A stretch of 63,245 nt of DNA, the filler included, from Candidatus Zapsychrus exili (lineage in GTDB: Bacteria; Omnitrophota; Gorgyraeia; Zapsychrales; Zapsychraceae): assembly GCA_030765585.1 (NCBI GenBank). It is 8 parts of 8 records of this genome, joined end to end, with 100 filler letters (N's around TTAATTAATTAA, not from the genome) between each part and the next. Parts side by side here need not be neighbours in the genome. Positions count along the whole stretch, not along the records: positions 46,242 to 53,405 come from JAVCCJ010000096.1; 7 more parts are not named here. One strand, given 5' to 3'. The notes beneath the pieces are model-generated. The model worked only from the letters and a program-made list of their open reading frames with translations, was not told the DNA's origin and searched no databases. Positions 1-63,245 of this stretch are shown here, one piece after another (positions within the stretch are counted from its first letter, which is position 1; every line of letters starts with the position of its first letter). The position numbers and the translations under genes are program-made.

Positions 1-870
1 AAAATAAAAAGCAATAAACATAAATAAAACAATAAAAGCTATAGCTAAGAAATAATGCGGATTTAAAATTGATATTGGCTTAGGCAAGACATATAGCGGA
101 CTAAGGAATAGGGGCAAGGCGAACTTCTTTATATAAAACGCTGCAGTAAACGGCAAAATAAGCAATGCCTGCGATACATCCTTACCGGGAATACGAGCAT
201 GCAAACTATAAGTGATCCAGACAATAGGGGCAATATAGATAAAGTGCGGTATTTTATCTAATAGAGCTTCTTTATTAAACTTTCTTTTTCTAAAGAAATC
301 TAATACAAAAAACACAAGCGGCAAGCTTAATGCCATTGGCTTAGATAAGATGCTCAATATACCAAACAATATAGAAAGAAGATAAGCGTCCCTCTTTCTA
401 TGATCTAAATATTTTAAATAGAAGATTAACGACAACATATAGAAACAAACATATAAAACATCTTTTCTTTCTGTAGCCCAAACAACCGACTCAACATGCA
501 TCGGATGAATACCAAACAAAAGAGCTGCAAAAAATGCAGCATAAATAGATAGCCCCAGCTGTTGTGCAAAATAAAAGATTAATGCGACTATAAATAAATG
601 AAACAAAAGATTTATCAAATGCGTTACAAACGAATTATATCCAAAGAAGTGATATTCTGTCGCCAAGGACAAAACGCTCAAAGGAACATATATTTGCTGT
701 ATTGTGCTACTAAAAATATTTTTTAAATTGTCTATGTCCAAAGATTGCACTTGTTTGTTATCAGTAATAACTTTGTTATCATCCCAGTTTGTATAATCAC
801 TATTTAAACTCGGATAGAAACACGCAAAAACAATAATTAAAATTAATGCTAAATAAATATACTTTTTCAT
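1..870 (-). CDS. GT-C-fold (PMT/TMTC-like) membrane glycosyltransferase, partial (runs off window start)
   Basis: Not in the ORF track. Manual translation from the ATG at 870 gives MKKYIYLALILIIVFACFYPSLNSDYTNWDDNKVI, the same TM1-WDD opening as the paralogues upstream on this strand. Confidence 0.8.
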   Translation of the reverse strand, partial: MKKYIYLALILIIVFACFYPSLNSDYTNWDDNKVITDNKQVQSLDIDNLKNIFSSTIQQIYVPLSVLSLATEYHFFGYNSFVTHLINLLFHLFIVALIFYFAQQLGLSIYAAFFAALLFGIHPMHVESVVWATERKDVLYVCFYMLSLIFYLKYLDHRKRDAYLLSILFGILSILSKPMALSLPLVFFVLDFFRKRKFNKEALLDKIPHFIYIAPIVWITYSLHARIPGKDVSQALLILPFTAAFYIKKFALPLFLSPLYVLPKPISILNPHYFLAIAFIVLFMFIAFYF

Positions 871-876
871 AAGTTA

Positions 877-2661
877 CTAGTTTCCTTTGACCTCAACATT
901 TAAACCTAAACTCTTAGCTCTATTATAATCTTCTTGGGCCTTCGCTTGTTCTCCCATAGCTTTATAAACCACTGCTCTATTTTGGTACAACATTATGTTC
1001 TGGGGTGTTATTTCTATAGCTTTGCTAAAATCAGATACAGCAAATTCAAAATTCTTAGTTAATGCAAAAATTAATCCTCTTTCAATATAAGCCTTTTCAT
1101 GTCTAGGCTTTATTTTTATTACCCTATTATAATCTTTTAAAGCCAACTCGTACTCTTTAAGTATTCCGTAAACTTTTGCTCTATTAAAATAAGCAGAATC
1201 ATACAAGGGCTCTACCCTTATAGATTTATTAAAATCTGCTAAAGCACTACTATATTCTTTTCTATGAAAAAAGCTTATGCCTCTATTATTATAAACAAGT
1301 GCGAACCTATCGTCTATATCAAGCGTCTTTGAAAAATCCGTTATAGCAAGGTCGTGTTGACCTTTGCCCTGATAAAAACTTCCTCTATTATTATAAGCCA
1401 TCCAACATTTAGGATTTTTTTTTATAATATCATTATAAAGCGTGAGTTTATTTTTATAAATCTCTGTCTGTCTTATTGAAAGAAAGATTAAGATTAAAAT
1501 CAGCAAAGGCAAAAATACTTTTTTAATACAATTGCATATATTCTTCTTCTCCAATAAAGACTCCAAAAAATATGCAACAAATATTATAGGCCCTAATATT
1601 GATAAATACTGAAAATGGTCTGCCACAAAAGAAAACCGCATAGGATATATGTTAAAAAAGCCTAACGCTGGAAAAAGCGTTATGATAAAAAACAAAACTA
1701 AGACTAAAGGTCCACGACCTACTTTGTCTTTTAAAATCCACGGAACACCAATCAAATCTATTATAAAAAGTGTATATAGATACTGCCACCAAACATGTGT
1801 GTCAATTACCCATCTAGAATAAATAAACGAAAGATTAAATGGCCATATAGCTTTTCCTAAGTAAAACCATATTGCTCTGCCTGCTATCAAACATCTTTCT
1901 ATAAAAGAAAAACTCCAATCACTTATATCTGCGCCAACAACAAATCCATTTTCTGCAATTAGCGTGATTAATCCTGTAATAATGGCTGCTATAAAAAATG
2001 GCGACAAAAGAACAATATCTTTAAAGGTAACCTTATTACTTCTCCACCAAAGTATCAATAGAATCACTATTGGCATCGAACAGGCTATTGTTTTACTAAA
2101 CAATGCATAAATAAATAAAACCAAAGACAATAAATATAGCAAAAACTTATTCTTTTTAGCGTCATAACTTAACAAGTACATTAAACAAGAGAACAAATAA
2201 AAAAATACATAAAGAACATTCTTAAGCTCCATAATCCACGCAACAGACTCAACACAAACTGGATGAACAGCAAAAATTAAAGAAGCTAAAAATGAACCTT
2301 TAACCTTAAGATATCTTAATATAAGCCAAACTAAGATAGCATTTAATGCGTGCAAAATTACACTAGCTAAATGAAAAGCGAACAACTTCAAACCAAATAA
2401 CTGTTTAATAATCCAAAATAAGCTAAATGTTGCAGGATAGTGCTGGTCAGTTGCAGCAGGCTCTGTCCAAATCTTAATTAATCCGCCAAAACTATTTAAA
2501 AGATGATTGTTTTGAACATAGCGATCATCATCCCAAATAAAATCTCCAGATAATGATTTAAAATAAACAAGCAATACTGCTAGCGCAATTATACCAATTT
2601 TAATAAAAACTTCTTTATTGGACGCCAGCAATATTCTTAAGTTTTTTAATAATTTTCTCAT
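877..2661 (-). CDS. TMTC-like GT-C glycosyltransferase with C-terminal TPR repeats
   Basis: WDD motif after TM1, HPVCVESVAWIMELKN motif, many TM helices, C-terminal AYNNRG-type TPRs. Confidence 0.85.
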   Translation of the reverse strand: MRKLLKNLRILLASNKEVFIKIGIIALAVLLVYFKSLSGDFIWDDDRYVQNNHLLNSFGGLIKIWTEPAATDQHYPATFSLFWIIKQLFGLKLFAFHLASVILHALNAILVWLILRYLKVKGSFLASLIFAVHPVCVESVAWIMELKNVLYVFFYLFSCLMYLLSYDAKKNKFLLYLLSLVLFIYALFSKTIACSMPIVILLILWWRSNKVTFKDIVLLSPFFIAAIITGLITLIAENGFVVGADISDWSFSFIERCLIAGRAIWFYLGKAIWPFNLSFIYSRWVIDTHVWWQYLYTLFIIDLIGVPWILKDKVGRGPLVLVLFFIITLFPALGFFNIYPMRFSFVADHFQYLSILGPIIFVAYFLESLLEKKNICNCIKKVFLPLLILILIFLSIRQTEIYKNKLTLYNDIIKKNPKCWMAYNNRGSFYQGKGQHDLAITDFSKTLDIDDRFALVYNNRGISFFHRKEYSSALADFNKSIRVEPLYDSAYFNRAKVYGILKEYELALKDYNRVIKIKPRHEKAYIERGLIFALTKNFEFAVSDFSKAIEITPQNIMLYQNRAVVYKAMGEQAKAQEDYNRAKSLGLNVEVKGN

Positions 2662-4408
2662 CTACTTTCTTGCCTAAACTTTTTGCTTTCAATATATCGC
2701 CAAGGGCCTTGTCATACTCTTTTTTTTGCAAATAAACCAATCCTCTATTATTGAAAGCCTGACTTAACTTTGGATCAAGTTCAACTGCACGACTAAAATC
2801 AGAAACTGCCTGATCATACTTACCCTGATAATAGAAAGACATTCCTCTGTTATTAAAAGTCTTTGCTGAATTGAAATTTAAATCTATCGCTTTATTAAAA
2901 TCTTCTATTGCAAGGCCATATTCCCCTCTTGATTGATATATCATTCCTCTATTATTTAATGCAATATCGTAATCTGGTTTTATTAACAATGCTTTGTTAT
3001 AGTCAGCTAATGCCTTATCAATCTTAGACATTTTATAATAAGCTTGAGCCCTTTTGCTAAACACTAAATAATTTTGTTTTTTATTCAACATTTCATCAAA
3101 ATCAGATAATAGCATCTCTTTCTCGGTCTTTTTGTAATAGACATAAGAACCAGCAAGCTCATTCCACGGAGTTTCATTCAATGGATTTATTTCTATCCAA
3201 TAATAAGAATACTTGATCCTTTCTTTCCAAACTTCATTACCTGTTCTTGTCATAAATACCAATAGAGCAACCATCATTATAATAATTACGTTCCAAGCCC
3301 TTTTATCAATTTTATTTTTAATATATATAAGAAAACTTGCTACTAAGAGAAAGAATCCTATTGAATTAAACAAAAACCAATGAGGCTCAATAACTGCTGT
3401 TCGGGTTGCAGCAGTATATGTAAAACTTGCAAAATAGACAGGAATAAGCCCTATAAGAAATAAAGCCAAATAAAATGACTTTTTGCTTCTTTTCCACCTG
3501 AAGAAAGCAAATAAAACAGAACCAATACTAGCTAAAAGCAATAAAATGTTTATCGGCCCTAAAGATGACTTTATTTCTTCGCACCACAGAAATAATATAT
3601 CTTTTGGAAAAATAAGCTTAGAAAAATACCATCCTAAAAGCTTAATAGATGTATACAAATAATTTTGGATTGGAATCCCTATGCGAAGAACATTATCAAT
3701 TTTTACAGCATCTGAAATATTAAAACGTATCAAAAGGTAAGCAGCAAAGGGAACTAAAAATGGAAGAACCGACAATAGGCTTTTCTTAAAACTAAATCGA
3801 TTAATAAAATACAATACAATCAATAGACACAAAGGAAAAATAAAATTTATTTCATGAGACAAAAGCGATAAAAAATAAAACAACAAACTTAAGAAAAGAA
3901 ACGTAATGTTTCGCTTCTCAATATATTTTAGAAAAGACAGCAGTCCTCCCTGCACCAATAAAATCGAAAAAGACAGATAGCTTGCTGTCTTATAATTTAT
4001 AAGAAAATTATTAATCGGATGAACAGCGTAAAAAATACTGGATAATAGCGCGAGTTCATAACTTCCAGTCAATTTATTTAGAATTACAAAAAAGAATAAA
4101 CAAAGGAAGGTAAATAAAACAAGATTGACAACATGATACGGATAAGGATTGTCCGCGAATAAAATCCGCTCTGACCTTAAAATTAAGAAACATACCGGAC
4201 GATAGAACTTCTTAAATCCTTTAAAGAATATATCCGATAACGATACGTCTGCAATGTTAGGATGATCAAGAAAATATTTATGATCGTCCATCATAAACTC
4301 ATTATTTAATGCATTGCTATAGCAAATAACTAACAGCAATATAAACACAACTATTACTAAAATAGAAAGTTTTTTTGTAAAGAGATCTTTTGTTCGAGAA
4401 ATCAACAT
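2615..4408 (-). CDS. TMTC-like GT-C glycosyltransferase with TPR repeats
   Basis: MDD motif, YRP, HPIN, TM helices, C-terminal TPRs. Confidence 0.82.
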   Translation of the reverse strand: MLISRTKDLFTKKLSILVIVVFILLLVICYSNALNNEFMMDDHKYFLDHPNIADVSLSDIFFKGFKKFYRPVCFLILRSERILFADNPYPYHVVNLVLFTFLCLFFFVILNKLTGSYELALLSSIFYAVHPINNFLINYKTASYLSFSILLVQGGLLSFLKYIEKRNITFLFLSLLFYFLSLLSHEINFIFPLCLLIVLYFINRFSFKKSLLSVLPFLVPFAAYLLIRFNISDAVKIDNVLRIGIPIQNYLYTSIKLLGWYFSKLIFPKDILFLWCEEIKSSLGPINILLLLASIGSVLFAFFRWKRSKKSFYLALFLIGLIPVYFASFTYTAATRTAVIEPHWFLFNSIGFFLLVASFLIYIKNKIDKRAWNVIIIMMVALLVFMTRTGNEVWKERIKYSYYWIEINPLNETPWNELAGSYVYYKKTEKEMLLSDFDEMLNKKQNYLVFSKRAQAYYKMSKIDKALADYNKALLIKPDYDIALNNRGMIYQSRGEYGLAIEDFNKAIDLNFNSAKTFNNRGMSFYYQGKYDQAVSDFSRAVELDPKLSQAFNNRGLVYLQKKEYDKALGDILKAKSLGKKVDEKIIKKLKNIAGVQ

Positions 4409-4420
4409 AAAAGCTGGTCT

Positions 4421-6766
4421 TTATTCATTTATTTTATTTCTTATGACGTCTATTACTTTATCGCTGACTGGATATTTTAAGGATTTTGCCTTAATTAAAT
4501 CATCATATGACTTTTTATATTTCTCTAGCGACCCATATGCCATAGCTCTGTTGTAATAGACTAAACCTATTTCAGGGTTAAGCTCAAGCGACTTATTAAA
4601 ATCCGAAATTGCCAAATCATATTTACGCAACTTCCTATAAATATTACCTCGATTATTATACGCCTGCATATGTTCTGGATAAATTTCTAACGCTCTGGTG
4701 TAATCTTTTATAGCTTTATCGTATTCTTTAAACGCGCTGTAAACATTCGCTCTATTATAATAAATGTCCACATGCTCTGGATTGATTCTTTCTGCAACAT
4801 TAAAATCTGATAAAGCCTTTTCGTAAAATCCTTTATGAAAATATAAACCACCTCTATTCATATACGCCTTGAAATGTTGATCATCTGCCATTATTACTTT
4901 TCCGTAAGACTCAATAGCGCGATCAAGCTCTCCTTTTTTCTCAAAGATTTCTCCGGTCAAATAATGCGCATTAACATAAAAAGGCTTAAGCATTAAAGCT
5001 CTATTTAAATCTATTAACGCTAAATCCTCTTTATTTCGCTTTCTATAAATAAGCGCTCTATTATGATATCCTTCAGCCAAAGAAGAATTCATAACAATTG
5101 CCTTGTTTATGTCTTCTAAAGCTTGCGGCAAATCATTTTTTAAAATATTTACAAAAGCTCTATTATTATATCCAGTATCTAATTCAGGATTAACTTCTAT
5201 TGCCTTTGTAAAATCCTCTATTGCTTTGTCATATTTGCCCTGTTTCGCATAAACATTACCCCTATTATTAACCGCTTCCTCTGACTTTCCTTCTATCTCT
5301 AAAGCATCATTGAAATCTGAAATCGCCAAATCATATTCTCCTGTAGCAGAATAAATAAGCCCCCTGTTATTTCTTCCCATAAAAGACTTTGGATTAAGCT
5401 CGAGCGCCTTATTACAATTGATAAGCGCTTGCTCGTGTTTACCCTCTTTAAATTGTGCTCCGCATAAATTTATATATGTTCTTGCTTTGTTAGGCGCTTT
5501 TTTAACAGCGTCCTCCCACAAGAGCACATCAGAGTCCCATACTTTATTTCTCTGATATGTAAGAGCTGATAATATCAAAACTATAGAAATAATGACAGCA
5601 AATGCTCTTTTATAATCCTTTGTGATTTTATAAATTAAGGCAGGTATAAGAATACAGAATCCTACAGAAGGCAAATAGAGCCTGTGCTCAAATATAACGT
5701 GACGAATTAAGATAAAACTCGATTCAACAGAAAGCGTTAAGAAAAACCAAAATATCGTAAATGAAAATAATCTATTCTTTCGATAAAGTTTTACAGCTAT
5801 AGATAGTAATAGCAAAAGGAATAAAAAGCTTAGCATTGTGCTTGTTTCAAACAAGCTTTTTGATGCTGGAAAATCATAATCCAAGGTTTGATTGACAGGT
5901 AAGAACAAAAGTCTTACATATGTAGTGATTACTCTAAACTGTGTAATAAAATATTGCCAAGTATTTATATAATCTCCATCATGCGACCCCGAAACAGACT
6001 CTGCAAAAAGTATATTCTTTGCCTTAAAATAAAATTGAGCTGGAACAACCAAAACAAAAAGGAAAATAAATAACAAAAGAACCGCTGTGACCTTTTTGTT
6101 ATTTTTTAAATTAAGCCCTTCTGGATAAATAAAGAAAAATTCAATAAGTAAGATAGAAAAAGGCAAAGTAAAAGAAATTTCTTTGGTAAACATCGAACAT
6201 AACGCAAAGACTGCGGACAAAAGAAACGGCACGACCAAACTCTTGCCCCTGTTTCCTTCTACCATTTTAAGCCTTGCCTTTATATAAAAACAAAGAGATG
6301 CCAAGTAGAACAATGTGGCAAGCGATGCAAAGCGCTGACAAACATAGGTTACTGCTTCTGTTTGAATCGGATGCGATACAAATAAAAGTGCCGCAAGAAA
6401 CGCAAATAATCCTTTTTTATCCCCGATGTCTTTAAAATCTAACTTTGGAGTTGATAAAATAAGCTTAGAAAACCAAAAGACAAATAAAGACGCTATTAAA
6501 TGTATTATTAAATTAAAGACATGGTATCCAAAAACATTTAATTTATTAAAATGATAATTCAACGCAAAGGAAAGAAAACCAATCACACGCGATGGCTTAC
6601 CCCATCTGCTGCTTACAACAGTAGAAAAGCTTCTTATATCAGGGTTCTTTATAATAAAACCGCGATCATCAAACTGAAAAGGATTATCAAATGTATTTGA
6701 ATAAATTAAAACACCTAACAAACAAATGATAATTATAGGAAGTATTTTATAGATTACATTTTTCAT
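4421..6766 (-). CDS. TMTC-like GT-C glycosyltransferase with long TPR array
   Basis: FDD motif, HPIQTEAVTYVCQR, EHRLYLPS, about 10 TPRs. Confidence 0.87.
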   Translation of the reverse strand: MKNVIYKILPIIIICLLGVLIYSNTFDNPFQFDDRGFIIKNPDIRSFSTVVSSRWGKPSRVIGFLSFALNYHFNKLNVFGYHVFNLIIHLIASLFVFWFSKLILSTPKLDFKDIGDKKGLFAFLAALLFVSHPIQTEAVTYVCQRFASLATLFYLASLCFYIKARLKMVEGNRGKSLVVPFLLSAVFALCSMFTKEISFTLPFSILLIEFFFIYPEGLNLKNNKKVTAVLLLFIFLFVLVVPAQFYFKAKNILFAESVSGSHDGDYINTWQYFITQFRVITTYVRLLFLPVNQTLDYDFPASKSLFETSTMLSFLFLLLLLSIAVKLYRKNRLFSFTIFWFFLTLSVESSFILIRHVIFEHRLYLPSVGFCILIPALIYKITKDYKRAFAVIISIVLILSALTYQRNKVWDSDVLLWEDAVKKAPNKARTYINLCGAQFKEGKHEQALINCNKALELNPKSFMGRNNRGLIYSATGEYDLAISDFNDALEIEGKSEEAVNNRGNVYAKQGKYDKAIEDFTKAIEVNPELDTGYNNRAFVNILKNDLPQALEDINKAIVMNSSLAEGYHNRALIYRKRNKEDLALIDLNRALMLKPFYVNAHYLTGEIFEKKGELDRAIESYGKVIMADDQHFKAYMNRGGLYFHKGFYEKALSDFNVAERINPEHVDIYYNRANVYSAFKEYDKAIKDYTRALEIYPEHMQAYNNRGNIYRKLRKYDLAISDFNKSLELNPEIGLVYYNRAMAYGSLEKYKKSYDDLIKAKSLKYPVSDKVIDVIRNKINE

Positions 6767-6827
6767 ATTAATTAATAAAATTAGCTACATCAAAATATGC
6801 AGGTAAGTGAAAAGGTTAAATTCTATA

Positions 6828-8210
6828 TTAGTGAAATATAGGGAAAAACAAAATTGCTAAATAAGCAATGACCATAGAAATGATACCGATAGTAGCTCCT
6901 ATCTTAAGCCAATAGCGGAATGTTACTTTGATATTTCTTTCTTTTTCCAACAACCCCAAAGCAACTATGTTGGCGGTCGAACCAATCATACTGATATTTC
7001 CTCCGTAACAAGCACCAAAAAGAAGTGCCCACCATAAAGGTTTTAGATTGATATGAAGCTCCGTCATGCTTTGAATAATAGGAACATAAGATGCAACGGT
7101 AACTACATTGTCCAGTCCACTTGATAAAAATCCACTTGAAAATAAAACCACGCCAGGTAAAACCTTAGGAGATGTCCCTACGACATCAATCAACTTAACG
7201 GCTAAGAAATCAGCTATACCTGATGCGCGAATTACACCAGCTTGAGCAAAAAGGAACATAAAAAATAATAGCGACGGCCATTCTACCTCATGCTCTATAT
7301 AATGTCTTGCCTTATCGTGTCTATATAGCATTACAATACCTGCAGAAATTACAGGTATCATTATCAAAAGAGTATTTTGTTCAAGACTTAAAAGCGACTC
7401 TATTCTTTTGTGAGCTGCCATAAGACAAATGGTGCCACCAAATATCAACAAACTTATTTTTGTTCTAAAATCTGGCGGAACAGAAATTAAATAGAGAAAG
7501 CTTTTGTCTTCCTGAAAAGGCTTTAATTTTTCGTTTAATTCTGAAATATATTTGCGATACCAAAAACATAAAATAAAAATAGCTACAAGCAACACCACCA
7601 TAGATAGAGGAAATGCATGTGTAATAAAATCTTCAAAAGAAAGCTTACTTCTTGCTGCTATTAATACTCCAACAGGATTTCCTAAAACTGTTGAAGCAGA
7701 TCCTATGTTGGTTGCAATAACAGAAGAAATGACAAACGGTAGAGGTTCTATTTCAAGAAAGTCACAAATATTTAAAATGACCATTGTCATAATTATGATA
7801 GAAGTCACCTCATCCATTAAACCAGAAAATAGAGCTGAACTTACCATAATTATAACAAACATCTTTTTTCCTGTTAAATTCTTTACTCTTAAAACAAGGG
7901 TTATAAGCCAAGTAAAGAAACCTGCTTCCTTCATCATACCAACAATAATCATCATTGAAACCAGAAAAAGAATAACATCTAAAGACGCATAGGTTATAAA
8001 AGACTCCATATCAACTGCGCCTAGCAAAAAGAACAAACCACTTCCAATAAAAACAAAACTAAGTCTAAAATCCCAGAAAAACAATGTTCCAGTAATAGAC
8101 ATAGAAAATATTCCTATAATCAAAGCTTGTTTTGGAGTAAATCCAATAGAAAATCCAAGAAAGCCAACACAAAGAGCAATACAGAATAAGAATATAAGTT
8201 TTAATTTCAT
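6828..8210 (-). CDS. ArsB/NhaD (CitMHS/SLC13-like) ion transporter
   Basis: TNIGSASTVLGNP and GGNISMIGSTANIV motifs; about 12 TM helices. Confidence 0.85.
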   Translation of the reverse strand: MKLKLIFLFCIALCVGFLGFSIGFTPKQALIIGIFSMSITGTLFFWDFRLSFVFIGSGLFFLLGAVDMESFITYASLDVILFLVSMMIIVGMMKEAGFFTWLITLVLRVKNLTGKKMFVIIMVSSALFSGLMDEVTSIIIMTMVILNICDFLEIEPLPFVISSVIATNIGSASTVLGNPVGVLIAARSKLSFEDFITHAFPLSMVVLLVAIFILCFWYRKYISELNEKLKPFQEDKSFLYLISVPPDFRTKISLLIFGGTICLMAAHKRIESLLSLEQNTLLIMIPVISAGIVMLYRHDKARHYIEHEVEWPSLLFFMFLFAQAGVIRASGIADFLAVKLIDVVGTSPKVLPGVVLFSSGFLSSGLDNVVTVASYVPIIQSMTELHINLKPLWWALLFGACYGGNISMIGSTANIVALGLLEKERNIKVTFRYWLKIGATIGIISMVIAYLAILFFPIFH

Positions 8211-8327
8211 TAAATTATATAATTAATATAAATTAGATTAATATTAGTATATAAGCAGATTACAACAGAAAAGATTGCATGTCGAACAAGAACTGAAAAA
8301 ATTTAACATAAGCATAAAATGCCTATA

Positions 8328-9179
8328 TTAATCAAAAACAACAGTTTTATTATTATAGGAAAGTATTTTTCTTTGCAGATGCCAACGTACAGCGCGGCTT
8401 AATACCATTTTCTCAAGATCCTCTCCAATTCTAACCAAATCTTCTAAAGAGTCTCTGTGGCTCACACGAGCTGTGCTCTGTTCTATTATAGGACCCTGAT
8501 CCAGCTCTTCAGTGACATAATGACTGGTTGCGCCAATCAACTTAACGCCCTTTTGATATGCTTGATCATAAGGATTCTTGCCAACAAAAGCTGGCAAAAA
8601 CGAATGATGAATATTTATAATCTTCTTTTTATATTCGTCTACTAGACTTTTAGTAAATATCTGGTGATATCTAGCTAAAACAATTAAATCTATATTTTCA
8701 TTCTTTAAAATTTGTAACTCTTTTTGCTCTTGTTCTTCTTTATTCTCTTTTGTAATAGGAACCTCAGAAAACTTAATACCAAACTCATCAGCTACAACCT
8801 TTGCATCTATATGATTACTTACAATCAAAGGTATGTTACAATTAAATTGTCCTGCTTTATATCTTAATAAGAGATCATAAAGACAGTGCAGCTGTTTTGA
8901 GGCAAAAATCGCCACATTTGGAGTTTCATCAGTGAAATGTAACTCAAAGTCCATCTTAAATTTTTCGACTATAGACTTAAATGCATTTTCTATGTCCACT
9001 CTTTCTAGCGCAAAACCTTCTAAAGACCACTCAATGCGCATAAAGAAAGTATCTGTCTGTTGATCCGTATGTTGATCAGCATGCAGAATATTTCCATAAT
9101 TTTTATAAACAAAATCTGTAACAGCTGCTGTTATACCCTTATTATCAGGGCAAGAAACAAGTAATACTGCATCGGTCAT
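8328..9179 (-). CDS. purU: Formyltetrahydrofolate deformylase
   Basis: N-terminal ACT domain (SCPDNKGI), INIHHSFLPAF, GVKLIGATSHYVTEELDQGPIIEQ. Confidence 0.96.
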   Translation of the reverse strand: MTDAVLLVSCPDNKGITAAVTDFVYKNYGNILHADQHTDQQTDTFFMRIEWSLEGFALERVDIENAFKSIVEKFKMDFELHFTDETPNVAIFASKQLHCLYDLLLRYKAGQFNCNIPLIVSNHIDAKVVADEFGIKFSEVPITKENKEEQEQKELQILKNENIDLIVLARYHQIFTKSLVDEYKKKIINIHHSFLPAFVGKNPYDQAYQKGVKLIGATSHYVTEELDQGPIIEQSTARVSHRDSLEDLVRIGEDLEKMVLSRAVRWHLQRKILSYNNKTVVFD

Positions 9180-9193
9180 TTGTAAACTCCTCT

Positions 9194-10516
9194 TTAACTC
9201 TTATTAATGCTCTCCATAAATTCTACCACTCTTTTATCCAAAAGTATATGTTCGCGTCTAATTGGTCGCTTAAGCACCAGTCCATCAAAATTGCTACACC
9301 TACTTAATGCCACGTATGCTTGACCGTGCGCAAAAGTACCATAACCAATATCAACAATTACCTTAGAAAATGTTTTTCCCTGACTTTTATGAATAGTAAC
9401 CGCCCAAGCTAATTTCAAAGGATACTGTTTAAAAGAACCTACCGACTCTGACTCTATACTTTCAGTTTCATCATTATAAAAAAACTTAAACATCTCCCAG
9501 GTAAACGGCGCTACATCAATTATTTTACCATTCTCAAGTTCTACTTCAATTGTATCTGTAACTTTATCTGTTGATACAATTTTACCTATACTCCCATTAA
9601 TCCATCTTCCTTCATTATCGTTGTTTAAAAGCATTACCTGAGCACCAAGTTTTAAATCAAGATCTTCGTGCGTAGGAAGACTTCTTGTGTCAAATTTTCC
9701 AGTTACCTCTCCCTCATAAGAAAAAAGACTAGCATCTAAACTCTTTAAATATCTCTGATTAACTTGATCCGCCAAAGCATTAGTCGTAGTCAAATAAATA
9801 TAAAAGTCATCTTCACAGGACATAAAGCTTGGGTTAACTCTTTTATTAAGCTCTTTTAAATGTGATTCTGTCGCCGAACGATTGCGAATTGATCCCAACA
9901 GCCTAATAAAATCCTCTTCCTTTTGCCTGTATATTTTATCAAATTCAATAAATTCTAAATCCAAATCTTTATAAGACTTTGCATCAAAGAAATATGGACT
10001 TTTATATGCGCCATCAAACATCTCTCTGTCTCTATTGGTCACAACAGGTGGAAGCTGGTAGAGATCTCCAAAAAATACAACCTGTACTCCCCCAAAAGGT
10101 TCATCTTTAGACTTGCCATAAATTCTTAAGAAAGCATCAATACAATCAAAAAGATCTGCGCGGACCATTGATATCTCATCAATTATAAGACAGTCTATTT
10201 TTTCATAAATACGCCTGCTTGTTTGCCTCATTTTTATAAGCTTAACAGTTTCCGGAGTTATATCTGGTTTGAATCTAAAAAAAGAATGTATTGTCTGCCC
10301 CTCTACATTAACAGCAGCAACACCAGTAGGAGCTAATGCAACAACGTTTTTTAATGTATTTTCACGAAAACATTTAAGTAAAGTCGATTTACCTGTTCCA
10401 GCTTTACCTGTAATAAATACATTCTTACTTGTATTCTCTGCAGTATCATAGGCCTTAATAAACTGATCATTAAAGTCCAAATTGTAACGTGTCTTGAATT
10501 CTTTTGGGATTTTCAT
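9194..10516 (-). CDS. Pif1-family SF1B DNA helicase
   Basis: GKAGTGKS, APTGVAA, DEISMV, GDLYQLPPV, AVTIHKSQG, YVALSR. Start moved to MKIPK (10516) because the longer ORF start runs through a palindrome. Confidence 0.9.
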   Translation of the reverse strand: MKIPKEFKTRYNLDFNDQFIKAYDTAENTSKNVFITGKAGTGKSTLLKCFRENTLKNVVALAPTGVAAVNVEGQTIHSFFRFKPDITPETVKLIKMRQTSRRIYEKIDCLIIDEISMVRADLFDCIDAFLRIYGKSKDEPFGGVQVVFFGDLYQLPPVVTNRDREMFDGAYKSPYFFDAKSYKDLDLEFIEFDKIYRQKEEDFIRLLGSIRNRSATESHLKELNKRVNPSFMSCEDDFYIYLTTTNALADQVNQRYLKSLDASLFSYEGEVTGKFDTRSLPTHEDLDLKLGAQVMLLNNDNEGRWINGSIGKIVSTDKVTDTIEVELENGKIIDVAPFTWEMFKFFYNDETESIESESVGSFKQYPLKLAWAVTIHKSQGKTFSKVIVDIGYGTFAHGQAYVALSRCSNFDGLVLKRPIRREHILLDKRVVEFMESINKS

Positions 10517-10533
10517 TATTTCTTCTTTCGTAC

Positions 10534-10595
10534 AATGGGGACAGGCGGGAGATATGGAAACAGGTAAATACCCATATCTCCTGTCTGTCCCCATT
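10534..10595. repeat. 24-bp inverted repeat (REP-like hairpin)
   Basis: AATGGGGACAGGCGGGAGATATGG ... CCATATCTCCTGTCTGTCCCCATT with 2 mismatches. Confidence 0.75.
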
Positions 10596-10746
10596 ATTGT
10601 TAACTACAAAATTACTATTCTTGTATTCCCTATTGTCAACCCGAAAACAATATTAGGTTGACAATAAAGATAACCCTCGTCGCTAAATATTTATCAGAAA
10701 AATACCTGAATTCGGTCTGCGCGGACCGAATTAAATATTTGCCTAT

Positions 10747-12009
10747 TTATTTAGCTCTTTCTTTGTCGGAAAATATTTTTATCTTTCCGTACTCTCCATC
10801 ATATCCTGCGTTTATTTCTATATCCTTGTTTCTTACTCGCCTTATTCCTTCGGCTATTAATGAACCTTGAGCTTTTTCAATTTCATTAATAGAGATATCC
10901 ATCAATATCCCCATCTCATTACCAAGCTTTGAAATCATATCCATATAAATTCTAAACACAACCTTACTATTTGGCCCAACACCTCTTGAGTCTGCAATTA
11001 TTTCAATCAAAGGAATCAGACTATAAAACTCTCGCCACCTTTTAGACTTTCGACCATCTTCATTATCCGCTAATTCCTCGACACGAGCCATAACACCAAC
11101 AGTTGCTGGTTTTTTACACACAGGACAAAGTCCTTTATTGCTTATAGTTTCTTTTGGATGAAGTCTACTCTTACACGATCTATGTCCGTCATAATGATAC
11201 TTGCCTTCCTCTGGAAAGAATTCTACTGTGCCAAGAAGTCCTTTATTATCCTTATCGCGTAGGGCATTATACATTTCTCTATACGAAAGCTTACAATCAA
11301 ATATATTTGATTCCCTCCCTAATTTCTGCGCAGAATGAGCATCAGAATTCGAAATAAGAGCATAGTCATCTAACTGACTTAATCGCCAATTCATCGGTGG
11401 ATCTGATGATAATCCTGTTTCGAGCGCAAAAATATGCTTGGTCAGCTCATCAAAACAATCCTCGACGCGATCAAATCCACTCTTTGAACCCATAATTGAA
11501 AACCACGGTGTCCAAATATGTGCAGGAACTAAAAAGCTATAATCATCTGACTCAAGAACAATTTCCAAAAGACTTTTTGAATCAAGCCCTAGTATCGGCC
11601 TTCCATCTGATATTATATTTCCTATTTGTCCTAACTTTACTTGTATTTTCTCTGCTGCCTCAAAACTTGGTGCGAAAATAATATTATGAACTTTCCTAAC
11701 CTTATCTAGCTTTTTATAAATATTAGAAATCTCGGCCGTCAACATAAAGCGTACATCAGTATGCAAAGCCTTAGGCAATCCCTTTTTGCTTAAAATATCT
11801 AACTCATCTCTTAATTTAAAAAGACCATCTTCGGCAGGTTCTAAATTTTCCTTAATCTCTTTTAACCAGCCAGGATGAGAGAAATCTCCTGTACCTATAA
11901 CTTTAATGCCCTTTATGCGAGCCCAATAGCTTAAATCTATTAGATTTAAATTTTTACTTGTAGCTCGAGAATAATGCGAATGAATGTGCAAATCTGCATA
12001 GAATTTCAT
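10747..12009 (-). CDS. Endonuclease Q family PHP-domain nuclease
   Basis: ADLHIHSHYSRATS, PAHIWTPWFS, ETGLSSDPPMN, NSDAHS, GKYHYDGHRSC and CPVC zinc site. Confidence 0.9.
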   Translation of the reverse strand: MKFYADLHIHSHYSRATSKNLNLIDLSYWARIKGIKVIGTGDFSHPGWLKEIKENLEPAEDGLFKLRDELDILSKKGLPKALHTDVRFMLTAEISNIYKKLDKVRKVHNIIFAPSFEAAEKIQVKLGQIGNIISDGRPILGLDSKSLLEIVLESDDYSFLVPAHIWTPWFSIMGSKSGFDRVEDCFDELTKHIFALETGLSSDPPMNWRLSQLDDYALISNSDAHSAQKLGRESNIFDCKLSYREMYNALRDKDNKGLLGTVEFFPEEGKYHYDGHRSCKSRLHPKETISNKGLCPVCKKPATVGVMARVEELADNEDGRKSKRWREFYSLIPLIEIIADSRGVGPNSKVVFRIYMDMISKLGNEMGILMDISINEIEKAQGSLIAEGIRRVRNKDIEINAGYDGEYGKIKIFSDKERAK

Positions 12010-12065
12010 AAATGAATCCTTACATTTATGAGCGCAAAAACGCGAATAAATATTAGGTTGAATTT

Positions 12066-12314
12066 ACCCCGTTAGATGATAATATATCGTCTAGCGGGGG
12101 TTATCCCACAAACACAAATGAGCTTTAAGCGAATGAGTACTGCGGGATTACACGTTAGTTAATTAAGGCGAGAGTAAGCAGTTTACTAGGTGCCAGACAC
12201 CTAAAAAAACCTACATGTGCTAAGCGCCTTAGCAAATAAGATCCCGACAAATCGTATACGCGCTTGTCGGGATAAATTCGGGCTTCAGCTTAAGCTCTCC
12301 CGATTTTATCGGGA
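12066..12314. repeat. Cluster of four short intergenic palindromes
   Basis: ACCCCGTTAGA..TCTAGCGGGG (12066-12099), TAGGTGCCAGACACCTA (12187-12203), ATCCCGACAA..TTGTCGGGAT (12241-12273), TCCCGATTTTATCGGGA (12298-12314). Confidence 0.65.
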
Positions 12315-12335
12315 TCGCATAAACTATGCCCTCAT

Positions 12336-12842
12336 TTACATCATTAATACTTTTGCGATAAAACCAACAATCTCTTGATCCGTAATGGAACCGACAACCT
12401 TACCTTCTTCATTTACCACTGGAATAAAAGCAATATGTTTCTTGCTCATATTGACAATAACTTCTGCAATTGAATCAGTTGACTTTAAAGTGAAAGGAGT
12501 TCTATACATAATATTTGCTAATATATAACTATCTAATGTATCTTTTTCGTAAAAGCTATCTCCGTCTATCAATATCCCAGGCTGATTTTCCATTTCTTCT
12601 TGCATAATCTTACGAGGAGATTGTGCCTTATACAAATATTTCCGACTTAAAATTCCAACCACATTTTTTGCGCTATCTACAACCACAAGGTGATTTATTT
12701 TATTGTTCATAAACTTAATCTGAGCAACGCTAAAATCTTCGCTCACACGAATAGTAACAACATTAATCTCCATCATGTTTTCTATTTTACTTCTTTCGAA
12801 AAGAGCCTTTAACTGCGTGATTCCTGTATGTTTTTCAGTCAT
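12336..12842 (-). CDS. CBS-domain pair protein
   Basis: Two CBS motifs (HLVVVD..VVGILS; FIPVVNEEGKVVGSITDQEI). AGGAG RBS supports the start at 12842. Confidence 0.85.
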   Translation of the reverse strand: MTEKHTGITQLKALFERSKIENMMEINVVTIRVSEDFSVAQIKFMNNKINHLVVVDSAKNVVGILSRKYLYKAQSPRKIMQEEMENQPGILIDGDSFYEKDTLDSYILANIMYRTPFTLKSTDSIAEVIVNMSKKHIAFIPVVNEEGKVVGSITDQEIVGFIAKVLMM

Positions 12843-12872
12843 GCTTATAACTCCTGTTTGCATGTTAACGTT

Positions 12873-13223
12873 TTATTTAAGATCAACAAGCCTATTAAGA
12901 TACTGCTTTAAATCACAATTCATTTTTGTAAAATAAACAGCAAATCCTTTTCCAGGATAAATACGAGAGATGCAAGCCATTCCCTTAATTACTTTTTCAT
13001 CGCTACTATCTGTATATATAGTAAAACCAATCTCATCGTTTGTATTTAAATAAAGACCAGTATTCATCACAATAAATGCGCCCTTAGTTGAAATATCTCT
13101 TAACTTTCCCTCCAAAGATAGCTGTGCTCCAATATTAATTTGAATAGGAAATTCTATTTTAAAACGTTGATGCTGCCTTTTTTCATGCAAACCTTTTGCA
13201 TTTACCATATTTAAGCCCTTCAA
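12873..13223 (-). CDS. PilZ-domain c-di-GMP receptor
   Basis: EKRQHQR (RxxxR) and DISTKG (DxSxxG) motifs. Confidence 0.85.
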   Translation of the reverse strand: MKGLNMVNAKGLHEKRQHQRFKIEFPIQINIGAQLSLEGKLRDISTKGAFIVMNTGLYLNTNDEIGFTIYTDSSDEKVIKGMACISRIYPGKGFAVYFTKMNCDLKQYLNRLVDLK

Positions 13224-13265
13224 TATACAGAATTAATTTACAATATTACTTATAATGATATAGTT

Positions 13266-13976
13266 TTAAAGAACATTAATCAAATAATTTCTTAAAAGTA
13301 TAAAAACTACAAAAGATGCAATATTTATAACAAAACCTGTCCGCATTTTACGTCTATCTTCACTTGATAACATATACACAACTATTGCAATAGATAAAAA
13401 TCCAAATAAATGTGCTATATGGCTTACTCCATCAGACTCTCCGCTTAGAAACCCTACTAAGTCAGCATAAATAAACATCCACCCCTTTATCATTATCGGA
13501 ATAGGCAATATCATCTCATACGTAATGCAAAACGGTTCTAACAACATTGCTGCAGAAATTATACCCATAACAGCACCTGACGCGCCAATAATTATCATAT
13601 TTTTCTTTAAAAAGAAGAAATAAACAATGCAAGAAAATATCATAGATACACTAAGAGATCCAAAATATATTAAAATTGTTTTAAAGATACCTAAATGTTT
13701 TTCAACTATCCAAGTAAAAACAAAAACCGCTAACATATTAAGCAATAAATGCGACCATTCAAGATGAACAAACCCCGATGTTATAAAACAAAGATAGTTC
13801 CCCTTCATTACATTTAAAGGATGAAATATAAAGGCTTGAAAATATTGTTCTTTATTAGGTGAGTTTTTAAGTAAGAAAAATACCACTGAATTTAAAAGGA
13901 TTAAAAAAAGTGCGACTTTAGAGCGAAAGATAAAATTCCAAAAACCTTCTATTTTTATTTCTTTGTTATTAGGCAT
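13266..13976 (-). CDS. Rhomboid intramembrane serine protease
   Basis: HLLLNM, GASGAVMG (catalytic Ser), SHIAHLFG (catalytic His). Confidence 0.92.
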   Translation of the reverse strand: MPNNKEIKIEGFWNFIFRSKVALFLILLNSVVFFLLKNSPNKEQYFQAFIFHPLNVMKGNYLCFITSGFVHLEWSHLLLNMLAVFVFTWIVEKHLGIFKTILIYFGSLSVSMIFSCIVYFFFLKKNMIIIGASGAVMGIISAAMLLEPFCITYEMILPIPIMIKGWMFIYADLVGFLSGESDGVSHIAHLFGFLSIAIVVYMLSSEDRRKMRTGFVINIASFVVFILLRNYLINVL

Positions 13977-14032
13977 AGTAAAAATTGTACTATTCTATGA
14001 GCAAAGGTTCAAGTGGTAATACAAAAACTAAT

Positions 14033-14107
14033 TGTCATTCCTGTGAAGACAGGAATCTCCTTTATTAGTGAGATTCCGGTATTTTACTAACAAAAACCGG
14101 AATGACA
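14033..14107. repeat. TGTCATTCC...GGAATGACA REP-like composite palindrome
   Basis: Terminal inverted repeat TGTCATTCC/GGAATGACA enclosing internal hairpins; a related half element lies at 28690-28724. Confidence 0.7.
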
Positions 14108-14118
14108 ACATTAAACAT

Positions 14119-14154
14119 AAAAAAGACTGATTCGTCTAAACGAACCAGTCTTTT
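14119..14154 (-). terminator. Intrinsic terminator downstream of giant-protein gene
   Basis: AAAAGACTGATTCG-loop-CGAACCAGTCTTTT hairpin with A/T tracts. Confidence 0.7.
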
Positions 14155-14170
14155 CATAACTATTTAAGTC

Positions 14171-16610
14171 TTACGCTTCCTCTGCTGGTTCTAACTCTTT
14201 ACCAAGACTTAACTCTTGTGTTTCGTTCTCCTCTTCATCATCAGCTCCCATTCCCAAAAGTAGCGGGAAATTTGTTATAGGAGTGATATTTATAATAACA
14301 GGTATAAACCCTTCAATTTTCATTGTTTCAATTACCTGCATATCAAGTGGTAATGGAACGCCTGCACCATCGCGTTTAATTTGCATATCCAAATAAGCTG
14401 GATTAAGATCAATACCACCAGTTGCAGTTTCACTTATCATTGCTTTATCAGATTTAACATCTTTAAGCTCTTTAAGTATTGCATCTTTTATAGCATCCCA
14501 ATTATAATACTTATCTATAGATTTAGGCAGCTTAACAGAAAATGTTTTGTCTTCTGACCCACTATATTTAAACAAAAGAGCAGTACGATCTTGATCTTCT
14601 ATTATAGCGTAATATGAAGAGGTGTGATTTCTATCAATATTAAGATCAACAAAAGATCCATTAATTTCGAAACTATCTATTTCTTCAATAACTTCCTTAG
14701 CAGTCTTTAGCGAAACATTGCTAATTGGTTCAATAATAACTCTGTCTTCTGCTAAAATACTATCGTAAGACACTGTTCTTTCATACGCTTCTTTAACGAC
14801 TTTATTTATTCCTCTATCCCTCCTACCAGACCTGTTCTCCAAAGAAACTACATATAAACTACCACTACCCGGTTTTAAACTTAAAGAAATGCTAACGTCT
14901 AAATCTAGTAACTCGATCTCAACAGATTCCAATACTTTACTGTTAAGACTTGCCATATACTTTTCAAAATTCTTTAAACCAGATATGTTGGTAAAATTAG
15001 CCCTAAACCCTATCTTTGTCGATTCAATATTAAGCCTATTTGCAATAATTCTAAGAAAGTCTAAAACATTGTCTCTTGATACAACATAATCATCATTTTT
15101 ATTGTTTTCTTCTCTTAGCTTTACAAAAGTCTTTGGAGCTCCATATAAAACATATTTTGTACTCGTATCTCTAGGACTACCCACAAGAAACCTGAAATAG
15201 AGATTTTCATAATTCTTAACAATATAATGATACGAATAACGATTGCTCAATTCTAAAAAACTTCCATCTGAGAATTCAAAAGCTATATCACCCTTTAAAT
15301 ATCGTTCTTTATTTTTTAAAAATGAATAAAACCTATCTACGCCTTTAAAACCATCAACATCAACACTTATCTTTCCGCCAGCTTTAGCTGTAAACGTTAC
15401 AGTCTTAACTTTCTTCTGTTGAAATTTGCTAAATTCTTCATCAACTATCTTAAACAATTCTACAATCTGCTCTTTTTCAGAATCAATAGAGGGCACTTGC
15501 ATCAAATTAATATTAACAACTTGATCTGCAGATAAAAGTTTCCAAGGAGAGCGTTTATCTTCACGATTAAAGAAATAAGATATGGATCCTGATAAATTTC
15601 TCAACAAAAATTTATTATCATCCATTTTTATAAGCTCATCATTAAGAGGATCCTCCCAATAAACCCCAAAAGAACCAAGAGAATTTCTTTTCTGCACATA
15701 AGAATCCTTCTCAAAAACTTCTAATACTCCACGGCGGGCAGTATCCGCTTTACGACCTAAAGGAATACTTTCTGAAAGAATATCATTAATTTTAAGAAGT
15801 TCATCTTCTGTTAAATTTCCCCATCCTTCTTTTTGCACCAGCATTGCTTCGTCTTCTACGCCATAATCTATTTTTTCTTGAATATCATCAAGAATTATTT
15901 GAGCTGCTTTAGGTGTGATTCCTACCGCAGAAGCTAATTTATCACTCGTAGTTATTTTGAAACGTCTTGCATTTTCAGACATAAAATAATTAATTATTAT
16001 TTCTTTCGCAGTTTCATTAAGCCCCACATTAACCTTATTGTCTTTTAAGACATCCCCTGCATACAAAAGTAGATTTTCTTCTGTCAGCATTGCTTGGTCT
16101 TCCTTGCCTTCTTGAACAAAACCTTCACGCTTAAAAGATTTTATTGCAACGCTTTTTAGACTCTTTGAACCAGACGCACCAACTTTAAAAGTTTTTATAC
16201 CGTCTTTTTGAAATTTCACCTCAATTCCCATGCCATCTGAATAGGAAATCTTAACCCAGTCAAAACTTCTATCAAAAATGACGTCTCCTTTTTTTCCTCT
16301 AAGATTTTCATCGGTTAAATTAAAACCTAAATTCTTGGCTTTATCGCCTTCAACAAAAATAGTCTGACCAGCTATTGGTTTTACTCTTAATTTAGTAACA
16401 TTGCTTTTATTAGAAAAATGCATTGCTTTGTTCAATGCCATTCTTTCATTCCAAAAGATTCGACCGCTTGTTTGAGCATACTCATCTAAAGCTTCTTGAA
16501 AAAATACATAGACTTCTCTTAATCCTTGAATTTCTTTTACTTTTAATAAGTATGAGTTTGGATTTTCTGCTCTTGCTTTTATAGCAGCAAGTATATCAGG
16601 ATCATCCATA
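14171..16610 (-). CDS. C-terminal part of an Omnitrophota-type giant modular protein (5' truncated by contig end)
   Basis: Open to the contig edge; DQAML/DEAML/DKAMI linkers; C-terminal GGIDLNP...IKRDGAGVPLP...IEGFIPVIINITP motif that I recognise from Omnitrophota large proteins. Confidence 0.75.
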
Positions 16611-16710
16611 NNNNNNNNNNNNNNNNNNNNNNNNNNNNNNNNNNNNNNNNNNNNTTAATTAATTAANNNNNNNNNNNNNNNNNNNNNNNNNNNNNNNNNN
16701 NNNNNNNNNN
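16611..16710. other. Artificial contig linker
   Basis: N44-TTAATTAATTAA-N44 (stops in six frames). Confidence 0.99.
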
Positions 16711-17516
16711 GCTCCCAGGTGACTATCACAAACTCGACTGCAACAGCAAACCTTTTGGTGAATAGTGATGTAACAAATCCTAAAATAGATGCAAGCTCTT
16801 TTATCTCTGGAGGAACAGGAACATTGCCTGAAATTAATGTCACTTCAAATAATACTAATAATACAACCATGGCAATACCTGCTTCTACAGTAGTTAGTAG
16901 CACAGATACAGCTTGGGATGGGGTTATCGCATTACCGACGGTTGTTAATTCAGTGACTCTCCCTGAAACTCCCGGTCAAACTAAAACATTCGTTACCGGA
17001 ATAGAAGTCGGATTTACTGGAGGAAAACTTTCTTTTGATAAGGCAGTTAGAATTTTACTTGTAGGACAAGCTGGTAACAGAGCTGGTTATGTTAGAACAG
17101 GAACAGCTTTCACAGAAATAACAGCTGTTTGTGAAGCTGATAGCCAAACAGCAGGAAATGCTTTAGCGATAGATGGTGAATGTAAAATAGATACAGATGT
17201 TGGTTCCGATTTAGTAATTTGGACTAAGCACTTTACTAGTTTCGCAACCTATACACAGGTCGCCACTGCAACGTCACCCTCAACTGGGAGTTCCCCATCC
17301 AGTAGTTCTCCATCACCGGGAGGGAATGGAATGCCATATTCACCTACCATAAAGAAAAAGGGAGATGCCAATAGTGATAATAAAGTAGACATCTTTGATT
17401 TTAATACTCTGATGATCAACTGGGGAAAAACGGGAAGCAATTTAAATGATTTTAACAGCGACAATAAAGTAGACATCTTTGATTTTAATTTATTAATGGT
17501 TAACTGGGGTAAATAA
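16711..17516 (+). CDS. Surface protein with C-terminal dockerin type I repeats (5' truncated)
   Basis: Ser/Pro linker followed by duplicated D(A/F)NSDNKVDIFDFNxLMxNWG EF-hand-like repeats; VIWTKHFTSFA motif. Confidence 0.8.
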
Positions 17517-17520
17517 AATT

Positions 17521-18300
17521 ATGAACAAGTTTATAAAATTTTTGATAATAGTAACAATGGTGGCTCCGACAGCCTTATTCGCTGCTGGGCTTTCCTTAAC
17601 TCCATCTGTAGGAGAATATACAGAAGGACAAACTTATAGCTTGTCTGTATTTGCTGATCCAGAAAGTACAACTGTTTACACAGTTAAAGCTGATCTTAAA
17701 TATCCTAGTGATCTGTTAGAGGTTAAATCTTTTAATTTTAATAGTAGTTGGATGCCAATCAGCCAACCTGGCTATGATTCTATTGATAACTTGAGTGGAA
17801 CTTTAATAAAATCAGGAGGTTACCCCGGAGGTCTTTCTAATAGGGTTTTATTAGGAACAATTTCTTTTTATGCAAAAAAATCTGGATTGGCTATAATAGA
17901 AGTAACTGATGATTCTATGATTTTAGATGAAACTAGTCAGGATACTTTTAGCGGTGTTTCAAAAGGAATCTTTACTATTAAAGCAAAACCAGTATTCGTT
18001 CCTGCTCCTGTAATTGAAAACACATCTACACCTGTGCCTGAAGTTATAAATAAAAAAGAAATTGTGAAAGAAGAAATTCCTGTTGTTGAAGAAGATACAG
18101 GAATAACAGAAGACGTTACTGGAGAAGAAAATATCGAAGATACTGAAACAGATAATAAGGAAAACTTAGCTTCAATAATTGAGGCTGATGAGAATTTCTT
18201 CTCCTTCAAACCTTTAGGTTACGCTTTGATTTTACTAGTAGTATTTGTAGCTGGTTTGTTAATAGGAAGGAAAACTTCTTTATTTAAAGATTTTATTTAA
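17521..18300 (+). CDS. Cohesin-like domain protein with signal peptide and C-terminal TM anchor
   Basis: Signal peptide; VYTVKADLKYPSDLLEV..GGYPGG..LLGTISF beta-sandwich pattern; acidic linker; TM helix. Confidence 0.7.
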   Translation: MNKFIKFLIIVTMVAPTALFAAGLSLTPSVGEYTEGQTYSLSVFADPESTTVYTVKADLKYPSDLLEVKSFNFNSSWMPISQPGYDSIDNLSGTLIKSGGYPGGLSNRVLLGTISFYAKKSGLAIIEVTDDSMILDETSQDTFSGVSKGIFTIKAKPVFVPAPVIENTSTPVPEVINKKEIVKEEIPVVEEDTGITEDVTGEENIEDTETDNKENLASIIEADENFFSFKPLGYALILLVVFVAGLLIGRKTSLFKDFI

Positions 18301-18315
18301 AATACTTACGCAAAT

Positions 18316-19461
18316 ATGAAAAAAATTATTTTAGCTACTTTATTAATTATTTTTATTACCCCAGCGGTTGTTCTGGCTTCATGGTGGAATCCCATTTCAT
18401 GGTTTGCAAATGAGGTAAAGACTGAAATACTAGTGGAAACTTCTAGTTCTACTTCTACTGTTATTCCAGAGATAGAAGAGAAGTCCTCCTGGTGGGGTTC
18501 TTTTCCCTGGTCTAAAAAGGAAATTTTTGTTAAGCAGGAAAACATAACAAAAGACATTGTTTCTGAGCAAGAGGGTAAGAATATTGAAACAAAAACTCAA
18601 AATACTGAAAATGAGAAAACTCAATTAGAACTAGAAATTGCTAAAGCAAAAGCTGAAGCGGAAAAATATAAACTGGAGGTAGAAAAAACAAGATTAGAAG
18701 AAATGGAGAGGGCAAAACAAGCAAATGCAATTAGAGTAGAGACACGGGCTCAAGTTGAAGTAAAAGAAGAAGAAAATAAAAACACAACAGGAGTCCTACC
18801 AAGTGACTCAATTGTAGAAATAAATGAAGAAACAGAAGATGACAGAAGATCAAAAGAGATAGAAGCACTTGCTTCAAATAAGTCTGTAATAGCAATCGAT
18901 GATTTTTTAGGAAATCCGAACTTAGAAACTTTAAAAGTGTTTTGTAAAAAAGCCAAAACTCTTGACGGTACATCCATAATAGAAAAACTTAATGAAGATA
19001 GAACAATCATCGTTAAAAGCCCAGTAACCCTTTATGACGAGATGGAAAGTTTATGTGATATTGCTTTGAATGTGACGAAAGAATACTCAGAACATGGATC
19101 CAGAAAAGGAGAGACATATTTAGTAGGTGATCGGTTTGAGTGGTCAAAATATAATGATAACATGTTGTTAAAATTTTCTGATGGTGAAGACGATGACATA
19201 AGAATCGCAAAAATAGAATATAATACTGCAATTCAAGAACTTAAAGACTATAATCTTTTTGCTTACCATAAAAACCTTGGTCATGTTAGAGAAAAAGGCA
19301 TTTCGATAGAAAATGTCGCTTATGATATATTGGAATATCGTGATGAGGTAAATGTATCGTCGAAAGGCGCGCTAGGGCTTTTGAAGTATTTACATGAAAA
19401 TATCGTTATTCCAGAAGAATGGTTTCGTCTTCGAAGAGAACAATTCCGTGATAACCTTTAG
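18316..19461 (+). CDS. Secreted coiled-coil hypothetical protein (ASWWNPxSW N-terminus)
   Basis: Signal peptide followed by LASWWNPISWF, a pattern common in Parcubacteria proteins; coiled-coil region. Confidence 0.7.
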   Translation: MKKIILATLLIIFITPAVVLASWWNPISWFANEVKTEILVETSSSTSTVIPEIEEKSSWWGSFPWSKKEIFVKQENITKDIVSEQEGKNIETKTQNTENEKTQLELEIAKAKAEAEKYKLEVEKTRLEEMERAKQANAIRVETRAQVEVKEEENKNTTGVLPSDSIVEINEETEDDRRSKEIEALASNKSVIAIDDFLGNPNLETLKVFCKKAKTLDGTSIIEKLNEDRTIIVKSPVTLYDEMESLCDIALNVTKEYSEHGSRKGETYLVGDRFEWSKYNDNMLLKFSDGEDDDIRIAKIEYNTAIQELKDYNLFAYHKNLGHVREKGISIENVAYDILEYRDEVNVSSKGALGLLKYLHENIVIPEEWFRLRREQFRDNL

Positions 19462-19933
19462 CAAGGTGAAATTTGCATTTAGATTTGTGGCGACATAAAG
19501 GTTGGCTTGAATTAACCTCTGAGATGCAACTTGTAAACTTGGTGTGGTGTTAAGTAATTTAGGCGTTTGCGAGGTCTGTTATTCAACCTTCTAACGGCTC
19601 GTTGTACGTCTTTGTCTGTAATTGTAGCAAAACTATTGAAAATTTTGAACCAACGAAAGAACAGCTGGTAGAAATAATGAATAGTAATAAAACCTTTAGA
19701 GGTTGTGTTTGGGCTGGAAAAGATAATTTTGATGAAGAAAATAAATGTGAGGACCGAGAATATAAGGTATCTGATTTTGATATTCTAGAATAACATAGAG
19801 GAGGTACCACTACTTATTTGACAGAAAGATGCCGGGGGCATAAGGAAGGGGTACCCCCTTCTGTCTTCATGGCGATTTTTGCTTAACCATGCTATATTTT
19901 TGTTTATTAGCTTCTTTAAATAAGTATAGTAAT

Positions 19934-20137
19934 ATGAAAAATATCATTAAAATAATAACAGATAATTTAATCTTATTAGTTGGCGTCATATTTTTTACCT
20001 ATAATTTTTTTAAATTTATTATAATAATAATCAATCCTAGTAGAAGTTATCCTATTCCAGACCTCCCTAGTGTTTTAATTTATTTAACGGTTAGTGTAGT
20101 TTTAATAGTTTTGGGAATGTTAATAATAAAGAAATAA
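19934..20137 (+). CDS. Small two-TM hypothetical protein
   Basis: Two hydrophobic helices; second ATG of ORF 19889..20137 used. Confidence 0.5.
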   Translation: MKNIIKIITDNLILLVGVIFFTYNFFKFIIIIINPSRSYPIPDLPSVLIYLTVSVVLIVLGMLIIKK

Positions 20138-20416
20138 TTTATTATAATGGGGATTTTGAAAAATTACGATACTGACGATACTTTTATTAAATTAATGTCA
20201 GTAGATGCACGACTTCCTTCATTGTTGTATCTATATCTCCTACAGCTTCACGCCAAATAACAGTTCGGAGTCCATCCTGCCAAGCCGAGATTAAATTATC
20301 TATTTCTTATTTCCAAATATTACATAGACAACTCCGTAATAATAAATGAATTGTAAAAGAAGGCTTAATAGATAAGTTGATACTAAGGAAACAAGGATCG
20401 CCTCTAGGAAGAAATA

Positions 20417-20516
20417 NNNNNNNNNNNNNNNNNNNNNNNNNNNNNNNNNNNNNNNNNNNNTTAATTAATTAANNNNNNNNNNNNNNNNNNNNNNNNNNNN
20501 NNNNNNNNNNNNNNNN
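20417..20516. other. Artificial contig linker
   Basis: N44-TTAATTAATTAA-N44. Confidence 0.99.
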
Positions 20517-20630
20517 AATAGAATAAATAGATTGATTCAATATGGCTGATATGGTAATATTAAAGCCTGAATTAAGCAGCCTTGGCAAGCAACAGCCGAA
20601 GCTGCTTTTTTGTTTGAAAGAGGGGTAGAG
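20517..20630 (+). repeat. Repeat unit copy 1: sigma70 promoter, GC hairpin, U-tract
   Basis: TTGATT(20532)-17 bp-TAATAT(20555); hairpin AAGCAGCCTTGGC..GCCGAAGCTGCTT; TTTTTTGTTTGAAAGAG. Near-identical to 21778-21914. Confidence 0.8.
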
Positions 20631-20773
20631 CGGACCAGATTTATTAAAAAAAATGTAAGATTCACAAAAATTCATGCTCTGGGGCGCTCCTTTAGGACCG
20701 TCCCCATTTATACTGCATTTCCTGCGTAACTTGTTGCATAATAAGTAGTAACGTAAAGCGTCTATAATAAAGT

Positions 20774-20803
20774 GAAGCTGCTTTTTTGTTTGAAAGAGAG
20801 GGG
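20774..20803 (+). repeat. Repeat unit partial copy 2 (3' half)
   Basis: GAAGCTGCTTTTTTGTTTGAAAGAGAGGGG. Confidence 0.8.
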
Positions 20804-20820
20804 CATGAAAAAGCATAAAT

Positions 20821-21462
20821 ATGAATAGCCTTTTGCCAATATCCTTTATTCAATTATTAGCTGGAACCTTATGCATTATAGCAGCTTTTTTTGCTTTTCT
20901 TTCATTGATGCCGTTTTTCCGCACACATGCTTTGCGCTTATCTGCTATCGTTTTTATAACGTCACTATCATTATTTTCCAATAGTGCTTGGAATTATTTC
21001 GCAGCAGTATTTATTATTGCTACCGCTGTAACTGAAATTGAATTCCTTCAAAATCTTGCAGCGATAATAAGGGGCGACAAAAACTATTTTGCCTACAAGC
21101 AGGCCATAGCGGGCGAAATTAATCCATCTCAGATAGATAAAGAACCAGCAACAAAAAGCCCCATGGAAAACAAAATACTAAATACTTTATGGACAAAGCA
21201 GGTTAATAAATTTCAAGACTTATCAACGTTATTTACCTTCAAAGTATTTCCTAATTCTCAAGAATTCGTTGATTTTCGAGTAGCAGGAGCAAAATTAATT
21301 GGCGAGGAGTTAATAGGTGAAACTCCTAATGATGGTAATTATCATTTAACACCAAAAGGTTATGATTATTGCAAGATTCACTACAGAGAATTTGGTTCTG
21401 ATCAATGGTGGCCAGAAGAAGCTCTAGACCAAGAAAAATTAAAAAAGGTATTGGGTGAATAG
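20821..21462 (+). CDS. Membrane protein with possible C-terminal winged-helix
   Basis: N-terminal TM helices; LIGE..YHLTPKGYDY wing-like pattern. Confidence 0.65.
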   Translation: MNSLLPISFIQLLAGTLCIIAAFFAFLSLMPFFRTHALRLSAIVFITSLSLFSNSAWNYFAAVFIIATAVTEIEFLQNLAAIIRGDKNYFAYKQAIAGEINPSQIDKEPATKSPMENKILNTLWTKQVNKFQDLSTLFTFKVFPNSQEFVDFRVAGAKLIGEELIGETPNDGNYHLTPKGYDYCKIHYREFGSDQWWPEEALDQEKLKKVLGE

Positions 21463-21547
21463 TTTTGATGGGAGACCAAAGCTGCTTTTTTGTTTGGAAG
21501 AGGGGTAGAGAGGGGTAACGCATGAACAAAATCACTCTGACCCCTTT
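21461..21547 (+). repeat. Repeat unit copy 3 (hairpin, U-tract, TCACTCTGACCCC)
   Basis: AGTTTTGATGGGAGACCAAAGCTGCTTTTTTGTTTGGAAGAGGGGTAGAG...AAAATCACTCTGACCCCTTT. Confidence 0.8.
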
Positions 21548-21550
21548 TAG

Positions 21551-21784
21551 TACGATGAAAAAAAATTTATAGAATTAACAAAATTGTGCGAAAAACAAAT
21601 AGAAAAAACTCCCGAATGGTTAACCCCTTACTTATATTTAGGTGTAGCTTGTGCCAATCTAGGTCAAAACGAAAAAGCAATTCGCAATCTTGAGCACGTA
21701 GAACAAGAAGCAGTTGGTGATGCACAGTATTCGGATGCAGAACGCATACTTAAATACCTAAAATCGCAGCAAGAACAAAAATAG
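21551..21784 (+). pseudogene. 5'-truncated TPR protein fragment
   Basis: Frame opens right after the TCACTCTGACCCC motif (YDEKKFIELTKLCEKQIEKTPEWLTPYLYLGVACANLG); single TPR with no ATG start or RBS. Confidence 0.55.
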
Positions 21785-21914
21785 AATAAAGAGATTGATT
21801 CAATATGGCGGATATGGTAGCATATTAACAGTATTAGCAGCTTTGGTGGGAAGCCGAAGCTGCTTTTTTGTTTGGAAGAGAGGGAGGGGGTATAAAATCA
21901 CTCTGACCCCTTTT
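21778..21914 (+). repeat. Repeat unit copy 4 (full: promoter, hairpin, U-tract, TCACTCTGACCCC)
   Basis: TTGATT(21795)-17 bp-TAGCAT(21818); AGCAGCTTTGG..CCGAAGCTGCT; TTTTTTGTTTGGAAGAG; AAAATCACTCTGACCCCTTTT. Confidence 0.8.
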
Positions 21915-21959
21915 ATTTTTTACTCTCAACAAAGAAGTATCAGAAAAGATTGTTTTGCC

Positions 21960-24900
21960 ATGGAGTTGAATGTGAACAACAAAACTAAAATAGAATGTCC
22001 TAAATGCGGTTCTTCTATGCAAATTAAAACTGCCTACAAGGGTAGGAATGCGGGTGGTCAATTTTATAGCTGCACAAGATTTCCAAGCTGCAAAGGCACG
22101 CGTGACATTAGTACGTATTCTAGAAAATCCTATTCACAAAAACGCAATTCGAATTTTACACAAAAAAATAATGTCAACAGTAGCGATTTTCCATTAATGT
22201 CATCTGATTCCAGGGAGAAACTGCTAAAACTCATACGTTACTATAAGGAATGCGTTCAAGTCGAGAGTCTCAGCGAAATAAAATTACGTGAAGTAGATGA
22301 AAATAAAAATTACTTTCAGTGTCCTTCAGAAAAGGAGTGGCTATCCTCAGGAAAAGAAATATACGAAATAGATAATACTAATGAAACCTCAACTTTTGGC
22401 CGGAGCTCTAGATGGCGTAGGCGAGCCAAAAACTACTATTATTCATACCCAATATTCGTTAAAAAACTTAAAAGCAGAAACGATGGCAAGGAATCTGTTA
22501 TTATAATACCCTTGCTAATTTTTCCTATTAATCTCGAAAAAGATGCCGGTAAAATAACTATCAAAAGAGCTGACTCCTTTAGACCACAAATTAACTCCGG
22601 CATTTTAAGTATGGGCGGAGTTAGTGCAAGGTCAGAGCAAAAAAGAGTTTTCGTTGAAAAAATGCTTCAGCGTTGGGATGAAGAAGTATTATATGAAGAA
22701 AATTTTAATAGCATTATTTCTGAGCTTAAAGAAGAGTTTGGTACTGACAATTACTTAGACACAAAGCTTTCTGATCTTTGTTCAGAAAAAATAGATTTTT
22801 CAAATATAGAGACTGGATTTTATTCAAGTGGTCTAGTTTTTGAAACGCAAGGTTCCAAATATACGTTTGGGCTGGAAGAAGAACTCGAGGAAATTGAGCG
22901 AAAGTTGACATCTGGAAACACCCCTGAAATGCCGGTTTTAGAATCTCTTATCAAAAGAGAAAAAAGTTCTGGGGAAAAAGAACTGAAGGATTTAAGTTTA
23001 ATTGAAATAACCCCTCTTAATGACGAACAGAGAGATTCAGTAAAAAGCGCATTTCAAAATACTCTAAGCGTCATAACAGGTCCACCCGGTACTGGCAAAT
23101 CTCAAGTCGTCATAAACGTAATAGCTAATGCTGTGGCACGAGGACAAAATGTACTTTTTGGGAGTAAGAATCACCAAGCAGTCGATGTTGTATTGCAAAG
23201 GATCTATGAGATACAAGAACAGCCTATGATCTTAAAGTTCGGGCAAAATGCAAGGGAAAGTATATTTGCAGAACAACTTTTGACATCTATAGATAAATCA
23301 ATTGCATATGATAGTAATTCTTTAGAAGCGACACGAAAAGAATATTTTGATGAACTTAGTAGTATTGGAAAGAGAGAAGTAGAAGTTTGGGATAATATTC
23401 ATAAATGCTACGAGGCTAGAAACAGCATATCAAAGCTTGAGGTTTTGATTAGTTCTATTGAAGATAGATTGTTACCTGATTTAGCTTCCATACTGCTGAG
23501 CAATGTTGATTGCATAGACAGTAACATCAATGTAAATAATATACATATTTTAACAAAAAAAGAACTCTCAGGAAGGCATGGCGTTGTCGATCTTTTTCTT
23601 AAATTACTAGGGAAAAATATAGAAAAGAGATTACGTGCCGCTATAAATAAGCTTTTAAATGGTAAGGGTTTAGCGGATGTTGTAAAACATTATTACTTAG
23701 CAAAAATAGAAAAAAGTAGCAAGTTGACGGATCTTGCACAACAGATTGTTGATTCTAAAAAGCTAGTTGTTTTGTATCATAAATGCTCAAAGTTGAGGCT
23801 AGAAGAAAACTCTTCAGTAAAAAAAGTAACAGAATATGAAGAAATATTAAGCAGCTTACAGTCTAATAAACTGAAAATCAGTCCGAAATATATAGATGTT
23901 TTGATGTGTGAGAAATTCAAAAGTTTGGGATCTGGCGTAAGAAACGACATCTCAGACTATGTAGCTACGGCTAAAAGAATTGAGAATGACAGAGTAGGCG
24001 GAGATTTAGTTGATACCTTGCGGAAGGAGAAAAAACGGTTGTTTTCTTCTGTTTCAAAAGTTTTTCCAGCACTATCAGTATCGAACTTATCAGTAAGGCA
24101 TGTTGCACCTTTAGATATCGGAATTTTTGATTTAGTAGTTATAGATGAAGCATCTCAGTGCGATATTGCATCAGCATTGCCAATGCTTGTTAGAGCAAAA
24201 AGGGCTGTAATAATTGGTGATGAAAAGCAACTCATACATGTTTCGAATATATCGAAAGTTGATGATCAGCAAATTCAAACAAAGCACGATTTAACGGAGG
24301 TTTCTGAACAGCGTTTTCTTTATAGCACCCAATCCTTGTTTGATTTAGCTAGGTCAACAATTGCAACATCAGGAGTATATACAATATTAAAAGATCACTA
24401 CCGCAGTCGTGCAGAAATAATCCAATTCTCAAACGAAGCATTTTACGGAAATCAATTAAGGGTCTGGACTGATTATAGGCAGTTGAAGCAATCAGGTAAA
24501 ATAGATGGGATCCATTGGCATGACGTCAAAGGGGCAGTCGTAAGACCAGCTAGTGGGAGCGCACATAATTTAGAAGAGGCGAATAAGGTAGTTGACGTTT
24601 TAGAGGGAATTATTGAGACAGCACTTCAACAAAAAGCAACGGTTGGGATTGTGACACCATTTCGAGATCAGGTAAACAAAATTCGTGATTATGTGCTAAG
24701 AAAGTTACCTCCCGAAAGACTAGAAACTTTAGATTTAAAGATTGATACGGCTCATGGATATCAGGGTGACGAGCGAGATGTGATGATATTTTCACCTGTT
24801 GTTTCAAGAGGTATGGGTGACAGAACAAAAGGATTTTTATCACACACTCAAAATCTATTTAATGTTGCTATAACGCGCCCAAGAGCGGAACTTCATATCG

Positions 24901-25349
24901 TTGGTGACAGGGAGGCTTGCGCTAATTCAGGGATAGAATATCTGGAGAAATTTGTCAGATACTTTAACAAGAAAGATAAAATTAATCCCTATAGAAAAGG
25001 TGCCTATACTGAGTTATTTGACTCAAAATGGGAAGAAATGTTTTATACTAAATTGAAGGAACGAGGAATAAAGACTGAACCCCAGCTAGGCGTTCATCAA
25101 TACAAGCTGGACTTAGCCGTTCTTGAAAATGATGCTTATATTAATATCGAAATTGATGGAGAGGCCTATCACCGTGATATTACAGGAGAAAGATGTGTAT
25201 CTGATATCAAAAGGGATCTCCAGCTCAATATGATGGCTTGGATAGTAAAGAGATTCTGGGTATATGAATTGAAATATGACCTAGAACGATGCCTTAGCGA
25301 GGTTGACCTTTTAGTAAAATTGACAAAGAGCTCAAAAAAGATGAAGTAA
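21960..25349 (+). CDS. Topoisomerase-type C4 Zn finger + UPF1/DNA2-like SF1 helicase + DUF559/Vsr-like endonuclease
   Basis: CPKCG..FYSCTRFPSCKG; GPPGTGKS; DEASQ; HYRS; GYQGDERD; FNVAITR; C-terminal KLDLAV..IEIDGEAYH..DIKRD..RFW. Start moved to ATG 21960. Confidence 0.88.
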   Translation: MELNVNNKTKIECPKCGSSMQIKTAYKGRNAGGQFYSCTRFPSCKGTRDISTYSRKSYSQKRNSNFTQKNNVNSSDFPLMSSDSREKLLKLIRYYKECVQVESLSEIKLREVDENKNYFQCPSEKEWLSSGKEIYEIDNTNETSTFGRSSRWRRRAKNYYYSYPIFVKKLKSRNDGKESVIIIPLLIFPINLEKDAGKITIKRADSFRPQINSGILSMGGVSARSEQKRVFVEKMLQRWDEEVLYEENFNSIISELKEEFGTDNYLDTKLSDLCSEKIDFSNIETGFYSSGLVFETQGSKYTFGLEEELEEIERKLTSGNTPEMPVLESLIKREKSSGEKELKDLSLIEITPLNDEQRDSVKSAFQNTLSVITGPPGTGKSQVVINVIANAVARGQNVLFGSKNHQAVDVVLQRIYEIQEQPMILKFGQNARESIFAEQLLTSIDKSIAYDSNSLEATRKEYFDELSSIGKREVEVWDNIHKCYEARNSISKLEVLISSIEDRLLPDLASILLSNVDCIDSNINVNNIHILTKKELSGRHGVVDLFLKLLGKNIEKRLRAAINKLLNGKGLADVVKHYYLAKIEKSSKLTDLAQQIVDSKKLVVLYHKCSKLRLEENSSVKKVTEYEEILSSLQSNKLKISPKYIDVLMCEKFKSLGSGVRNDISDYVATAKRIENDRVGGDLVDTLRKEKKRLFSSVSKVFPALSVSNLSVRHVAPLDIGIFDLVVIDEASQCDIASALPMLVRAKRAVIIGDEKQLIHVSNISKVDDQQIQTKHDLTEVSEQRFLYSTQSLFDLARSTIATSGVYTILKDHYRSRAEIIQFSNEAFYGNQLRVWTDYRQLKQSGKIDGIHWHDVKGAVVRPASGSAHNLEEANKVVDVLEGIIETALQQKATVGIVTPFRDQVNKIRDYVLRKLPPERLETLDLKIDTAHGYQGDERDVMIFSPVVSRGMGDRTKGFLSHTQNLFNVAITRPRAELHIVGDREACANSGIEYLEKFVRYFNKKDKINPYRKGAYTELFDSKWEEMFYTKLKERGIKTEPQLGVHQYKLDLAVLENDAYINIEIDGEAYHRDITGERCVSDIKRDLQLNMMAWIVKRFWVYELKYDLERCLSEVDLLVKLTKSSKKMK

Positions 25350-25409
25350 TCATGGCCCCATGCCTGATACCTACAAAGGATAAGCCAATTTTTAAAGATC
25401 GGAGCTAAC

Positions 25410-26333
25410 ATGAAAAGAGTTATTAGGTCAATCATTGTAATTTATGGATTAGTTTGCTTATTACTTCTATTCTGGATGGGGCATAGGGGTTACTATGATG
25501 CGCTGGTTAATAATTCCCCATATTATAATACAAACAGGGATTATACTATGGCTTTGTTTTTTGAGAGATGGGATGAAATAAATTCAACTTATGATCCATA
25601 TTATGCAAAAGATAACACGCCAAAGTGGTATGACGAGATTAAAAAACCATTGTTCTTCGTTGCTGGTTCTAATAAACTAAACAAATCTCTACAAAAACTA
25701 CACGCTAAAGAGTATATTAGGCAGTATGTAAAGGGGGCTGTCGGCATAGACCATAGAAAAGTGGAAGCGTGGCTATTAAACATTGTTGTAGTAGTGAACG
25801 CTGGTGTTTACACGTATGAAGAGATTTTTTTAGCACCTGCAAAACAATATGACTTAATCTCAAGCATGCACATGAATCATTTACGACAAGTCTTAAGTTT
25901 CTTACCTATTACAGAGCACCTTGCAAGTATGAAAACGCAACTGAATCTTAGCTTGTCTGTTTTGCCAGTATTATTTGGTTTTCCACTTTTTTTAATACAG
26001 CTAGTCTTATGGATAAAAAATATTATACTTAAAAAAGAACTATCTTTTATAATGCTAAAAAGGAAAGTGGTGGTGCTGTTTCTTTACGCTTCCACTGCAC
26101 TTGCTATTGCCTATTTTATTTATTTTTTCAAAATCGAATGGGAAAAGGCAGCATATACGGACTTTGTTAGTGGAAAATTATTGCCTCTGCAAGTAGCATC
26201 TTTTACAGGCGGTATAAGTTTTTTATTTACTTTTTTATGGCTTTGGTCATTAACTATACTCTACAAGCTGACAAAAAAAGAAGTAGTCAGTACTAGAAAC
26301 ACTCTCATTACAAGACGTAAGAGGTCGTTATAG
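25410..26333 (+). CDS. Membrane protein, hypothetical
   Basis: N-terminal TM, soluble domain, three C-terminal TMs. Confidence 0.6.
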   Translation: MKRVIRSIIVIYGLVCLLLLFWMGHRGYYDALVNNSPYYNTNRDYTMALFFERWDEINSTYDPYYAKDNTPKWYDEIKKPLFFVAGSNKLNKSLQKLHAKEYIRQYVKGAVGIDHRKVEAWLLNIVVVVNAGVYTYEEIFLAPAKQYDLISSMHMNHLRQVLSFLPITEHLASMKTQLNLSLSVLPVLFGFPLFLIQLVLWIKNIILKKELSFIMLKRKVVVLFLYASTALAIAYFIYFFKIEWEKAAYTDFVSGKLLPLQVASFTGGISFLFTFLWLWSLTILYKLTKKEVVSTRNTLITRRKRSL

Positions 26334-26337
26334 ATTA

Positions 26338-26460
26338 GATAATTGGGTAGAACCTACTATTAAAGACATTCACACCTGCTTAAATAGTGATAATATACCA
26401 GTAAAGAGTAAAGATTGTGATTATTGCGCCTATAGAGAGGCGGTAGAGGGGGTTTTGTAG
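26338..26460 (+). pseudogene. C-terminal remnant of PD-(D/E)xK (Cas4/RecB-like) nuclease
   Basis: Manual translation DNWVEPTIKDIHTCLNSDNIPVKSKDCDYCAYREAVEGVL*; the P...CxxC tail is typical of PDDEXK_1 proteins; no start. Confidence 0.55.
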
Positions 26461-26538
26461 TATAATATTATGGTGTTTTTAGGTTTACCGCAAGGGGAAT
26501 GGGAACAAATGAGTGGAAATGGAGGAGGAGAAAAAGAG

Positions 26539-27003
26539 ATGAAAAAAATAATTACAATATATTTACTTTTCCTGTTAGTTGTTATTCTTTTTTTAGGATT
26601 AGCTATTCATATTAATTATATAACTATAAAATCGGAAACTATAAAAATATCTGTTTATTGCTCGTTATTTGGCTTATTGGGTGGTGTTAGTCATTGCTTA
26701 AGAAGCGTGTATTTACACACATGCGTTTTAAAAAATTGGGACCTTGAATGGGTTTACTGGTATTTTATTCGCCCTGTTATTAGCATGATAATGGGTTTTA
26801 TGAGTATGATATTTTTAAAAGCAGGACTGTTAGCCCTTTCTAGCGATTCACTTATGATGGCTACTAGCAGTAAAACTGTTTTATATTTGGCAGTAGCTTT
26901 CTTGGCAGGCTATAACGTACAAAACTTCCTAAAGAAAATAGATGCAATAGGAAAAGCCACGCTTGGTATTGAAAAAAAGCGCGAGGAAAGCAACGGAGAT
27001 TAA
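26539..27003 (+). CDS. Four-TM membrane protein
   Basis: GGAGGAGGAG RBS before ATG 26539; FGLLGG..WYFIRP..AFLAGY conserved-looking pattern. Confidence 0.75.
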   Translation: MKKIITIYLLFLLVVILFLGLAIHINYITIKSETIKISVYCSLFGLLGGVSHCLRSVYLHTCVLKNWDLEWVYWYFIRPVISMIMGFMSMIFLKAGLLALSSDSLMMATSSKTVLYLAVAFLAGYNVQNFLKKIDAIGKATLGIEKKREESNGD

Positions 27004-27004
27004 A

Positions 27005-27874
27005 ATGAAAAAACTCAGAATTATTATATTTGATGTAGAACATGGTTTTAGCGCTTTTATCAATTCTCCCAATAATTATACCATGCTCATTGACTGCGGA
27101 GCTACATCTTACTTTTCTCCTATTAAATATGTGCTTGAAAATGAGTTAAATAATGTATCAGAATATAATGGAGCAAAGCTGACTGAGTTTATCTTAACTC
27201 ACCCACATGACGATCACATAACTGATATAGCAAGACTAGCTGGTAATCTAAAACCTGCTATCCTTTCGAGACAAAAATATAACTGGGAGGAAATAAAAAC
27301 GGGTGATGATGAGGAATACGAAAATTTAGATACTTACTCTGCATGGCAAGAAGAGTACAATACACCCATTACAATGCCTCCTGACTGGGGTATGACATTA
27401 AATCATAGTATGTACCTATCAATTGACGAAGCAAGAAAAATAAACGAGGACAAGTTTATTAATAATACAAGCATGCCTACTTTCATTGAATACGCTGGGC
27501 ATAAGATAGTTTTTCCTGGGGACTTAGAAAAGGAAGGCTGGCAATCACTACTAAGAAAAGAGGGGTTTGATGCTTTTCTCCACAACACTTCGTTCTTTGT
27601 AACATCACACCATGGGCATTCTTCAGGATACTGTAATGAGATTTTCGAATGCATGGGCAAACCACATTTCAACATAGTTTCAGCACATACACGCGATGAA
27701 AGTGTTGAATCAGCATATTCTAATCCAGAAAACTCCAGAGGTGTTTTGCATAACGGCCAAACTAGACGAATGTTCTCTACAAGAAATGACGGGAGCTTAA
27801 TAATAGAAATAAGTGAGAACGGAGAAGCTACTTTTGATTTACTTAATTTCACTAACAATATCAGCATAACATAG
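27005..27874 (+). CDS. ComEC-like metallo-beta-lactamase-fold hydrolase (soluble)
   Basis: FDVEHG, IDCG, THPHDDH, FPGDLE, SHHG, STRNDG. ATG lies 1 nt after the upstream stop. Confidence 0.85.
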   Translation: MKKLRIIIFDVEHGFSAFINSPNNYTMLIDCGATSYFSPIKYVLENELNNVSEYNGAKLTEFILTHPHDDHITDIARLAGNLKPAILSRQKYNWEEIKTGDDEEYENLDTYSAWQEEYNTPITMPPDWGMTLNHSMYLSIDEARKINEDKFINNTSMPTFIEYAGHKIVFPGDLEKEGWQSLLRKEGFDAFLHNTSFFVTSHHGHSSGYCNEIFECMGKPHFNIVSAHTRDESVESAYSNPENSRGVLHNGQTRRMFSTRNDGSLIIEISENGEATFDLLNFTNNISIT

Positions 27875-27914
27875 TCTTGACAAAGCAGTAAAGGGGCTTG
27901 ACTTCGAGCCTCTT

Positions 27915-28292
27915 TTATAAAGACTTGTTTCTACGCTTATGGGTAGGGTGGCTTATATGACCTTTTTGTGCTTTATAATCCATTAATACTTTGCACCATT
28001 CATTAAATTGCTCTTTTTTGTAGCCTGCTAAATAAGGTCCAACGACTTCAATAAATTTCAGTATATCAGCATACTTATGGATTAAGTAGTCCACATAACC
28101 ATCTTTTCGCTTAGAGATATAACCATATTTAAGGGTGTTTTTAATCTGCTGAAGAAGGAAAGTATCTCTAGCGTGGGTTTTTATGCCTATCTGAAATTGC
28201 ATAAAACCGGTCTTTAAAATCTGAGAATAAAACCAGCCTTCGCCAGAATAGAAACCACCAATAAATTGAACACTTAAGTTGACATTATCCAT
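27915..28292 (-). CDS. Free-standing single-motif LAGLIDADG endonuclease-like protein
   Basis: FIGGFYSGEGWF motif, then FQIGIK..RDTFLLQQIKNTLKYGYI and YLAGYKKEQFNEW. Confidence 0.85.
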   Translation of the reverse strand: MDNVNLSVQFIGGFYSGEGWFYSQILKTGFMQFQIGIKTHARDTFLLQQIKNTLKYGYISKRKDGYVDYLIHKYADILKFIEVVGPYLAGYKKEQFNEWCKVLMDYKAQKGHISHPTHKRRNKSL

Positions 28293-28304
28293 ATTTCATA
28301 TATA

Positions 28305-28333
28305 ATTATAAGCCTCAGCAACCATAATGTCAA
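28305..28333 (-). promoter_or_regulatory. Perfect sigma70 consensus promoter of the LAGLIDADG gene
   Basis: Minus strand TTGACA-17 bp-TATAAT, 12 nt before the ATG. Confidence 0.8.
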
Positions 28334-28341
28334 GAGGGTAT

Positions 28342-28361
28342 TTATGAACTATCGTTCATAA
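28342..28361. promoter_or_regulatory. Palindromic operator upstream of DUF134 gene
   Basis: TTATGAAC-TATC-GTTCATAA; same architecture at 48152-48171. Confidence 0.6.
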
Positions 28362-28378
28362 TAAATAGGGGGTTTAAG

Positions 28379-28684
28379 ATGACTAAAAAACTAACAGGGA
28401 GGCCTGTCAAGACTAGGTATGTAAAAGCCAAACCGGGTGTAGCTCAATTCAGCCCTAGGGGCAAACCTGGTAGGCCACATGAAGTCGAAATGCACGTAGA
28501 TGAATTTGAAGCTTTGCGCCTTATAGATTATAAAAATATGAAACAATGGCAGGCATGTAGGTTTATGGGAATATCAAGGCCAACGCTTACGCGGATAATT
28601 AAAAAAGCCAGAAACAAGGTTGCGGATGGTATTGTTAATGGGAAAATTATTAGGATCGAAGGCGGCTGTGTAAAAGTTGGGTAG
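28379..28684 (+). CDS. DUF134 (UPF0251) HTH DNA-binding protein
   Basis: GRP..R, FSP, DEFEALRLIDY, MGISRPT, ARNKVAD, IRIEGG. Confidence 0.9.
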   Translation: MTKKLTGRPVKTRYVKAKPGVAQFSPRGKPGRPHEVEMHVDEFEALRLIDYKNMKQWQACRFMGISRPTLTRIIKKARNKVADGIVNGKIIRIEGGCVKVG

Positions 28685-29095
28685 TGTTAAGATTTCTCGT
28701 TGCCTTCGGCGCCTCGAAATGACAGGGGTGAAAAAGGGCTCATGAGGGGGCCTAGAATCAACGTTCTTTTGAGAAACTAGGCTAAGTAGCCTAAAAAAAT
28801 CAGGCCTTAGAAGCCCTTAAATAAGGGTGGCAAATATGGTAATATTTCACATGGCATATACAGGCAAAAAGAGGGCAAGCAATAAATAAAAAATGGCCTG
28901 TATGGGGAAAAGCGCTTGACAGGTATTACGAAAAAGAGCCTGTATGGGTTAAAAATAAAAGTTGCAAAAAGAGAAAAAAGAAGTTGACCAGCAGGTAGCC
29001 GCATAATATAATAAAACTTCGGCAACAGGTTCACATCAGCAGACACAAAGAACCAATTCAAGCACGAAATTAGCCCCTTTTCAGCCTTAATCCCA

Positions 29096-29123
29096 ATGTC
29101 CTATAATATATCTTATGTTAACT
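29096..29123 (+). other. XerCD dif-like recombination site
   Basis: ATGTCCTATAA-TATATC-TTATGTTAACT: 11-6-11 layout resembling E. coli (GGTGCGCATAA-TGTATA-TTATGTTAAAT) and B. subtilis dif. Confidence 0.8.
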
Positions 29124-29191
29124 ACGTACTATAGCTGAGTCTGCCGTAAACCTATATATGACCACACTTATAGACTTGTCCCGAAACCTTG

Positions 29192-29291
29192 NNNNNNNNN
29201 NNNNNNNNNNNNNNNNNNNNNNNNNNNNNNNNNNNTTAATTAATTAANNNNNNNNNNNNNNNNNNNNNNNNNNNNNNNNNNNNNNNNNNNN
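29192..29291. other. Artificial contig linker
   Basis: N44-TTAATTAATTAA-N44. Confidence 0.99.
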
Positions 29292-29378
29292 ATAATCATC
29301 TTCGTAGACATGGGGGCTTGAACTATGAGACCCCTTTTGATAAACTAAAAAGAGTTACCGAATTAGTGAGCTAGTACA
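29292..29378 (+). mobile_element. Right end of IS481-like element (transposase 3' end and terminal ACA)
   Basis: Translates NHLRRHGGLNYETPFDKLKRVTELVS* (rve C-terminal YN..R.H..L...TP pattern) and ends in ...TACA at a contig edge. Confidence 0.7.
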
Positions 29379-29432
29379 ACCGTACCTCTTTTCGTTAAAA
29401 GGGGTACGGTACCTATAAGATAGGTGTAGAGT

Positions 29433-30626
29433 TTGAAAAAAGGAATAATAAAAAAAGACGTTATTATAATTGGCGCTGGCGCATCGGGGCTCATGTGTGC
29501 AATTGAAGCTGGTAAACGTAAAGAAAATGTTCTTGTTATCGATCATCAGAAAAAGGCAGGACAGAAGATTTTAGCTTCTGGAGGTGGAAGATGCAATTTT
29601 ACAAATAAGTATTTAAGTGCTGATAACTATGCTTCCCGCAACAATCATTTTTGCAAGTCAGCAATAAATCAATATACTCAATACGATTTTATCGAATTTT
29701 TAAAAAGTAAAAAGATTTCTTTTAGCGAAAAAAATCATGGTCAACTTTTTTGTAATACAGGATCAGAAGATATTCTTAAAGCCCTTATATCTGAGTGCGA
29801 AAAGGTAGGAGTTAATTTTCAATTAGGATCTAGTATTAAAAAGGTTAGATGCCTAGGGGAGAAGCATTTCGCAGTAGAGAGCGAGCAGGGTGTTTTTCAT
29901 TGCGCTTCTTTGGTTATTGCAACTGGAGCTTTGAGTATGCCAAAAATTGGAGCAACCTCATTTGGATATAAAATCGCTGAACAATTTGGTATTAATGTTA
30001 TCACACCTCGCGCTGGACTAGTCCCTTTAGTATTTACAAAACCGGACAGAGAAAGGTTTTCTGCTTTATCTGGCATTTCAGCTTATGCAGAGGTAAGTGT
30101 AGATAGTAAAAGTTTTCTGGAGAATATTTTATTTACACATCGCGGATTAAGTGGACCAGCTATTTTGCAACTGTCATCGTATTGGGAGATAGGAAAAACA
30201 ATTACAATAAATTTACTACCAGATATTGATCTTTTTGACATACTAAAGAAAGAGCAATTAAAAAGATCCAAACGTAAGCTAAAGACAGTGTTGTGTGAAT
30301 TTTTACCAAAGCGTCTTATTAGTGTTTTTATTTTGGATAAAAGAGTCGAGAGTCCGTTATGTGAGCGTTCTGATAAGTTTCTTAATGAAGTTGTGCGTTC
30401 TTTAAAAAGGTGGGTTGTAAAGCCTCATGGTACAGAAGGGTATAGAACTGCTGAGATAACATTGGGTGGTGTTGATTGCAATGTAATATCATCAAAGACT
30501 TTTGAATCGAAGAATGTTAAGGGGCTTTATTTTATAGGGGAAGTTCTTGATGTCGCGGGGCAATTAGGTGGATTTAATTTACAATGGGCATGGTCTTCTG
30601 GATGGTGCGCAGGTCAGTATATTTAG
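29433..30626 (+). CDS. HI0933/YhiN family flavoprotein
   Basis: IIIGAGASG, KILASGGGRCNFTN, LFTHRGLSGPAILQLS, GGFNLQWAWSSG. Confidence 0.93.
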   Translation: MKKGIIKKDVIIIGAGASGLMCAIEAGKRKENVLVIDHQKKAGQKILASGGGRCNFTNKYLSADNYASRNNHFCKSAINQYTQYDFIEFLKSKKISFSEKNHGQLFCNTGSEDILKALISECEKVGVNFQLGSSIKKVRCLGEKHFAVESEQGVFHCASLVIATGALSMPKIGATSFGYKIAEQFGINVITPRAGLVPLVFTKPDRERFSALSGISAYAEVSVDSKSFLENILFTHRGLSGPAILQLSSYWEIGKTITINLLPDIDLFDILKKEQLKRSKRKLKTVLCEFLPKRLISVFILDKRVESPLCERSDKFLNEVVRSLKRWVVKPHGTEGYRTAEITLGGVDCNVISSKTFESKNVKGLYFIGEVLDVAGQLGGFNLQWAWSSGWCAGQYI

Positions 30627-30727
30627 TTTATAAGTATAAATTTAATATGTAAAAATATACTTTCAAGGTGGTTCTTTTTATCTGTAATGATAAGATAAAT
30701 AAAAGCAAATCATAAAGAGAGAGAGAA

Positions 30728-31927
30728 ATGAAAAGAATTAAAATTGCAATGTTGGCTTTAATGTTGATTTTAGTATCGTCTGGATTAGTATTTGCAGAAC
30801 AAGCTGCTACGATTGAAGATGCTTTTAGGGATGGAAATTTAAGTGGAACAATTGGTTCGTATTTTGAATATACTAATATGGATGCAGATGACTCAGATTT
30901 TGGTTGGGCAACAGGTTATTTGACTATGAAGTATGAGACCCTAGAGTGGAATAGGTTAAAAGCAGGAGCTCGTTTATTTGTTCATGGAGAGCTTTTTAGC
31001 GATCATGATAATAGCACAACAGATCCGTTTACAGTAGATGTTGAGAAAAAAGTAACTTTACCAGAGCTTTATTTAAATTATGGGGTTTTTGATGATTCAA
31101 GCATAGTTGTCGGAAGATGGGCTCATGGAAAGAATACTCATATAGATGATGCCCAGAGCCAAGGAGCTTATGTTAATTTTAAAGAAATAGATTATGTTGA
31201 GATTACAGCAGGAATTACCAAAAGTTTTGCTGAAATTGATTATGATGATGGAGAGGATTTTGGAAGAACTAATGATTCTCAAGACTTTGGAAACGAAGGT
31301 ACATATGGTTCAGGCTCTAGCTCAAATCTTATGTTTTTAGAGGCCAAATATAGCTTGTTAGATATTTTAAGTTTAAATCCATATGTTATGCATCAAGATG
31401 GCTATGCAGGCGTTGCTGGTATGGATGCCAAGATTGAAACAGAGTACGAAGATCTTGATTTAACCTATGGTGCAAAGGTGAGCTATTATCATGTTGATGC
31501 AAAAGCAATTGGAATTGATAATTCTGATAGCTATGCTATTTTTCCATATGCTAAAAAAGGTCCTTTAGAAGTTACTTTGGGTTATGCTAGTTTTGATGAT
31601 GGAGATGCTTTAAATAAGCCTGCTTGGTTAAGAGATTATCTTACTATACTTGATCAGCAAAAAGAGTATGGAAGAGCAGGAAGCAGGAAGAAATTTGCTA
31701 AAGTGAAATTGTCTTTAGATAAATTCTGGACACATATTGCTGTAGGAGATAATAGTTATGATTATGTAGCAGCTGTCGGAGATCGTTCAGTAGAATATGA
31801 ATTACAGTTTGGATATCAATTTACGAAGAGTCTAGATTTAAATATTCGTTTGTTTGATGTTAAATATGATGATGTAGATAATAAAGATTATCAAAAAGTA
31901 GAAACTAGAATGCGTTTTAAATTTTAA
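30728..31927 (+). CDS. Outer-membrane beta-barrel porin (OprD-like)
   Basis: Signal peptide, alternating beta-strand pattern, C-terminal RFKF aromatic signature. Confidence 0.7.
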   Translation: MKRIKIAMLALMLILVSSGLVFAEQAATIEDAFRDGNLSGTIGSYFEYTNMDADDSDFGWATGYLTMKYETLEWNRLKAGARLFVHGELFSDHDNSTTDPFTVDVEKKVTLPELYLNYGVFDDSSIVVGRWAHGKNTHIDDAQSQGAYVNFKEIDYVEITAGITKSFAEIDYDDGEDFGRTNDSQDFGNEGTYGSGSSSNLMFLEAKYSLLDILSLNPYVMHQDGYAGVAGMDAKIETEYEDLDLTYGAKVSYYHVDAKAIGIDNSDSYAIFPYAKKGPLEVTLGYASFDDGDALNKPAWLRDYLTILDQQKEYGRAGSRKKFAKVKLSLDKFWTHIAVGDNSYDYVAAVGDRSVEYELQFGYQFTKSLDLNIRLFDVKYDDVDNKDYQKVETRMRFKF

Positions 31928-31941
31928 TTAACAAGTAAAAC

Positions 31942-31981
31942 AAAAAAGGCTACGAGATATATATATCTCGTAGCCTTTTTT
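31942..31981 (+). terminator. Intrinsic terminator
   Basis: AAAAAAGGCTACGAGAT..ATCTCGTAGCCTTTTTT. Confidence 0.8.
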
Positions 31982-32025
31982 ACATAGGGTCAGACCCTCT
32001 AAGATTAGAGGGTCTGACCCTATGT
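31982..32025. repeat. Perfect 21-bp inverted repeat of the GGGTCAGACCC family
   Basis: ACATAGGGTCAGACCCTCTAA-GA-TTAGAGGGTCTGACCCTATGT; a single copy of the motif lies at about 36215-36230. Confidence 0.8.
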
Positions 32026-32127
32026 CTATTTGCTTGACAAAATAAAGACAGTTGTTAATATAATTATACATTTGATCATTCAGTTATCCCCCAGATAATT
32101 TTCTTAAATTAGAAGAGGGATTTTTTT

Positions 32128-32655
32128 ATGAGTATTTATTCTAAGTCGAACAGGCAATCAATACGTTTAAAACATTATGATTATAGTGCAGAGGGATGTT
32201 ATTTTATAACGATATGTACAAAAAATGGAAAGAATATGTTTGGTAAAATCGTAGGGGCGGGGCTTGCCTCCGCCCAAAATAATATAAAATTGTCGATTAT
32301 TGGTAAAATCGTAAATGAGCAATGGAATAATATAATAAATTATCAAAAGAACATTGAATTGGATCAACATATTATAATGCCAAATCATATTCACGGGATA
32401 ATAATTATTAACAAACGGGCGGAGGCAAGCCCCGCCCCTACATTATCAAAAATGATTTGTTCATTTAAATCAAAATGTACGAATGAATATATGTTCCATA
32501 TTAAACAAAACAATTTAAATGTTTCATGTAAATTGTGGCAGCGATCATTTTATGATCACATAATTCGCAATGAAGAATCCTTACACAAAATAAGAGAATA
32601 TATTATAAACAATCCTGTAAATTGGGATAAAGATGAATATAGTAATCAATTGTAG
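32128..32655 (+). mobile_element. REP-associated tyrosine transposase (RAYT, Y1/HUH)
   Basis: RQSIRLKHYDY, YFITICT, MPNHIHGII (HUH), WQRSFYDHIIR, YIINNP (catalytic Tyr). Confidence 0.92.
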
Positions 32656-32681
32656 ATAAAGGTCAATGGAGGGATTTATTG

Positions 32682-33863
32682 TTAATGTAGTTTTTTATAA
32701 AGCTTCAGCGTTTCTTTAGCCACACGCTCCCAGGTAAAATATTTAAGCACACGTTTTCGTCCTGCTGTACCCATCTTTTTTCTTAGCTTTTCGTCTTTCA
32801 TCAATTTGTTTATATTCCTTGCAAGGTCTTTAGAAAATTTGATTGGATCTTTAGGTTCAGATAAAGAAGATGACTTCATTGGCACATCAACAAGTATTCC
32901 TGTTTTGCCATGTTCAACAACTTCTTTTATTCCGCCAACTTTTGATGCCACAACAGGAGTTTCACACGCCATTGCTTCAAGATTGATTATTCCAAATGGC
33001 TCATAAACAGAAGGACAGCAGAAGATAGAGGCAGCAGAGTATAAAGAAATTTTAACGTCATCTTTGACTGCTTTTTCTATCCACACAATGTTAGGATTAT
33101 TTCTTTTCGCTTTCTTTATGTGCGAATTCATCTCAGCTGCTATTTCTTTTGTATCAGGCGCCGATGCACAAAGCACTACTTGAAAGTCAGGATCCATAAA
33201 GTTTATTGCATCAACTAAATGTATAATTCCTTTTTGCCTGGTAATTCTTCCTACAAAAAGTACAAAAGGCTTCTTAGGGTTTATCCCTAAGCTTTTTAAA
33301 TGTTTCTCGTTGTAGGAAGGTTTATATGTATCAGGGTCTATGCCATTAGGTATTACGTGAAGTCTATTTTTAGATACCTTAAAGAACTTATTAACATTCT
33401 TTTTTGTATCTTCAGATACTGCAATAACAGCATCAGCCATCTCTATTGCTGTTTTCTCGATCAAAGAGCTTAGTTCATATCCATCTGCTCCAAGCTGTTC
33501 TTTTTTCCATGGTCTTAATGGCTCAAGAGAGTGTATCGTAACAACTAGCGGTATTGATTGGTTTAGTTTGGTTAATATGCCTCCCCAATGTGTATACCAA
33601 GTATGAACATGGACCACGTTGGAATCTATTTTATTTGCATTAAAATTAACGCAGCGTTCAACAGCATCAGCCGTTCGATTGCTATGTTTCGTTTTCTTAT
33701 ATCCGCGAACCTTAAGGTTTTTCTTATCTATCTTTTGATTCCCAAAACAACGTATTTCAACCTGACACAGCTTGGCTAGCTCTTCGCTTAGGTTTTCAAC
33801 ATGAACCCCAGCTCCGCCATATATATTTGGTGGATATTCGTTAGTCAGTATCAATGTTTTCAT
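32682..33863 (-). CDS. glgA: GT4 glycogen synthase / alpha-maltose-1-phosphate synthase (actinobacterial GlgA/GlgM type)
   Basis: EYPPNIYGGAGVHV, HTWY, HSLEPLRPWKKEQLG, EPFGIINLEAMAC. Confidence 0.88.
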   Translation of the reverse strand: MKTLILTNEYPPNIYGGAGVHVENLSEELAKLCQVEIRCFGNQKIDKKNLKVRGYKKTKHSNRTADAVERCVNFNANKIDSNVVHVHTWYTHWGGILTKLNQSIPLVVTIHSLEPLRPWKKEQLGADGYELSSLIEKTAIEMADAVIAVSEDTKKNVNKFFKVSKNRLHVIPNGIDPDTYKPSYNEKHLKSLGINPKKPFVLFVGRITRQKGIIHLVDAINFMDPDFQVVLCASAPDTKEIAAEMNSHIKKAKRNNPNIVWIEKAVKDDVKISLYSAASIFCCPSVYEPFGIINLEAMACETPVVASKVGGIKEVVEHGKTGILVDVPMKSSSLSEPKDPIKFSKDLARNINKLMKDEKLRKKMGTAGRKRVLKYFTWERVAKETLKLYKKLH

Positions 33864-34075
33864 GATTAGTATGTATTATAAAAGAAAAAGCAGAATAAAC
33901 AAGCTGTAAAGTTTTTAAATGAGCCAGAAGTATTTTATTGATTGCGCCTTATTTTCTTTTGTTCTTTACAAAAGCGCCACGGTTGTGTATGCTTATGCCC
34001 TTAAGAATTTTAATATTTAGATAAAAAGAATATTAGAAGTAATATAATAATTAATAAGGGTTTAGGTGCAATTTT

Positions 34076-35692
34076 ATGATTTCAGCAATAGACGTATCAT
34101 TACAGTATGGCCAACAAAAACTTTTTAATAAAGTAAATATAGTCTTTACTCCAGGAAATTGTTATGGATTAATAGGCGCAAACGGATCAGGCAAATCTAC
34201 ATTTCTAAAGATTCTTTCGAGCGAAATTGACTCTACTACAGGGGATGTCGCTATTTCTCCAGGAAAACGTATTTCTATGTTAAAGCAGGATCAATTTGCC
34301 TTTGATCAATATACTGCCATCAATACAGTGCTTATAGGGCACAAAAGGCTTTACGATATTATCACAGAGAAAGACGAGCTCTATGTTAAAGAAGATTTTT
34401 CTGATAAAGACGGGATGCATCTTTCTGAACTTGAGGCTGAATTTGCTGAATTAGATGGATGGAACGCTGAATCTGACGCAGGAAAATTGTTGAGCGATCT
34501 TGGATTAGCTCAAGAGTTTCATGATGTAGAAATGAGTCAGCTTGAGGCTGGTTCAAAAGTCAGGGTTCTCTTGGCTCAGGCATTGTTTGGCAATCCAGAT
34601 ATTTTGCTCCTAGATGAGCCTACTAACCATTTGGACGTTGAAACTTGTATGTGGCTTGAAGAATTTTTATGTAACTTTGAGAATACAGCTATTGTTGTTT
34701 CGCATGATCGCCATTTTCTAGATAAGGTCTGCACGCATATTGCAGATATTGATTTTGGTAAAATTCAGTTGTATATGGGTAATTATGGTTTTTGGTCAGA
34801 ATCAAGTCAGTTAGCATCAAAGCAGCGCAATGAAACGAATAAAAAAATTGCTGATAAGCGAAAAGAGTTACAAGAATTTATTGAGCGTTTTAGCGCTAAT
34901 GCTTCAAAATCTAAACAAGCAACTAGTCGAAAGAAAATACTGGAGAAGCTTACACTTGAAGATGTAAAGATATCTTCAAGAAAATTTCCTTATGTTAATT
35001 TTGAACAAGAGCGTGAAGCTGGAAATGATATTTTGTTTGTAGAGCACTTATCAAAGTCTAAGGATGGCGAGGTTGTTTTTAAAGATCTGACGATTACAGT
35101 TGAAAAGGGAGACAAAATTGCCTTTGTTGGCCCTAACGATCTTCTAAAGACATCCTTTTTTGATATATTAGCTGGTAAAGATAAGCATGACTCTGGCAGT
35201 TTCAAATGGGGCATATCAGTTAACAAGTCGTATTATCCAAAAGATAATAGTGAATATTTTGATGTTGATTTAAGTATCATTAATTGGTTACAACAGTTTA
35301 CGAAAAATACTGATGAGAACTTTGTACGTGGGTTTTTAGGTCGTATGCTTTTTTCTGGCGAAGAATCATTTAAGCCAGTAAATGTTTTGTCCGGTGGTGA
35401 GAAAGTAAGATGCATGTTATCTCGTATGATGCTTCAGAATCCAAATGTTATAATTCTAGATGAGCCTACTAATCATTTGGATTTAGAATCAATTACAGCT
35501 TTAAATAGAGGGCTAGAAAGATATAAAGGTGCGATACTTTTCTCTTCTCATGACCATGAGCTAGTACAAACTGTTGCGAATCGCATTATTGAAATTACTC
35601 CAAAAGGATATATTGATCGTGCAGATACAACATATGATGAATATTTATCCGATGAAAATATTAGACAACAACGTAAGCAGTTGTATAATTAG
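34076..35692 (+). CDS. ABC-F ATPase (YbiT/YkpA-like)
   Basis: Two ABC cassettes with LLDEPTNHLD; FSANASKSKQATSRKK linker; no TMs. Confidence 0.92.
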   Translation: MISAIDVSLQYGQQKLFNKVNIVFTPGNCYGLIGANGSGKSTFLKILSSEIDSTTGDVAISPGKRISMLKQDQFAFDQYTAINTVLIGHKRLYDIITEKDELYVKEDFSDKDGMHLSELEAEFAELDGWNAESDAGKLLSDLGLAQEFHDVEMSQLEAGSKVRVLLAQALFGNPDILLLDEPTNHLDVETCMWLEEFLCNFENTAIVVSHDRHFLDKVCTHIADIDFGKIQLYMGNYGFWSESSQLASKQRNETNKKIADKRKELQEFIERFSANASKSKQATSRKKILEKLTLEDVKISSRKFPYVNFEQEREAGNDILFVEHLSKSKDGEVVFKDLTITVEKGDKIAFVGPNDLLKTSFFDILAGKDKHDSGSFKWGISVNKSYYPKDNSEYFDVDLSIINWLQQFTKNTDENFVRGFLGRMLFSGEESFKPVNVLSGGEKVRCMLSRMMLQNPNVIILDEPTNHLDLESITALNRGLERYKGAILFSSHDHELVQTVANRIIEITPKGYIDRADTTYDEYLSDENIRQQRKQLYN

Positions 35693-35723
35693 AAATATAT
35701 TTAATTCTTAAATTTTAGATTTT

Positions 35724-36224
35724 ATGAAGATTATTGCTGTAAATAATATAGATTTGATCAATATAGTAGAATCTCTTGCAAATGAAATTTGGCGCAACCA
35801 TTATATTCCTATGATAGGAGAGCCACAGGTAGATTATATGCTTGCTAAATTTCAATCAAGCGTTGCCATAGAGAGTCAAATTAGAAATGGATACGATTAT
35901 TATTTGTTGGATCAGAACAAAGAGTATATAGGATATTTTGCTCTGGTTCAAAAATGTGAAAATCTTTTTCTGAGCAAGTTGTATGTGCGTATTGATAAAA
36001 GAGGCTTAGGTTATGGTAGGAAGGCAATAGAGTTTATAGCAGAAGAAGCACGACAAAGAGATTTAAAAGCAATAGATTTAGTAGTTAACAAAAAGAATGA
36101 GAACACAATAGAGGCATATAAGAAATTTGGATTTTCTATAACAGGTGAGATTATTTGTGATGTTGGCGAAGGCTTTGTTATGGATGATTATAAAATGAAA
36201 AAAGAAATTGTTAACGGGGTCTGA
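35724..36224 (+). CDS. GNAT acetyltransferase
   Basis: LSKLYV..RGLGYG, VNKKN..AYKKFGF. Confidence 0.88.
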   Translation: MKIIAVNNIDLINIVESLANEIWRNHYIPMIGEPQVDYMLAKFQSSVAIESQIRNGYDYYLLDQNKEYIGYFALVQKCENLFLSKLYVRIDKRGLGYGRKAIEFIAEEARQRDLKAIDLVVNKKNENTIEAYKKFGFSITGEIICDVGEGFVMDDYKMKKEIVNGV

Positions 36225-36251
36225 CCCTATTAAGTAAAAAGGTTATAATAG

Positions 36252-37352
36252 ATGAAAAAGAAAATAGCAGTATTAGAAGGCGATGGTATAGGTCCTGAAA
36301 TAGTAAGAGAAGGCCTTAAAGTTTTAAAAGCGGTAGAGGAAAAATATGGCCACGAGTTTACTATAGAATTTGCACCTTTTGGCGCAGGCGCATATTTTTC
36401 AGAAGGAGATCCGTTTCCACAAAAAACAAAAGATATTTGCGATCAAGCAGATGCAATAATCAAGGGGCCTGTTGGTTTAGCAGTCGATAAGATGAGTGAG
36501 ATACCGCAGGACAAACGTCCAGAGGTAGGTGCTATACTTCCATTGCGCAAAAGATATAATACGTTCTTGAATTATCGTCCGATAAGATTGCCAAGCGCTC
36601 TTGCTTCCTTTTCGCCATTAAAGAAAGAAATTATTGGTGATGGCATAAATATTATGATGATAAGAGAGCTCGTTGGGGGTAGTTATTTTGGAGAGAAAAT
36701 AGAAGGAAATGCAACGAATATGTCTTATGCTCAAGATGAATATAAATATTTTGATGAACAAGTTAGACGAATTGCTAAGGCTGCTTTTGATGAGGCAAGG
36801 CGAGAGAAAGTCAAACTAACTAATGTGCATAAATCAAATGTGCTTGCAACAGGACGTTTTTGGAATGAAATCGTTGAAAATGTGCGCAAAGAATATAAGG
36901 ATGTAGAATATGATTCTATACTGGTTGATAATGCGGCTTTCCAGTTAGTTATAAACCCAGGTCAGTTTAATGGCGTTATGTTGCTTGAAAATATGCAGGG
37001 AGATATATTAACAGATCAAGCAGGTGGTATTCTAGGCTCGCTTGGACTTATGCCTTCGGCTTGTATTGGAGAGACAAAAGGGTATGTTGAGCCAGCTCAT
37101 GGTTCAGCGCCAGATATTGCTGGCAAGAATTGTGCAAATCCTTATTCAATGATAGGTAGTATTGCATTTCTTTTTGATAAATGTTTTGGCCTTCAAAAGG
37201 AAGCTGATGAAATTTGGAATACTTTGTTTGAAATATTTGGTAGCGGATATCGTACAGTAGAGCTTAAAGATTCTCAAACTCCAAAAGATAAAATACTAAC
37301 AACCACTGATTTCGGAGACAAGGTTGTTGATATTATAAAAAATAAACAATAA
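36252..37352 (+). CDS. leuB: 3-isopropylmalate dehydrogenase
   Basis: GDGIGPEI, IRELVGGSYFG, GSLGLMPSA, EPAHGSAPDIAG. Confidence 0.9.
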   Translation: MKKKIAVLEGDGIGPEIVREGLKVLKAVEEKYGHEFTIEFAPFGAGAYFSEGDPFPQKTKDICDQADAIIKGPVGLAVDKMSEIPQDKRPEVGAILPLRKRYNTFLNYRPIRLPSALASFSPLKKEIIGDGINIMMIRELVGGSYFGEKIEGNATNMSYAQDEYKYFDEQVRRIAKAAFDEARREKVKLTNVHKSNVLATGRFWNEIVENVRKEYKDVEYDSILVDNAAFQLVINPGQFNGVMLLENMQGDILTDQAGGILGSLGLMPSACIGETKGYVEPAHGSAPDIAGKNCANPYSMIGSIAFLFDKCFGLQKEADEIWNTLFEIFGSGYRTVELKDSQTPKDKILTTTDFGDKVVDIIKNKQ

Positions 37353-37370
37353 GTAATCAGGGGATTAATT

Positions 37371-37946
37371 ATGAAAAAATCAATTGGAGCAAATACTATT
37401 GTTTACCCAACGCCTGTATTTATTGTCGGAACGTATGATAAAAACGGAGAGCCGAATGTTATGAACGCCGCATGGGGAGGAATTTGTTGCTCTAATCCAC
37501 CATGTGTTGCTATTGCTGTAAGGCCTTCTAGATATACATATGAAAATGTTTTAGAGAAAAAAGCCTTTACTGTAAGCATCCCTTCAGAGATACATGCAAA
37601 AGAAGCAGATTATTTTGGAATAGTATCTGGAAGAAAAGAGAATAAGCTTCAAAAAGCAGGTCTAACCGCGGTTAAAAGTGATATTGTAGATGCTCCTTAT
37701 ATAGATGAATTTCCAGTTGCGTTAGAATGTAGCTTGCTTAAGACAGTTGAGCTTGGAACTCATGCAGTTTTTATTGGGGAGATAAAAGATGTTAAAATGG
37801 AAGAGTCTGTTTTAGGCGAAAATGGAGTTCCAGATATTAATAAGATAAAGCCAATGGTATTTGATATGTCTGGTTCTAATTATTGTGGAATTGGAGAAAA
37901 GATAGCAGATGCTTTTTCTGTTGGAAAAGCGCTTATAGATAAGTAG
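37371..37946 (+). CDS. Flavin reductase-like (flavoredoxin) protein
   Basis: PTPVFIVGTYD..PNVMNAAWGG, ADYFGIVSG, LEC, THAVFIGEI. Confidence 0.9.
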   Translation: MKKSIGANTIVYPTPVFIVGTYDKNGEPNVMNAAWGGICCSNPPCVAIAVRPSRYTYENVLEKKAFTVSIPSEIHAKEADYFGIVSGRKENKLQKAGLTAVKSDIVDAPYIDEFPVALECSLLKTVELGTHAVFIGEIKDVKMEESVLGENGVPDINKIKPMVFDMSGSNYCGIGEKIADAFSVGKALIDK

Positions 37947-37957
37947 AAAGGAAATGT

Positions 37958-38545
37958 ATGATTCTCTTAGAACTAGTTGTGATTGTTTTAATTGTATTCT
38001 TTGGTAGACGTTTCTTTTGGATTTCTATCGCAACAGGAGGCTTTTGGTTAGGGTTTAAGTTGGCAACTTATTTTCTTTACGGATATACAACGTTGGAGAT
38101 ATTGGCCGTCGCTGGTATTTTTGGATTAACCTGTTCTGCATTAGCTTATTTTCTCACGCATTTTATGACAGCTTTTATTGGTTTTTGTTTAGGCGGATAT
38201 GCTTTTGCAGGTTTATTTCAAATGTTGAGATTGCCCGGAGCTTTCCAGGCGCCTTTTGTTCCATTTTTTTTAGGTGGACTAATTGTTGGAACATTTATTA
38301 TATGTTTCTTTGATTCTGCAATAATAGTGTTAACCTCATTTTTTGGAGCAAATCTTATATTTGATATAATGCCAGGTAATTATTTATTTAAAGCAGTAGT
38401 AGCTGTATTGTTGTTTTCATCTGGGGCATTCTTTCAGTTTAATCAATTTAAAAAAGGAAGAATGGGTAAGTTTATAAGCAAAGAAATAGATATGGAAAGA
38501 CTACGTCGTCTTTATAAGTACAAAAAATTCTTATTTTTCTTTTAG
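37958..38545 (+). CDS. DUF4203-like membrane protein
   Basis: FFGRRFFW..GGF, IIVLTSFFGA; multiple TMs. Confidence 0.65.
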   Translation: MILLELVVIVLIVFFGRRFFWISIATGGFWLGFKLATYFLYGYTTLEILAVAGIFGLTCSALAYFLTHFMTAFIGFCLGGYAFAGLFQMLRLPGAFQAPFVPFFLGGLIVGTFIICFFDSAIIVLTSFFGANLIFDIMPGNYLFKAVVAVLLFSSGAFFQFNQFKKGRMGKFISKEIDMERLRRLYKYKKFLFFF

Positions 38546-38742
38546 TTGTTTTATATTTTTTGTGTGCTACTCGCCAAACACTATACACATTAGTTCATGT
38601 TACAATAAATATTTTTTTATTCTATGAAAAGGGACAAGCTTTTGCTTGTCCCTTTTTTTTGTTGACAGATTGATAAAATATGTTATTATTTATTCACTAG
38701 TAAGTTGATAGTATTGGTAGTGATTATAATGATTGGTGGAAC

Positions 38743-38810
38743 GCAGGGGAGGGTCCGTGACCCTCCCAGGAATAGATGAATTTTCGGGCGGGTTTAGAAC
38801 CCGCCCCTAC
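38743..38810. repeat. GTAG-type REP doublet (REPIN)
   Basis: GCAGGGGAGGGTC..GACCCTCCC ... GGGCGGGTT..AACCCGCCCCTAC. Confidence 0.75.
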
Positions 38811-38827
38811 AAAGAGTTGGAGAAAAA

Positions 38828-40574
<1,747 letters not shown>

Positions 40575-40584
40575 AAAGTTAATC

Positions 40585-40637
40585 GTAGGGGCTGGGTTTC
40601 CCAGCCTATTTAAAGGGCGTGGAAACCACGCCCCTAC
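40585..40637. repeat. GTAG-type REPIN
   Basis: GTAGGGGCTGGGTTTCCCAGCC..GGGCGTGGAAACCACGCCCCTAC; near-identical to the reverse complement of 45503-45557. Confidence 0.85.
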
Positions 40638-40653
40638 AATGAGGTGGTAAAAA

Positions 40654-41577
40654 ATGGGCATATACAATGACATTACGCAAACAATCGGAAATACTCCGCT
40701 AGTTAAGATAAATAAATTAACTAAAGGACTAGATGCAACTGTTTTAGTTAAATTGGAATCCTTTAATCCTTTTTCGTCTGTAAAAGATAGGATAGGGCTT
40801 GCCATGATAGAGTCTGCGGAAGAAGAAGGCCTTATCAATAAAGATACAGTTATTGTTGAGCCAACAAGCGGAAACACTGGTATTGCTCTTGCATTTGTTT
40901 GCGCTCAAAGAGGATATAAATTAATTCTAACAATGCCAGATACTATGAGCATCGAAAGAAGGAAGTTATTAAAATGTTTGGGTGCTGAACTTGTTTTGAC
41001 TGAAGGATCCAAAGGGATGACGGGTGCAGTTGATAAAGCAGTAGAGGTTGCCAAAAATACAAACAATAGTTTTATTCCGCAGCAATTTTGTAATCCCGCT
41101 AATCCAGAAATTCATCGTAGAACAACAGCAGAAGAAATATGGGCAGATACAAATGGCGCAGTCGATGTATTTATATCAGGTGTTGGTACTGGCGGAACAG
41201 TTACAGGAACTGGCGAGGCATTAAAAGAGAAAAATCCTGAAGTTAAAATAATTGCGCTTGAGCCTGTTGACTCACCAGTTTTATCTGGTGGCGCTCCTGG
41301 ATCGCATAAAATTCAAGGAATTGGCGCAGGATTTGTGCCAGATGTTCTAAATAAAGATATTGTTGATGAGGTTATGGCTGTATCATCTGAGGATGCAGGT
41401 ACGACAGCAAGATTTTTAGCTAAAAGCGAAGGTATATTTGCAGGAATCTCGTCCGGAGCTGCTTTATGGGCTGCGATAGAAGTTGCAAAAAGAGAAGAAA
41501 GTAAGGGTAAAACAATAGTTGCTCTTTTGCCTGATACAGGTGAAAGGTATCTTTCTACTTGGCTTTTTGAAGAATAA
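40654..41577 (+). CDS. cysK: Cysteine synthase A
   Basis: [51 protein letters not shown]. Confidence 0.96.
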
Positions 41578-41714
41578 AAAATGTAGTATAAAGGTAGCGT
41601 CTTGCTTTGACGCCCAAAGGAAGGCGCTACCTTTATTTTATTTTTTTAAAGAGTTATTTATATTTTTATGTTAGATTAGTATAAATATTAATCCTGCCAA
41701 AGAATGCAAAATAC

Positions 41715-42350
41715 ATGAGAAAGTTTTTCCTAGCCTTTATTCTGATTATTTTAAGTCATAGTGCATATTCGCAAGATGTTATTGATAGTGGAATATCGAA
41801 GACTTATTATCAAACAGGCGAGCTTCAAGGTGAAATAAATTATTTAGAAGGCAAACATCACGGCGATACGAAGATCTATTATGAAAATGGAAGCTTGATG
41901 ATAGAAGGAACTTTTGTTGATGGAAAGTCTGATGGAATCACTCGAACATATTATGAAAACGGAAATGTTCAAGCAGAGATAAATCAGAAAGATGGGAAAT
42001 TTGAAGGTATTACAAATTTATTCTATGAAAATGGAGACATTCAAGAAGAGATAAGTTATAAAGATAATAAAATTGACGGAGTAGTTAAGTCGTATTATGA
42101 GGGCGGTATAAAAAAGTCAGAGATAAATTTTAAAGAAGGCATGCATGATGGAATTTCTAAGACATATAGCGGTGATGGAATTTTAACAGAAGAGATGAAT
42201 TATGTAGAAGGAAAGATAGAGGGTATTGTTAAGTTTTATGACGAATCTTCAAGGCTAGCAAAAGAAGAAGATTATGTTGATAATAAATTAATAAATGTGA
42301 GGGAATATGCAGAAGATGGTGTGTTTGTTTCAAGAGATGCTAAAAACTAA
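41715..42350 (+). CDS. Exported MORN-variant repeat (YwqK-like) protein
   Basis: Signal peptide; repeated G..K.YYENG...E.NY units. Confidence 0.88.
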   Translation: MRKFFLAFILIILSHSAYSQDVIDSGISKTYYQTGELQGEINYLEGKHHGDTKIYYENGSLMIEGTFVDGKSDGITRTYYENGNVQAEINQKDGKFEGITNLFYENGDIQEEISYKDNKIDGVVKSYYEGGIKKSEINFKEGMHDGISKTYSGDGILTEEMNYVEGKIEGIVKFYDESSRLAKEEDYVDNKLINVREYAEDGVFVSRDAKN

Positions 42351-44463
42351 GAAATTCAGCAGTTTTAAGAATACGTTTTTAAAGATTCTTCCAGTGATTT
42401 TGATTATTACTATTGGAATCATTACTTATGGAGGAACGCTTCATAATACATTTCAGTTTGATGATGAATTTTTTGTGGTAAAAAATCCTGTAATTCGCCA
42501 CATTACTGATTTTAAAAGTATATTGGAATATGATTCATTAAGATTTGTGGGATATCTTTCTTTTGCGGCCAATTATCATTTTCATCAATTAAGAGTCGAG
42601 GGGTATCACGTTGTAAACATTATTATTCATATATTGGCAGCTATTTGTGCGTATTGGATTTCTATCTCCATACTTTTATCGCCTATTATGAAAAAAGAGA
42701 GGATATCAGGCTATAAGTATTTAATAGCAGCTTTTATTGGTCTTATTTTTGTATCACATCCAGTTCAAACGCAGGCCGTGACTTATATTTGGCAGAGAGT
42801 AGCTTCTATGGCCACACTTTTTTATCTTCTCTCATTGGGGCTGTACCTTAAAGCAAGATTATCTAAAAATAATAAAATATTTTTCGCACTTTCTGCAATA
42901 GTTGCTTTGCTTGCAATGTTTACAAAGCAGATGACTTTTACTTTGCCTTTTGTTGCTTTATTGTGCGAGATATTCTTTTTTAATTTTAACATAAAAACTC
43001 TTTGGAAGAAAACTAAGTATAAATGGATATGGATTGTTCTGCTTATTATATTCATTGGTATTATTCCCTACCTAAGTAAAGACGCCATTCATTATAAATA
43101 TACGACTCCCGATAAGTCCGAATCTTTTGACGGAGAGTTTACAACAGGTAAAAACTTTCTTATATCGCAGTTTAAGGTAATGTGGATATATTTAAGATTG
43201 TTAGTTGTCCCTATAAGACAAAATCTTGACTACGAGGTTCATGTTGCTAAAAGTTTCTTTGAGCCCAAGGTGCTTTCTGGATTCTTGTTTCTTTGTTTTC
43301 TGTTTTTTTCTGTTTTTAAACTTTTTAAGAAATATCGCCTAGCTTCTTTTGGTATACTGTTTTTTCTTTTGGCAATATCTATCGAGGCAGGGGCTGTTCC
43401 AATAGATTGTTTAATATATGAACACAGGCTGTATCTTCCAATGGCCGGGTATAGCATATTTCTTGTAAGTTCGTTGTTCTATTTAATTACAAAAAAGTCT
43501 TTAAAGACATTCGTGTTGATTGTAATCAGTATTATTATCGCCTTTTCAATATTAACAATTAGAAGAAACAAAGTCTGGACGAATAACTTTACGCTTTGGG
43601 ATGATGTTATTAAAAAGTCTCCAACAAAAATGAGAGCCTATAATAACAGAGGTAAGGCTTATGCAGAAATGGGTATGCAGGCGAAATCTGTTGAAGATTT
43701 TTCTAAGGCAATATCCCTTGAGCCCGACAGATGGCTTTTATATATTAATCGAGGAGTGTCTTTGGAAAATCTTGGTAAATATTCTGAGGCGATGAAGGAT
43801 TATGAAGTGGCTTTAAAGAACGGTAACGATTCTTTTGCCTATAATAGCCGAGCACATCTTTATATGAGAATGCGCGTATGGAGCAAGGCAATCAAAGACT
43901 ATACAAAAGCTATTGAAATAAATCCAAATAATTTACAAGGTTTTATAAATAGGGCAATTGCTTATGTTCAGTTAAAGAAATACGATGAGGCTATAGAAGG
44001 TTTTTCAGAAGCCATAAGACTAGACCCATATTATGTCGAAGCGTATAATAATAGAGCCGATACTTATTCTAAAAAAGGAGATATCAATAGCGCGATAAAT
44101 GATTTTAATAAAGCCATAAGCATTAATCCTAATAATTTAAGGATAAGATATAATCGAGGTCTGACACTTGTAGAAGCTAAGAAGTATAAAGATGCTATAA
44201 ATGATTTTACGCATATTTTAAATATAGTTCCTGATTATATAAAAGGATATACTTCTCGAGGAGTTGCGTATTTCAGTTTAGGAGATATCCAAAATGCGCT
44301 TAAAGATTTTGATAAGGTTTTAGAGCTTGACGATAAAAGAGGTGGTGGATATTTTAACAGAGGGGTTTTGTATTTAAAAGTAGGAGAGCGTCAGAAAGCA
44401 TTAGAGGATTTTACTAAAGCGCGCAAGTTAGGATTTCCTGTAGATAATAGTTATTTACAATAG
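42337..44463 (+). CDS. TMTC-like GT-C glycosyltransferase with TPR array
   Basis: FDD motif, HPVQTQAVTYIWQR, EHRLYLP, TPRs; close paralogue of 4421..6766. Confidence 0.87.
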   Translation: MLKTKKFSSFKNTFLKILPVILIITIGIITYGGTLHNTFQFDDEFFVVKNPVIRHITDFKSILEYDSLRFVGYLSFAANYHFHQLRVEGYHVVNIIIHILAAICAYWISISILLSPIMKKERISGYKYLIAAFIGLIFVSHPVQTQAVTYIWQRVASMATLFYLLSLGLYLKARLSKNNKIFFALSAIVALLAMFTKQMTFTLPFVALLCEIFFFNFNIKTLWKKTKYKWIWIVLLIIFIGIIPYLSKDAIHYKYTTPDKSESFDGEFTTGKNFLISQFKVMWIYLRLLVVPIRQNLDYEVHVAKSFFEPKVLSGFLFLCFLFFSVFKLFKKYRLASFGILFFLLAISIEAGAVPIDCLIYEHRLYLPMAGYSIFLVSSLFYLITKKSLKTFVLIVISIIIAFSILTIRRNKVWTNNFTLWDDVIKKSPTKMRAYNNRGKAYAEMGMQAKSVEDFSKAISLEPDRWLLYINRGVSLENLGKYSEAMKDYEVALKNGNDSFAYNSRAHLYMRMRVWSKAIKDYTKAIEINPNNLQGFINRAIAYVQLKKYDEAIEGFSEAIRLDPYYVEAYNNRADTYSKKGDINSAINDFNKAISINPNNLRIRYNRGLTLVEAKKYKDAINDFTHILNIVPDYIKGYTSRGVAYFSLGDIQNALKDFDKVLELDDKRGGGYFNRGVLYLKVGERQKALEDFTKARKLGFPVDNSYLQ

Positions 44464-44738
44464 ATATCTGCCTCTTTTATAGAGATTTATTTGGTTGACA
44501 AAATGTTGAAACTTATGCATACTTTTATTTGAAATAAATGAGGGATTAGCGAAGTAAAATAGTAAGAATAAAATTGATTTACATACTCTAGAGGCGCCAA
44601 ATAATGTTAGTATTTGCTTATACGACAAATTTTGTGGTGCCAGGCACCACTTATAAATATAAAATAGGGGCGGGGCATTTTTAGGGCTTTGCCCCTATTT
44701 TTTGGATTCGGTAATTTTACAATAATGGAAAGGCATAG

Positions 44739-45506
44739 ATGAAACTTTTAAAAGAATTGATTGTATTTGACCTTGAGACAACAGGCATTTGGGTAGAAAA
44801 AGATAAGATCGTTGAAATAGCAATGATAAAATGTTTGCCAAATGGTGAGAGAGTTACTTATGTAAAGCGCGTTAATCCAGAAATGCCTATTCCAAGAAAT
44901 GTTTCTGAGCTTATTGGTATAACTAATGAAGACGTTAAAGACGCTCCTGTATTTAAACAAATAGCTAAAGAGATTGTAGATTTTATAGGAGATTCTGATT
45001 TTTCAGGTTTTAATGTAGAAAGATTCGACTTACCTGTACTTTGTCGTGAGCTTTCAACTGCAGGATATAACCTAGAATTAAAGACAAGTCGAATTTATGA
45101 TGCGCAAAAGATTTTTCATGTAAATGAAAAAAGAGATTTGACCGCAGCATATAAATTTTATTGTGCAAAAGATTTAAAGAATGCACATTCTGCATTAGCT
45201 GATACAGAGGCAACGTTGCAGATACTTTCTTCTCAATTAGAAAAATATGGCGAAGATGATGATTTACAATCATTAGATAAATTTGATTATAAAAATAATA
45301 TTGAATTTTTTGATGATTCAAGAAAATTTAGATGGTGGAATGGTAAGCTATATATGATGTTTGGTAAATATGCAAAAAGATATAGCTTAGAGGAGCTTGT
45401 TAAAAAAGACCAAGGATATCTTGAGTGGATTCTATCAGCAAATTTTAGCGAAGAAGTGAAAGATCTTATTGAAGATGCTATAAGAGGAAAATTTCCAAAA
45501 CAGTAG
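44739..45506 (+). CDS. DEDDh 3'-5' exonuclease (DnaQ/epsilon-like)
   Basis: FDLETTG, GFNVERFDLP, HSALAD; C-terminal FGKY..YLEW motif. Confidence 0.92.
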   Translation: MKLLKELIVFDLETTGIWVEKDKIVEIAMIKCLPNGERVTYVKRVNPEMPIPRNVSELIGITNEDVKDAPVFKQIAKEIVDFIGDSDFSGFNVERFDLPVLCRELSTAGYNLELKTSRIYDAQKIFHVNEKRDLTAAYKFYCAKDLKNAHSALADTEATLQILSSQLEKYGEDDDLQSLDKFDYKNNIEFFDDSRKFRWWNGKLYMMFGKYAKRYSLEELVKKDQGYLEWILSANFSEEVKDLIEDAIRGKFPKQ

Positions 45507-45557
45507 GGGCGTGGTTTCCGCGCCCGAAATTAATAGGCTGGGTAACCCAGCCCCTAC
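45503..45557. repeat. GTAG-type REPIN overlapping the exonuclease stop codon
   Basis: GTAGGGGCGTGGTTTCCGCGCCC..GGCTGGGTAACCCAGCCCCTAC. Confidence 0.85.
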
Positions 45558-45567
45558 AGGAGACTAG

Positions 45568-46141
45568 ATGAAAGTAACCTTAGTAATACCAACTTTAAAT
45601 GAAATAGAAGGCATGAAGGTTATAATGCCTCAAATAAAACCAGAATGGTATGATCAGTTGATTGTGATAGACGGACAATCCACTGATGGTACGGTTGAGT
45701 GGGCGAGAGAGCAAGGCTATGAAGTAGTCATTCAACAGAAAAAAGGAATGCGAAATGCTTATATGGAGGTTTTGCCTCATGTAACAGGGGACGTTATTTT
45801 AACCTTTAGCCCAGATGGAAATTCTGTTTCCGAGCTTATCCCAGCATGTATAGATAAAATGAAAGAAGGAAACGATATGGTTATTGTTTCCAGATATGCT
45901 AAAGGTGCTAAAAGCGATGATGATGATCTTATAACTGCATTTGGCAATTTTATGTTTACAAAAGTATTGATAAATTTTCTTCATGGTGCAAAGTATACTG
46001 ACGCTATGGTCATTTATCGTGCATATAAAAAGCAATTGATTTATGATCTTGGACTTGATAAAGACAGTGCTTATGAAAAAGAAGAAAAGCTATTTAATAC
46101 GAACGTAAGTTGGGAACCATTGCTGTCTATTCGAGCAGCTA
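45568..46141 (+). CDS. GT2 glycosyltransferase (DPM1-like), 3' truncated
   Basis: VIPTLNE, IDGQSTDGT, SPDG, VIVSRY. Confidence 0.88.
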
Positions 46142-46241
46142 NNNNNNNNNNNNNNNNNNNNNNNNNNNNNNNNNNNNNNNNNNNNTTAATTAATTAANNN
46201 NNNNNNNNNNNNNNNNNNNNNNNNNNNNNNNNNNNNNNNNN
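46142..46241. other. Artificial contig linker
   Basis: N44-TTAATTAATTAA-N44. Confidence 0.99.
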
Positions 46242-46243
46242 AA

Positions 46244-47026
46244 ATGGATATGATTGATTTAGAAAACACTAAGTTTACTTTTTATGGTGATTTACTTGGA
46301 ACAGCAAAACTTTACAATATAAATGAACAATTGGCCAAGAGAAAATTGGACAATTTTTATGATATAGTTTTTAATAAATTTAAGACAATCGAAAGTGAAG
46401 AAGGAATTAAGGGATGGCTTTTTAGCGATTCTTTTTTTGTAACAGGGACAAAATTACGTAAAGCAATAGAAATTATAGGTGCAATATATTATAGTCTTTT
46501 TCATGAAGATATCTATTTAAGAGGAGCAATTGTCGGAGGGGAACTAGAGTTTGACCCTAAAATAGAATTAAGTAATTTAACAAAACAGCTCCCCAAAACC
46601 GATGTTTTATTTAGAGCTGTTACCTTGGAAAAGAGTGTAAAGGGGATTAGATTTGTAATAGAAAAGAATTTAGCAATAAGGATGCTTCCTAAAGAATGGC
46701 TGACAGATGACTTATACAAAAACAATGTAACGCTGGAAGGGTATGGAAAATATGATTTCAGAAGAAAAATTGTTTTATCTTCCGAATGGCACGCCTATGA
46801 GTACCTTTGGTCTTTCCATTTGAACCCTTCAGAGCTTTTTAGTGATGGAGTGGCGAAGTTTATACGTAGACTAAATATAAGTCCCTACGAGGTAATAGAA
46901 GAAAAGTTGTTACAAGTACCAAAGGATGTAAGGATTCATTTGGAAGAAACTAAAGGATTACTTAAAAGATCTTCGCTTAGATTTGTTATTACCGACAACG
47001 CTTTAAACTTATTCAACAGACAATAA
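46244..47026 (+). CDS. Class III nucleotidyl cyclase-like protein
   Basis: YGDLLGT (first Asp), FSDSF (second Asp), LRGAIVGG, VLFRAVTLEK, RFVI. Confidence 0.65.
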   Translation: MDMIDLENTKFTFYGDLLGTAKLYNINEQLAKRKLDNFYDIVFNKFKTIESEEGIKGWLFSDSFFVTGTKLRKAIEIIGAIYYSLFHEDIYLRGAIVGGELEFDPKIELSNLTKQLPKTDVLFRAVTLEKSVKGIRFVIEKNLAIRMLPKEWLTDDLYKNNVTLEGYGKYDFRRKIVLSSEWHAYEYLWSFHLNPSELFSDGVAKFIRRLNISPYEVIEEKLLQVPKDVRIHLEETKGLLKRSSLRFVITDNALNLFNRQ

Positions 47027-47063
47027 GTTATAATAGATATTATTATTAATTATAAGCTTAACG

Positions 47064-47086
47064 AACTCGTCCTTAAAGGCGAGCCA
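47064..47086 (+). repeat. att-like cassette boundary site 1
   Basis: AACTCGTCCTTAAAGGCGAGCCA followed by AACCCTCT..AGAGGG hairpin (47097-47130). Confidence 0.85.
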
Positions 47087-47170
47087 ATATGCGGGAAACC
47101 CTCTCGTCAAATTTTTTTGATGCAGAGGGCTTTTTACTTGTGATATAATATTTTTTAGGAGGGAAAGATA

Positions 47171-47491
47171 ATGAATATAGGAGTTGTCATTTCAAATAAT
47201 GATGTTGAAACCTGCTGGAACGCTCTTCGATATGCTAATTTTTGCTTATCCCAGAAAGATGAAGTTAAAGTTTTCTTTATGGGTAAAGGAGTAGAATACC
47301 AAAAGGTTAGCACGGAGAAGTTTAATACAGTTGAACAAGCAGAGAAACTGATGCAGGCTGGAGGCAAAATACATGCCTGTGGTAGTTGTATTAAATCAAG
47401 AGACCAAGATGGTTCTGAAATGTGCCCTATTTCTACAATGAAAGATATGTATGATATAGTGAAAGAAAGCGATAAGGTTGTTACCTTTTAA
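47171..47491 (+). CDS. DsrE-family protein
   Basis: WNALRYAN, VKVFFMGKGVE, ACGSCIKSR, CPISTM, SDKVVTF. Confidence 0.88.
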   Translation: MNIGVVISNNDVETCWNALRYANFCLSQKDEVKVFFMGKGVEYQKVSTEKFNTVEQAEKLMQAGGKIHACGSCIKSRDQDGSEMCPISTMKDMYDIVKESDKVVTF

Positions 47492-47547
47492 GGCTCAGTT
47501 GCAACAAGCCGCTTTTGTCCGTGAGCCGTTCTTTTAATTCTAAAGGT

Positions 47548-47595
47548 AAACTCATCCCTGAATGTAGCTTGATGAGTGAACGTATCGGGGAGCCA
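47548..47595 (+). repeat. att-like cassette boundary site 2 (24 nt longer)
   Basis: AAACTCATCC-N29-GGGGAGCCA followed by AAACCCCTTGTAACT..AGTTGCAAGGGGTTT hairpin (47602-47636). Confidence 0.7.
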
Positions 47596-47684
47596 TCGTC
47601 GAAACCCCTTGTAACTAAATAAGTTGCAAGGGGTTTTTGTTTGAGATATAATAAAAAATAAAGTTGGAAAGAGGGGGATAAGTT

Positions 47685-47957
47685 ATGAATTGGAAAATAT
47701 TTCTAGCAACATTTACGGCAGTATTCTTTGCAGAACTTGCAGATAAAACTCAATTCGTAGGGCTTGGAATGTCCGCCAAGTCAGGAAAACCATTAACGGT
47801 CTGGGTTGGTTCTATTTCAGCTTATATCATTGTTACTGCTGTTACAGTTCTAATCGGGGCAACTTTAGGGAAGTATATTAAGCCAGAATTGATAAAATAT
47901 TGTGGAGCATCATTATTTATAATAATGGGTATATTGATGTTTTTAGGAAAAGTTTAA
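47685..47957 (+). CDS. TMEM165/GDT1 (UPF0016) half-size cation transporter
   Basis: VFFAELADKTQF (E-phi-G/A-DKTQ motif), three TMs. Confidence 0.9.
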   Translation: MNWKIFLATFTAVFFAELADKTQFVGLGMSAKSGKPLTVWVGSISAYIIVTAVTVLIGATLGKYIKPELIKYCGASLFIIMGILMFLGKV

Positions 47958-48024
47958 CTAATCCCCAGCTCTTTATATATAATAATATTATATATTGTTA
48001 TTAATATTAATTATAAGCTCGACA

Positions 48025-48047
48025 AATTCGTCCTTAAAGGCGAGCCA
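48025..48047 (+). repeat. att-like cassette boundary site 3
   Basis: AATTCGTCCTTAAAGGCGAGCCA; upstream TATTAATTATAAGCT shared with site 1. Confidence 0.85.
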
Positions 48048-48121
48048 ATATTTGTAACTCGTTGTAATTTAATAAGTTACAACATAAAGAGTCTATCTAT
48101 TTTAGGTAGACTCTTTTTTTG

Positions 48122-48171
48122 TTGACCAAAAACTGGAGACGTGTTATATTATTATGCACATATGTGCATAA
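48122..48171 (+). promoter_or_regulatory. sigma70 promoter with palindromic operator
   Basis: TTGACC-17 bp-TATATT, then TTATGCAC-ATAT-GTGCATAA. Confidence 0.65.
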
Positions 48172-48186
48172 CTAAGGAATTGTTAG

Positions 48187-48480
48187 ATGAGACCCAAGAA
48201 AACACGATGGATTAAATGTAAGCCAGACGAAAGATGTTTCAGACCTAAATGCAAGCCTGTAAAGCAGCTTGAAGGCGTAACTGTATCTCTTGATGAATTT
48301 GAAGCTATCAGGCTGGCTGATTTAGAAGGACTTACGCAGGAACAGATTGCTAAAATGATGAAAGTGCATCGCTCTACTGTTGCAAGGATGCTTCAATCTG
48401 CACATCTAAAAGTTGCTGATGCATTGGTAAATATTAAGGCAATTAAAATTGAAGGTGGTTGTTGTAAGTCAGAGGAGTAA
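48187..48480 (+). CDS. DUF134 HTH DNA-binding protein
   Basis: MRPKKTR, DEFEAIRLADLEGLTQEQ, VHRSTVAR, IKIEGG. Confidence 0.9.
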   Translation: MRPKKTRWIKCKPDERCFRPKCKPVKQLEGVTVSLDEFEAIRLADLEGLTQEQIAKMMKVHRSTVARMLQSAHLKVADALVNIKAIKIEGGCCKSEE

Positions 48481-48486
48481 TTTATC

Positions 48487-49659
48487 ATGAAAAAACATCT
48501 CAAGTCATTTTTTATAATAGCTGGTTTTATTTTGTGTTACTTCCTGCCGCTAAAGCAAATAAACTTGTCTGGTCCGTTATTTGAATCTTTGGCGTTAGTC
48601 AAGTGGTATGCGAGAGAGCATGTCCTTTTATGCCTTGTTCCTGCGTTCTTTATCGCAGGAGCAATATCAATCTTTGTTAGCCAAGCATCTGTTGTTAAAT
48701 ACTTTGGTGCGAAAGCTAATAAGTTTTTAGCTTATAGTGTCGCTTCAATTTCTGGGACAATTCTTGCAGTATGCTCTTGCACAGTTTTGCCACTTTTTTC
48801 GGGTATATACAAAAGAGGGGCGGGAATAGGTCCTGCCACAGCATTTCTTTATTCAGGTCCTGCAATAAATGTTTTAGCAATAATAATGACAGCTCGTGTT
48901 CTTGGTTGGGAATTAGGAGTAGCAAGAGGAGTTGGAGCAATTGTTTTTAGCGTTATTATAGGTTTTTTAATGCATTTAATCTTTATCAAAGAAGAAAGGA
49001 ACAAGGATTCTGCCGCCGATTTAATTGTTGAAGAAGTTAAAGAAAACAGGTCTTTACTTCAAAATGGTTTATATTTCGCATCAATGGTAGCTTTTCTTGT
49101 TTTTGCAAATTGGGCTAAACCTCAAAGTGGAGAAATGGGTCTATGGAGTCTTATATTCAGCATGAAATGGTATCTATCAGGATTCTTGCTACTTAGTCTA
49201 AGTGCTATGCTGATGAAGTGGTTCAAAAAGGATGAGCTGAAGGGTTGGGTATCGGCTTCTATAGGGTTTGCTCACCAAATGCTACCCTTACTTCTAATCG
49301 GAGTCATAGTCGCTGGTGTTTTGTTAGGTCGCCCAGGAGAAGAAGGATTAATACCTTCATGGGTAATTGCAAAGTCTGTAGGCGGTAATTCTTTGTTGTC
49401 TAATTTCTTTGCTTCAATAGTCGGTGCTTTCATGTATTTTGCTACGCTTACAGAAGTCCCAATTTTACAGGGTCTCATAGGTTCTGGTATGGGAAAAGGT
49501 CCAGCATTGGCACTTTTATTAGCAGGACCAGCACTAAGTTTGCCCAACATGCTAGTTATTAGAGGTGTCCTGGGAACTCAAAAGACAGTAGTATATGTCA
49601 GCTTGGTAGTCATCATGGCTACTATAAGCGGTATTATTTTTGGAGTTATGGTTGGTTAA
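48487..49659 (+). CDS. ArsP/DUF318-family permease
   Basis: HVLLCLVPAFFIAGAI, AVCSCTVLPLF, FLYSGPAIN, YFATLTEVPI, LLAGPALSLP. Confidence 0.9.
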   Translation: MKKHLKSFFIIAGFILCYFLPLKQINLSGPLFESLALVKWYAREHVLLCLVPAFFIAGAISIFVSQASVVKYFGAKANKFLAYSVASISGTILAVCSCTVLPLFSGIYKRGAGIGPATAFLYSGPAINVLAIIMTARVLGWELGVARGVGAIVFSVIIGFLMHLIFIKEERNKDSAADLIVEEVKENRSLLQNGLYFASMVAFLVFANWAKPQSGEMGLWSLIFSMKWYLSGFLLLSLSAMLMKWFKKDELKGWVSASIGFAHQMLPLLLIGVIVAGVLLGRPGEEGLIPSWVIAKSVGGNSLLSNFFASIVGAFMYFATLTEVPILQGLIGSGMGKGPALALLLAGPALSLPNMLVIRGVLGTQKTVVYVSLVVIMATISGIIFGVMVG

Positions 49660-49674
49660 TGTTGGAGGTAAGGG

Positions 49675-49905
49675 ATGAAAATTGAGATTCTTGGAACGGG
49701 ATGTCCGAAATGTAAGCAATTGTATGAAAACACCAAATCAGCGGTTGAGCAAGCTGGCGTAGAAGCAGAAATAGTAAAGGTGGAGGATATATCTAAAATA
49801 ACGGATTATGCTGTTATGATGACCCCTGCTGTAGTTGTTGATGGTGTGGTTAAATCATCTGGTAAAGTATTATCGCCAGAAGAAATTAAAGCGTTTTTAC
49901 AATAA
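49675..49905 (+). CDS. Small redox-active disulfide protein (MTH895/ArsE-like thioredoxin)
   Basis: ILGTGCPKC, VMMTPAVVVDG. Confidence 0.92.
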   Translation: MKIEILGTGCPKCKQLYENTKSAVEQAGVEAEIVKVEDISKITDYAVMMTPAVVVDGVVKSSGKVLSPEEIKAFLQ

Positions 49906-49913
49906 AAATAGGA

Positions 49914-50336
49914 GTGTTAATTATGAAAGCGAAACTGACAGTTATAGCATTATACTTAGTTACATTGCTAAGTAGCCCTGCTACCTTTGCAGCGGAAGGC
50001 TCCAGCGTTGTTGCTACTTACTTTCATACAACATTTCGTTGTGTTTCTTGTCATAAAATTCAAAACTTCACTGAAGAAGCCTTGCGAAAAGGGTTCGCAA
50101 GGGAACTTGCCTCTGGAAGATTGAAGTATCGGGTTATAAATATAGAAGAACCAGGAAATGAGCATTATGTCCAAGATTATAGTTTATACACTAAATCAGT
50201 GGTTCTTTCTCTGCAAAAAGATGGTAAAGAAGTTGGGTTCAAGAACCTTGATAAAGTCTGGCAGCTTTTGAACGATAAGGATAAGTTTGTTTCGTATATT
50301 GAGAATGAAACAAAATCATTTTTAGATTCTAACTAA
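49914..50336 (+). CDS. ArsF-like exported thioredoxin-fold protein
   Basis: Signal peptide, YFHTTFRCVSC, N..EPGNEHY, KNLDKVW. Confidence 0.78.
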   Translation: MLIMKAKLTVIALYLVTLLSSPATFAAEGSSVVATYFHTTFRCVSCHKIQNFTEEALRKGFARELASGRLKYRVINIEEPGNEHYVQDYSLYTKSVVLSLQKDGKEVGFKNLDKVWQLLNDKDKFVSYIENETKSFLDSN

Positions 50337-50348
50337 CAGGAGTCTGTT

Positions 50349-51029
50349 ATGCTTGCATTAGTTTCGGCACTTTGGTTGGGGATATTAACATCTATCAGTC
50401 CATGTCCACTTGCATCAAATATAGCAGCTATTTCATTCCTTTCTAAAAAGATAAATCACCCTAAAGATGTAATGATGTCAGGGATTGCCTATACACTGGG
50501 CAGGGTCTTGACATATACAGTAATTGGTATTCTTATTATAACTTCTCTGGCAGGAGTGCCAGTCATAGCCAAGTTCCTTCAAAAATATATGAATATAATA
50601 CTTGGACCGCTACTTATAGTTGTAGGGTTGTTTCTCTTAGAGGTTTTTAAGTTTAGTTTTTCAGGACTTTCTTTATCACATGAGAAGCAGACTAAATTGG
50701 CCGATTCTGGTTTAAAAGGCGCTTTTGTTTTAGGTGTCGTTTTTGCTTTGTCATTCTGCCCAATTTCAGCTGGTCTTTTTTTTGGTAGTCTTATACCTTT
50801 GGCACTAAATAATAATTTTGGTGTTATTTTTCCAGTCATGTTTGGCATCGGAACAGGGTTACCCGTAATTTTATTTGCCCTGGCAGTAGCTTTTGGGTTT
50901 TTTGCTATATCACATCTATTTAAAAGACTGACAGAGATAGAAAAATATACAAGGAAAATTACAGGCGGTATTTTTGTTATAGTTGGAGCATATTTTATTT
51001 GGAACTATATTATTGTTCCCTTGCTATAA
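50349..51029 (+). CDS. ArsG-like / CcdA-DsbD-type membrane protein
   Basis: LGILTSISPCPLASNIAAI, YTLGR, ALSFCPISAGLFFG, GIGTGLP. Confidence 0.85.
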   Translation: MLALVSALWLGILTSISPCPLASNIAAISFLSKKINHPKDVMMSGIAYTLGRVLTYTVIGILIITSLAGVPVIAKFLQKYMNIILGPLLIVVGLFLLEVFKFSFSGLSLSHEKQTKLADSGLKGAFVLGVVFALSFCPISAGLFFGSLIPLALNNNFGVIFPVMFGIGTGLPVILFALAVAFGFFAISHLFKRLTEIEKYTRKITGGIFVIVGAYFIWNYIIVPLL

Positions 51030-51139
51030 TAGTAGAGTTCGGGATGAAATTAGAGATCTTGTAAACGATATGCCAGATAACTTGGTTAAGCAAGAATCAA
51101 CGACTCACTGAAGATTTGTTGAGTATTTTCCTCATTTAA

Positions 51140-51172
51140 CCAGTTGCGAAACTCATCCAATGCGGGGAGCCA
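51140..51172 (+). repeat. att-like cassette boundary site 4
   Basis: CCAGTTGCGAAACTCATCCAATGCGGGGAGCCA followed by AACCCTCTGT..GCAGAGGGTT hairpin (51183-51215). Confidence 0.85.
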
Positions 51173-51267
51173 TTGACTTCTTAACCCTCTGTGATAAAAT
51201 ATATTGCAGAGGGTTTTCGATTTCATTGTTACCGTTTTGAAATGGAAGTTGTATAGTTAAAAAACAA

Positions 51268-51744
51268 ATGAGCGTAATAGAAAAAGCTTTAGAACTTCTG
51301 AAATCAAGAGAATTTGTTGCAGTGGCTACGGCTGATAAAGGAGGAAAACCCAATTCTGCTCCTAAATTATTATTAAAAATAGATGGCGGAATAGTTTATT
51401 TTATCGATTACGGTATAGGTAGAACCGCTGACAATCTGAAAGTTAATCCAGAATTTTCTTTGTCATTTATTGATGTCAATTCTCTTTTTGGGTATAGGTT
51501 AAATGGCAAAGTGGAAATCATTGAAAAAGGCAAGATTTATGACGAGGGCCTAAAAAAGTTAAGGGGAAAAGAAACAAAGCTTACTGTAGAGCGTATTGTT
51601 GAAGGAGTGCACGTTGGTAAAGCACATAAAGACTTTGAACTGGGATTTTCTAATCGCTTGCTAATATATAAGGTTAAGATTGAAGAAGGTTGTGAGATAA
51701 GTCCTCGCGGTGTAATAAAACGGAAAAGCAGATTACGGATATAA
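51268..51744 (+). CDS. Pyridoxamine 5'-phosphate oxidase-like FMN-binding protein
   Basis: VATADKGGKPNSAPK, RTADNLKVNP, GYRLNG. Confidence 0.85.
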   Translation: MSVIEKALELLKSREFVAVATADKGGKPNSAPKLLLKIDGGIVYFIDYGIGRTADNLKVNPEFSLSFIDVNSLFGYRLNGKVEIIEKGKIYDEGLKKLRGKETKLTVERIVEGVHVGKAHKDFELGFSNRLLIYKVKIEEGCEISPRGVIKRKSRLRI

Positions 51745-51806
51745 CAAGACCTTTAGGTGATCATGGTAAGTTCTTGGTATTGTTTTTCGGTTTCTCCCAA
51801 ACACAG

Positions 51807-51839
51807 CCAGTTGCGAAACTCATCCTTAAAGGCGAGCCA
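51807..51839 (+). repeat. att-like cassette boundary site 5
   Basis: CCAGTTGCGAAACTCATCCTTAAAGGCGAGCCA followed by TAACTTATT..AATAAGTTA hairpin. Confidence 0.87.
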
Positions 51840-52009
51840 CTATTTCATAACTTATTTAATTACAATAAGTTATATGAAAGATTCTGTCTGTAATAAATCC
51901 CGAGCAAATTTTGCTTGGGATTTATTGTTTTAGGAAGCACAATACATTGGTTACAGTTCTCCGATTGGATTGAGAAACGGTCTGTAATGCTATATTGTAA
52001 AGGGGAAAA

Positions 52010-53152
52010 ATGAATAATAGTTCTTGGTTCTCTCAGATTTCATTTAAGCAACGGATTTGGTTGTTTGCGACTGTGGCAGGAATGCTTGCGATTGCAACTC
52101 TTGGGATTTTGCTGGGTTCATCAAGTAAGCCAAAGGAATCAATTGATTTCAACGTTAGTATGTCTATCCAAGACATTGCTCCCAAGCTTAGAGTTACAGG
52201 TAAAGGTCTTACTCGCGAACTTGAATTACCGATTGATATTTCCCAAAAAAAGCCTCTCAATTTATTAAAGGTAACGGACAAAGAGCTTCATCATGCCGCT
52301 GAACACATTCTTTCTCATCGTGATAGTATACTTAAATATTATATTTATGCGGCATTGGTATTATTTGGCCTCGTTTTTCTCACTAAACTAGGACGACCGG
52401 ATGGGTCCAACGTCAAACGCAGGCATAGCTGGTATCCTCGAGCACCCTATGTTGTTTCCCTTTTACTTTCTGTAATAGTAGCTGGATTTCTTCTTGGCAA
52501 GTCGCCCAATCCTATGGAGGGGACAGTCAAAGTATTTAAATCAATGGTAGGGCTTTACCCTGACCCAATGGTCAAAGCAATTGCTTTCAGTTTTTTCATT
52601 ACACTTGCTGTTATTGGAAATAAGATAATTTGTGGCTGGGCTTGTCCTTTTGGCGCTTTGCAAGAACTTATTTACAGCATTCCAATTTTGCAAAAAATCA
52701 AAAAAAAGAAACTTCTATTTATATTTACAAACACAATTCGCGTGTGTCTTTTTATTGCCATGCTTCTTTTTCTGTTCGGAATCATTGGGGGGCGCGAGGG
52801 ATTTGTAATTTACCACTATGCTAATCCCTTTAACTTATTTAATCTTGATTTCGAAACATTCAGTATTCTGTTGACAGTAATCATTGCCTTGTTGTTATCG
52901 TTCAGTATATACCGCCCATTTTGTCAGTTCATTTGTCCTTTTGGTCTTATTTCTTGGTTAGCTGAACGAGTCAGCATTTTTCGTGTTCAAATTGACAAAA
53001 AGAAATGCACCCAATGCGGTGCCTGCATAAGGGCATGTCCTTTGGAGTCTGCAGAAGGTCGGGTCGAAGGTAAGAGATTCCCGGCTGACTGCTTCAGTTG
53101 TGCGCGTTGCTTAAATGTTTGTCCAACTGATGCTATCAAGTATGGTAGGTGA
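52010..53152 (+). CDS. Membrane 4Fe-4S binding protein (NapH/NosR-like polyferredoxin)
   Basis: CGWACPFG, CQFICPFG, CTQCGACIRACP, CFSCARCLNVCP; TMs. Confidence 0.9.
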   Translation: MNNSSWFSQISFKQRIWLFATVAGMLAIATLGILLGSSSKPKESIDFNVSMSIQDIAPKLRVTGKGLTRELELPIDISQKKPLNLLKVTDKELHHAAEHILSHRDSILKYYIYAALVLFGLVFLTKLGRPDGSNVKRRHSWYPRAPYVVSLLLSVIVAGFLLGKSPNPMEGTVKVFKSMVGLYPDPMVKAIAFSFFITLAVIGNKIICGWACPFGALQELIYSIPILQKIKKKKLLFIFTNTIRVCLFIAMLLFLFGIIGGREGFVIYHYANPFNLFNLDFETFSILLTVIIALLLSFSIYRPFCQFICPFGLISWLAERVSIFRVQIDKKKCTQCGACIRACPLESAEGRVEGKRFPADCFSCARCLNVCPTDAIKYGR

Positions 53153-53247
53153 TAGAGAACTTGTAGCACCAGTTTAAATAAATGTGAGTTCTTTATATAA
53201 TTTATTAGCTTTTTCGGTAAGGTAATAACTCTTAAACTCTTCTAAAA

Positions 53248-53279
53248 AGTTGCGAAACTCGTAGTCTTGGGGCGAGCTA
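53248..53279 (+). repeat. att-like cassette boundary site 6 (degenerate)
   Basis: AGTTGCGAAACTCGTAGTCTTGGGGCGAGCTA followed by AACCTTATGTGAG..TTGCAGAGGGTT, like site 4. Confidence 0.78.
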
Positions 53280-53360
53280 CTAAAACATAACCTTATGTGA
53301 GTAAAATACTTGCAGAGGGTTTTGTTTTGTAGTAAATTATACATGGAAGGATAAATATAT

Positions 53361-53405
53361 ATGGTAAAAGAATTTGCTACTGCTATAAATTGCATAGATG
53401 GACGT
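53361..53405 (+). CDS. N-terminus of putative beta-carbonic-anhydrase-like protein (truncated)
   Basis: MVKEFATAINCIDGR (CxDxR motif); only 15 codons visible. Confidence 0.55.
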
Positions 53406-53505
53406 NNNNNNNNNNNNNNNNNNNNNNNNNNNNNNNNNNNNNNNNNNNNTTAATTAATTAANNNNNNNNNNNNNNNNNNNNNNNNNNNNNNNNNNNNNNN
53501 NNNNN
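53406..53505. other. Artificial contig linker
   Basis: N44-TTAATTAATTAA-N44. Confidence 0.99.
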
Positions 53506-53589
53506 AAAAAAATAACAAAGAAAAAAGCAACTGCTAAGAAAAAAGTAGTTAAAAAAGTAGCAAAGAAAAAAGTAGCTAAGAAGAAATAA
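53506..53589 (+). CDS. Lys/Ala-rich histone H1-like C-terminal tail (5' truncated)
   Basis: KKITKKKATAKKKVVKKVAKKKVAKKK* followed by a terminator. Confidence 0.6.
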   Translation, partial: KKITKKKATAKKKVVKKVAKKKVAKKK

Positions 53590-53612
53590 GGCTATAGAAA
53601 TATAGTAATAAT

Positions 53613-53645
53613 AAAAAACCCGCTAGACTATCTAGCGGGTTTTTT
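53613..53645. terminator. Bidirectional intrinsic terminator
   Basis: AAAAAACCCGCTAGA-CTA-TCTAGCGGGTTTTTT between convergent genes. Confidence 0.85.
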
Positions 53646-53713
53646 ATTGCTATTATAAATAAAAATCGCCTTGAATAATAATTTCAAGGCGATTTAAATA
53701 ATATTTAAAAGCT

Positions 53714-53944
53714 TTATTCTGCAATAAACTTTATTTTTTTTGACTTACGCTTTTTTATCTTCTCGTATTTCTCTGCCATATTATATCTCATCCATTCAGA
53801 ACCATGCATCTTTATCCACTCATCAGTAGCCTGTTCTATACCCATACTATATCCAAGCTTTTGACTTTCAACCCAAAGATGTTTATTTATTTCTTCAATA
53901 ACTCTTTTGTCTTTCAAAAGTGCTCTTAAATCAGATATTTTCAT
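53714..53944 (-). CDS. DUF4032-like small protein
   Basis: EEINKHLWVESQKLG..GIEQA..EW pattern. Confidence 0.65.
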   Translation of the reverse strand: MKISDLRALLKDKRVIEEINKHLWVESQKLGYSMGIEQATDEWIKMHGSEWMRYNMAEKYEKIKKRKSKKIKFIAE

Positions 53945-54052
53945 ATAGTCTCCTATTAAAACGTCTAAATGTTAAAAAAAATAAATCAAAAGAACGTACA
54001 TCAAGAATTATAATGAAAAAGGGAACTAAAACAATAGAAATCTTCTATATTT

Positions 54053-56167
54053 TTAAGCAAATACATTTTCGTACTTTGAGTCTCTTAAAAACAATACAGA
54101 AGTGCGAACATCTTGCTTTATCTTTCTTATTAAAGATATATCAGGGACTTCTGGCATTCCAAAAATATTTACATCAGCTAACGGCGCTTCTTTTAACACT
54201 TCCATAAAACCACCCACCAAAACTTCTATCTCTACATTCTGAGATATACGCATCAAATTCTTCAATTTCTCCAAATAAGAAACCGCATTCTCTTTATCAT
54301 ATTCATTATTCACAACCTGCAAAATACGTATGGTTCCCTCCCAGTTTCTTTGAAGCTGAATAGCAATAAGAATAGATAATCCAATATTTGGACTTCCTTC
54401 ACGTATCCAAACATTTATAATTTGTTCTTGCGCAAAGCCCACTTTTTTATCGTAGTCCAATAAAATAACACCCAAATCTTCAGATGAGGCTTTTACTATC
54501 ACATCTTTAACTAATGTATCGTTATTTATATTTTCCTTTAAAGCGTAAAAGAATGTATTAGGAGGAAAGAACATGCCCTTTAAGGTTTGTATAACAGTTG
54601 TCGCTGTGCTTAACATATTCATCGACTCAACAACTGTAGTCTCAACAAATATATTATGCTCTTTAAGGCTTTCGACAGACTCTGAAAGTCTTTTATCGAG
54701 CGCCGATAAATCTCTGCCTAAACCTGCCATTTTATAAACTTTTATTCGTCCTGCAGGAGACACAATATTCTCTATAAAATTTGTTATAGAAGAAAAATTA
54801 TCTATGTCTTCTGTTGGTATTAATAAATTAGGTTTCCATATCTTTGGATAATATGGCAAAGCGTTTGCCATTCTTGCGAATTTCTCAGCAAAAAATACAA
54901 GTATTCCACTTCTTATGTCAGGCGAATAAAAACGTGTACCTCTCTTTAAAAGCAACCAATACATAAAAACAATAACCAAAAGAGCTATAAAACTAAACTT
55001 TACATTGATCAAGAACATTATAATTACACATCCTACGCTGCCTAATAAAGGCATAATTTTATTAACTCTAAATGTAGGACGAAAACTTGCTATACCCATT
55101 GATTGCTCAATAAAAACAGTAAGATTTATCATTCCATAAGTTACAAGAAAAAACATTGTGAGTAAGCCAGCTATTTTATCTAAAGACCCAAATAAAATAG
55201 TAGTAAGAGCGATTAGTGCGGTAAACAAAATTGCTACAGTAGGTTCGCCTCTATCATTTATATGTGTAAACTCTTTTGAGAAAGGCAAATTATCATGCTT
55301 TCCTAGAGCAAGAAATACTCTAGGAGCACTTACAAACATTGATAAGGCCGACGATAACGTTGCTCCCATAATCCCAGCTATTACCATCCACTGCCATCTA
55401 CCAGTATCAATTGCAACAGATAAATTATTTTGAAGATTTAACGCAGATGCTTTCGTTGCAAAACAATACGCTAAGAAAATATACATAAAAAAGCTTAGAG
55501 TCATTGCAGAAATAGTACCTACAGGAATTGCTCTTCTTGGATCCTTAAGCTCTCCTGACATAGAGGCCCCAACCAAAATACCTGTTACAGCAGGAAAAAA
55601 TATAGCAAAAATTTGCCAAAAATTGCTAGATGATGTGCTATTAAATAACGTAATGCCTTCAAAACCTTGAGGCTTTCCCAAAACTATAGAAACAATAGAA
55701 AGAACTATAAACATCATAATTATATATTGAATTCTGAAAGCAAGCTTTGCACTTAGATAAGAAACGATTAAAAGAGCCAACCAAACTATCAAAGAAATCA
55801 AAAGAATACTATGGGTAGGAAAAATTGAACGCCAACACTCCGAAAAACCAGCAATATAAAATGCAACTGAAATAGCTTGTGAAATATACAATGGAATTCC
55901 TATTGCACCGCCCGCTTCTAGCCCCAAAGATTTTGCTATAATAGAATAAGCGCCACCTGCTCCTATTCGAATATTAGTAACGACGCTCGACATAGAAAGT
56001 GCTGTCGCAAGCGTTATAAAATTTGCAAGAACAATTATGAGTATCGCACCTCCTAAACCTGCGTTACCAACAACCCAACCCAAACGCAAATACATAATAA
56101 CGCCTAAAATACTCAATAAACATGGCGTAAAAACACCTTCAAATGTACTAAATCTTTTTGTAGTCAT
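54053..56167 (-). CDS. Cation-chloride cotransporter (SLC12-like) APC permease
   Basis: FSTFEGVFTPCLLSILGVIMYLRLGWVVG, FAIFFPAVTGI..SGEL, FRPTF, WKPNLL soluble C-domain. Confidence 0.9.
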   Translation of the reverse strand: MTTKRFSTFEGVFTPCLLSILGVIMYLRLGWVVGNAGLGGAILIIVLANFITLATALSMSSVVTNIRIGAGGAYSIIAKSLGLEAGGAIGIPLYISQAISVAFYIAGFSECWRSIFPTHSILLISLIVWLALLIVSYLSAKLAFRIQYIIMMFIVLSIVSIVLGKPQGFEGITLFNSTSSSNFWQIFAIFFPAVTGILVGASMSGELKDPRRAIPVGTISAMTLSFFMYIFLAYCFATKASALNLQNNLSVAIDTGRWQWMVIAGIMGATLSSALSMFVSAPRVFLALGKHDNLPFSKEFTHINDRGEPTVAILFTALIALTTILFGSLDKIAGLLTMFFLVTYGMINLTVFIEQSMGIASFRPTFRVNKIMPLLGSVGCVIIMFLINVKFSFIALLVIVFMYWLLLKRGTRFYSPDIRSGILVFFAEKFARMANALPYYPKIWKPNLLIPTEDIDNFSSITNFIENIVSPAGRIKVYKMAGLGRDLSALDKRLSESVESLKEHNIFVETTVVESMNMLSTATTVIQTLKGMFFPPNTFFYALKENINNDTLVKDVIVKASSEDLGVILLDYDKKVGFAQEQIINVWIREGSPNIGLSILIAIQLQRNWEGTIRILQVVNNEYDKENAVSYLEKLKNLMRISQNVEIEVLVGGFMEVLKEAPLADVNIFGMPEVPDISLIRKIKQDVRTSVLFLRDSKYENVFA

Positions 56168-56270
56168 ATAATGCCTTGCTGTTTTATTCTACATCATTTT
56201 CTTCTGATATATCTTTTCCTACTTTCTTACACTTTAGGAAATTATATAATTCCCTAAAGTACTGCAAAAA

Positions 56271-56420
56271 CTATTCCTGACTATCATCAGAGGTAGTTTT
56301 TTTGAATTCTTTTATTGCTTTGCCTATTGCACGTCCAATTTTAGGCAATTTCTTTGCCCCAAATAAAAGAACAATAATTAAAACAACAATAATAATTTCT
56401 GGTAATCCTATGCGACCCAT
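56271..56420 (-). CDS. tatA: Twin-arginine translocase TatA/E subunit
   Basis: Below ORF-track cutoff; MGRIGLPEIIIVVLIIVLLFGAKKLPKIGRAIGKAIKEFKK; GGAGG RBS. Confidence 0.92.
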   Translation of the reverse strand: MGRIGLPEIIIVVLIIVLLFGAKKLPKIGRAIGKAIKEFKKTTSDDSQE

Positions 56421-56452
56421 AATATCCTCCCGATTATCATAATCTCTTTAAG

Positions 56453-57556
56453 TTATTCCTCACTGCCTAACTTAACAACAGCAAGCACAATACACAAAAT
56501 AAAAACAATTCCACTTGTTAAATAAAGAGGCAAAAACTTGATGCTTAAGCCATACGCTGTCCACAAAAGAAATCCAGCGCAAATAAAAACATACGAAGAT
56601 AAAGAAGGCTTCTTGTTAACTTCAAGTATTTGAAACAAGAACCCTATAATAATAGAAAATCCTGCTAAAAACGCTACTGTTGTTCCATAAGGAACATCTC
56701 CTTTTGTTCTACTTGTTATGGTTTTCTTTAGCGAACTTTCCTCGTCGATAACGATATCTTTGTCTAAAACTTCAGCAGACTCTTTGGTATTAACAATTAT
56801 AGCCATACTTCTTGTTTTTGCAAAAGGCTGCTCAGCCGTGACACCAGCAAATGACTCTTCTTTATTTGTTTTTGTAATCTTTAAATTAGCCCTTTTTCGT
56901 TTCTTAGGAGCAGCTTTATTTGCAGGTTTATTCTTCATCGTTTTCTCAGCAAATGGTCTTATCTTATAATACCCCTGATGAAAACCTCTTTGAATCGGTC
57001 TTCCCAAAAACAACAAAAAAACAAAAAACAAGACAACTGAAAAAACTAATACTGATACTTTCTTTACCTCTATTCTTCCTCCTATATCTTCTGTAAAGCT
57101 AGGATCTCTATTAATTATTTTTATACTGCTATTAATAAAAACAAAATCAAAAGCTATGACTGACAAATAACAAAATACCTTTGGCCAAGATAATATTCCT
57201 GAGGTTGATGATACGTAACCTTTTTCAAGCCAATAATGTAATATTGAATTAATTATTCCAAAAGTTACTATCCACATAATAGGCCAACCCCAAAGAAGCC
57301 ACACTCTTCCCCATTTTTTTAAACGAGCAATGCCAATGCCTGTTACTATATGAGAAATACCTCTTAAAAGGATTGCAAGGCAGACAAGAACAACAATTTC
57401 TTCCTTAAAAACATACAAAACAGAAGATTTAGGATATTTTAATATCCATTCTGTCAGGAAAAATCCAGAGAACAAACCAACTATCTGTCCTACGCCTAAA
57501 ATCATGCGCAAAACTCCGTAAACCTCAAGACATAATTTTCTAGTTTTTAATTCCAT
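56453..57556 (-). CDS. Membrane protein with C-terminal SemiSWEET/PQ-loop-like 3-TM unit
   Basis: N-terminal TMs, basic linker, then LAGFSIIIGFLFQI..S..Y...GFLLWTAYG pattern. Confidence 0.6.
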   Translation of the reverse strand: MELKTRKLCLEVYGVLRMILGVGQIVGLFSGFFLTEWILKYPKSSVLYVFKEEIVVLVCLAILLRGISHIVTGIGIARLKKWGRVWLLWGWPIMWIVTFGIINSILHYWLEKGYVSSTSGILSWPKVFCYLSVIAFDFVFINSSIKIINRDPSFTEDIGGRIEVKKVSVLVFSVVLFFVFLLFLGRPIQRGFHQGYYKIRPFAEKTMKNKPANKAAPKKRKRANLKITKTNKEESFAGVTAEQPFAKTRSMAIIVNTKESAEVLDKDIVIDEESSLKKTITSRTKGDVPYGTTVAFLAGFSIIIGFLFQILEVNKKPSLSSYVFICAGFLLWTAYGLSIKFLPLYLTSGIVFILCIVLAVVKLGSEE

Positions 57557-57665
57557 AAATATGTATTTTAATATTATTAATATTTTAATTAATATTAAAA
57601 GAATCTTAACTTATATAAACATTTTATTCCTAATAAAGGAATACAACAAGAAAAATAGATTCTTT

Positions 57666-57765
57666 NNNNNNNNNNNNNNNNNNNNNNNNNNNNNNNNNNN
57701 NNNNNNNNNTTAATTAATTAANNNNNNNNNNNNNNNNNNNNNNNNNNNNNNNNNNNNNNNNNNNN
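57666..57765. other. Artificial contig linker
   Basis: N44-TTAATTAATTAA-N44. Confidence 0.99.
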
Positions 57766-58323
57766 GATTTTCTGATCTTTAATATTTTTATGTTCTCCGC
57801 CTTTTAATACTTGACCTGTTTCAACTATCATTCTTTCATAGCCATACGGCGCTTTTCCACCCATCCAGTAGCCTTTACCGGCATGAAATTTCATTCCCCG
57901 TATGGTATTTTGTCTTATTTTCTTAAGATATTCCGAGGCCTCAGAACTTTTTATAAGCTTCATCAATGATGTACCTATATCATCACTCTTAAAACCCTCA
58001 TTTACAAAGATTGGCTCTTTATGATATCTTTTTACTTCGTGTATCCAATAGAATGTCTCTGTTGGATCCTGAAACCTGCCCCACCTTGATATATCAGGTA
58101 CTAACACATATTGAAATGGTTCGTTAGATGTCCGGCAATAATCAATCATCTCCTGAAATATCGGCCTTCCCTCAACGTTTTCACCACAAGCCTCTTCTTC
58201 AAAAAAGCGGATAACTTCTATCTCATTAGCATCAGCAAATACAAGGATATCCTTTTTCTGCTGTTCAAGAGATGTTTCCTGCATATCTGTAGATTTTCTT
58301 AAGTATGCAATTGCTCGTTTCAT
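57766..58323 (-). mobile_element. Large serine recombinase, N-terminal part (3' truncated)
   Basis: AIAYLRKST (catalytic Ser), RPIFQEM, DISRWGR, GYWMGGKAPYGY start of recombinase domain. Confidence 0.92.
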
Positions 58324-58341
58324 CTTAGCTCAAATCCCATT

Positions 58342-58494
58342 CTAACCCCGCACCAAAACCCTTTCCTGCTCAACAACTATTTCTTTAGTTGCCTCTTCTT
58401 CAAAATACTTATTAAACAAACACTCAATAATAAACTGGTTAATTTTCTCTTTTGGCTTTTTTGTATTGTCTTGCTTAATCTTTTCGTCCATCAT
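58342..58494 (-). CDS. Small hypothetical protein upstream of recombinase
   Basis: 50 aa MMDEKIKQ...VRG with GGAGG RBS; not in ORF track. Confidence 0.55.
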   Translation of the reverse strand: MMDEKIKQDNTKKPKEKINQFIIECLFNKYFEEEATKEIVVEQERVLVRG

Positions 58495-58508
58495 CTAATC
58501 CTCCTTTT

Positions 58509-58606
58509 TTGCATATGCCAAGGCATATGCTAATTTATCAATCAAAAAAAATTCCTTTCCTACACCCCCATCTATTTTTATTAACGTTTGCTTTGGCATA
58601 TGCTAA
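58509..58606. promoter_or_regulatory. GCATATGC palindromic operators upstream of recombinase operon
   Basis: TTGCATATGCCAA (58509), GGCATATGCTAA (58522), TTGGCATATGCTAA (58593). Confidence 0.65.
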
Positions 58607-58628
58607 TTTTATATTTAAAAAAATATCC

Positions 58629-58808
58629 CTAAATGATCCCTTCTCTTTTTAGAATATCCCGGTAGGCATTTGAAATATTAGTTTTCTGCTTCAACCATCT
58701 ATTAAGTGTCGACTCCGGAATACCTAACTTCTTCGCCAACTCATACTGCCTGAGATTGTTCTTATTCATATAATCTTCTATCTTAGCAAGAATCTGCTTA
58801 TCTGTCAT
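58629..58808 (-). CDS. XRE/Cro HTH regulator
   Basis: LRQYELAKKLGIPESTLNRWL; minus-strand TTGACA-17-TATTAT promoter 6 nt upstream of ATG 58808. Confidence 0.88.
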   Translation of the reverse strand: MTDKQILAKIEDYMNKNNLRQYELAKKLGIPESTLNRWLKQKTNISNAYRDILKREGII

Positions 58809-58927
58809 GACCCAATAATAGCACATGCTTTGGCATCTGTCAAGTGGTTTTTTATTCCCTTTTATTCAACGAAGCAATTGGAATATATATTATCTGATAT
58901 ACGAAAGGAGGTGGACAGTTTTTCTAT

Positions 58928-59107
58928 TTATACCGCAGTAGTGAAGGACTGCTCTTCTTCTGAAACATCAAGAACAATTTTACGCAGTTCGTTAATTTCT
59001 TCAAACTCCTCCAACCCTTCAAAGACAGCAACTTCCTTTGAATCTTTTAACTGTGATAATTTCTCAAATATAATGTTGAATTTGTCTTTTTTCTTTGATT
59101 TAGACAT
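58928..59107 (-). CDS. Small hypothetical protein coupled to the protease gene
   Basis: Start overlaps the stop of the upstream protease ORF; basic N-terminus, acidic C-terminus. Confidence 0.55.
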   Translation of the reverse strand: MSKSKKKDKFNIIFEKLSQLKDSKEVAVFEGLEEFEEINELRKIVLDVSEEEQSFTTAV

Positions 59108-60269
59108 AAACAATCTTCTTCTTAAATTGTCCTTCGAGACCTCTCTTTAAATTTACCACATCAACATCATTCTTACAAGAAGAGCATTGAACCTTATCTT
59201 CCTTTGGTATTTTCATAAATCCTTGCTTAGTAGGAATTCCTTGCTTAAAGTCTACCTGCAGATTTATGTTTGCTTTACACTTTGGACATTGAACACTGAC
59301 CTGAATTGAATCTGGACTCTGTTGAGGCTGCCCTTTATTGATAACATTTTGTATTGGAGTGTGACGATATATTTGTGAAGTCGGTGTTTCATAAATTTTA
59401 AATATGCTTGTTTCATCAAAGGTCATTTTAAGAAGTATAAAATACCTTTGAATTGCATCGGATAAGGCGGTATTCTCTGTATAATCTGTTATCTTCAATT
59501 TCATTGCTCTTAAATCATCTATTCCAATTGCACGACCATGAGTTTTCCATTTGTTATGGTCACATAGCTCTTTAGCAATTTCTGCAGCCCTCTTTTTCTT
59601 ATCCCCATCCGTCACAGGCTTACCTGTAGTTGAATGAGTATCCCAATTCTGGAATTTATATTGAGACAACCAATCCCTTACAAGAATTTTTGAAAAATCC
59701 AATGCGTTCTGTGCAGCTTGAATTTCACCTGGTGAAATATTCTGCAAAATAGGAATATATGCTTTATTTAAAACAGTTGTTTTAGTGACTTCTTCCCTTA
59801 TCGCCTTTAAGCCTTCTAAGAAGGCTTCGGCCGAAAACCTCTTTCCTTGTTGAGACAATTGCGCATCAATTGGACCTAATGCTGATGCTGGAGACATCAA
59901 TATCTCATCTCCAGCCATAACCATAATTGTTCCAGCACTCATGGCAAAACCAGGTATAATAAACGCAACATGCTCGAACTTACCCCTGATATACTTGATA
60001 ATTTTTTCAGCAATTTCAGCATAGCCACCAGGAGTCTCAAGAATAATATCAATGTGCTTGCCTTTTAAGTTGTTAATCTGGTCACAGAAAGGAACAATAT
60101 CATCATAGTCTATAGAAATAGGGGCTTTCCCTTTAGTCAGGGCACTGGCAAAAGTTAAAACCTCTCGCCCTCCTCTTACTTTAGATATCGCAGCTAATTG
60201 TTTTTTTCTTTCTTGAATGAGCTGATTCCCATGCAGCCCTTTATTTAGATATTCTGCATAAATTCCCAT
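59100..60269 (-). CDS. SDH/ClpP-fold serine protease with C-terminal Zn ribbon
   Basis: LETPGG, AMSAGT (Ser), LGPIDAQ, THGRAI, C-terminal CPKC..CSSC; AAGGAG RBS before 60269. Confidence 0.88.
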   Translation of the reverse strand: MGIYAEYLNKGLHGNQLIQERKKQLAAISKVRGGREVLTFASALTKGKAPISIDYDDIVPFCDQINNLKGKHIDIILETPGGYAEIAEKIIKYIRGKFEHVAFIIPGFAMSAGTIMVMAGDEILMSPASALGPIDAQLSQQGKRFSAEAFLEGLKAIREEVTKTTVLNKAYIPILQNISPGEIQAAQNALDFSKILVRDWLSQYKFQNWDTHSTTGKPVTDGDKKKRAAEIAKELCDHNKWKTHGRAIGIDDLRAMKLKITDYTENTALSDAIQRYFILLKMTFDETSIFKIYETPTSQIYRHTPIQNVINKGQPQQSPDSIQVSVQCPKCKANINLQVDFKQGIPTKQGFMKIPKEDKVQCSSCKNDVDVVNLKRGLEGQFKKKIVYV

Positions 60270-60348
60270 TTTAACTCCTTGTAAATATAATTTACCAAAA
60301 GTATTCAACTATGTCAATAACTATTAGAGTAAAAGGGGCCAGTAGAGT

Positions 60349-60392
60349 AAAAGGGGTCAGAGTCATTTATTTATTTCACTCTGACCCCTTTT
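60349..60392. repeat. GGGGTCAGAGT..ACTCTGACCCC inverted repeat
   Basis: AAAAGGGGTCAGAGT-CATTTATTTATTTC-ACTCTGACCCCTTTT, preceded by a duplicated TAGAGTAAAAGGGG. Confidence 0.75.
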
Positions 60393-60531
60393 TTCACTCA
60401 ATCTATCCAAATATCAGTAATTATATCAAATAAATCTGCGTTGTCATAGTCCGCCGGCAAAACATTCCATGCTGGTTTATTAAATAAATTATAATTCTGT
60501 TTAAAAAATCCATTTACTATCAGTTCCGAAC

Positions 60532-60631
60532 NNNNNNNNNNNNNNNNNNNNNNNNNNNNNNNNNNNNNNNNNNNNTTAATTAATTAANNNNNNNNNNNNN
60601 NNNNNNNNNNNNNNNNNNNNNNNNNNNNNNN
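60532..60631. other. Artificial contig linker
   Basis: N44-TTAATTAATTAA-N44. Confidence 0.99.
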
Positions 60632-60711
60632 AAAGTGAAATTCGTAAAGTAATGGCAAGCCTTTAGTAGAATGTTAAAATTTATTATTTCAAAGCACCTC
60701 ATTTTTAGAGA

Positions 60712-60757
60712 GGTGTTTTTTTGTTCCCAAACGTTTCAACGCGCGTTGAAACATTCA
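60712..60757 (+). repeat. 46-bp direct repeat, left of R-M pair
   Basis: GGTGTTTTTTTGTTCCCAAACGTTTCAACGCGCGTTGAAACATTCA; 44/46 identical to 62922-62967. Confidence 0.9.
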
Positions 60758-60886
60758 ACCAACCCCGCCAAAGAACACTAAAAATTGCAAAATAGCGCTG
60801 AAGGGCGCTTCTTCTTGTCTAAAAGTAGGTTTGGAGGTAGAATTAGCATATAAGCAAATATTTAATTTTTTAAGAAATTAATTTTT

Positions 60887-61750
60887 ATGGAAGAATATAA
60901 GGAGTTTAACATCAGATTTAAATTATTAATAAGTAAAAGAAAAGATTTGATTGTAAATACACTTTCAAATATTTTTACGATGAGATTAATAGGAAATAAG
61001 ACGCACGGAGATCTAGCCGAGATTGGGATAGCTGAGTTTATTAATCAATTTATGTATGACTTTAAAAGTATCCATGTGGGCAAGGATTTATTTCGAGCTA
61101 AAGAACATGAAGAAGACATTGTTATTATTAATGAGATTAAAAAGACAAAGTTTCCATTAAGTTTGAAGGCATATGGAAATGGCCCATTGCAACTTTCTAC
61201 TGATAGCGATCAAAATATGTTTCCTTTTCTTGAAAAGCAAGGCAAGGACATAAAAGATAAAATTAAAATTAAGGAAATTTTTAATTCGAAGGAATTTTCT
61301 GATTTCAATGCGATAAATGTGATGCCACTTATTTATGATGAGAAAAAACAACGGTGCAATATAATGATATTTGACCATGAAAAAGCTATAGAAAAAACAG
61401 AAAGAATCGTTTATATTGATGAAAAGCAAAGTTTTAATAAAGAGTCGGGAACTGTTGTTCCTGGAAAGGGAAGGAAGCACCCGATTTTTATGTTTGTTGA
61501 TGCTGATGATAATTATATTTGTGAAGTAAGATATGGCGGCGCTGCTGCAAATGCTTTGCAGAGAGGTCTTTGGACGCATACTAAAAACGCTATTTCCCAT
61601 TTCGATTCTTTGACAAGTGGCTGGATTGATTATTCTCATAATCATACACTTGTAAGATTATTTAGTTTAGCATTAAATAGTACTGAACAAGGGCACAAAA
61701 TTGCAAACGAAATTTTGCAAAAAGATATTGATAAATTAAAGACCTCATGA
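60887..61750 (+). CDS. Putative type II restriction endonuclease (PD-(D/E)xK)
   Basis: GDLAE..EEDIV..LSLK pattern; ATGA overlap with the downstream MTase. Confidence 0.7.
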   Translation: MEEYKEFNIRFKLLISKRKDLIVNTLSNIFTMRLIGNKTHGDLAEIGIAEFINQFMYDFKSIHVGKDLFRAKEHEEDIVIINEIKKTKFPLSLKAYGNGPLQLSTDSDQNMFPFLEKQGKDIKDKIKIKEIFNSKEFSDFNAINVMPLIYDEKKQRCNIMIFDHEKAIEKTERIVYIDEKQSFNKESGTVVPGKGRKHPIFMFVDADDNYICEVRYGGAAANALQRGLWTHTKNAISHFDSLTSGWIDYSHNHTLVRLFSLALNSTEQGHKIANEILQKDIDKLKTS

Positions 61751-62883
61751 CAAATAAAGAGCTAGATGTACATGCAAAAAGTATTTCAGCAACGCCAAAA
61801 ACTGAAGGTATAAAATATGCAGGTTCTAAATTAAAAATTCTTCCTTACATCATTGAAATATTAAGTGATCTGAAAGATGTTAAAAGGGTAATGGATGGCT
61901 TTTCTGGAACTACTCGTGTTGCTCAAGCGCTTGCCCAACTTGGTTACGATGTAACGGCAAGTGATATTTCTGAATGGTCAGAAGTTTTTGCTAATTGCTA
62001 TTTAAAATCAAAAAAGCCTGATAAATTCTATCAAGAAATTATAGATCGTCTGAATAATTTAAAAGGATATAGTGGCTGGTATACAGAACATTATGGCGCT
62101 AAAACAGAGGGGGGCACAAAAATGCCATTTCAAGAAAAAAATACGCACAAATTAGATGCTATACGAGATGAAATCGAAAAACTAAATTTAGAATGGGTTG
62201 ATAAATGCGTTATCCTTGCAAGCTTAATATATGCTTTGGATTCTGTTGATAGTACTATGGGGCATTATGTTTCATATTTATCCAAATGGTCGTCTCGCTC
62301 ACATAAGGACTTATTCTTAAAATTGCCGAAAAGATTTGATAGTAAGGGTGAACACAGAATTATAAAGGGAGATATCTTTGAAACAATTAAAGATGATACA
62401 TATGATTTAGTGTATCTTGATCCACCTTATGGTTCAAATAATGAAAAAATGCCACCAAGCAGAGTTCGGTATGCTTCTTACTATCATATTTGGACAACAA
62501 TCATAAAGCATGATAAGCCGATTGTTTTCGGGAAAGTTAATCGTAGGGAGGATAGTCGAGATTTAATAGCCGGTTCAATTTTTGAAGAATTTCGAAAGAA
62601 TGAAGACGGCTCTTTTATAGCTATGCAAGCATTGCGTAAACTAGTAAAGGAAACGAAAGCGCGTTACATTTTATTATCGTATAGCTCAGGCGGTAGAGCT
62701 ACAAAAGAAGAGCTTAATGAAATAATTAATGAATCGGGAACGTTAGTAAAAGCTATTGAAATTGATTATACAAAAAATGTAATGAGTAATATGCGCTGGA
62801 CAAATAAGTGGATAAATAGCGATGGGAAACATCATGAATATTTATTCTTAATGAAAAAAAGTACTAATAAAAAGAAAAAATAG
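61747..62883 (+). CDS. D12-class N6-adenine DNA methyltransferase
   Basis: KYAGSK, DGFSGT (motif I), YLDPPY (motif IV), LLSYS. Confidence 0.92.
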   Translation: MTNKELDVHAKSISATPKTEGIKYAGSKLKILPYIIEILSDLKDVKRVMDGFSGTTRVAQALAQLGYDVTASDISEWSEVFANCYLKSKKPDKFYQEIIDRLNNLKGYSGWYTEHYGAKTEGGTKMPFQEKNTHKLDAIRDEIEKLNLEWVDKCVILASLIYALDSVDSTMGHYVSYLSKWSSRSHKDLFLKLPKRFDSKGEHRIIKGDIFETIKDDTYDLVYLDPPYGSNNEKMPPSRVRYASYYHIWTTIIKHDKPIVFGKVNRREDSRDLIAGSIFEEFRKNEDGSFIAMQALRKLVKETKARYILLSYSSGGRATKEELNEIINESGTLVKAIEIDYTKNVMSNMRWTNKWINSDGKHHEYLFLMKKSTNKKKK

Positions 62884-62921
62884 AAGTAACTATAGATGTA
62901 ACTATTTAAAACACCCCTGTG

Positions 62922-62967
62922 GGTGTTTTTTTGTTCCCAAACGTTTCAACGCGCGTCGCAACATTCA
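62922..62967 (+). repeat. 46-bp direct repeat, right of R-M pair
   Basis: GGTGTTTTTTTGTTCCCAAACGTTTCAACGCGCGTCGCAACATTCA. Confidence 0.9.
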
Positions 62968-63016
62968 TTCATGCCTTTTTATTGCAAAAAATAACTTAAA
63001 AGAGTAGGCTTAAGGC

Positions 63017-63175
63017 ATGGCTAAATTGGATATATTTAAAAAAATAAATCGAAATGCTTTTAACGAAAAGCTTATTCACAGATATCTTTTTGAAAGATAT
63101 TATTTAGGTATTCTAAGCGATGAAGAGGCTAAACGAGCTCACGAGGTTGGGATGAATATGGATAATTGGATATAA
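63017..63175 (+). CDS. Short hypothetical ORF or gene remnant
   Basis: 52-aa ORF MAKLDIFKKINRNAFNEKLIHRYLFERYY... after the right repeat; no recognisable family. Confidence 0.3.
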   Translation: MAKLDIFKKINRNAFNEKLIHRYLFERYYLGILSDEEAKRAHEVGMNMDNWI

Positions 63176-63245
63176 TAAGTAAAATCATTGACAAAATTAT
63201 AAATATAGTGTAATATATATTGTTAACAAATGTAGCTTAAAAACT

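What the first reader, a model, noticed from the sequence alone, without database searches (positions are those of the whole stretch)
47009..53279. Each boundary site reads antisense as a short 'WL(P/A)xxDEF' protein tail ending in a stop
Seen (manual minus-strand translation): site 1 WLAFKDEFVKLIINNNIYYNLLSVE*; site 2 WLPDTFTHQATFRDEFTFRIKRTAHGQKRLVATEP* (its extra 24 nt are in frame); site 3 WLAFKDEFVELIININNNI*; site 4 WLPALDEFRNWLNEENTQQIFSESLILA*; site 5 WLAFKDEFRNWLCLGETEKQYQELTMIT*; site 6 ..SPQDYEFRNFLEEFKSYYLTEKANKLYKELTFI*. Known from recall: large serine recombinases whose genes run into antisense tRNA often end WLPxxDSN or WLPxxDxFR. Inference: attP lies inside the recombinase 3' end, each cassette carries an alternative C-terminal tail, and integration could swap the recombinase C-terminus (possible directionality or stability control).
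Basis: partly seen in the sequence, partly recalled or inferred. Interest (0 to 1): 0.75.

Follow-up and report, generated by a model that had tools for sequence, protein, structure and literature searches.

The report
Serine-recombinase site modules bounding gene cassettes
The six repeats are orphan copies of an attachment site that overlaps the 3' end of a large serine recombinase gene, so each gene cassette on this contig carries a spare recombinase tail; the layout resembles an integron but uses a different enzyme family.

Summary
Six same-strand repeats on one 7.2-kb MAG contig read antisense as WL(P/A)xxDEF tails that end in a stop. Site 6 is decayed. The same module occurs in 86 of 401 Omnitrophota genomes searched, and also in CPR and other phyla. 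It has three parts: an 80-100 nt arm that evolves like coding DNA in the W frame (pN/pS 0.42-0.62); the core GGSGAGCCA, identical to the 3' end of tRNA-Asn; and a terminator-like hairpin. Nearly all copies are orphans. In a few relatives a large serine recombinase (LSR) runs in frame into the tail: one full-length gene and about five fragments. Most LSRs of that clade instead read into antisense tRNAs, giving WLPxxDSN. Homology between sites breaks at the core, and public contigs show other cassette orders. Best reading: an array of LSR-less cassettes recombined at an LSR site that lies inside the recombinase's 3' end. The proposed regulatory role of tail swapping is untested, and many clade members lack the tail. 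No LSR of this clade, no tRNA-Asn and no integron integrase was found in this MAG. I rate it a new variant of tRNA-island or tycheposon-like accretion.

The parts
47009..47086 (-). Site 1: orphan tail arm (25 codons plus stop) ending in the core GGCGAGCCA (47078-47086 on +)
   Evidence: 96% identical over 49 nt to a site in L198/L190, with homology ending exactly at 47086
47093..47136 (+). Imperfect hairpin with T-run after site 1, followed by TGTGATATAAT (-10-like)
   Evidence: read; terminator scan, (47091-47107 partial)
47171..47491 (+). Cassette gene: DsrE/DsrF-like protein (106 aa)
   Evidence: PF02635, E 2.4e-12
47488..47595 (-). Site 2: orphan tail of a distinct subfamily (35 codons plus stop), core GGGGAGCCA
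47602..47636 (+). Hairpin with T-run after site 2; TTGCAA-17-TATAAT promoter-like site overlaps it
   Evidence: (I11)
47685..47957 (+). Cassette gene: GDT1/UPF0016 family membrane protein (90 aa)
   Evidence: PF01169, E 4.2e-21
47988..48047 (-). Site 3: orphan tail (19 codons plus stop), core GGCGAGCCA
   Evidence: 91% over 76 nt to L198/L190, ending at 48047; contigs of runs X1 and X2 diverge right after 48047
48054..48116 (+). Two hairpins after site 3 (the second, 48086-48116, has a T-run), then TTGACC-17-TATATT
   Evidence: (I16)
48187..51029 (+). Five-gene cassette: DUF134 HTH, ArsP-type permease, Thioredoxin_3, unknown 140-aa protein, DsbD_2
   Evidence: the same operon lies upstream of a site in L180 and is present in L239
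51086..51172 (-). Site 4: orphan tail (28 codons plus stop), core GGGGAGCCA
51183..51215 (+). Hairpin with T-run after site 4
   Evidence: (I21)
51268..51744 (+). Cassette gene: PNPOx-family protein (158 aa); absent from a contig of run X3 (joint 51214->52000)
51753..51839 (-). Site 5: orphan tail (28 codons plus stop; a stop codon lies directly upstream of W), core GGCGAGCCA
51846..51926 (+). Two hairpins after site 5 (the second is 51892-51926)
   Evidence: I3; 83% over 143 nt to L200
52010..53152 (+). Cassette gene: membrane 4Fe-4S protein (380 aa); 91% nt identity to the gene after a different site in L276
53174..53279 (-). Site 6: decayed tail (W codon is TAG, 1-nt indel, core GGCGAGCTA)
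53282..53328 (+). Hairpin with T-run after site 6, then the start of a Pro_CA_2-like gene cut by the contig end
   Evidence: I1; 84-90% identity to L121 from the core onward; Pro_CA_2 assigned through L198/L314 homologues
46244..47026 (+). First gene of the contig (260 aa, no Pfam family); its 3' end overlaps the stop of tail 1

Best explanation
Each 'boundary site' is a copy of the attachment-site module of a clade of large serine recombinases (LSRs) whose recombination site overlaps the 3' end of their own gene.

On the + strand the module has three parts. (i) An arm of about 80-100 nt that, read antisense, is the recombinase's last 27-32 codons plus its stop. (ii) The core GGSGAGCCA, which gives the W-L-P/A codons. 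It is identical to the 3' end of tRNA-Asn, the commonest target of these enzymes. (iii) A short spacer and a hairpin with a T-run. This part resembles the LSR's last ~15 codons before W (..SPF..AKG..) and probably terminates + strand transcription.

Strand exchange happens at or within a few bases of the core. The contig is therefore an array of five LSR-less cassettes. Each cassette consists of hairpin, promoter, gene(s), tail arm and core. I infer that they were inserted and shuffled in trans by such an LSR. The layout is like an integron array or a tRNA island built by tandem accretion.

The tails in this window are orphans and are not translated now: stops lie 0-35 codons upstream of W, and no LSR is on the contig. 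They keep a coding signature because any tail becomes the recombinase's C-terminus when its cassette lies next to the LSR gene, or when the element is circular.

Shown: the repeat anatomy, the coding-type conservation, in-frame LSR fusions in relatives, homology breakpoints at the core, and alternative cassette orders in other metagenomes. Inferred: that an LSR catalyses the exchange here, that cassettes move individually, and that the hairpin terminates transcription.
For: Anatomy and excess over chance.

Spread. The tail profile hits 86 of 401 Omnitrophota genomes. I judged about 26 true sites among 120 stretches of the species-genome scan; their record titles name Omnitrophota, Saccharibacteria, Paceibacteria, Thermodesulfovibrionia and Acidobacteriota.

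Coding signature. Entropy by codon position is 0.49/0.42/0.75 in 42 unique sequences of one subfamily. pN/pS is 0.42 (n=36) and 0.62 (n=18) in the W frame, against 0.77-1.23 in four other frames; the wobble-sharing antisense frame gives 0.49 and 0.81 but carries more stops. Tail length peaks at 27-32 codons in 88 of 169. The S2 subfamily keeps RTAHG(Q/K)K through synonymous changes.

LSR link. L192 is a full-length LSR (524-codon open frame; called ORF 520 aa) with its tail in frame. LSR C-terminal fragments with in-frame tails occur in L255, L245, L278, L219/L226 and L315. The clade's W codon coincides with the CCA of tRNA-Asn, tRNA-His, tRNA-Ser or tRNA-Ala in 14 of 30 Omnitrophota loci. tRNA-Asn ends in GGGGAGCCA. 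Orphan hairpins resemble the LSR coding stretch SPF..AKG.

Exchange point. 559 of 1065 in-register HSPs among 169 unique sites end 0-4 nt after the CCA. L276 against L198 is 100% identical over the 120 nt to the left and 58% to the right. Window S6 against L121 is 62% to the left and 90% to the right. In contigs of public runs, a joint 51175->47601 occurs in two runs, one contig lacks the PNPOx cassette, and contigs diverge right after 48047.

Arrays elsewhere have cassette genes on the strand opposite to the tails: L208 (6 sites), L189, L198, L313, L317 and others. In G304:C17 the order is tRNA-Asn, LSR, about 4.5 kb, then three single-gene cassettes.
Against: In-frame LSR-tail fusions are rare. 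I found about 6 among 115 metagenome sites, 0 of 60 sampled Omnitrophota LSR loci and 0 strict matches among 120 database relatives. The profile search of 1.84 billion representatives returned no LSR-length protein with the tail: 58 of its 60 hits are ORFs of 33-157 aa, and the other two (1285 and 3715 aa) match only about 13 profile positions in repeated stretches.

Other integrases abut the site in other frames: P0001-clade LSRs in L073 and L158, and tyrosine integrases in L209 and L271. The site is therefore a shared hot spot, not the private 3' end of one enzyme.

The HSP-end pile-up at the CCA partly reflects the fact that the conserved block ends there. The same gene (Fer4) is preceded by different hairpin and promoter modules in the window and in L276, so cassette left ends are not fixed units. 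Canonical LSRs recombine attP with attB only; recombination between like sites is assumed here, not shown. The joints in public contigs were taken at 90% likeness with 36-nt sides and may come from related organisms.
Confidence: 0.5

Rival explanations
1. The array is a stack of once-complete LSR elements that integrated one after another at a tRNA (tycheposon-like accretion). Each later lost its recombinase by deletion, leaving a 3' stub. On this view the cassettes never move on their own.
For: Most LSRs of the clade sit beside tRNAs. In G304:C17 the order is tRNA-Asn, LSR element, then older cassettes. Orphan hairpins resemble the LSR's last codons. Decayed sites occur: window S6, and L233, L238, L189. 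One LSR is interrupted by IS21. Tycheposon islands show the same logic with partial tRNAs (passages read).
Against: Stubs are uniformly short (spacer plus hairpin) rather than ragged pseudogene pieces. I saw no partial LSR ORF between sites in the arrays I read. Cassettes as small as 0.5 kb carry one gene, and it lies on the strand opposite to the tail. The same tail is joined to different right-hand cassettes with a sharp break at the core, and cassette order differs between metagenomes.
Confidence: 0.25
2. One reading: swapping the tail is a control device. The recombinase's C-terminus changes with its state (own tail, another cassette's tail, or antisense tRNA), and this sets its stability or the direction of recombination.
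For: Purifying selection acts on the tails in the W frame. In-frame fusions exist. The last two residues are both non-polar in 42 of 137 tails, against 16% expected from composition. A GC-rich subfamily ends in ..TAA or ..SAA. A precedent for attP inside an ORF changing a C-terminal degradation tag is mycobacteriophage BPs gp33 (abstract and passages read).
Against: 45 of 120 clade members stop within 4 residues after W, and at least 44 carry tRNA-dictated tails, so the enzyme works with arbitrary or absent tails at least in the integrated state. No experiment or structure here bears on activity.
Confidence: 0.15
3. The tails are displaced 3' ends of a chromosomal protein-coding target gene, duplicated each time an island integrates. 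This is the pattern recalled for icd/e14 or rlmH/SCCmec.
For: The conservation is of coding type, and integrases of two families sit next to the site.
Against: No common gene body was found. 91 of 115 metagenome sites have no ORF of 75 codons or more entering them in any frame. The ORFs that do enter are integrases or have no Pfam family. In 86 genomes the open frames are nearly all under 130 aa. The 60 profile hits are almost all short orphan ORFs.
Confidence: 0.04
4. The repeats are a transcriptional or RNA element (a 3'-UTR or terminator module, or REP-like repeat) with no role in recombination.
For: Almost every site is followed by a strong hairpin with a T-run. The sites lie between co-directional genes.
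Against: No Rfam family matches at E<=5 apart from one weak NsiR1-like hit in a hairpin. The only variable pair of the candidate stem in the block forms a Watson-Crick pair in 22 of 169 sites. Variation has period 3. In this genome the repeats occur on one contig only. Integrase genes run into the site.
Confidence: 0.04
5. It is a classical integron cassette array with attC sites.
For: Single-gene cassettes lie in one orientation, separated by imperfect palindromes.
Against: No integron integrase was found. The best match to TIGR02249 scores 92 bits against a cut-off of 265. I did not see the recalled R''/R' boxes (RYYYAAC / GTTRRRY) at the site ends, by eye. The conserved arm is coding-like, which is not expected of attC.
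Confidence: 0.02

Closest known systems
Tycheposons and other tRNA-island integrative elements (Hackl et al., bioRxiv 10.1101/2020.12.28.424599; passages read)
   Same: They use site-specific integrases, tyrosine or large serine. They target the 3' part of tRNA genes. Successive integrations push older elements outward. They leave repeated attachment-site copies and degenerate, integrase-less cargo.
   Different: Here the repeated unit is not a partial tRNA: ARAGORN finds none in the window, and only the 9-nt core equals the tRNA-Asn end. It is the recombinase's own 3' coding end, kept under coding-type selection. Cassettes are as small as one gene, and no tRNA is on the contig.
Integron cassette arrays (attC/attI, IntI tyrosine recombinase); features recalled
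   Same: There are arrays of mostly single-gene cassettes in one orientation. Each cassette carries one recombination site at its 3' end. The same cassette appears in different orders and contexts.
   Different: There is no IntI. The associated enzymes are serine recombinases. The cassettes have promoter-like sites and terminator-like hairpins of their own. The site carries a translated arm instead of a folded attC.
SCCmec-type composite islands (CcrAB large serine recombinases at the 3' end of rlmH); recalled, not read here
   Same: Large serine recombinases are involved. Tandem elements include recombinase-less ones, bounded by direct repeats that contain a gene's 3' end.
   Different: In SCC the repeated 3' end belongs to the chromosomal target gene. 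Here no target gene body exists, and the 3' end is the recombinase's own.
Integration-dependent immunity of mycobacteriophage BPs (PMC4557955; abstract and passages read)
   Same: attP lies inside an open reading frame, so integration changes the protein's C-terminus.
   Different: In BPs the gene is the repressor and the enzyme is a tyrosine integrase. Integration truncates the protein and removes a degradation tag. Here the gene is the recombinase itself, the end is exchanged for another tail or for antisense tRNA, and no functional consequence is shown.

Membership tests
Large serine recombinase attachment site | Physically linked to an LSR gene (Resolvase + Recombinase + Zn_ribbon_recom) | tested here: inconclusive
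   Met in relatives: L192, L315 and fragments in frame; L073 and L158 out of frame. Not met in the window's own genome: none on the contig, and the L192-type query finds nothing in the MAG. Only unrelated serine-recombinase fragments lie at contig ends.
Large serine recombinase attachment site | Recombinant junctions map to the site | tested here: met
   Homology breaks at the core. Alternative joints occur in public contigs.
Large serine recombinase attachment site | A 40-50 bp site with imperfect dyad symmetry around a central dinucleotide (recalled definition) | tested here: inconclusive
   No clear dyad around the core was seen by eye. The nearby hairpin is a palindrome, but homology breaks map to the core, not to the hairpin's centre.
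Large serine recombinase attachment site | Recombination catalysed by the LSR | not testable with these tools
   Needs in vitro or in vivo assays.
Integron | IntI-type integrase | tested here: not met
   The best TIGR02249 match is 92 bits against a cut-off of 265.
Integron | attC with R''/L''-L'/R' boxes and a folded bottom strand (recalled) | not tested
   No attC covariance model was available. The boxes were not seen by eye.
Tycheposon-like tRNA island | A full-length tRNA at one end and partial tRNA repeats inside | tested here: not met
   There are 0 tRNAs in the window and no tRNA model hit at E<=5 on the contig. The repeats share only GGGGAGCCA with tRNA-Asn. A relative (G304:C17) does start at tRNA-Asn.
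Tycheposon-like tRNA island | Site-specific integrase at the element edge next to the attachment site | tested here: inconclusive
   True in relatives. No integrase is on this contig.
Island in the 3' end of a protein-coding target gene (icd or rlmH type) | An intact target gene whose body precedes one copy of the repeated 3' end | tested here: not met
   No common body was found among 115 metagenome sites, 86 genomes and 60 profile hits.

The most novel reading that the evidence does not exclude
Omnitrophota, CPR and other phyla carry an integron-like gene-capture platform built on a large serine recombinase. Every mobile cassette ends with a translatable C-terminal module for the recombinase. 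The enzyme's tail then reports what lies next to it (own tail when circular, another cassette's tail, or antisense tRNA), and this acts as a built-in switch of stability or directionality in place of, or beside, a separate directionality factor.
Probability: 0.15. Interest if true: 0.85.

Novelty: new variant of a known kind. Interest (0 to 1): 0.6.

Why it matters
If the reading is right, it identifies a widespread route for collecting and shuffling small accessory-gene cassettes in little-studied phyla. The route is mechanistically distinct from integrons and is recognisable from a simple sequence signature. It also explains why these loci break assemblies: the contigs are short, and tRNA-Asn and the recombinase are missing from the MAG. 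It shows a case in which a recombination site and the recombinase's own coding end constrain each other. Finally, it supplies natural sets of LSRs with matched sites, and a testable question: does an exchangeable C-terminal tail tune a serine integrase? My two literature searches for a prior description listed nothing that describes this. One used 'serine recombinase' / 'gene cassettes' / 'Omnitrophota'. The other used 'large serine recombinase' / 'attP' / 'tRNA gene' / 'C-terminus of the integrase' / 'tandem'. I saw only the top 15 of 44 and of 157 papers, so the search is limited.

Tried and rejected
1. tRNA or tRNA-like gene. ARAGORN finds none in the window. Threading the block onto a T-arm and acceptor by hand fails. 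Rfam gives no match.

2. Conserved stem CTCRTCC/GGSGAG. The variable pair is Watson-Crick in only 22 of 169 sites.

I used a profile of 17 tails instead. Its 60 hits are almost all short orphan ORFs. Two long proteins matched only partial, repeated stretches, and I set them aside.

4. The L053 126-aa antisense ORF as a possible target gene. It has no Pfam family and only a weak PHROG terminase-small hit, E 0.02. Dropped.

5. L231 (382 aa), L174, L204, L277, L274 and L314's 250-aa frame. These long W-frame ORFs have no Pfam family and low-complexity or antisense-looking sequence. I treated them as spurious by eye.

6. The species-genome scan. About 90 of 120 stretches are chance matches inside GC-rich genes. 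'True' sites were picked by eye, using the extended motif, a non-coding AT-rich context and a following hairpin.

7. The relatives scan. Four of the 6 non-own hits were chance, three of them inside SDR-like genes.

8. The viral contig scan. All 6 hits lie in GC-rich coding DNA, and none is homologous.

9. Earlier findings of the scan. Three look-ups returned nothing.

10. Public runs. All 17 hold 0.20 or less of the sampled words. No habitat or source inference is drawn. Uncovered bins are not evidence of absence.

11. A programmed frameshift joining the L073 LSR to the tail was considered and dropped. The A-run is not a canonical slippery site, and the same 'NGSP' frame is used by that clade at tRNAs.

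Full report
**What is in the window.** The window is not one stretch of chromosome. It is a set of MAG contigs joined by N44-TTAATTAATTAA-N44 linkers. The finding lies wholly on one 7161-bp contig, window 46245-53405, which is G000:C66. All called genes on it are on the + strand. In order they are:
- a 260-aa protein with no Pfam family;
- a DsrE-like protein;
- a GDT1/UPF0016 protein;
- a five-gene block of DUF134 HTH, ArsP-type permease, Thioredoxin_3, an unknown protein and DsbD_2;
- a PNPOx-family protein;
- a membrane 4Fe-4S protein;
- the start of a Pro_CA_2-like gene cut by the contig end.

Six repeats separate these units. On the + strand each repeat has a conserved block, (CC)AGTTGCGAAACTCRTCC-N5-GGSGAGCCA or a variant. 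A spacer of 5-12 nt follows, then one or two hairpins ending in a T-run, and usually a promoter-like site.

**The observation.** Two points need adjusting. Site 6 has TAG in place of the W codon and a 1-nt longer spacer, so it is out of frame with the others; it is a decayed copy. Site 2 is not a copy with an in-frame insert. It is a member of a separate tail subfamily, also present in L317 and L198, where ...RTAHG(Q/K)K is conserved through synonymous third-position changes. The pattern is not chance: there are 4 exact matches in the window against 0.00 expected in 100 shuffles. In the 2.04-Mb MAG the motif occurs only on this contig.

**How widespread it is.**
About 90 are chance matches inside GC-rich genes. 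I judged about 26 to be true homologues, by eye, using the extended motif, an AT-rich non-coding context and a following hairpin. Their record titles name Omnitrophota, Saccharibacteria, Paceibacteria, Thermodesulfovibrionia and Acidobacteriota.
- A profile of 17 tails (A1) hits 86 of 401 Omnitrophota genomes at E<=0.01, with 1-7 matches per genome.
- Six hits in viral contigs were all chance.

**Is the antisense reading meaningful?** Yes, as evolutionary history.
- In the largest subfamily (WLPRQDEFRNFC..., 42 unique sequences) entropy by codon position is 0.49/0.42/0.75.
- Over codons 12-31, pN/pS is 0.42 in the W frame (n=36). The other two frames of that strand give 0.86 and 0.88, and the opposite strand gives 0.77, 0.49 and 1.23. 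The 0.49 frame shares wobble positions with the W frame and has 34 stops in 684 codons, against 9 in 720.
- A second subfamily (n=18) gives 0.62 in the W frame against 0.81-1.18 elsewhere.
- Tail length peaks at 27-32 codons, in 88 of 169 tails.
- A structural reading of the block finds no support. The only variable pair of the candidate stem is Watson-Crick in 22 of 169 sites. Rfam has no match and ARAGORN finds no tRNA.

**Whose tail is it?** Almost all copies are orphans. Of 115 metagenome sites, 91 have no ORF of 75 codons or more entering them in any frame. In the 86 genomes the open frames are nearly all under 130 aa. The profile search of 1.84 billion representative proteins returned 60 hits, almost all ORFs of 33-157 aa with the tail at their end. 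So no chromosomal target gene owns these tails.

The long ORFs that do run into a site are integrases:
- L192 is a full-length large serine recombinase (LSR) with Resolvase, Recombinase and Zn_ribbon_recom domains. It ends ...SPFYMIAKCGQNENWLPRQDEFRNFCLSGKTEKVYQKLEEVIGVC, with the tail in frame.
- L255, L245, L278 and L219/L226 are C-terminal LSR fragments of different lineages, each in frame with a different tail subfamily.
- L315, from an Omnitrophota genome, is the C-terminal part of an LSR interrupted by an IS21 element, again in frame.
- LSRs of another clade (L073 and L158) enter the same kind of site in the 'NGSP' frame.
- Tyrosine integrases enter it in the W frame (L183/L222) or in another frame (L209/L271).

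**The tRNA connection.** Of 30 Omnitrophota loci with P0001-clade LSRs, 13 abut tRNA-Asn, tRNA-Gln or tRNA-Glu. Of 30 loci with L192-clade LSRs, 14 abut tRNA-Asn, tRNA-His, tRNA-Ser or tRNA-Ala. There the conserved W codon of the LSR is the reverse complement of the tRNA's CCA.

I classified the 120 closest database relatives of the L192 LSR by regex:

| Class | Count |
|---|---|
| Strict WL[PA]xxDEF motif | 0 |
| Related ..FRT.. tail, like the CPR-type orphans | 9 |
| Reads into antisense tRNA | 44 |
| Stops within 4 residues after W | 45 |
| Ends at ..SPF | 3 |
| Other | 19 |

tRNA-Asn of these organisms ends in ...GGGGAGCCA, which is identical to the core of the sites. Immediately downstream of such tRNAs, the reverse complement of the LSR's last codons (SPF..AKG) forms a hairpin with a T-run. 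The hairpins after orphan sites resemble that stretch. So the module in the window equals the last ~45 codons of an LSR gene of this clade, with the tRNA-like core in the middle.

**Where the exchange happens.**
- Among 169 unique sites, 559 of 1065 in-register pairwise HSPs end 0-4 nt after the CCA. This partly reflects where the conserved block ends.
- L276 and L198 are 100% identical over the 120 nt to the left of the CCA and 58% identical over the next 60 nt. The first is followed by the Fer4 gene and the second by crcB.
- Conversely, window site 6 and L121 are 90% and 87% identical to the right, and 62% and 48% to the left.
- Window sites 1 and 3 match an L198 site up to the CCA and no further.
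- Contigs from public runs, laid at 90% likeness or more, show a joint from 51175 to 47601 in two runs of two studies. Position 51175 is 3 nt after the site 4 core, and 47601 is 6 nt after the site 2 core.
- The same runs show a contig in which the PNPOx cassette is missing (51214->52000), and contigs that diverge right after 48047 into the L198-type sequence. These may come from related organisms. They show alternative cassette orders, not necessarily circles.

**Arrays elsewhere.** L208 has six sites in 11 kb. L189, L198, L313 and L317 have three or four, and several others have two. Cassette genes lie almost always on the strand opposite to the tails and encode varied accessory functions. 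Examples are GGDEF-HD, FMN reductase, MatE, CrcB/DUF190, a ZIP transporter, a serpin, methyltransferases and a zeta toxin. In G304:C17 the order is tRNA-Asn, LSR, about 4.5 kb of genes on the LSR strand, then three single-gene cassettes each ending in a tail.

**Interpretation.** The best-supported reading is that the sites are attachment-site modules of an LSR clade whose site overlaps its own 3' end, and that the contig is an array of LSR-less cassettes recombined at the core. I commit to trans-mobilised cassettes (0.5). The main rival is decay of tandemly accreted full elements (0.25). The data do not separate these cleanly:
- stubs of uniform length, one-gene cassettes and sharp reassortment at the core favour cassette mobility;
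- the tRNA-LSR-cassette order in G304 and the presence of decayed sites favour accretion and decay.

The window's own genome shows neither an LSR of the clade nor tRNA-Asn nor an integron integrase. It is a 129-contig MAG, so absence is not shown. Selection on the tails, and a modest excess of non-polar C-termini (42 of 137 against 16% expected), speak for some function. The many clade members with no tail or a tRNA-dictated tail speak against a requirement.

**Comparison with known systems.**
- The logic is closest to tycheposon-type tRNA islands (passages read) and to SCCmec-type composite islands (recalled). It differs in that the repeated unit is the recombinase's own coding end rather than a piece of the target.
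- The array layout resembles an integron, but it fails the integron's defining integrase test.
- An attachment site inside an ORF that alters a C-terminus has a precedent in mycobacteriophage BPs.
- Two literature searches (I saw only the listings of the top 15) showed no description of this arrangement.

I rate it a new variant of a known kind, with interest 0.6.

Noticed in passing
window 16611-16710, 20417-20516, 29192-29291, 46142-46241, 53406-53505, 57666-57765, 60532-60631: N44-TTAATTAATTAA-N44 linkers show that the window is a concatenation of eight MAG contigs. Adjacency across them means nothing.
   Followed up: yes
L319, L321, L326, L331, L337 (downstream of tRNA-Asn); L245, L278: The last ~15 codons of these LSR genes (..SPF..AKG..) encode, on the opposite strand, a hairpin with a T-run placed right after the tRNA's CCA. 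It looks like a replacement terminator for the tRNA built into the recombinase's coding sequence.
   Followed up: partly
G000 whole genome: Only 35 tRNA genes are assembled. tRNA-Asn, the commonest target of these LSRs in relatives, is missing. Several tRNA-Ser genes and a tRNA-Thr sit at contig ends.
   Followed up: no
G000:C110, C78, C38, C37, C105, C124 (L131-L136): There are fragments of other serine recombinases at contig ends of the MAG. The C110 copy ends ..NCEDLVEIDYP, without a W-type tail.
   Followed up: partly
L315:3125-5458: An IS21 pair (IstA with rve/Mu-transposase_C_2, and IstB) is inserted into an LSR gene whose C-terminal part still carries an in-frame tail. tRNA-Pro and a tyrosine-integrase fragment lie 5 kb upstream.
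   Followed up: partly
L183, L222, L228, L231, L246, L264, L273 (GC-rich metagenome contigs): This is a short 16-aa tail subfamily (WLAILDEFRNWALTAA and similar) that often ends in ..TAA, ..SAA or ..KGA. In L222/L183 it is in frame with a tyrosine integrase. The ending recalls ssrA-like tags (recalled).
   Followed up: no
L054:3920-4023: A site whose tail arm is split by an insertion of about 50 nt that carries its own hairpin. The distal part still reads RNWLMTEKIERLYKELT.
   Followed up: no
window 48187-51029; L180:62-1368; L239:10440-11948: The DUF134 / ArsP-permease / thioredoxin / DsbD block recurs at 68-70% nt identity in two metagenome contigs. In L180 it lies upstream of a tail site.
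   Followed up: partly
L314:6103-6201 and 6514-8181: A tail site faces the 3' end of an LSR gene on the opposite strand (convergent). An LSR can therefore also sit on the cassette strand.
   Followed up: no
window 51875-51928: A weak Rfam hit to NsiR1 (23.6 bits, gathering score 39, E 0.27) falls on the second hairpin after site 5. It is probably just the hairpin.
   Followed up: no

Follow-up and report, generated by a model that had tools for sequence, protein, structure and literature searches.

A putative accretion array of small, recombinase-free cargo units with tRNA-Asn-like junctions in Candidatus Zapsychrus exili

The known systems closest to the array described here are the ssrA islands of Dehalococcoides, the tycheposons of Prochlorococcus and the additive flexible genomic islands of Alteromonas. 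In the account cited here (McMurdie et al. 2011, PMC3146451), a single-copy small-RNA gene is followed immediately downstream by ssrA islands in tandem array, each bounded by a short direct repeat of that gene's 3' end, with a reverse-strand serine recombinase of about 540 amino acids by attL in whose gene the repeat is embedded; the module includes a ParB-domain gene, and 15 islands without the integration module are proposed to be cis-mobilisable. Tycheposons, as far as the cited preprint text describes them (10.1101/2020.12.28.424599), are defined by a carried integrase, often with replication genes, and 910 of 937 use tyrosine recombinases, large serine recombinases occurring in a minority of elements. 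Repeated tRNA integration drives older tycheposons into an island where partial tRNAs and remnants mark the older events, and the cargo is niche-adaptive. The Alteromonas islands, according to the text cited, occupy tRNA/tmRNA hotspots, and strains differ in how many cassettes they carry and in what order (PMC4898812). The repeat and recombinase of the first and, in related loci, its layout, the stacking, remnants, cargo and minority recombinases of the second, and the hotspots and variable cassettes of the third all have their likeness in the system reported here.

The genome of Candidatus Zapsychrus exili (G000) comprises 2,044,061 bases in 129 contigs. Our window, the whole stretch of DNA analysed (63,245 nucleotides, filler included), consists of concatenated contigs of this metagenome-assembled genome (MAG), and the array occupies one of them, the 7164-base contig C66 (46242-53405; Table 1). 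All ten complete open reading frames (ORFs) of C66 are on the plus strand and eight have a Pfam match, giving between the sites the order DsrE / GDT1 / DUF134, ArsP_1, Thioredoxin_3, 140-aa ORF, DsbD_2 / PNPOx_N / membrane 4Fe-4S protein. The Pfam search returned no match for the first ORF, originally called cyclase-like, and no family for the 140-aa ORF, while the homologue in genome G009 of the cut last gene is Pro_CA_2 (PF20393). The units measure 0.45-3.1 kb and carry one to five cargo genes each. Neither the eight of ten C66 ORFs that match Pfam nor 104 ORFs in related units include an integrase or replication gene, and Pfam recombinase domains are absent from the C66 ORFs and from 66 + 38 ORFs near sites in relatives.

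Table 1 Features of the array on contig C66, in window coordinates
Feature	Position	Strand	Evidence
Last gene of left-end unit, 260 aa, no Pfam family; unit runs off the left contig end	46244..47026	+	ORF call, Pfam
Site 1: variant arm AAGCTTAACGAACTCGT and tRNA-like core CCTTAAAGGCGAGCCA	47054..47089	+	model R1, 28.5 bits
Terminator-like hairpin and U-run after site 1	47099..47135	+	z -3.85
Unit 1 cargo: DsrE/DsrF-like protein, 106 aa	47171..47491	+	Pfam
Site 2: arm remnant AAACTCATCC, 29-nt insert, core GGGGAGCCA	47548..47595	+	regular expression
Terminator hairpin after site 2	47601..47637	+	z -6.77
Unit 2 cargo: GDT1-family protein, 90 aa	47685..47957	+	Pfam
Site 3: variant arm AAGCTCGACAAATTCGT and core CCTTAAAGGCGAGCCA	48015..48050	+	model R1, 28.9 bits
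Two hairpins after site 3, U-run behind the second	48053..48116	+	z -5.92
Unit 3 cargo operon: DUF134, ArsP_1 permease, Thioredoxin_3, 140-aa ORF, DsbD_2	48187..51029	+	Pfam
Site 4: consensus arm CCAGTTGCGAAACTCAT and core CCAATGCGGGGAGCCA	51140..51174	+	model R1, 32.5 bits
Terminator hairpin after site 4	51183..51215	+	z -5.96
Unit 4 cargo: PNPOx_N protein, 158 aa	51268..51744	+	Pfam
Site 5: mosaic of the site-4 arm and the core of sites 1/3	51807..51841	+	model R1, 34.6 bits
Two hairpins after site 5, U-run behind the second	51843..51930	+	z -6.86
Unit 5 cargo: membrane protein with 4Fe-4S domains, 380 aa	52010..53152	+	Pfam
Site 6: consensus arm, degenerate core GTAGTCTTGGGGCGAGCTA	53246..53281	+	model R1, 27.3 bits
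Terminator hairpin after site 6	53281..53329	+	z -4.60
Putative carbonic-anhydrase-like gene start, truncated by the contig end after 14 codons	53363..53405	+	homologue

The six related sites of the original prediction are real and lie where it placed them. Each is made up of a non-tRNA arm, CCAGTTGCRAAACTCRT, then a stretch copied from the tRNA-Asn 3' end, and lastly a hairpin of terminator type. In its conserved form the arm reads (TTAA)CCAGTTGCRAAACTCRT, spans 17-21 nt and is not tRNA-like; the tRNA-derived part of the junction is CCNNNNGGSGAGCCA, the copy being 9-18 nt long across all six sites (16-18 nt in the site description). Site 2 was recovered by the regular expression only, as the sequence model R1 missed it, and site 6 has the degenerate sequence GGGGCGAGCTA. 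The motif GGSGAGCCA occurs six times in the window against 0.16 expected, a number reached in none of 100 shuffles; five copies are sites 1-5 and the sixth, at 22420, lacks the left half. Genome-wide, the full two-part pattern is found six times, always on C66 and on the plus strand, and all six motif copies lie at a gene boundary.

A strong hairpin with a U-run follows every one of the six sites (z -3.9 to -6.9). Each site lies in the transcript in gene-sense orientation, with a terminator 10-15 nt further on. The post-site sequences group into types that match the native terminators of real tRNA-Asn genes in the family genomes G022 and G021. From these three-part junctions it follows that a unit runs from a tRNA-like end and terminator through a promoter-like region and one to five cargo genes to an arm. 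Because a strong terminator opens each unit, read-through from one promoter is unlikely; promoter-like sites, scored as consensus matches, number 25 against 23.0 +/- 5.2 in shuffles and are not enriched.

The tRNA-Asn with a matching end that had been predicted is present in the genome. It is a tRNA-Asn(GUU) with a group I intron inside, it ends GGGGGAGCCA, and it lies on a separate contig (C70) that stops 147 nt past the tRNA and that the assembly does not join to C66. Model positions 17-36 match genuine tRNA-Asn 3' ends at all six loci searched, and the final 15 nt of a site in a relative (G026:C61) are identical to those of the G000 tRNA-Asn. Where a locus holds both, sites lie downstream of tRNA-Asn on the same strand, 0.6-8.3 kb away, in 10 of 11 cases (G018:C73, G064:C16, G004:C25, G009:C40, G013:C11, L263, L289, L290, L302 and L305); at L135 the sole site flanks the tRNA on its other side and points the opposite way. 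The gene recR is found just upstream of tRNA-Asn at L289, L290, L302, L305, G013:C11 and G000:C70. Furthermore, the core tracks the target: tRNA-Gln(CTG) at L145 is followed, 610 nt downstream, by an arm site with a Gln-like core, and at L374 a related recombinase adjoins tRNA-Gln. Named relatives with the same arm are mostly titled Candidatus Omnitrophota.

A recombinase of the lineage at the matching tRNA, likewise anticipated, was also found. At nine loci (eight intact, one remnant) the tRNA-Asn 3' end borders directly on a large serine recombinase gene, the final codons of which run into the tRNA. These proteins of 531-573 aa are encoded on the opposite strand, and their tails (..WLPRE/VDSNLG..) correspond to the reverse complement of the tRNA 3' half; the four checked in Pfam carry Resolvase, Recombinase and Zn_ribbon_recom. 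Among ten family genomes whose sites score strongly (E <= 1e-3), only four have such a gene beside tRNA-Asn, the MAGs being fragmented. In these recombinase-bearing elements the tRNA-Asn is followed by the 3' coding end of the recombinase, in contrast to the terminator at the sites. Sites are repeatedly preceded, at 0.7-2.3 kb, by a small HTH_ParB ORF. The description of the array as integrase-free holds for C66 and fails for the genome as a whole, which has large serine recombinase genes as fragments at the contig ends of C38, C13 and C110; the C13 copy terminates at a junction with a different left arm.

Comparisons between genomes and metagenomes indicate that the same units have different neighbours. 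For example, a phosphatase unit common to G001 and G026 is 80% identical over 857 nt, with site cores bounding the block and different flanks, and a homologue of the unit 3 operon on G026:C61 is also a unit preceded by a site. Metagenome contigs from two studies carry the joint 51175>47601, which links site 4 with the terminator that follows site 2 (depth 14.4 and 14.7), one further contig is without the PNPOx unit (unit 4), others have different sequence after site 3 or before site 4, and joints at site 4 fall at 51175 and 51138; these contigs match at >= 90% likeness with a shorter side of 34-62 nt, such that other organisms or assembly errors may account for them. Those joints at the sites that go back 3575 or skip 785 would fit circles or other unit orders, the contigs being short. 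Arrays with other gene content do occur in relatives and metagenomes, as predicted, downstream of and co-oriented with tRNA-Asn, and the C66 gene order is repeated in no family genome. The three outcomes that the original prediction had named as contrary to it did not occur: within its genome the full motif is confined to C66, the order recurs in no family genome, and both the tRNA and the recombinase exist. Its proposed crossover at (A/G)TCC was not confirmed. The exchange point falls on one side of the core in site 5 and on the other in the 51175>47601 joint, which a single fixed 2-bp crossover does not fit.

On balance, we read C66 as one section of a larger accretion array, in which non-autonomous cargo units have collected at the lineage's hotspot for integration at tRNA-Asn, a landing pad with a large serine recombinase as its probable operator. 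In the proposed mechanism an incoming circle would recombine, conservatively and site-specifically, through its arm-plus-core site with the tRNA-Asn 3' end, and the unit would be inserted beside the tRNA, restoring the tRNA end and terminator and displacing older units outward. Because the incoming right half is like the tRNA's own end, the tRNA-proximal product would again be a target, and units would thus stack. This reaction is most likely catalysed by the large serine recombinase of the lineage, encoded right beside tRNA-Asn and reading into it; the C66 units, having no recombinase, would have been moved in trans, as cis-mobilisable elements. The data show how the sites are built, how they resemble the tRNA, that they are linked to tRNA-Asn in relatives, that the recombinase adjoins the tRNA and that the same units have different neighbours; from this we infer which enzyme acts, where it crosses over and that single units may be mobile today. 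Several observations tell against this reading: C66 and the tRNA-Asn contig are not joined in the assembly, G000 has recombinase fragments only, few of the family genomes with strong sites show the recombinase at tRNA-Asn, no arm site was found at the far end of three elements with an intact recombinase, the L135 site is placed the other way round, the exchange points vary, some arms and one core are decayed, promoter-like sites are not enriched, and the metagenome joints are short.

A different history, which we regard as unlikely though the most serious of the alternatives, is that the units are the distal cargo ends of once-autonomous tRNA-Asn elements whose recombinase modules were later deleted, leaving the sites as scars and the units immobile. 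In its favour, at G018:C73 a single island has a recombinase remnant beside the tRNA at one end and, 3.7 kb downstream, an arm site at the other, and G009:C40 similarly has a remnant at tRNA-Asn and an arm site at the far end. Decay is evident in sites 1 and 3 (arms) and in site 6 (core), arm-only sites exist (G000:C11:400, G018:C64:3514 and G009), and the cited preprint text describes such remnants, with partial tRNAs, in tycheposon islands (10.1101/2020.12.28.424599). However, recombinase pseudogene pieces are absent inside the C66 units, and simple deletion does not yield a tRNA-type terminator after each site in place of a recombinase 3' coding end. The arm is also kept across many genera and metagenomes amid unrelated flanks, and the same units have different neighbours in other samples.

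Alternatively, a junction module of roughly 100 nt (arm, core and terminator) might spread between genes in the manner of MITE or REP sequences, the intervening genes not being cassettes. Genome G026 has at least eight sites with nearly identical 65 nt after the core and differing genes, single sites in G063 adjoin the core-like genes TypA and KdpD, and an abundant relative in runs X1 and X2 keeps the junction pieces and skips the GDT1 ORF. Such spread is nevertheless improbable given the position and co-orientation of sites relative to tRNA-Asn, and the right part of the module is the tRNA's own 3' end plus terminator. The module is without terminal inverted repeats or target duplications, transposases are not consistently near (two fragments among 66 ORFs), and in G000 the motif is on very few contigs rather than scattered.

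It is equally improbable that the sites are genuine recombination sites served by a tyrosine integrase or another enzyme instead of a large serine recombinase. G000 has ten Phage_integrase matches, several next to tRNA genes, yet none adjoins tRNA-Asn or any site examined, and the sole recombinase recurring at tRNA-Asn is the large serine recombinase that physically overlaps it. The varying exchange points are less well explained by a 2-bp crossover than by homologous exchange or by strand exchange spanning an overlap region, and the far-end arm site of intact large-serine-recombinase elements was not found in 19 kb (G014), 7 kb (G025) or the whole genome behind L135. Least credible of all is an RNA motif, be it a tRNA-like 3' UTR element or a leader or riboswitch that uses the terminator behind it as expression platform, as the sense orientation before a terminator and a weak inverted symmetry (CTCGTCC/GGCGAG) would suggest, since Rfam gives nothing below E 0.27 across 46243-53406 and no family that overlaps a site, covariation is 0.095 against 0.093 in shuffles (204 of 500 as high), the downstream genes are functionally unrelated, and the links to tRNA-Asn and recombinase would go unexplained.

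The array can thus be set against the described systems. Of the ssrA-island traits, the repeat of the target gene's 3' end is found in all six sites, and the reverse-strand recombinase in relatives, not on C66. The ParB-domain gene of the ssrA module (PMC3146451) has a counterpart here in the small HTH_ParB ORF. The target, however, is tRNA-Asn (tRNA-Gln(CTG) in some relatives) and not ssrA, the host lineage is different, units are 0.45-3 kb with one to five genes rather than the many kb described, every unit end has the conserved 17-21-nt non-tRNA arm, and the second small recombinase described beside the large one (DsiA) was not seen. Compared with tycheposons as the preprint text defines them (10.1101/2020.12.28.424599), the units are much smaller and have neither integrase nor replication genes. 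A common recombinase, a conserved non-tRNA arm and a regular micro-cassette layout are not described in the cited account of the Alteromonas islands (PMC4898812).

Cis-mobilisable elements (CIMEs) are flanked by functional att sites and encode no recombination or transfer genes; C66 has att-like flanks and no recombinase. The movement of CIME and SCC elements is ascribed to the recombinase of a neighbour or a resident one, the Ccr enzymes of SCC being large serine recombinases; such elements commonly span tens of kb and originate from ICEs or SCC, and SCC targets the end of a protein-coding gene, whereas the target here is a tRNA. Integrons, for their part, are ordered, co-oriented arrays of small recombinase-less cassettes with one site each and a single docking site, which here would be a tRNA gene. 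No Phage_integrase match (a general model, not specific to IntI) was found on C66 or beside tRNA-Asn, and the candidate attC-type hairpin is without covariation, its centre pair unpaired in 36 of 39 sequences. Unlike integron cassettes, the units carry their own terminator and promoter-like region (consensus matches), with no reliance on Pc. The tandem ssrA islands, 15 of them without an integration module, are a closer published precedent than the integron (PMC3146451), and the same text names CIMEs and SCC composites. Such elements, too, are att-flanked and encode no recombinase. The original interpretation is partly supported: its testable predictions were all borne out, movement of the units in trans is still a proposal, and its "integron without IntI or attC" stands as an analogy only.

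The array resembles known islands more than a wholly new machine. We raise, tentatively, a stronger possibility: a dedicated gene-capture platform in which the tRNA-Asn 3' end serves as docking site and the overlapping large serine recombinase as integrase, capturing, stacking, excising and re-ordering micro-cassettes in trans. The cassettes would measure 0.5-3 kb and would each bring a terminator and a promoter of their own, besides an arm-plus-core site of about 40 bp. If true, such a platform would be a functional counterpart of the integron, of independent origin and spread through the Omnitrophota.

The window is a series of MAG contigs linked by N spacers, and the array occupies the whole of one of them, contig C66 (7164 bases), out of 129 contigs in a 2.04 Mb genome with 34% G+C. 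The two-part pattern A[CT]TC[AG]T..GG[CG]GAGC[CT]A occurs six times in this genome, and all six copies lie on the + strand of C66, each between two + strand genes, which confirms the six sites where the original prediction had placed them. Site 2 carries an insert of 29 nt and site 6 is degenerate. The right half alone, GGSGAGCCA, has six copies in the window against 0.16 expected, the sixth of which (22420) is without the left half. The predicted gene list was likewise borne out by Pfam, which recovers DsrE, GDT1, DUF134, ArsP_1, Thioredoxin_3, DsbD_2, PNPOx_N and a 4Fe-4S membrane protein; unit 3, the DUF134 to DsbD_2 operon, also holds a 140-aa ORF with no assigned family, and the first ORF of the contig has no Pfam family. 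The last gene is truncated by the contig end. Its homologue in the related genome G009 is Pro_CA_2, and a search of the Ca. Z. exili genome for the remainder of this carbonic-anhydrase-like gene returned only a paralogue on contig C59. None of the eight Pfam-matched ORFs on C66 contains a recombinase domain, and the remaining two of the ten ORFs match no family. Elsewhere in the genome, R1, our sequence model of the site, identifies additional sites on contig C11 and a weak one on C79; the paralogues of unit 3 proteins on C11 end at an arm-only site (Table), which indicates that the island spans several contigs.

Alignment of the six C66 sites with those of relatives yielded the consensus (TTAA)CCAGTTGCRAAACTCGT, then CCAC(GC/TT)GGGGGAG(CCA), followed after a gap of 5-15 nt by a hairpin and U-run. 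The right part of the site corresponds to the 3' strands of the T stem and acceptor stem of tRNA-Asn, the discriminator G and CCA, and in an unfiltered search R1 positions 17-36 match genuine tRNA-Asn ends in six of six loci. The left arm has no resemblance to tRNA. Hairpins that follow all six C66 sites and the genome's own tRNA-Asn fold far better than shuffled sequences (z -3.9 to -7.7), and the hairpin types behind sites are also met behind genuine tRNA-Asn genes elsewhere in the family: 'AAGCCGTTGTGAGTTAA..' stands behind the tRNA of G022 and behind sites in G026 and G013, and 'AGCCCTTCGGCTATAAAGCTGA..' behind the tRNA of G021 and one site in G018. A promoter scan performed no better than on shuffles.

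The possibility that the arm is coding sequence from the recombinase tail was assessed in two ways. Across all fetched loci, the reverse-strand triplets to the left of GTTGC encode an aromatic residue (W/F/Y) in 78 of 89 distinct arm sites and Leu in 71 of 89, with all six Leu codons used, so that these two triplets look like coding sequence. Inside the arm there is no synonymous excess (17 synonymous and 51 non-synonymous differences; control frames, 18/44 and 9/42). The idea that the arm is the sequence following the tRNA end in recombinase-bearing elements was rejected, as the three matches keeping GGGAGCCA among 401 genomes of the phylum are chance occurrences in coding DNA. No free site on an unintegrated element was seen in 80 viral-contig loci.

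Within the window ARAGORN calls no tRNA. This genome's tRNA-Asn(GUU) lies outside the window, on contig C70, where it was read by eye; a group I intron in its anticodon loop, confirmed by Rfam (RF00028, 80.8 bits), explains why ARAGORN misses the gene. dnaX and recR stand upstream. The tRNA ends GGTTCGAGTCCACGCGGGGGAGCCA, 147 nt from the contig end, and is followed over that distance by a terminator and a promoter-like stretch, with no recombinase gene. The 'GTGTAACCA' junction also occurs in several relatives, which suggests intron-bearing tRNA-Asn genes there too.

Table. Locations of array-related features and of other observations. C-numbers without a G-number are contigs of Ca. Z. exili; other G-numbers are related genomes and L-numbers fetched loci.
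Feature	Location	Strand	Remarks
Array contig C66	window 46242-53405	+	six sites
tRNA-Asn(GUU)	C70, ~7461-7745		outside the window
Group I intron	C70, 7483-7697		in tRNA-Asn
Paralogues of unit 3 DsbD_2 and 140-aa proteins	C11:445-2646	-	beside a 359-aa membrane protein
Arm-only site	C11:400-420		end of paralogue block
Sites downstream of tRNA-Asn	G018:C73, G064:C16, G004:C25, G009:C40, G013:C11, L263, L289, L290, L302, L305	same as tRNA	recR directly upstream of tRNA-Asn in L289, L290, L302, L305 and G013:C11
Recombinase reading into tRNA	G011, G014, G017, G025, G026, G063, G061, L135	opposite to tRNA	
Arm site, intact recombinase, tRNA-Asn	L135:6100-8100		then head-to-head tRNA-like pieces (CCTCGCGGGGGGAGGCCA, then GCGAGGACTCGAA)
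Arm site, 610 nt past tRNA-Gln(CTG)	L145:7320-8040		core CCAAATGAGGCAACCA
Gln-like core	L144, 8001		
Gln-like core	L282, 2020		
Second partial tRNA-Asn end repeat	L045:685-706 (G064:C16)		GAGTCCTCGCGGGGGAG; 180 nt past tRNA, different left flank
HTH_ParB module	C11:10970-11296, L096:9918-10229, L095:4224-4514, L101:677-1000, others		~520 nt
Large serine recombinase, two ends of one gene	C13:3-565 and C38:3-398		at two contig starts
Small serine recombinase	window 57868-58314 (C78:103-549)	-	188-aa open frame, Resolvase domain
tRNA-Ser(GCT), three copies	C36:3027-3793, C117:34-1223, C127:5788-12077		tyrosine integrase genes on same contigs; <= ~600 nt apart on C36 and C117

Sites of this kind extend well beyond the array contig. 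The tRNA 3'-end pattern has matches in 30 of 45 family genomes. Of the 31 positions matched, five belong to tRNA-Gln(CTG), whose end is almost identical, and ARAGORN was used to check three of these. R1 has matches in 28 of the 45 (E <= 1), with arrays in G026 (18 matches, for example four in 3.2 kb), G025 (5), G018 (4), G013 (4), G063 (3) and G068 (3). Almost all genes between sites in these relatives share the orientation of the sites; there are one to five per unit, and their content varies by genome. The exact 19-nt arm is found at 52 metagenome loci, at 43 of which we read a G-run core after it; five identical matches (L258, L265, L267, L277 and L292) were set aside as unrelated coding sequence. 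Among the matches listed, named genome records with arm and core are mostly titled Candidatus Omnitrophota, and a few have other labels. Looser queries were less selective: among the matches listed, a genome-contig scan with an 18-nt degenerate arm gave mostly chance hits in unrelated taxa, with about 277 expected by our estimate, and an arm expression allowing three substitutions was too loose.

The sites are linked in position to the tRNA whose end they copy. Of 11 loci whose fetched sequence includes both tRNA-Asn and a site, 10 have their sites on the tRNA strand, 0.6-8.3 kb downstream of the gene (Table). A regular expression for repeated GGSGAGCCA, applied to the 20 kb beyond tRNA-Asn in 20 loci, had given no match; the arm-based model later found sites. 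The exception, L135, has its sole site on the other side of the tRNA and in opposite orientation, near scrambled tRNA-like pieces, an arrangement that may be an inversion scar. The 3' ends of tRNA-Asn and tRNA-Gln(CTG) are nearly alike; the core at L145 resembles the end of the tRNA-Gln(CTG) upstream of it, Gln-like cores occur at two further loci, and a related recombinase on a viral contig (L374) adjoins tRNA-Gln(CTG). In these sequence comparisons, the core follows the target tRNA. The partial tRNA-Asn repeat at L045 may be a scar left by an element of a different type.

At the loci listed in the Table, the strand opposite tRNA-Asn encodes a large serine recombinase (531-573 aa) whose final 13-16 codons (..WLPRE/VDSNLGPSG..) form the reverse complement of the tRNA 3' half. 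Pfam assigns Resolvase, Recombinase and Zn_ribbon_recom domains to the four of these recombinases searched. Intact genes of this clade include the ORFs at L119:1501-3108 and L120:137-1729. An N-terminally truncated remnant in G018 has the same tRNA overlap, such genes stand beside the tRNA in G033, G021 and G008, judged by coordinates only, and one is near tRNA-Gln in G006. The viral-contig search gave four recombinase ORFs with a WLP tail, two of which adjoin tRNA-Asn or tRNA-Gln; those of L370 and L371 have identical tails and no tRNA present. On contig C73 of G018, a 3.7-kb island beginning at the tRNA comprises the truncated recombinase gene, a Gp49/HTH pair, one further small HTH ORF, a single cargo gene and an arm site, and contig C40 of G009 resembles it. 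At 11 loci the arm site is preceded, at a distance of 0.7-2.3 kb and on the opposite strand, by a small HTH_ParB ORF, which might regulate the autonomous element or act as its directionality factor; the module containing this ORF is 78-83% identical across genera.

Ca. Z. exili itself retains three large-serine-recombinase fragments, at the ends of contigs C38, C13 and C110. The end of the C13 copy, ..NWLPDKRL.., overlaps a tRNA-like AGGGAGCCA whose left flank differs, and neither a tRNA nor a consensus arm is found beside it. No link was seen between the array and the small serine recombinase, which is on a different contig. The tRNA-Ser(GCT) loci have the appearance of a second island system that is linked to a tRNA and uses a different type of enzyme.

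The cargo of the units comprises detoxification, redox, transport, toxin-antitoxin and sugar-modifying genes, and no recombinase domain was found in the 66 ORFs searched (of 127) around sites in family genomes or in 38 ORFs of metagenome loci; two transposase fragments occur, both in G025 loci. As an instance of modularity, one dual-specificity-phosphatase unit is common to contigs G001:C71 and G026:C61 (80% identity over 857 nt), where the shared block spans from a site core to the next core and the flanks differ. The latter contig also has an ArsR, ArsP_1, CDF, methyltransferase and Thioredoxin_3 operon that is related to unit 3 and preceded by a site. The C66 gene order is present in none of the 45 family genomes, in which a DNA search with the whole contig matched nothing but DsrE and portions of the ArsP operon, at other locations.

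Public sequencing runs contain at most 20% of C66 words. We placed Logan contigs of four runs (X1-X4, from four studies) on C66 at >= 90% likeness; uncovered stretches in this comparison are uninformative. A joint from 51175 back 3575 to 47601, with three other letters between, occurs in X1 (depth 14.4) and X2 (14.7), and in both runs the sequences that follow site 3 and precede site 4 are different. In X3, one joint skips 785 from 51214 to 52000 with 23 other letters between, omitting the PNPOx unit, and another runs from 53329 to 51138. X3 and X4 have tRNA-like ends (..GAGTCC..GGGGAGC..) directly before the GDT1-unit terminator, and the operon is covered in full (48151-51032) by a 3292-nt X3 contig that has 106 differences and a dissimilar left flank. 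These contig joints at site borders, with 34-62 nt on the shorter side, are suggestive and fall short of proof. The crossover point cannot be placed: site 5 has a site 4 arm joined to the core found in sites 1 and 3, and in the X1/X2 joint both arm and core come from site 4 and the terminator from site 2, so that the two indicate different sides of the core.

The observation is confirmed. The reading in the original prediction is, in its structure, largely right, and the mobilization in trans that it proposed is unproven. It is possible that the units are decayed relics, which would share the same origin by site-specific integration and differ only in present mobility. A self-spreading junction module is a minor alternative, as is the action of an enzyme other than a large serine recombinase. 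An RNA role of the motif is unsupported, with no relevant Rfam family over C66 and no covariation in the sole plausible hairpin.

Among described systems, the ssrA islands of Dehalococcoides are the nearest (PMC3146451). They stand in tandem, and 20-bp ssrA-end repeats mark their boundaries; the repeat also lies within the gene for a 540-aa serine recombinase, which is encoded on the reverse strand at attL. A ParB-domain gene forms part of the module, and 15 islands without an integration module were proposed to be cis-mobilizable. Accounts of tycheposons (preprint 10.1101/2020.12.28.424599) and additive islands (PMC4898812) cover the general process at tRNA genes. Compared with the described systems, the array differs in its target and host lineage, in units that are very small and regular, and in a conserved non-tRNA arm carried by every unit. 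We found no paper on such arrays in Omnitrophota with serine recombinases, and the titles and abstracts of the literature on serine recombinases and tRNA-Asn mention none.

Few routes of gene exchange are recognized in Omnitrophota and other small-genome uncultured lineages. If the reading is true, part of the flexible genome would be accounted for by a tRNA-Asn landing pad that collects units of one to five genes with roles in detoxification, redox, transport and toxin-antitoxin systems. Large serine recombinases that target tRNAs and have short, defined sites would then also count among the natural systems of site-specific integration. Assemblies break at these arrays because of the conserved arm, which is also a simple marker for finding arrays in metagenomes. 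Should units that have no recombinase truly move independently, they would represent a second, independent solution to the problem solved by integrons.
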